Made by a program: the position numbers and the translations under genes. Below, piece after piece: positions 1 through 16,047 of a stretch of 16,047 nucleotides of DNA. The stretch is taken from contig CAWBYW010000003.1 of assembly GCA_963792965.1 (NCBI GenBank), positions 1-16,047 on the forward strand. The letters run 5' to 3'. Below the pieces are notes generated by a model. The model had not been told where the DNA came from and did no database searches. It saw only the letters and a list, made by a program, of their open reading frames with translations. The DNA comes from an uncultured delta proteobacterium (lineage in GTDB: Bacteria; Desulfobacterota; Zymogenia; Zymogenales; Zymogenaceae). Positions within the stretch are counted from its first letter, which is position 1. Each line of letters begins with the position of its first letter.

Positions 1-1047
1 TTGCCTGTTCTTCGTTCAGTTGGTCTTTGCTGTCTGTGCGGTAGGGGGCAGCCGACCGCTCGGAGAGCCGGTTATGGTAGCTGCGGAAGTACGCCGTGAG
101 TGAGAGGATATCGGAGGGGGTGTAGCGCACGCCCGCCGGAGATCGTCTCGCGGTCCGTCGAGTAGGTCCCCATGACGGAGACAAAGCCCGGATCGACGTA
201 CTCGTAGGCGAGCAGAAACTCGAGCTCGTTCCTCAAAGGGGAAAACGAGAGGGCGGCCCACACCGCACCTCCCCACGCCGCGTCGGACGCGTGGGACCTC
301 CGGTCGGCGGTGTAGAGGCTGCCGGCCCCTCTCTCCTAAGGACGGACGCCCGTCCATCAGGGAGAGGCGTGAGGAAAACGAGAGGACGTCGTCGGCGTAG
401 TCGGACATCGAGTGCCGGGGTAGAGCTACGTGATGTCGGTGGGACGTAGGTGAGGGCAAGGTCAAGCTGCCTGATTGGCCTTGTCTCCACGCGCGCGCCG
501 TAGAAGAGGTGCTCGAAGGTATCCCTCTCTGCGTCTCGGTTGGTGCCGGCAAGGACCGAGAGCGTCACGTTCTTTGACGGGCGGAGGCTCGCCGTCACCC
601 CGAAGAGGGTGTTGTTGAAGGTATAGTTCGAAAAGTAGGCCGAAAGGTCGCCCAGGCCGACCTCGAACGTGTCGCCCGAAAGCCTCAGCCGCATATCGTT
701 GATCATCCACTGGTCACCGGGGAGGCGCTGAAGGAGTTTGTCGGTGGTATGGCGGCCCCAGAAGCTCCCCTCGAGCGTCAGGTCGTTCCCGATAGAACGC
801 CTAAAGCTGAGCCGAAGGTTTTCGGCATAGTGGAAATTGTCGCCTGTCTCGGGGTCGACGTCGAGGTTGGACAGGCCCCTGTTCCCCAGACGTCCTCATA
901 GTAGGTGTCGATGGAATAGGTTGCGCGGAGATACCCGCCGCTCTCGAATTCGGCGGAAAAGGCACTGGCGGCAAATGAGAAGAAAAAGACGCACAGGAGA
1001 AGGGATATGAATGCGGTCGTTTTCATGACGCCGGAGTGGGTCATCAT
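1..1047 (-). CDS. Exported, probably outer-membrane beta-barrel-like protein; several frameshifts; 3' end not resolvable or off-window
   Basis: Signal peptide (MKTTAFISLLLCVFFFSFAASAFS-AE). Adding one G at the C4 run 884-887 joins the 778..1047 ORF to an open frame (GNRGLSNLDVDPETGDNFHYAENLRLSFRR...QWMINDMRLRLSG) continuous with ORF 233..706. Later fragments SDYADDVLSFSSRLSL and LEFLLAYEYVDPGFVSVMG have alternating hydrophobic, strand-like patterns. The frame breaks repeatedly below ~450. Confidence 0.6.
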
Positions 1048-1081
1048 GTTCTTTTAGCTCGATACGCAATGGATGAGGGAG

Positions 1082-1110
1082 AGTATTGGGGATATCGCAG
1101 GGTTTGTCAA
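1082..1110 (-). promoter_or_regulatory. Putative sigma70 promoter for the exported protein gene
   Basis: Minus strand TTGACA (1110-1105), 17 nt spacer, AATACT (1087-1082). Confidence 0.45.
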
Positions 1111-1126
1111 GAGTAATGATAATGCG

Positions 1127-1153
1127 CGGCGGGCGACGGGAAATCGCTCGCCG
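1127..1153. other. GC-rich hairpin at the left edge of the AT-rich island
   Basis: CGGCGGGCGA-cgggaaa-TCGCTCGCCG, a 10-bp stem with one G-U pair on the + strand and no clear U-tract. Confidence 0.4.
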
Positions 1154-1378
1154 ACCCTAAGAAACCGTCTAACTGGGCAATAAGATGAATTGAAGGTATA
1201 CGAAAAGAAGTCACCTAAGACGACCTCCCCGAGAGGACGAACCGCACGGAAGATTCTTGACTTTTACACATGAACAAATTTAAATCCTATCATCGAATTT
1301 AAAGGATGTCTATAAATCACACGAATAATAGAACCCGCCATGACCGATACTGCTACATGTAGACTATCTATAACCACT

Positions 1379-2032
1379 TTACCATGGCAATCCGTTATGT
1401 TCTAAAGAGACCCGTCGGCTGGACCTTCTCAAATACTTCGCTTGCGGGAATAGGTGTATTAGCGATAAAAACCAAAGCCAGGGTAATCATAGAGTGGCAC
1501 AAGCATTAGAGTATCAATTTGATAGTAGCCAATAAAACTCAAGATTAAGCGCTAATAGCTTAACTAAGAAATATATATCTGCGGGGCCTTTTCCCTCACT
1601 TTTGTTTCTCCTACGTAATTATCAATTCTATTAATTGTAGGAGATTCACCGTACTCGTAGCTTCCCATTACCATCTTTCTTAGATAAAGTAATTGATGTA
1701 ACCTGCATGCCCATGCCTTTAACAGGAAGCCAATAAATGACCTGATCACCGCCGCTTAACATTTTCTTTATATCACCACTCTTTTTGTATCCTTTCAGTT
1801 GATCTAAACCAACCCAATAGATGACGTAATAGTTGCCTAATCTAGGATTTCCTACTCCTTCCATTCCCTTAGAACCCGTTTTCTCTTGATTAAGGACAGA
1901 TAGGGTCTTTAAGGCATCCAATGTTACCGGGTTTATGTCTTTTGGTGATATCTTTTCTTCCTGACCTTGAGCAACCAGGCCAAAGAGAAGAAGATAAATA
2001 ACTATGCTCAGCTTTGCTATATTTTTCTTCAT
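1379..2032 (-). CDS. Secreted hypothetical protein, partner of the papain-like protease (frameshifted)
   Basis: RBS GAGGTG before ATG 2032 and a signal peptide (MKKNIAKLSIVIYLLLFGLVAQG). Beyond the listed ORF end (1646), shifted frames continue as YGESPTINRIDNY..., FLVKLLALNLEFIGYYQIDTLMLVPLYDYPGFGFIANTPIPASEVFEKVQP and LEHNGLPW-TAA (stop 1379-1381). Several of the shifts fall in T homopolymers. Confidence 0.6.
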
Positions 2033-2046
2033 CTTTCACCTCATTA

Positions 2047-2622
2047 CTATTTCCTTTTAATATTGTAGTATTCGACCCAAAGTGTATGATCGGAACCGGA
2101 GTAAAATTCGCTTAGAGTTATTTTCCTGTACTCTCCTATAGAAAGTGGTAGCGGATCGAGGATATCGACATAATTAATGTTATCGTTCGTTTCATATCCT
2201 ACTAACGCCATGACATGCCCCCCCCCACCTTTCCAGCGCCACACGAAGCATATGGGGGATTTCGCAACTATTACTCTGCCTTTTTATATCATCCCAGGAA
2301 AGTGCTGTGTTGCCGGTTTTATCATACGAAAAACCGTATTTCTCGAAATGAGGCCAACCCCCATTAACGCAGGGACTTGGTGTAGTATTTTGGCAGCAGT
2401 CTCTCCTACTAAAGAGATCATTAGCTTGTATGCATTGTGGAATATTTGTTCCCAGGTAATCCATAGCCATTTCGGCGCTGCGGCCCAGCACCACATTTCA
2501 GTTTCCTGAGGATGTAACATCACTTTTAGTGGGGCTGCCATGACCGGCACAGCCAAAAAGCTTAAGCCCATTATTATCGACACAACTACAAGAGAGATTC
2601 CTATCCATTTTCCTCTATCCAT
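2047..2622 (-). CDS. Secreted papain-fold cysteine peptidase (C39-like/AvrRpt2-like), split by two single-base frameshifts
   Basis: Three overlapping ORFs stitch together: signal peptide + PQETEMWCWAA(S)AEMAMDYLG..QC.QAN...CC......CVNGGWP (shift near 2480) + PICFVWRWKGGGGHVMALVGY...ILDP (shift near the G5 run 2254-2258). Oxyanion Gln and the catalytic Cys/His/Asp appear in papain-clan order. Confidence 0.8.
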
Positions 2623-2877
2623 CTTTAACTCCTATTTCCTAATCCCTTATTAAGGCTCTAAAAGTCAGAATATGGACGGCATCAGAATGAAGTTCTTAAG
2701 ACAATACTTAGAAGACATACCCCGTAGACTCCATGTTGATACTATCGTTCACACGTAAGGTAGAAGGGTCCGGAACATCTACAGGGGATCCTATTATTGT
2801 ATCGCTCATATTTCTCATTCTCACCGTATCGTTTCCGCTTGAACGTGTGATTTGACACAGTATTGTTTTCTTTGGCT

Positions 2878-3369
2878 CTATTTTGGAGTCACTTTGACCC
2901 AATGGATCCCATCATCATCAAGTCGATAATTCCCCATCTCTAAACCATATGGCTTACTAATGGTATTTGCCTTCAACGGAGCTGCTCCCGGACCTCCCGG
3001 CCCAGCTGGACCAAGAATTCCAACTTGTGCTAAAGCAGTTATTATGTTCCCCAGAGTTGTGAGGATTGCTGTCGAATCCAAGTTCGATGTAAGATTTGTT
3101 ATCTGGCCCTTTTCTGTGAGCGTAATATTAAAAGCATTCGTGGATAAAATTGCAACCGGCTTTATGTCGTACGCTTGTGTATAATCTGGCCAGTATTCTA
3201 TCGTTGCGTCCTTTTCACCTACCAGGAGGTACATTCTAAGTGGGATTACGCGTATTCCATCCGAGTCTTTGGAAAAATCTTTTACCTTACTGGTCGCTAA
3301 GGTGGCACATCCCGCAAAGGAAATAGCCATAAAAACACATAAGATGATAAATACAAATAGTCTCTTCAT
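2878..3369 (-). CDS. Hypothetical lipoprotein
   Basis: RBS AGGAGG upstream of ATG 3369. Lipoprotein signal MKRLFVFIILCVFMAISFAG-C; beta-rich core followed by an amphipathic helix and a GPAGPGGPGAAP linker. Confidence 0.75.
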   Translation of the reverse strand: MKRLFVFIILCVFMAISFAGCATLATSKVKDFSKDSDGIRVIPLRMYLLVGEKDATIEYWPDYTQAYDIKPVAILSTNAFNITLTEKGQITNLTSNLDSTAILTTLGNIITALAQVGILGPAGPGGPGAAPLKANTISKPYGLEMGNYRLDDDGIHWVKVTPK

Positions 3370-3587
3370 TTTCGTCCTCCTAACTTTGCCTTTTATCCGT
3401 ATTTGATTCGGATAGGGAAGATTCCTAATGATAAAAACTTCGGGATTTTTAATTACAGTATAGGTTGACCGTTCTTAGGAGGCAAGTCAAGCGAATATTA
3501 TGTATGCAAATGTAATAGTTATTGATGGTAAATGGGGAGTGGCGGAAAAAGTGAAGATAAGGAAGAGATATCGATATGTTAAGAGTA

Positions 3588-3617
3588 TTGACAGTTATAG
3601 CATAATTTAACTATCAA
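3588..3617. promoter_or_regulatory. Inverted repeat, operator-like site upstream of the island genes
   Basis: TTGACAGTTA-N10-TAACTATCAA (9 of 10 positions complementary). Confidence 0.35.
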
Positions 3618-3767
3618 GTTGTAATCTGTTCGCCATTATACATAATGCATTTCGTATCGCTGTCTCTTCAGAATAGGCGAACCTGCCCCGTCACCGCATG
3701 TCCATCGGCGGTCGAATGAGGTGTCCAAGGCGCGCATGCCGTTCTTTCGGTCTTAACGAGACGTGCC

Positions 3768-6437
3768 CTAGAACTCAATCGTCAATGCCTCTCCGGCCTG
3801 AATCGTCGTCGGTGCGTCGAGCACCACGGCGATGCCGTCTTTCTCCGACTCGACGTGTCCGGAAAGCTTCTCTTTGCCCTTGAGGATATTGGCCGGGTCC
3901 GCCGGCTTACCGACGGCGAGCGAGAGGCGCCTTAGCTCGAGGGTGCCGTAAAGGACCGAGAGCTCAACCCGGACGTCCTTTCCCGTCACCTTTTGCGAGA
4001 AGGTCCCCCAGCCCGTCCCGGTCGACCAGAAGGTCCTGAAATCATCCGGGGTCAGCTTCGGGGCAAAGCCGTAGGCGCGGCCGGGCGCGTCAAACGAGAA
4101 GCCCGAGAGGGTGAGCACGAGCCCCCAGTTGGCCAGCGCCCGGATATAGTGGTTTCCGCACTCGACCTCGTTGAAGGGATTGCGGTACCTCCCGTCGTAG
4201 CGGAGCCTGATCCCCCGCACGATCGAGAGTCCCTCCTCCAGAAATCCCTCGCCGATCAGGTGGACGGCCACCTGGTACTCGAACCCCGTCATCACCTCGT
4301 CGGCATAGACGAACGGGAGGCGCGGGCGGCCGCCTTTGGGCCAGCTGCAGATGAGGAGGCCCGGCTCCCCCTCGGTGGCAAAGACGCGGTCCGGGTTGGC
4401 GTGCCCGGTGAGGTCGGGCGTCCAGTTATACTCGAATATCGAGGCCAGAGCCTTCCTCACGTGTTTCTCGTCAAAGAGCCTGCCCATCCCGAAGAGGCGC
4501 GCCAGCGCCTCGCCGAAGAGCTGATCGGAAAGGCACCCCTCCCCGAACTGGTACTTCGGATCGCCGCGCTCGTCCTTCTCCTGCCCGCCCATGCTGATAT
4601 CCGTCGGGATCGGGGAGAGCCTGTCGGCGTCGGGGTAGACTCTCTGGATGTAGAACTCCCCGTTGAAGAGCTCGGCGTCCATCCACGCCGCCCCGCGCCG
4701 GGCGATCGCCTCATACTCGGCCGCGGCTTCCTCTTCGCCCATGATCCGCGCCATCTTCGCGCCCGCCAGCAGCGCCCCGACGTAGAGGCTCCCCATCATC
4801 GTGTTGGGCCCGTAGAACTCGATGTCGTAGGTGTTGTGTTGGAGCCCCTCCATGACCCCGTCCTTGTCTGCGTCCCAGTATAGCCAGGCGTACTCGAGGG
4901 ATTTCTTGACCGCGGGCCAGAGCGATTTCAGCCACGCGTCGTCGCCGGTGAGCATATAGTCGCGCCAGATCCGCATGACGCCGCCCATCTGGCCGTCGGC
5001 CGCCGGGTGGAAGAGCTCTCCCAGCCCCGCCGTCCCGCCGACGGTGCCCTCCTGCGCCTTGACACCGAGCGGCACGGAGGTCCGAAAGGCGACCCTCCCG
5101 TCGTCCATGACGTTATAGCGATATTCGGCCTCCCGCATCGATCGCTCAAGAGTCGGGAAGAGGAAGGCGAGCGTCTGCGCGTAGTTCCAGACGTGGGTGC
5201 ACGACCCCTCGCAGCAGCCGTCGTTCGCGTGGCACCCCTCAAACGTGTAGAAGGTGCCGTCTTCCAAGACGATGCAGGAGGTCGACCGGATCGTCGCAAT
5301 CTGGCTCGATACGGCGTCCAGCACGTAGTCGGGCAGCGTCGAGGAAAAGAGGGCGTCGTGAAATCGCCGAGTTTCGGCGTGGAGCCGGTCGTGCTCGCGG
5401 GCCAGGAAGACGGCGACGGACAACGCGTCGGGGAACCGCTTGGCGTAGTGATTCGTCCAGCGGGGTTTGTGTGTGACGGCCGTACCGTCGGTCCCCGTCT
5501 CGGTCACGTCCGGCCGCCAGTAGGCCTCCATCGTTGGAAACGACCAGGTTAAAAAAAGGGGAAGCGTGACGCTTTTTCCCGGCTCCACCACGGTTTTCAT
5601 CCCGAGGGTCGCGATATCTCCCACGAGCGGCGGGTAGGTCCGGTCAACCACCTCGCCCGTCATGGAGACCTCGTTCCAGAAGGTCAGGAGGTTCTCGAAC
5701 CACGCCCCGCGGATCCAGGCCCGGGCGTAGGTTACTGCTTTGTGCGTGGTGAAGATACCCATCGAGCCGTGGCGGGGCGATTCGGGCTTCTGCTTCACCG
5801 ACCCCATGAAGATGCCCTGCACCCCCTCCTTTTGGACGAACTCATTGTAATTGGTGAAGTCGCCGTCGACGACATTGTGCATGTTGAAAAGCACCGTCGC
5901 CGAGACGGGAACGGCCCCGGGATTTCTCAGTTCGAAAAGAAAGATCGCGGCGGGGATGGAGCTGTCCGCGACGTTGTGGGGGACCAGCGGATTATAGGCG
6001 GTCATCGTCACCGAGAGCGGGACATCGGGGTCCTCAAAAGATATCGCCGCAAAGGGGTACTCGCCCAAGAAGCGCGCCCGCCTCATGTGGGGCAGGCCCC
6101 TGCCGAGGAGCCGGTTCGTCCCGAATCCCGATCCGGTGAAAAGGCCCGGCCCCGTCCCCGCAAGCGACCGCATGGGCCGCTCGGCCAGCACCTTCGTGAC
6201 GGGTGCTTTCCCCTCTTCTTTTGCCCACAGGGTGAAGAAGGAGAAGGTGTTGAAGCTCCCCTTGTTGGGGCGGTTCTGGATCTCCCAGTCGATCAGCTCC
6301 CCACGGCCGGTCAGCGATATCGTGCCGGTGCCGATCCCGCCCAGCGGGAAAGCAACCTCATCGAGATACCGGCCTTCCTTCGGCGCGGGTCGGCCGAGTG
6401 TCATGAGGGCCTTTTTCGGATAGCTTTTCATCTCCAT
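3768..6437 (-). CDS. GH116 family glycoside hydrolase (non-lysosomal glucosylceramidase/beta-glucosidase-like)
   Basis: N-terminal FPLGGIGTG...G.L.DWEI.N and GEYPFA...SSIPAAIF motifs. Catalytic-domain motifs FEGC...CTHVWNYAQ, AADGQMG, HNTYDIEF, GCLSDQL, EVMTGFEY, NPFNEVECGNHY.RA. Start moved from TTG 6497 to ATG 6437 (or 6431) because an extended -10 lies at 6462-6470. Confidence 0.93.
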   Translation of the reverse strand: MEMKSYPKKALMTLGRPAPKEGRYLDEVAFPLGGIGTGTISLTGRGELIDWEIQNRPNKGSFNTFSFFTLWAKEEGKAPVTKVLAERPMRSLAGTGPGLFTGSGFGTNRLLGRGLPHMRRARFLGEYPFAAISFEDPDVPLSVTMTAYNPLVPHNVADSSIPAAIFLFELRNPGAVPVSATVLFNMHNVVDGDFTNYNEFVQKEGVQGIFMGSVKQKPESPRHGSMGIFTTHKAVTYARAWIRGAWFENLLTFWNEVSMTGEVVDRTYPPLVGDIATLGMKTVVEPGKSVTLPLFLTWSFPTMEAYWRPDVTETGTDGTAVTHKPRWTNHYAKRFPDALSVAVFLAREHDRLHAETRRFHDALFSSTLPDYVLDAVSSQIATIRSTSCIVLEDGTFYTFEGCHANDGCCEGSCTHVWNYAQTLAFLFPTLERSMREAEYRYNVMDDGRVAFRTSVPLGVKAQEGTVGGTAGLGELFHPAADGQMGGVMRIWRDYMLTGDDAWLKSLWPAVKKSLEYAWLYWDADKDGVMEGLQHNTYDIEFYGPNTMMGSLYVGALLAGAKMARIMGEEEAAAEYEAIARRGAAWMDAELFNGEFYIQRVYPDADRLSPIPTDISMGGQEKDERGDPKYQFGEGCLSDQLFGEALARLFGMGRLFDEKHVRKALASIFEYNWTPDLTGHANPDRVFATEGEPGLLICSWPKGGRPRLPFVYADEVMTGFEYQVAVHLIGEGFLEEGLSIVRGIRLRYDGRYRNPFNEVECGNHYIRALANWGLVLTLSGFSFDAPGRAYGFAPKLTPDDFRTFWSTGTGWGTFSQKVTGKDVRVELSVLYGTLELRRLSLAVGKPADPANILKGKEKLSGHVESEKDGIAVVLDAPTTIQAGEALTIEF

Positions 6438-6461
6438 GGGCTCCTGTGTGAGATTTCCGGT

Positions 6462-6470
6462 ACTATACCA
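6462..6470 (-). promoter_or_regulatory. Extended -10 promoter of the GH116 gene
   Basis: Minus strand TG-G-TATAGT about 25 nt upstream of ATG 6437. Confidence 0.45.
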
Positions 6471-6521
6471 TATCTTTCGCGCGGAATCCCTCCCCAATTT
6501 TGGCCGCGTCTGAAAAAACCC

Positions 6522-6550
6522 TTGAATATCGCCACTCTATCAGATAAAAT
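6522..6550 (+). promoter_or_regulatory. sigma70 promoter of the ilvB operon
   Basis: TTGAAT (6522-6527), 17 nt spacer, TAAAAT (6545-6550). Confidence 0.6.
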
Positions 6551-6595
6551 TACTAAACTGTACCCTCAACCATATCCCCCACAGTCGGGTTTGTC

Positions 6596-8236
6596 ATGGT
6601 AAAGATGCGCGGCGCGGACATTCTGATCAAGGCCCTGATCTCGGAAGGAGTCGACGTGGCCTTCGGCTATCCCGGAGGGGCGATCCTCCCGCTCTACGAC
6701 CGGCTCTGCGATAGCCCTATCAGGCACATCCTGGTGCGCCATGAGCAGGGAGCGGCGCACATGGCCGACGGTTACGCCCGCGCCTCGGGCAAGGTCGGCG
6801 TGGCCATCGCCACCAGCGGCCCCGGCTCCACGAACCTCGTCACGGGCCTTGCCACGGCCTACCTTGACTCCTCGTCCGTCGTGGCGATCACGGGGCAGGT
6901 GGAGCGGCGCTTCATCGGCACCGACGCCTTCCAGGAGGTGGACATCGTCGGGATCACCATGCCCATCACGAAACACAACGAGCATATCATGTCGGCCCGC
7001 GACATCTACGGCTCGGTGAAGCTTGCCTTTCACCTGGCCCGCAGCGGCCGCCCCGGCCCCGTACTTTTGGACATCCCCAAGGACGTACTGGAGGAAGAGG
7101 CGACGTTTGACCCCAACGAGGAGGTGACCGTCGAGGGGTATAACCCCGTCGTCGAGGGTCACCTCGGCCAGATCAAGCGGGCGGCAAAGCTGCTGGGCTC
7201 GGCAAAGTCGCCGGTTATCGTGGCGGGCGGCGGCGTGCTCAAGGCGCGGGCGACAGACGAGCTTATCCGTCTCTCGCGCCTCTTGTCCGCGCCGATCCTG
7301 ACCACCCTCATGGGAAAATCGGGCGTGCCGCAGGACTTCGAATATTACCTCGGCATGATCGGGATGCACGGCTCGCGGGCCGCGGTCGAAACGCTGCAGC
7401 GGGCCGACGTGGTGGCGGCGGTCGGTGCGCGCTTCGGGGACCGGGCGGTCCTCTCGTATAAAAAATTCGAGAAGCTTGCCCGCTTCGTCCAGATCGATAT
7501 CGACCCCGCCGAGATCGAAAAGACCGTCGCGGTGGATATCCCCATCGTCGGCGACGCCAAAAAGGTCCTCCATGAGCTCAATAACCGCCTCGCCAAGGAT
7601 GAGGAGCTGACCGGCCGCGCGAAGCGACAGCCCCTGGGCGGCCCCGAGCGCTATGAAGGGGAGGGGCCCCTTTCCATCCCCGGGGCGATTCAGCACCTCT
7701 CGGACATGGAGCGCGACTTCATCGTCGTGACGGACGTGGGCCGCCACCAGATCTGGGCCGCAAAATACTACAACAGCCCACGGCTTCCGATCGGGCTTTT
7801 TTTGACCTCGGGGGGACTCGGGACGATGGGGTTCGGGCTTCCCGCCGCCCTCGGCGCGAAGCTCGCGCAGCCGGAAAAGCAGGTCGTTTTGATTTCCGGA
7901 GACGGAAGCTTTCTCATGAATATCCAGGAGCTTGCCACTTCCTCACATCATCATATCCCGATCCTTGCCGTCGTCATGAACGACCGACACCTCGGCATGA
8001 TCCGCCAGCTCCAGGACGCGTTCTACAAAGAGAAGCATGTCGAGTGCGCCTTTCCTGCCAACGTCAACTACGTGGACGTGGCGCGCGCCATGGGGCTCGA
8101 CGGGGCGCGGGTGACCGATATGGGTCAGCTCACGGACGCCGTCGCGCGCGGGCTCGCATCGGAGGCCGCCTTCGTGATCGAGTGCATCATCGAGTCCCAG
8201 GAGAATATCCCCTATCAATCCTATGACGAGTGGTAA
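6596..8236 (+). CDS. ilvB: Acetolactate synthase large (catalytic) subunit
   Basis: FGYPGGAILP, RHEQGAAHMADGYARASG, TSGPGSTN, GTDAFQEVD, GMIGMHG, DVGRHQIW, SGGLGTMGFGLPAA and the ThDP motif GDGSF...MND..LGMIRQ. Confidence 0.96.
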   Translation: MVKMRGADILIKALISEGVDVAFGYPGGAILPLYDRLCDSPIRHILVRHEQGAAHMADGYARASGKVGVAIATSGPGSTNLVTGLATAYLDSSSVVAITGQVERRFIGTDAFQEVDIVGITMPITKHNEHIMSARDIYGSVKLAFHLARSGRPGPVLLDIPKDVLEEEATFDPNEEVTVEGYNPVVEGHLGQIKRAAKLLGSAKSPVIVAGGGVLKARATDELIRLSRLLSAPILTTLMGKSGVPQDFEYYLGMIGMHGSRAAVETLQRADVVAAVGARFGDRAVLSYKKFEKLARFVQIDIDPAEIEKTVAVDIPIVGDAKKVLHELNNRLAKDEELTGRAKRQPLGGPERYEGEGPLSIPGAIQHLSDMERDFIVVTDVGRHQIWAAKYYNSPRLPIGLFLTSGGLGTMGFGLPAALGAKLAQPEKQVVLISGDGSFLMNIQELATSSHHHIPILAVVMNDRHLGMIRQLQDAFYKEKHVECAFPANVNYVDVARAMGLDGARVTDMGQLTDAVARGLASEAAFVIECIIESQENIPYQSYDEW

Positions 8237-8247
8237 AGGAGACAGGA

Positions 8248-8766
8248 ATGCAGAAGATCATCTCGATCCTGGTCGAGGACAAGCCGGGCGTCCTCATGCG
8301 GATCGCCGGGCTCTTCTACCGCAGGGGATTTAACATCGATGCCCTCTCGGTGGGGAGCACGGAGACGGTCGGCAAGAGCCGCTTTACTATCACCGTCAAC
8401 GGCGATGAGGCCCAGCTCGAGCAGGTCAGAAAGCAGGTGCATAAGCTGTTGAGCGTGCATCGAACCGCCGAGCACGACAGCAAGAGCTCGGAGCTCCGCG
8501 AATATGCGCTCATCAAGATCAACTTCACCGAGAGCACCAAGACCGAGATCTCACACCTCGTCGATTTTTTCGGAGGAAGGATCATCGATATCTTTGAGGG
8601 TGCCGCCATCATCGAGATCGCCGAGGAAGAATCACGCATCGACGCGCTCCTGGAGCGGCTGACCCCCTACGGGATCATCGAGTCGCTCAGGACGGGAAAG
8701 GTGTCGATGTATCGCGGCAAGAAGTCGCTCAACGCCCCCGGCAAGGTGATCAAGCTTACGGGATAG
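8248..8766 (+). CDS. ilvN: Acetolactate synthase small regulatory subunit (copy 1)
   Basis: ACT domain ISILVEDKPGVLMRIAGLFYRRGFNIDALSVG...SRFTI and C-terminal REYALIK...PYGIIESLRTG. ATG 8248 follows AAGGAG. Confidence 0.92.
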   Translation: MQKIISILVEDKPGVLMRIAGLFYRRGFNIDALSVGSTETVGKSRFTITVNGDEAQLEQVRKQVHKLLSVHRTAEHDSKSSELREYALIKINFTESTKTEISHLVDFFGGRIIDIFEGAAIIEIAEEESRIDALLERLTPYGIIESLRTGKVSMYRGKKSLNAPGKVIKLTG

Positions 8767-8818
8767 CGGGGATCAACGATTGCGCGAGGTGAAGGGGACC
8801 CAAGAAAGGACGTGAACT

Positions 8819-9373
8819 ATGGATAAGAAAATGGACCGGATCATGAGGATCTATCCGAAAGAGGAGGAAAAGGAATATACCCTTTACATCCTCTGCGAGA
8901 ATAAGCCCGGCGTCACCGCCAACGTCAGCAACGTCATCTCACGCCGGGGATTCAACATCACCTCCTTCATCGGCGCCAGCACGATGACCGATGACGTCTA
9001 TAAGATCATCATCAAGCTCTACGCCACCCCGACGGGGCTCAAAGGGATCGTCAAGCAGATCGCAAAGCTCATCAACATCATTGAAGTCAAGGACTCCATG
9101 GCCGACCAGTTCATTGAATACGAGATGGTCATGGTGAAGCTCACCTATTCGCCCCAGACCCACGGGGATATCTTCCAGGTCGTCAACCACTATTTCGGCG
9201 AAATCGTCGACCTCCACGACGACAAGCTCACCGTCGCCTTCACCGGTACGCCGCAGAAGCTCAACACGATCCTTGCGCTCATCAGGCATTTCGGAATCCT
9301 CGATATCGTCAAGTCCGGGATCGCCGTTATGAAGAAGCAGGAGCAAAACGACGTGAACGGGTCGTCCGCATAG
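8819..9373 (+). CDS. Second, divergent acetolactate synthase small-subunit homolog
   Basis: ILCENKPGVTANVSNVISRRGFNITSF..., KQIAKLINIIEV, EMVMVKL, IVD, TGTPQKL, FGILDIVKSG: the full IlvN/IlvH layout with a short N-terminal extension. Confidence 0.85.
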   Translation: MDKKMDRIMRIYPKEEEKEYTLYILCENKPGVTANVSNVISRRGFNITSFIGASTMTDDVYKIIIKLYATPTGLKGIVKQIAKLINIIEVKDSMADQFIEYEMVMVKLTYSPQTHGDIFQVVNHYFGEIVDLHDDKLTVAFTGTPQKLNTILALIRHFGILDIVKSGIAVMKKQEQNDVNGSSA

Positions 9374-9451
9374 TCTGACGGGCCCGGGCGTCCTTGCCGT
9401 GCGCGCCGCTCCCTCTACTCGCATCGCCATCACGTTAGGGATTCATATCAT

Positions 9452-10282
9452 ATGCCGTCCGAACCGATTCTCATCCCCATCCTCGTGACCGTGGCGGCCG
9501 GGCTCTGCACGGGCATCGGGAGCGTCGCGGCGCTCTTTGTCAAGGAATTCAAACACAGATACCTCTCGATGATGCTCGGGTTTTCCGCAGGGGTTATGAT
9601 CTACGTCTCGTTTGTGGATCTCCTTTTTAAGTCGATCCGTGAGATCGGATTGGGGTGGGCCAACGTCTGGTTCTTTGCGGGGATCCTGCTTATTTCCGCG
9701 ATCGAGCAGCTCGTCCCGCACGTCTGGCTCGAAGAAAAACAGGATGCTTTTCCGGCGGATCCGGATCCAATGGGGAGCATGAGGCGGCGCCGAAGGGGAC
9801 AGGGGACCGCGCCCGCGCGAGACCTGTCGGATAGACAGCTCATGAACACGGGGCTCCTCACCGCCGCGGGGATCGCCATCCACAACTTCCCCGAGGGGAT
9901 GGGGGTGCTTTTCACCTCGGTGCACGACCTGACGATCGGGGTGCCCCTCGCCATCGCCATCGGACTCCATAACATCCCGGAGGGGATCGCAGTATCGATG
10001 CCGATCTATTACGCGACCAGGAGCCGGAAGAAGGCCTTTTTCTACTCGTTTTTTTCCGGGGTGACGGAGCCTATCGGGGCGATTTTCGGGTACCTGATCA
10101 TCAGGCCCTTCCTCACGGAACCCGTCCTCATGGCGACGCTGGCCCTTGTGGGGGGGATCATGGTCTTTATCTCCTTTGATGAGCTTCTTCCGGTTTCCTT
10201 TTCTCGCGGCGAAGAACACATCGCGATCGCGGGGCTCCTTGTCGGGATGGCGGTGATGGCGCTCTCGCTCTCGGTGCTCTAG
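9452..10282 (+). CDS. zupT: ZIP family divalent metal transporter, ZupT type
   Basis: AGLCTGIG, LGFSAGVMIYVSF, IAIHNFPEG, IGLHNIPEGIAVSMPIY, SGVTEPIGA, GIMVFISFDELLP; about 8 hydrophobic segments. Confidence 0.92.
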   Translation: MPSEPILIPILVTVAAGLCTGIGSVAALFVKEFKHRYLSMMLGFSAGVMIYVSFVDLLFKSIREIGLGWANVWFFAGILLISAIEQLVPHVWLEEKQDAFPADPDPMGSMRRRRRGQGTAPARDLSDRQLMNTGLLTAAGIAIHNFPEGMGVLFTSVHDLTIGVPLAIAIGLHNIPEGIAVSMPIYYATRSRKKAFFYSFFSGVTEPIGAIFGYLIIRPFLTEPVLMATLALVGGIMVFISFDELLPVSFSRGEEHIAIAGLLVGMAVMALSLSVL

Positions 10283-10390
10283 AGGGGCTCGTACAAGAAA
10301 GGCGATAGACCGGATAATCTGCATCCTATTGCGTGCGGGATACTCTATAGTATTGTTGAGATTGTCAACAAACGGCACTATGATGGAGGT

Positions 10391-10900
10391 ATGCGCATGA
10401 ACAAGAAACTGACGATGATTTCGGCTCTTTTTCTTTTCATGGTATGCCTACCCGTTGTGGGTTGGGCCCAGACCCCCTATTCCACGGATGATCTGGCCAC
10501 GGCGTCCGTCAACGGGAAGTATAAGACGCTGCTGGCGACCCTCTATCTCCCTGGTGACAAGAGCTCTTTCGGTGATTTCTACGAATGGGGCTACCATCCC
10601 GGGGAGTCTTACGAGGGGTACATCAATCTGCCGCCCGGGTACTGGGTATACGTCTATCCGAACTGGTACATATGGGAAGGCGCCACGGGCGAAGAGACGA
10701 GCGTGACCAAGGCGTCCGTCAACGGGAAATACTCAAACCTCCTCAAGGTGATGAACATCCCCCAGGACGAGGACACCTACGGGGATTTCTATGACTATGG
10801 TTACCACTTCACCACCTCATATGGGAACTATGACAATATTCCCGCGGGCTACTGGGTGTACGTTTTCCCGGACTGGTATATCTGGCGGAATTCGGAGTAA
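10391..10900 (+). CDS. Secreted hypothetical protein with two tandem aromatic-rich repeats
   Basis: RBS GGAGGT and a signal peptide ending GWA-Q; two copies of ASVNGKY..LL....P.D....GDFY..GYH....Y..Y.N.P.GYWVYV.P.WYIW. Confidence 0.85.
   Translation: MRMNKKLTMISALFLFMVCLPVVGWAQTPYSTDDLATASVNGKYKTLLATLYLPGDKSSFGDFYEWGYHPGESYEGYINLPPGYWVYVYPNWYIWEGATGEETSVTKASVNGKYSNLLKVMNIPQDEDTYGDFYDYGYHFTTSYGNYDNIPAGYWVYVFPDWYIWRNSE
10502..10885 (+). repeat. Intragenic duplication: two 174-nt units (10502-10675, 10712-10885) at 210-nt period
   Basis: Both units begin GCGTCCGTCAACGGGAA, end in WYIW codons and align without gaps. Confidence 0.9.
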
Positions 10901-10945
10901 CGACGTGGGGGCCGGGACCCTCACGTTATATCAAGGTTCTATCCT

Positions 10946-10977
10946 AAAAAAACGAAGGGGCCGAGCGGCCCCTTCGT
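10946..10977 (-). terminator. Rho-independent terminator of the AOR gene (possibly bidirectional)
   Basis: Perfect 11-bp stem ACGAAGGGGCC-gagc-GGCCCCTTCGT between convergent genes, with an A7 run (10946-10952) giving a U-tract on the minus strand. Confidence 0.85.
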
Positions 10978-11000
10978 CTCTTCTATCGATATGCTTCCTG

Positions 11001-12962
11001 TTATAGCCTTAAATCGGACAGTCCCAGCTCCTTGATCTTTTCGGTGGTCGGTCCGCCCGTTATCTCGTCCCAGCCCATCATCGCAAAGAAACCTTTCTCG
11101 ATCCCGGGCATGTCGAGCGTGACGCCCTTGTGCGGGCCGGAGGTCAGGGGTGGGTTGCCCCAGGCGCGACCGTGCATGGCGGCGTCCTTCGCCTTAAGCC
11201 CCTCGCGCACGTTGAAGGCCTTCCTGAGCGATAAGATCCGCTCGCCGATGGTCCAGAAGTCGTCGGTCGACAGTTTCCAGCCGGTGCTGGCGTTGACGTA
11301 TTCCATGATGGGAAGGGAGCTCGTCAGGGGTCCGAACTCGCACATCCCGCACCCATTGATGAGCTGCAGGTAGAGCGTTGTGGCCTTATAGAGGGCCACG
11401 TCTTTCATCTCGCCCTTGGCCGCCTTTATCTCTTTTTTTGCCTGCGGAAAGATCTTCTTAACCCCCCAGAGCTGGCCGTAAAGGAGGGCGCCGATCGTAT
11501 GCCTGCCGGGGGTCGGCTCGCACTGGTAGGCGATCCCGTAGCCCTTGTCGAGCCTCGGGTCGTGCATCGGGAGCTCCTGCCCGCCGGCATGGACGGCGTA
11601 CTTGAAGGAATCGCCACCGATCTCCTCGGCCGCCTTCTTGACTCCGTCGGCGAGGATATTTCCGATCCCCTCGCGCTTGATCATCATTTCGATCAGCTTC
11701 TTGATCGCGTCGCTCTTTCCCCACCCGAGCTTGAGGCCGCCGGTCATCTTTTCGTTGATGATGCCGTTCTCGAAACACTCGATGGCAAACGCCACGGCTC
11801 CGCCGGCAGATATGGTGTCAATGCCTGCGCGGTTGCACATCTCGTTGATCTCGATAATGCCGTCCATGTCGTCGTTTAGATTCAGCGTGCCCATCGCGCA
11901 GAGGGTCTCGTATTCGGGCTTATGGCCCTCAGTCCCCTTATATTTTCCCTTGGTGATGTCGAAGATGCCGCCGCAGCCCAGCGGACAGGCCTGGCAGGCG
12001 TATTTTCTCTTCTCGTGCTTGATAAGCTCCTTGTCGGAGAGCTTATGGCTCATCGTGTCGATGGGAAAATCGGCGTAGCCGACGCCGCTCCAGTTCTTCA
12101 CGGGGCTGTCCCCGACCTCCGAAGAGTAGCCGGTCATGCCGCCCGTGCCGAAGGTCTTGAAGAGGAGACGGACGGTAGAGGGCTGGGTCGGGATGGAGAC
12201 GCCGGTGCGCCCGATGATCTTGCCGACGAAGTTGAGGAGCTTGACCGAGATCTTGTCCGGCGGGCCGAACTTCCTGAACTTTTCGATGAATTTCTTGTTG
12301 AGCTCCTTCATCCTGTCTGGATCCGCAACCGGCACCTTGCCGGTGCCCCGGACCGAAAAAGCCTTGAGCTTCTTGTATCCCATGACCGCGCCGAGGCCGG
12401 AGCGCGCGGCGATCCGGCCGCTGTCGGTCACGACCCCGGAGATGAGAGAGATCTTCTCCCCCGCCATCCCGATCGAGGCAACCTGGATGTTCTTGTCCTT
12501 AAGCTCCTTTTTGATGGACTCCTCGGTCTCGACGGCGTCTCGTCCCCAGAGCTTCTTGGCATCCTTGAATTCGACCCTATCGTCGGCAATATGAAGCCAG
12601 ACCGGGTCCTTTGACGCCCCGGTGAAGAAGACGGCGTCATATCCCGCCTTCTTTAGCTCATTGGAAAACTTGCCCCCCGAGTTGGCGTCTCCCCAGCCGC
12701 CGGTCAGGGGTGATTTGCCCACGACCATGTAGCGGCCGGAGAACCAGGCGCCCGTGCCGGTCAAGAGCCCGGTGCAAAACCCGAGGTAGCTCTCGGCCGA
12801 GAGGGCGTTTGTCCCCGGTTTTTGGCGCTCCGTGATGACGGCGGCGCCCAGCCCGTAGCCCGAGAGATATTTCCGGTAGAAGCCTTCTGCGGGTTTGATC
12901 GTCTCGAAGCTCTTTTTCGTCAGGTCAACAATGAGGTATTTCCCCATGAATCCACCCGGCAT
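11001..12962 (-). CDS. Aldehyde:ferredoxin oxidoreductase family protein (tungstopterin, 4Fe-4S)
   Basis: KSPLTGGWGDANSGG, RIAARSGLGAVMG.KKLKA, CQACPLGC, PEYET, CNRAGIDTIS, GNILADG, HDPR and the distal Cys in GMCEF. ATG 12962 follows the RBS GGAGG. Confidence 0.94.
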   Translation of the reverse strand: MPGGFMGKYLIVDLTKKSFETIKPAEGFYRKYLSGYGLGAAVITERQKPGTNALSAESYLGFCTGLLTGTGAWFSGRYMVVGKSPLTGGWGDANSGGKFSNELKKAGYDAVFFTGASKDPVWLHIADDRVEFKDAKKLWGRDAVETEESIKKELKDKNIQVASIGMAGEKISLISGVVTDSGRIAARSGLGAVMGYKKLKAFSVRGTGKVPVADPDRMKELNKKFIEKFRKFGPPDKISVKLLNFVGKIIGRTGVSIPTQPSTVRLLFKTFGTGGMTGYSSEVGDSPVKNWSGVGYADFPIDTMSHKLSDKELIKHEKRKYACQACPLGCGGIFDITKGKYKGTEGHKPEYETLCAMGTLNLNDDMDGIIEINEMCNRAGIDTISAGGAVAFAIECFENGIINEKMTGGLKLGWGKSDAIKKLIEMMIKREGIGNILADGVKKAAEEIGGDSFKYAVHAGGQELPMHDPRLDKGYGIAYQCEPTPGRHTIGALLYGQLWGVKKIFPQAKKEIKAAKGEMKDVALYKATTLYLQLINGCGMCEFGPLTSSLPIMEYVNASTGWKLSTDDFWTIGERILSLRKAFNVREGLKAKDAAMHGRAWGNPPLTSGPHKGVTLDMPGIEKGFFAMMGWDEITGGPTTEKIKELGLSDLRL

Positions 12963-12994
12963 ATCGTCCTCCATTAGTGAAGTCAATTTGTCTC

Positions 12995-13022
12995 ATTATA
13001 TCGTGGTGAGAAAAGAAAGCAA
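12995..13022 (-). promoter_or_regulatory. sigma70 promoter of the AOR gene
   Basis: Minus strand TTGCTT (13022-13017), 16 nt spacer, TATAAT (13000-12995). Confidence 0.6.
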
Positions 13023-13200
13023 CATTTTTCTAAACCGATACGAGCGCCCACCGTCCACGCTCATCATGAGCGGATACCGGAGGTGCCGAAGCACTCAGTG
13101 AGTCAAAGTGGGGGGGGCTGATGGAATTCACCCGCAGAGCGGGTCGCGCGCGGGTGTGGTCGGCAATGTCTCCGGGGAAACGTCGCTTTCCCGGGGCGTC

Positions 13201-14820
13201 CTACTGGACAGGGCACTTTATCTTCTTGAGCTTTTCGGCGTAGACGAAGTTGTTGTCGTTATCGGGGGTGTGGCAGGTGACGCAGTTTGCCTCCGCGGTG
13301 AGATTTTGCATCCTGTATTTTTTATTGTCCGTGATATGCAGGCTCCCCGGTCCGTGGCAGTCCTCGCACTGGACGCCAAGGAGATTATCCGCCGCCAGGA
13401 CGTTGGTGAAACCACCGGGTTTGTTAAACCCGGTGGTGTGACAGCCGATGCAGTCGGGCTCAAACTGACGCTCTTTTTCGCGCAGGGTTTCGTATGCCTT
13501 GACGTGCTTGGTGCCCTCGACGAAATCATAGATCTTCGTGTGGCACCCTTTGCAGTTGGCCATTCCCACGTAGTGCGGCTCTACCACAACGCCCGGGGGG
13601 GAGCCGCCCCATTCCCCGAGCTGGGACTGTTTTTGCTGTTCCTTGATCTTGATGAGCTCGTCCGCGTACTTCTTGATAATATCTCTGATGGTTGGGTCGT
13701 CGGCATAGCTCGTGTCCAGGGCGATCAGGGTCGCTTTCACCGTGTTAGGGCGGTCCTTCGTCGATTCGCCCTGGAGTTTTTCGAGCTTTGCATCGACCTG
13801 GGCCATCTCGTCGGTAACGAGCTTTTCCATCGACGACATATCTTTGCCCTGCTTCTTCTGGGCATCGATGTCGGCCATGAAGACCTGGAGCTGCTGCTTG
13901 CGGAGGAGCAGTTCCTGGCTCTCGAAGGAGGTCGTTGAATTGCTCCCCTCGACGAAGATGTCATAGGGGTGCTTTATTGCGGTGATCTTGAAATCGAGCC
14001 GGTCAATATACTTACCCCGAGAGTAGAGGGTCGTGATGAGGCTGTTTTTCTCGGTGACGGGCTGGAAGATATTTACCTCACCCCCGTGTCCCACGATCAT
14101 CAGGTCGATGGAGTCGTACTCCTGGGCAAGCACCTTGGCGTCGGTGACCCCGGTGTGGGCCAGCACGATGATGAAGTCGGATTTCTTCTTGAGCTCCTCA
14201 ATGACGGAGCCGAGGGATGAGGCCGGGTCTCCCACGTAGATGCCGTCCTTATCCTGCCTGTCGGCGGAAAACCCCACTTCGTTTCCAATCACCGCCGTGA
14301 TCCCCACGCGGAGGCCGCCCATCTTGACGACGGTATACGGCTTGAAGACGTACTTGTTGGTCTCCTTATCGAAGACATTGGCCGACGACAGCGGGAAATC
14401 CGCCATCTTCGCCAGGTCTTTGAGGTAATTGGTCCCGAGCGCAAAGTCCCGCTCACCCAGGCCGAGCGCGGTCCATCCCATGGCGTTGTAGGACTCGATT
14501 ATCTTCTTGCCGTTCAGGGCAAGGGAGACATCGGGGTTATCGCCATACTCCGGGTCGCTGAACAAGAGATCGCCCGCGTCAAGGAGGAGGAGGTTCTTGG
14601 TGTCCTTCTTTACGGTACCGATATAGGTTGCTTTCCTGGCCAGACCGCCAAGCTGGTTGGATTTTCACCCACAGGGCTCGGTCTCGCCGAGCACGTCATT
14701 GGAATAGACAAGAGTGAAATCCGCCTTGCCGGGAGTGTAGCTTTTGCAGTAGGTCACGCCCAGGAAGACAAAGAAGATCGCCAAGACGATCATGACGTTT
14801 CGCCAGATGGTTTTTCCCAT
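13201..14820 (-). CDS. Selenocysteine-containing (U52) UshA-like/metallophosphoesterase-fold protein fused to a tetraheme c554-type cytochrome c; exported, possibly a lipoprotein; 539 aa
   Basis: ATG 14820 follows GGAG. The frame reads YSNDVLGETEPCG-TGA(14665-14667)-KSNQLGGLARKATYI...LLLDAGDLLFSD and continues in frame into ORF 13201..14565. Four CxxCH motifs (CKGCH, CIGCH, CEDCH, CVTCH) and a SECIS-like hairpin 3' of the UGA. Confidence 0.9.
14635..14652 (-). promoter_or_regulatory. Putative bacterial SECIS element
   Basis: After a 12-nt spacer from the UGA: CUUGGC-GGUCUG-GCCAGG, a 6-bp stem whose loop GGUCUG resembles the apical GGUCU of the E. coli fdhF SECIS. Confidence 0.7.
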
Positions 14821-14848
14821 AGAACGGTCTCCCAAAAAAATCCTCATC

Positions 14849-14877
14849 ATTATAGACAAAAAGATCCCCCTTGTCAA
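14849..14877 (-). promoter_or_regulatory. Perfect-consensus sigma70 promoter of the selenoprotein gene
   Basis: TTGACA (14877-14872), 17 nt spacer, TATAAT (14854-14849). Confidence 0.85.
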
Positions 14878-14935
14878 CAAATGGATTGTCTTTGCTGTGC
14901 CGTATGCTTCTTCTCCCGTCCGAGAGGAAGGGGGC

Positions 14936-15520
14936 CTAAATCCATACCGTTTCCCGTGAAATCCCTCATGCCGTCTATGACCTGGTCGATGCTACCTATA
15001 CGCCCCACCTTAAGCTCTTGTTCAAGCTCATAGAATTTCAGACACGTGCCGCACGAATATATTTCCACGCCCATGTCGCAGAGCTCTTTGAGATGCCCGA
15101 CGACGATGTCTTCCACGGTCGTCAGCCTGACGCCCGCGTTCAGAAAAAAAATATGTCGGGCATTTTTTTTGTCAGCTTCATCGCCTCAAAGAAGCGGATT
15201 ATCAGTATTTTGCCTAATTGCTCTTCCTTTCCCAGCGAATCGGTCCCAACGACCATAAACATCCTCTTCTCTTCTCCCCCGCCTTCTTCGACGGCCCAAT
15301 TCTGGTCGCCCGGCTTCTTCGTGATCGTCACCTTCCAGTGGTCCGCCTCTTTCACCACATCGACCGGCAGTGCGATGCCTGTGGCAAACCGGGAGAGGTT
15401 ATGGACGGCGTTTTCGTTTCCCACGAGTATTTCAACGGTTCCCTCAGTCATCTGAGAGAGCGCCTCTTTCGTCTTCACGACGGGAAGGGGACACGACAGA
15501 TCCCGTGCGTCGATCTTCAT
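14936..15520 (-). CDS. yedF: YedF-like sulfurtransferase/selenium metabolism protein (TusA/SirA + DsrE domains); two single-base frameshifts
   Basis: TusA motif IDARDLSCPLPVVKTKEAL; DsrE-like D.LG....LGKILI..FF, (FF)LNAGVRLT, GVEIYSCGTCL.FY.L...LKVG. One base is missing at or near the A8 run 15144-15151. Removing one G near 14953-14955 gives the C-terminus FTETVWI-TAG (stop 14936-14938). RBS AAGGAG. Confidence 0.85.
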
Positions 15521-15579
15521 GGTATTCTCCTTTCTTGTTTTGTATCGGTGGCTCTATCGCAGCGATAGACCCTGGCCGG

Positions 15580-16031
15580 CTAAGGATTCTCCAGCTCTCT
15601 GATGATGATGCGTCCCGTTTCATAGGCCACCTCCCCGTGAACGCGATGCACTGCTCCATGTGCCGGGGAGAGCCGAGCTCCATCTTCTTGGTCAATTTCC
15701 TGCAGCAGAGGCGGCCGTGCCTCTCCCGGAACAGATCATGGAGCTCTTTTGAGAGCCTCATGACGTGCTCGCTTTTCTTATCCTTGGGAGAGGTTCTGCC
15801 GAAAAACATCCCAAGGGCCATAACGCCGCCGGTTACGGCCCCGCATGCGCACCCCGCGCCGCCCATGCCGACGGGAAAGCCTGAGGCGAGTGCCACAACG
15901 TCATCGGACATCGCAACGCCGAAGGCATCCTTGATCGTCTTGACGATGGCCTCCGAGCAGTAGAAGTCTCCGTTGCGGTAGTAGGCTTCGGCCTTATTCC
16001 TGATCTCCTCAAGATCAACCGATTGTTTCAT
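15580..16031 (-). CDS. C_GCAxxG_C_C family putative redox-active protein (one frameshift near the 3' end)
   Basis: FYCSEAI, ASGFPVGMGGAGCACGAVTGG, FRERHG.LCCR.L, QC. Adding one G at the C4 run 15633-15636 gives FTGEVAYETGRIIIRELENP-TAG (stop 15580-15582) and removes the overlap with yedF. RBS GGAG..GAGTG region upstream. Confidence 0.88.
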
Positions 16032-16047
16032 GATTCACTCCTGTCCC

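Follow-up and report, generated by a model that had tools for sequence, protein, structure and literature searches.

A UshA-like Cys-Gly-Sec protein with a tetraheme cytochrome domain encoded across an in-frame TGA in a Zymogenaceae genome

Introduction

UshA-like proteins with a Cys-x-Sec motif are a catalogued selenoprotein family. They were tabled as "COG0737, UshA-like, CxU" in 2008 (PMC2398784), are listed too in PMC9312934, and appear as UshA-like protein, NF041198, CxU in a selenoprotein table of 2026 (PMC13188914). Our literature search returned such tables only and no experiment on the function of the NF041198 family; supplementary files may hold more.

The N-terminal domain of these proteins shares both fold and sequence homology with Escherichia coli UshA and other 5'-nucleotidases (PDB 1ush, 3ive, 2z1a). 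The same fold is adopted by the thiosulfohydrolase SoxB (TIGR04486; PDB 2wdc), a periplasmic enzyme that relies on a dimanganese site and whose substrate is sulfur-bound. The C-terminal domain has a homologue in the tetraheme cytochrome c554 of Nitrosomonas (PDB 1bvb, 1ft5). Modules of the c554 type are likewise joined to Cys-based redox domains in two exported proteins that we identified among the homologues: P0116, in which a TlpA/peroxiredoxin-like CPHC domain is joined to two haem modules, and P0119, which combines a UshA-like CGC domain, a tetraheme module and a DsbA-like domain. Both are metagenomic and uncharacterised, and their redox domains differ from the protein described here, so that they offer a lead only.

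Here we analyse a member of the NF041198 family encoded within a 16,047-nucleotide stretch (the window; positions 1 to 16,047 of contig CAWBYW010000003.1, assembly GCA_963792965.1) from an uncultured delta proteobacterium of the Zymogenaceae.

Results and discussion

The gene is a member of the NF041198 family

A short minus-strand ORF (14665–14880) closes with ...GETEPCG, followed by TGA. The 33 codons past this TGA (14566–14664) are open and in frame with a 454-aa ORF with a TTG start (13201–14565), and the layout given in the preliminary description, in which these open codons join the short ORF to a cytochrome ORF, is correct in coordinates and description. When the TGA is read as U from ATG 14820, a single 539-aa frame runs to a stop at 13201, and its only TGA is residue 52 in the motif E-P-C-G-U (Cys50-Gly51-Sec52). 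The coordinates of the gene and its features are collected in Table 1.

The read-through protein scored 507.2 bits against the NCBIfam model NF041198 (UshA_like_PCGU; cut-off 275), with residues 12–528 aligned to model positions 1–519 of 519 in one HMM stretch that spans the TGA. A search of the genome with this model returned a 596-aa open frame containing exactly one TGA (499.1 bits on DNA). Because one HMM stretch crosses the TGA and the recovered frame contains this single TGA, the join cannot be attributed to a chance open frame. The gene is therefore a member of the catalogued NF041198 UshA-like (seleno)protein family. Its in-frame TGA most likely specifies Sec. It shares with the family the full-length match, the P-C-G-U motif, the tetraheme tail and the occurrence of Sec and Cys forms, and we identified no structural difference. 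Since the full length of the model includes the tetraheme tail, the fusion of this tail to the UshA-like domain is already part of the curated family and is not new. The UshA-like/tetraheme cytochrome fusion proposed earlier is thus borne out, with the UshA-like domain and four haem sites found by PF13435, NF041198, profile and Foldseek comparisons, whereas the novelty implied for it was too high, the whole architecture being that of a curated equivalog with entries in published selenoprotein tables.

Public sequencing data cover parts of the gene. A contig of 199 nt from a public run spans 14512–14710 and differs only at position 14545, with the TGA unchanged; its depth is low, and it may derive from the sample that gave the assembly. 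Public contigs cover this interval and parts of 13201–13691, none of them spanning the whole gene. Among public runs, only four DNA runs, all small-share and from a single study, contain parts of the stretch, and no RNA run is listed for it. Genome-wide recoding of TGA was considered and rejected: the other long ORFs of the window are intact under table 11, and rpoB and rpoC are without internal stops.

Table 1. Positions of the selenoprotein gene, its sequence features and the tandem acetolactate synthase small-subunit genes in the window.
Feature	Position	Strand	Evidence
Promoter-like site: TTGACA (14877–14872), 17-nt spacer, TATAAT (14854–14849)	14849–14877	-	12/12 match to sigma-70 consensus
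GGGAG ribosome-binding-like site, 8 nt before ATG 14820	14829–14833	-	Read from sequence
Full CDS, UshA-like PCGU selenoprotein, 539 aa + stop	13201–14820	-	Translation, family HMM, genome search
N-terminal hydrophobic signal or anchor, residues 1–25, ending at Cys25	14746–14820	-	Sequence, modelled helix 2–24
Calcineurin-like (5'-nucleotidase-type) fold, residues ~33–290, degenerate metal-ligand motifs	13951–14724	-	Profile, ligand count, Foldseek
UGA codon as selenocysteine, residue 52, E-P-C-G-U	14665–14667	-	Translation, relatives, homologue alignment, public-run contig
SECIS-like hairpin CUUGGC-GGUCUG-GCCAGG, 6-bp stem, starting 12 nt after UGA	14635–14652	-	Folding and comparison
Long helical linker or insert, residues ~299–403	13612–13926	-	Model helices 299–323, 329–351, 376–403
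Cytochrome c554-like tetraheme domain, residues 417–539	13204–13572	-	PF13435, 58.5 bits vs 20.8
CxxCH motifs	13540–13554, 13438–13452, 13354–13368, 13270–13284	-	Alignment A2, invariant
Acetolactate synthase small-subunit genes, tandem	8230–8766, 8819–9373	+	

Start of translation and N-terminus

The region contains two promoter-like sites against 1.5 ± 1.6 in shuffled sequences, a count that is not significant by itself; the promoter call accordingly rests on the position of the site and its perfect match to the consensus. With this sigma-70 consensus upstream, a GGGAG element 8 nt before it and the competing TTG 14880 overlapping the -35 box, ATG 14820 is the likely start codon. The same overlap rules out TTG 14880 as a start.

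The preliminary description had the upstream piece supply an export signal, and a hydrophobic N-terminus, a requirement for a c-type cytochrome, is indeed present there, modelled as a helix over residues 2–24. In the alignment of homologues (A2), 10/21 sequences share a Cys in the column of Cys25 with a small residue in front of it, resembling a lipobox. Based on the hydrophobic N-terminus, we infer that the protein is exported. The modelled helix and the lipobox-like Cys of many homologues also indicate that it is probably tethered to the membrane.

The tetraheme domain and the Cys-Gly-Sec loop

Pfam recognises only the haem part of the protein, as PF13435 (58.5 bits against a gathering score of 20.8), the family to which Nitrosomonas cytochrome c554 belongs; the profile match to this cytochrome has an E-value of 7.6e-19. 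The haem-binding motifs comprise C423/C426/H427, C457/C460/H461, C485/C488/H489 and C513/C516/H517. Across 241 haem domains, conservation is 99% or higher for these four motifs and for H439 and H495. Because H439 and H495 are the only histidines invariant outside the motifs, two of the haems are without an invariant distal histidine. In comparison with cytochrome c554, the domain forms a module of ~120 residues here, joined to a Cys/Sec domain and with invariant distal histidines limited to two. The C-terminus (residues 533–539, window 13204–13224) carries K-C-P in this subgroup and G-P-G-H in many homologues, and Cys536 is present in 37% of the 241 haem domains. Judged from these sequences, the exchange of K-C-P for G-P-G-H may represent a swap of a haem distal ligand.

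The invariant polar residues of the N-terminal domain are C50, U/C52 and D125 (each 22/22), with E48 present in 20/22. Combined with the evidence on start, export, decoding and fold presented in the neighbouring sections, this leads us to regard as probable a joint explanation in which the gene encodes an NF041198 Sec protein, has its own promoter, starts at ATG 14820 and specifies an exported, haem-linked Cys/Sec redox enzyme. Transcription would start from this promoter and translation at ATG 14820, and UGA52 would most likely be decoded as Sec by SelB and tRNA-Sec, aided by the hairpin 12 nt downstream. The product would then be exported and probably tethered to the membrane. Its N-terminal domain is predicted to keep the 5'-nucleotidase fold and to have lost the two-metal phosphoesterase site, with E48-P-C50-G-U/C52 and D125 conserved instead. 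The Cys-Gly-Sec loop would serve as a redox centre, either as a selenenylsulfide couple or as a small metal site, and would exchange electrons with the four covalently bound c-type haems of the C-terminal c554-like domain. This would make the protein a (seleno)thiol oxidoreductase rather than a nucleotidase, one that is periplasmic, cytochrome-linked and self-contained. The putative redox role of C-G-U is supported by the fusion of tetraheme modules to the CPHC domain of P0116 and the DsbA-like domain of P0119.

Lost phosphatase ligands combined with an invariant C-G-U/C, D125 and four haems provide a concrete functional hypothesis for the family. On a more speculative level, and with rather less than even confidence, we suggest that the family could constitute an undescribed enzyme class, in which a Cys-Gly-Sec loop replaces the two-metal site and a tetraheme wire feeds it single electrons directly. 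If this is true, these proteins would be periplasmic cytochrome-driven selenenylsulfide (or Sec-metal/Sec-haem) catalysts with a sulfur, selenium or peroxide compound as substrate. The suggestion concerns the whole known family and not this gene in particular.

A different chemistry for the same residues appears unlikely, although it fares best among the alternatives that we weighed. Rather than forming a free dithiol-type couple, Cys50/Sec52 might ligate a metal, or might be the axial ligand or neighbour of a haem without an invariant distal histidine, giving a catalytic site of the His/Cys(Sec) type. Such a site would fit the restriction of invariant non-motif histidines to H439 and H495 for four haems across the 241 domains, the conservation of E48 and D125 beside C-G-U, and the KCP terminus of this subgroup where others have GPGH. 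However, the CGU loop is of low confidence in the structural model, haem ligation is not readable from sequence, and five-coordinate haems are normal in c554-type proteins.

Probable decoding of UGA as selenocysteine

The SECIS-like hairpin downstream of the UGA was compared between Sec and Cys forms of the family. Stems of at least 6 bp were found in 24/30 Sec forms versus 20/54 Cys forms, with mean shuffle z values of -1.28 and -0.45, respectively, four spurious rows (L091-, L099-, L115-, L132+) having been left out by eye and L115+ being absent owing to N bases; as the sequences are related, these counts are not independent. The stems of Sec forms mostly occupy the same position and carry a GGUC-type loop, whereas those of Cys forms are scattered despite a higher G+C content. 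In an alignment of 18 sequences (A1), 84.3% of stem cells pair, a value reached by 1/500 shuffles and compared with at most 55.6% in slid controls. Covariation in the stem is modest, with three cells changed on both sides at two pairs. Because the stem overlaps the conserved L-G-G-L-A-R codons, constraint on the protein contributes to its conservation. Taken alone, the hairpin of the window is no more stable than its shuffles (z 0.06), and a search of 12800–16047 returned no Rfam match, SECIS families included, at E up to 1.

The preliminary description had proposed a search of the genome for selA, selB, selC and selD. These components lie on other contigs of a binned genome that is 88.85% complete with 3.98% contamination. 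We identified selB (363.8 bits), tRNA-Sec (72.9 bits, anticodon TCA) and selD (355 bits; C7:544063–544998, L022), all three above their cut-offs. The selD gene contains one in-frame TGA of its own, which makes its product itself a Sec-type selenophosphate synthetase. The exception is selA, which is present but frameshifted in the assembly: the gene (G000 C16:161118–162382, L009–L013) is broken into at least four frames by six 1-nt insertions in about 1.3 kb relative to four relatives, and its flanking genes are intact. Among relatives of the same family, selA is intact in 8/9, and a split selA is also present in one relative with few contigs.

If the selA frameshifts were real, Sec could not be made. 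Several other genes bear on this point. The essential ileS (C16:201368–203844), on the same contig and 40 kb from selA, falls into three or more frame pieces, and a related synthetase (C7:468753–470919) likewise appears in pieces, a pattern suggestive of locally clustered indel errors in this assembly. Both rpoB and rpoC are whole. Within the window, yedF (TIGR03527; 14874–15520, minus strand) occupies two frames, with pieces of 88.2 and 56.6 bits, owing to an additional T within a tract of eight T at ~15140–15150, probably an assembly indel. Since the essential ileS of the same contig is also split and yedF has gained a T, the damage to selA is probably a clustered assembly error.

It follows that we give little credence to the alternative in which the frameshifts are real and this strain has lost Sec decoding, so that translation now stops at the TGA and the gene has recently become a stranded relic. 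The six 1-nt insertions between intact neighbours, in a gene intact in most of the family, would be expected under such a scenario. The split ileS and the extra T of yedF, however, point to clustered assembly indels, a few-contig relative also has a split selA, and selB, tRNA-Sec, a Sec-type selD and both PCGU genes of the genome are otherwise intact.

The second of these PCGU genes encodes an exported P-C-G-TGA paralogue of 319 aa without a haem domain (C7:686352–687098; L027 1342–2301, minus strand). Its scores are below the cut-offs of both NF041198 (193 against 275 bits) and NF049981 (45.9 against 140 bits), so that it fits neither curated family. Upstream in the window, the Cys form of a C_GCAxxG_C_C family (seleno)protein gene spans 15444–16031 (minus strand; TIGR01909, 116.4 bits). 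Its tail past ~residue 140 shares 76 nt with the start of yedF and has no match, which points to a further frame error close to the end of this gene.

The N-terminal domain retains a 5'-nucleotidase fold

A profile built from 22 members matched 5'-nucleotidases over residues ~34–284 (E 1e-17 to 1e-28) and cytochrome c554 over the tail. The AlphaFold2 model (mean pLDDT 78.2, pTM 0.70) is weak in the CGU loop, where residues 49–51 have pLDDT below 50, and its best Foldseek matches are 5'-nucleotidases (E 6e-17). The helical linker that follows the domain is gapped in the homologues P0022, P0023, P0029, P0075 and P0079.

The dimetal ligands of phosphoesterases with this fold (DxH, GDxxD, GNH[E/D], His, GHxH) are not conserved across the 22 sequences: the Asp of motif I is present in 14/22 and its His in 3/22 (Leu44 here), the Asn-His pair of motif III in 0/22 (Glu123-Arg124 here), and the metal-ligand histidines H222 and H245 in 7/22 and 5/22, respectively. 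The Pfam scan, in which only cytochrome families matched, gave neither PF00149 nor the 5'-nucleotidase C-terminal substrate-binding domain. The protein scored 65.4 bits on the UshA model (cut-off 600), and SoxB is the best-scoring named enzyme after its own family at 83.6 bits, far below the cut-off of 550; the scores on the UshA, SoxB and CpdB models all lie far below their cut-offs. Relative to UshA and other 5'-nucleotidases, the dimetal motifs are not conserved, the C-terminal nucleotide-binding domain is absent, and in its stead the family shows a C-G-U insertion behind motif I as well as a tetraheme domain. Relative to SoxB, the ligands of the dimanganese site are lost.

As the phosphatase metal ligands are not conserved, we infer a redox enzyme built on a repurposed phosphatase fold rather than a nucleotidase. 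That the domain should still work as a 5'-nucleotidase or phosphodiesterase, with the haems as accessories, is very unlikely: the fold and the presence of D42, D81 and D84 in this sequence agree with such an activity, but the motif-I His is found in 3/22 and the motif-III Asn-His pair in 0/22, with Leu44, Glu123 and Arg124 in their places here, the PF00149 and 5'-nucleotidase C-terminal matches are missing, and the UshA, SoxB and CpdB scores fall far short.

Conservation of the Cys/Sec column among relatives

We searched 41 genomes with the family model (match threshold E up to 1e-60) and obtained matches in 20, including 9/9 of the same taxonomic family. Exactly one in-frame TGA was present in 19 of the 22 match rows. 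The three rows without it comprise one Cys form with C-G-C (G024) and two, G001 and G030, in which the match begins after the motif; that of G001 starts 3 bases from the end of a contig. The motif P-C-G-TGA was found in 16 relatives' loci and C-x-x-TGA in two further ones. Among 80 loci of other phyla, 14 carry TGA and 54 carry TGC or TGT at this codon, and in 12 no motif was located by pattern.

When the protein is aligned with 21 full-length homologues (A2), C50, G51 and C/U52 are invariant (22/22), and all 21 homologues have Cys in the column of residue 52. The earlier proposal that homologues should show Cys or a conserved TGA at this residue is matched by these data, as is the reading of the TGA as Sec at a conserved C-x-U/C column, the relatives keeping TGA and other homologues Cys. 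That the TGA is a sequencing error or nonsense mutation in place of a true Cys or Trp codon can hardly be credited, since the errors that the assembly does contain are indels and not substitutions and the TGA recurs at the same codon in 16 relatives' loci and in the public-run contig.

Cys forms also score above the NF041198 cut-off (P0003, 506 bits; P0022, 412 bits) and occur in cultured myxobacteria, namely Sorangium cellulosum, Nannocystis punicea and a Myxococcus strain. At E up to 1e-30, the NF041198-type family comprises 829 clusters at 50% identity, distributed over Myxococcota, Desulfobacterota, Planctomycetota, Acidobacteriota, Verrucomicrobiota and other phyla. Database entries for this large family are often cut short at the UGA. 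Of the 13 non-self matches at 62% identity or more, 12 are 438–472 aa long and cover only 81–87% of the query, and some three dozen of the 150 representatives listed begin just after residue 52. Gene callers thus split the protein, as anticipated in the preliminary description. For the locus studied here, two annotations, a 71-aa stub and a "hypothetical" 454-aa cytochrome lacking a signal peptide, become one 539-aa exported selenoprotein.

Gene neighbourhood

Clustering of the ORFs of 10 distant or near loci and the window revealed no neighbour shared beyond close kin. Across 91 loci with 610 ORFs, no conserved neighbour pointing to a substrate was found, and the most widespread neighbour cluster is present in six loci. 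The 10 neighbour-cluster representatives that were scanned are unrelated genes, one without a Pfam match and nine with matches to ABC ATPase, TsaD, S16, TrmD, DciA, KsgA, LysM transglycosylase, protein kinase and DHH phosphoesterase. The upstream yedF and C_GCAxxG genes stand beside the selenoprotein gene in 0/19 relatives' loci.

Downstream, 214 nt from the selenoprotein gene, lies an aldehyde:ferredoxin oxidoreductase gene (window 11001–12986, minus strand). This adjacency is retained in 7/19 relatives' loci and, because all seven belong to the same taxonomic family, represents synteny by descent. Elsewhere in the window, 6596–9373 on the plus strand is occupied by a gene for the large subunit of acetolactate synthase and, after it, two small-subunit (ACT/ALS_ss_C) genes in tandem.
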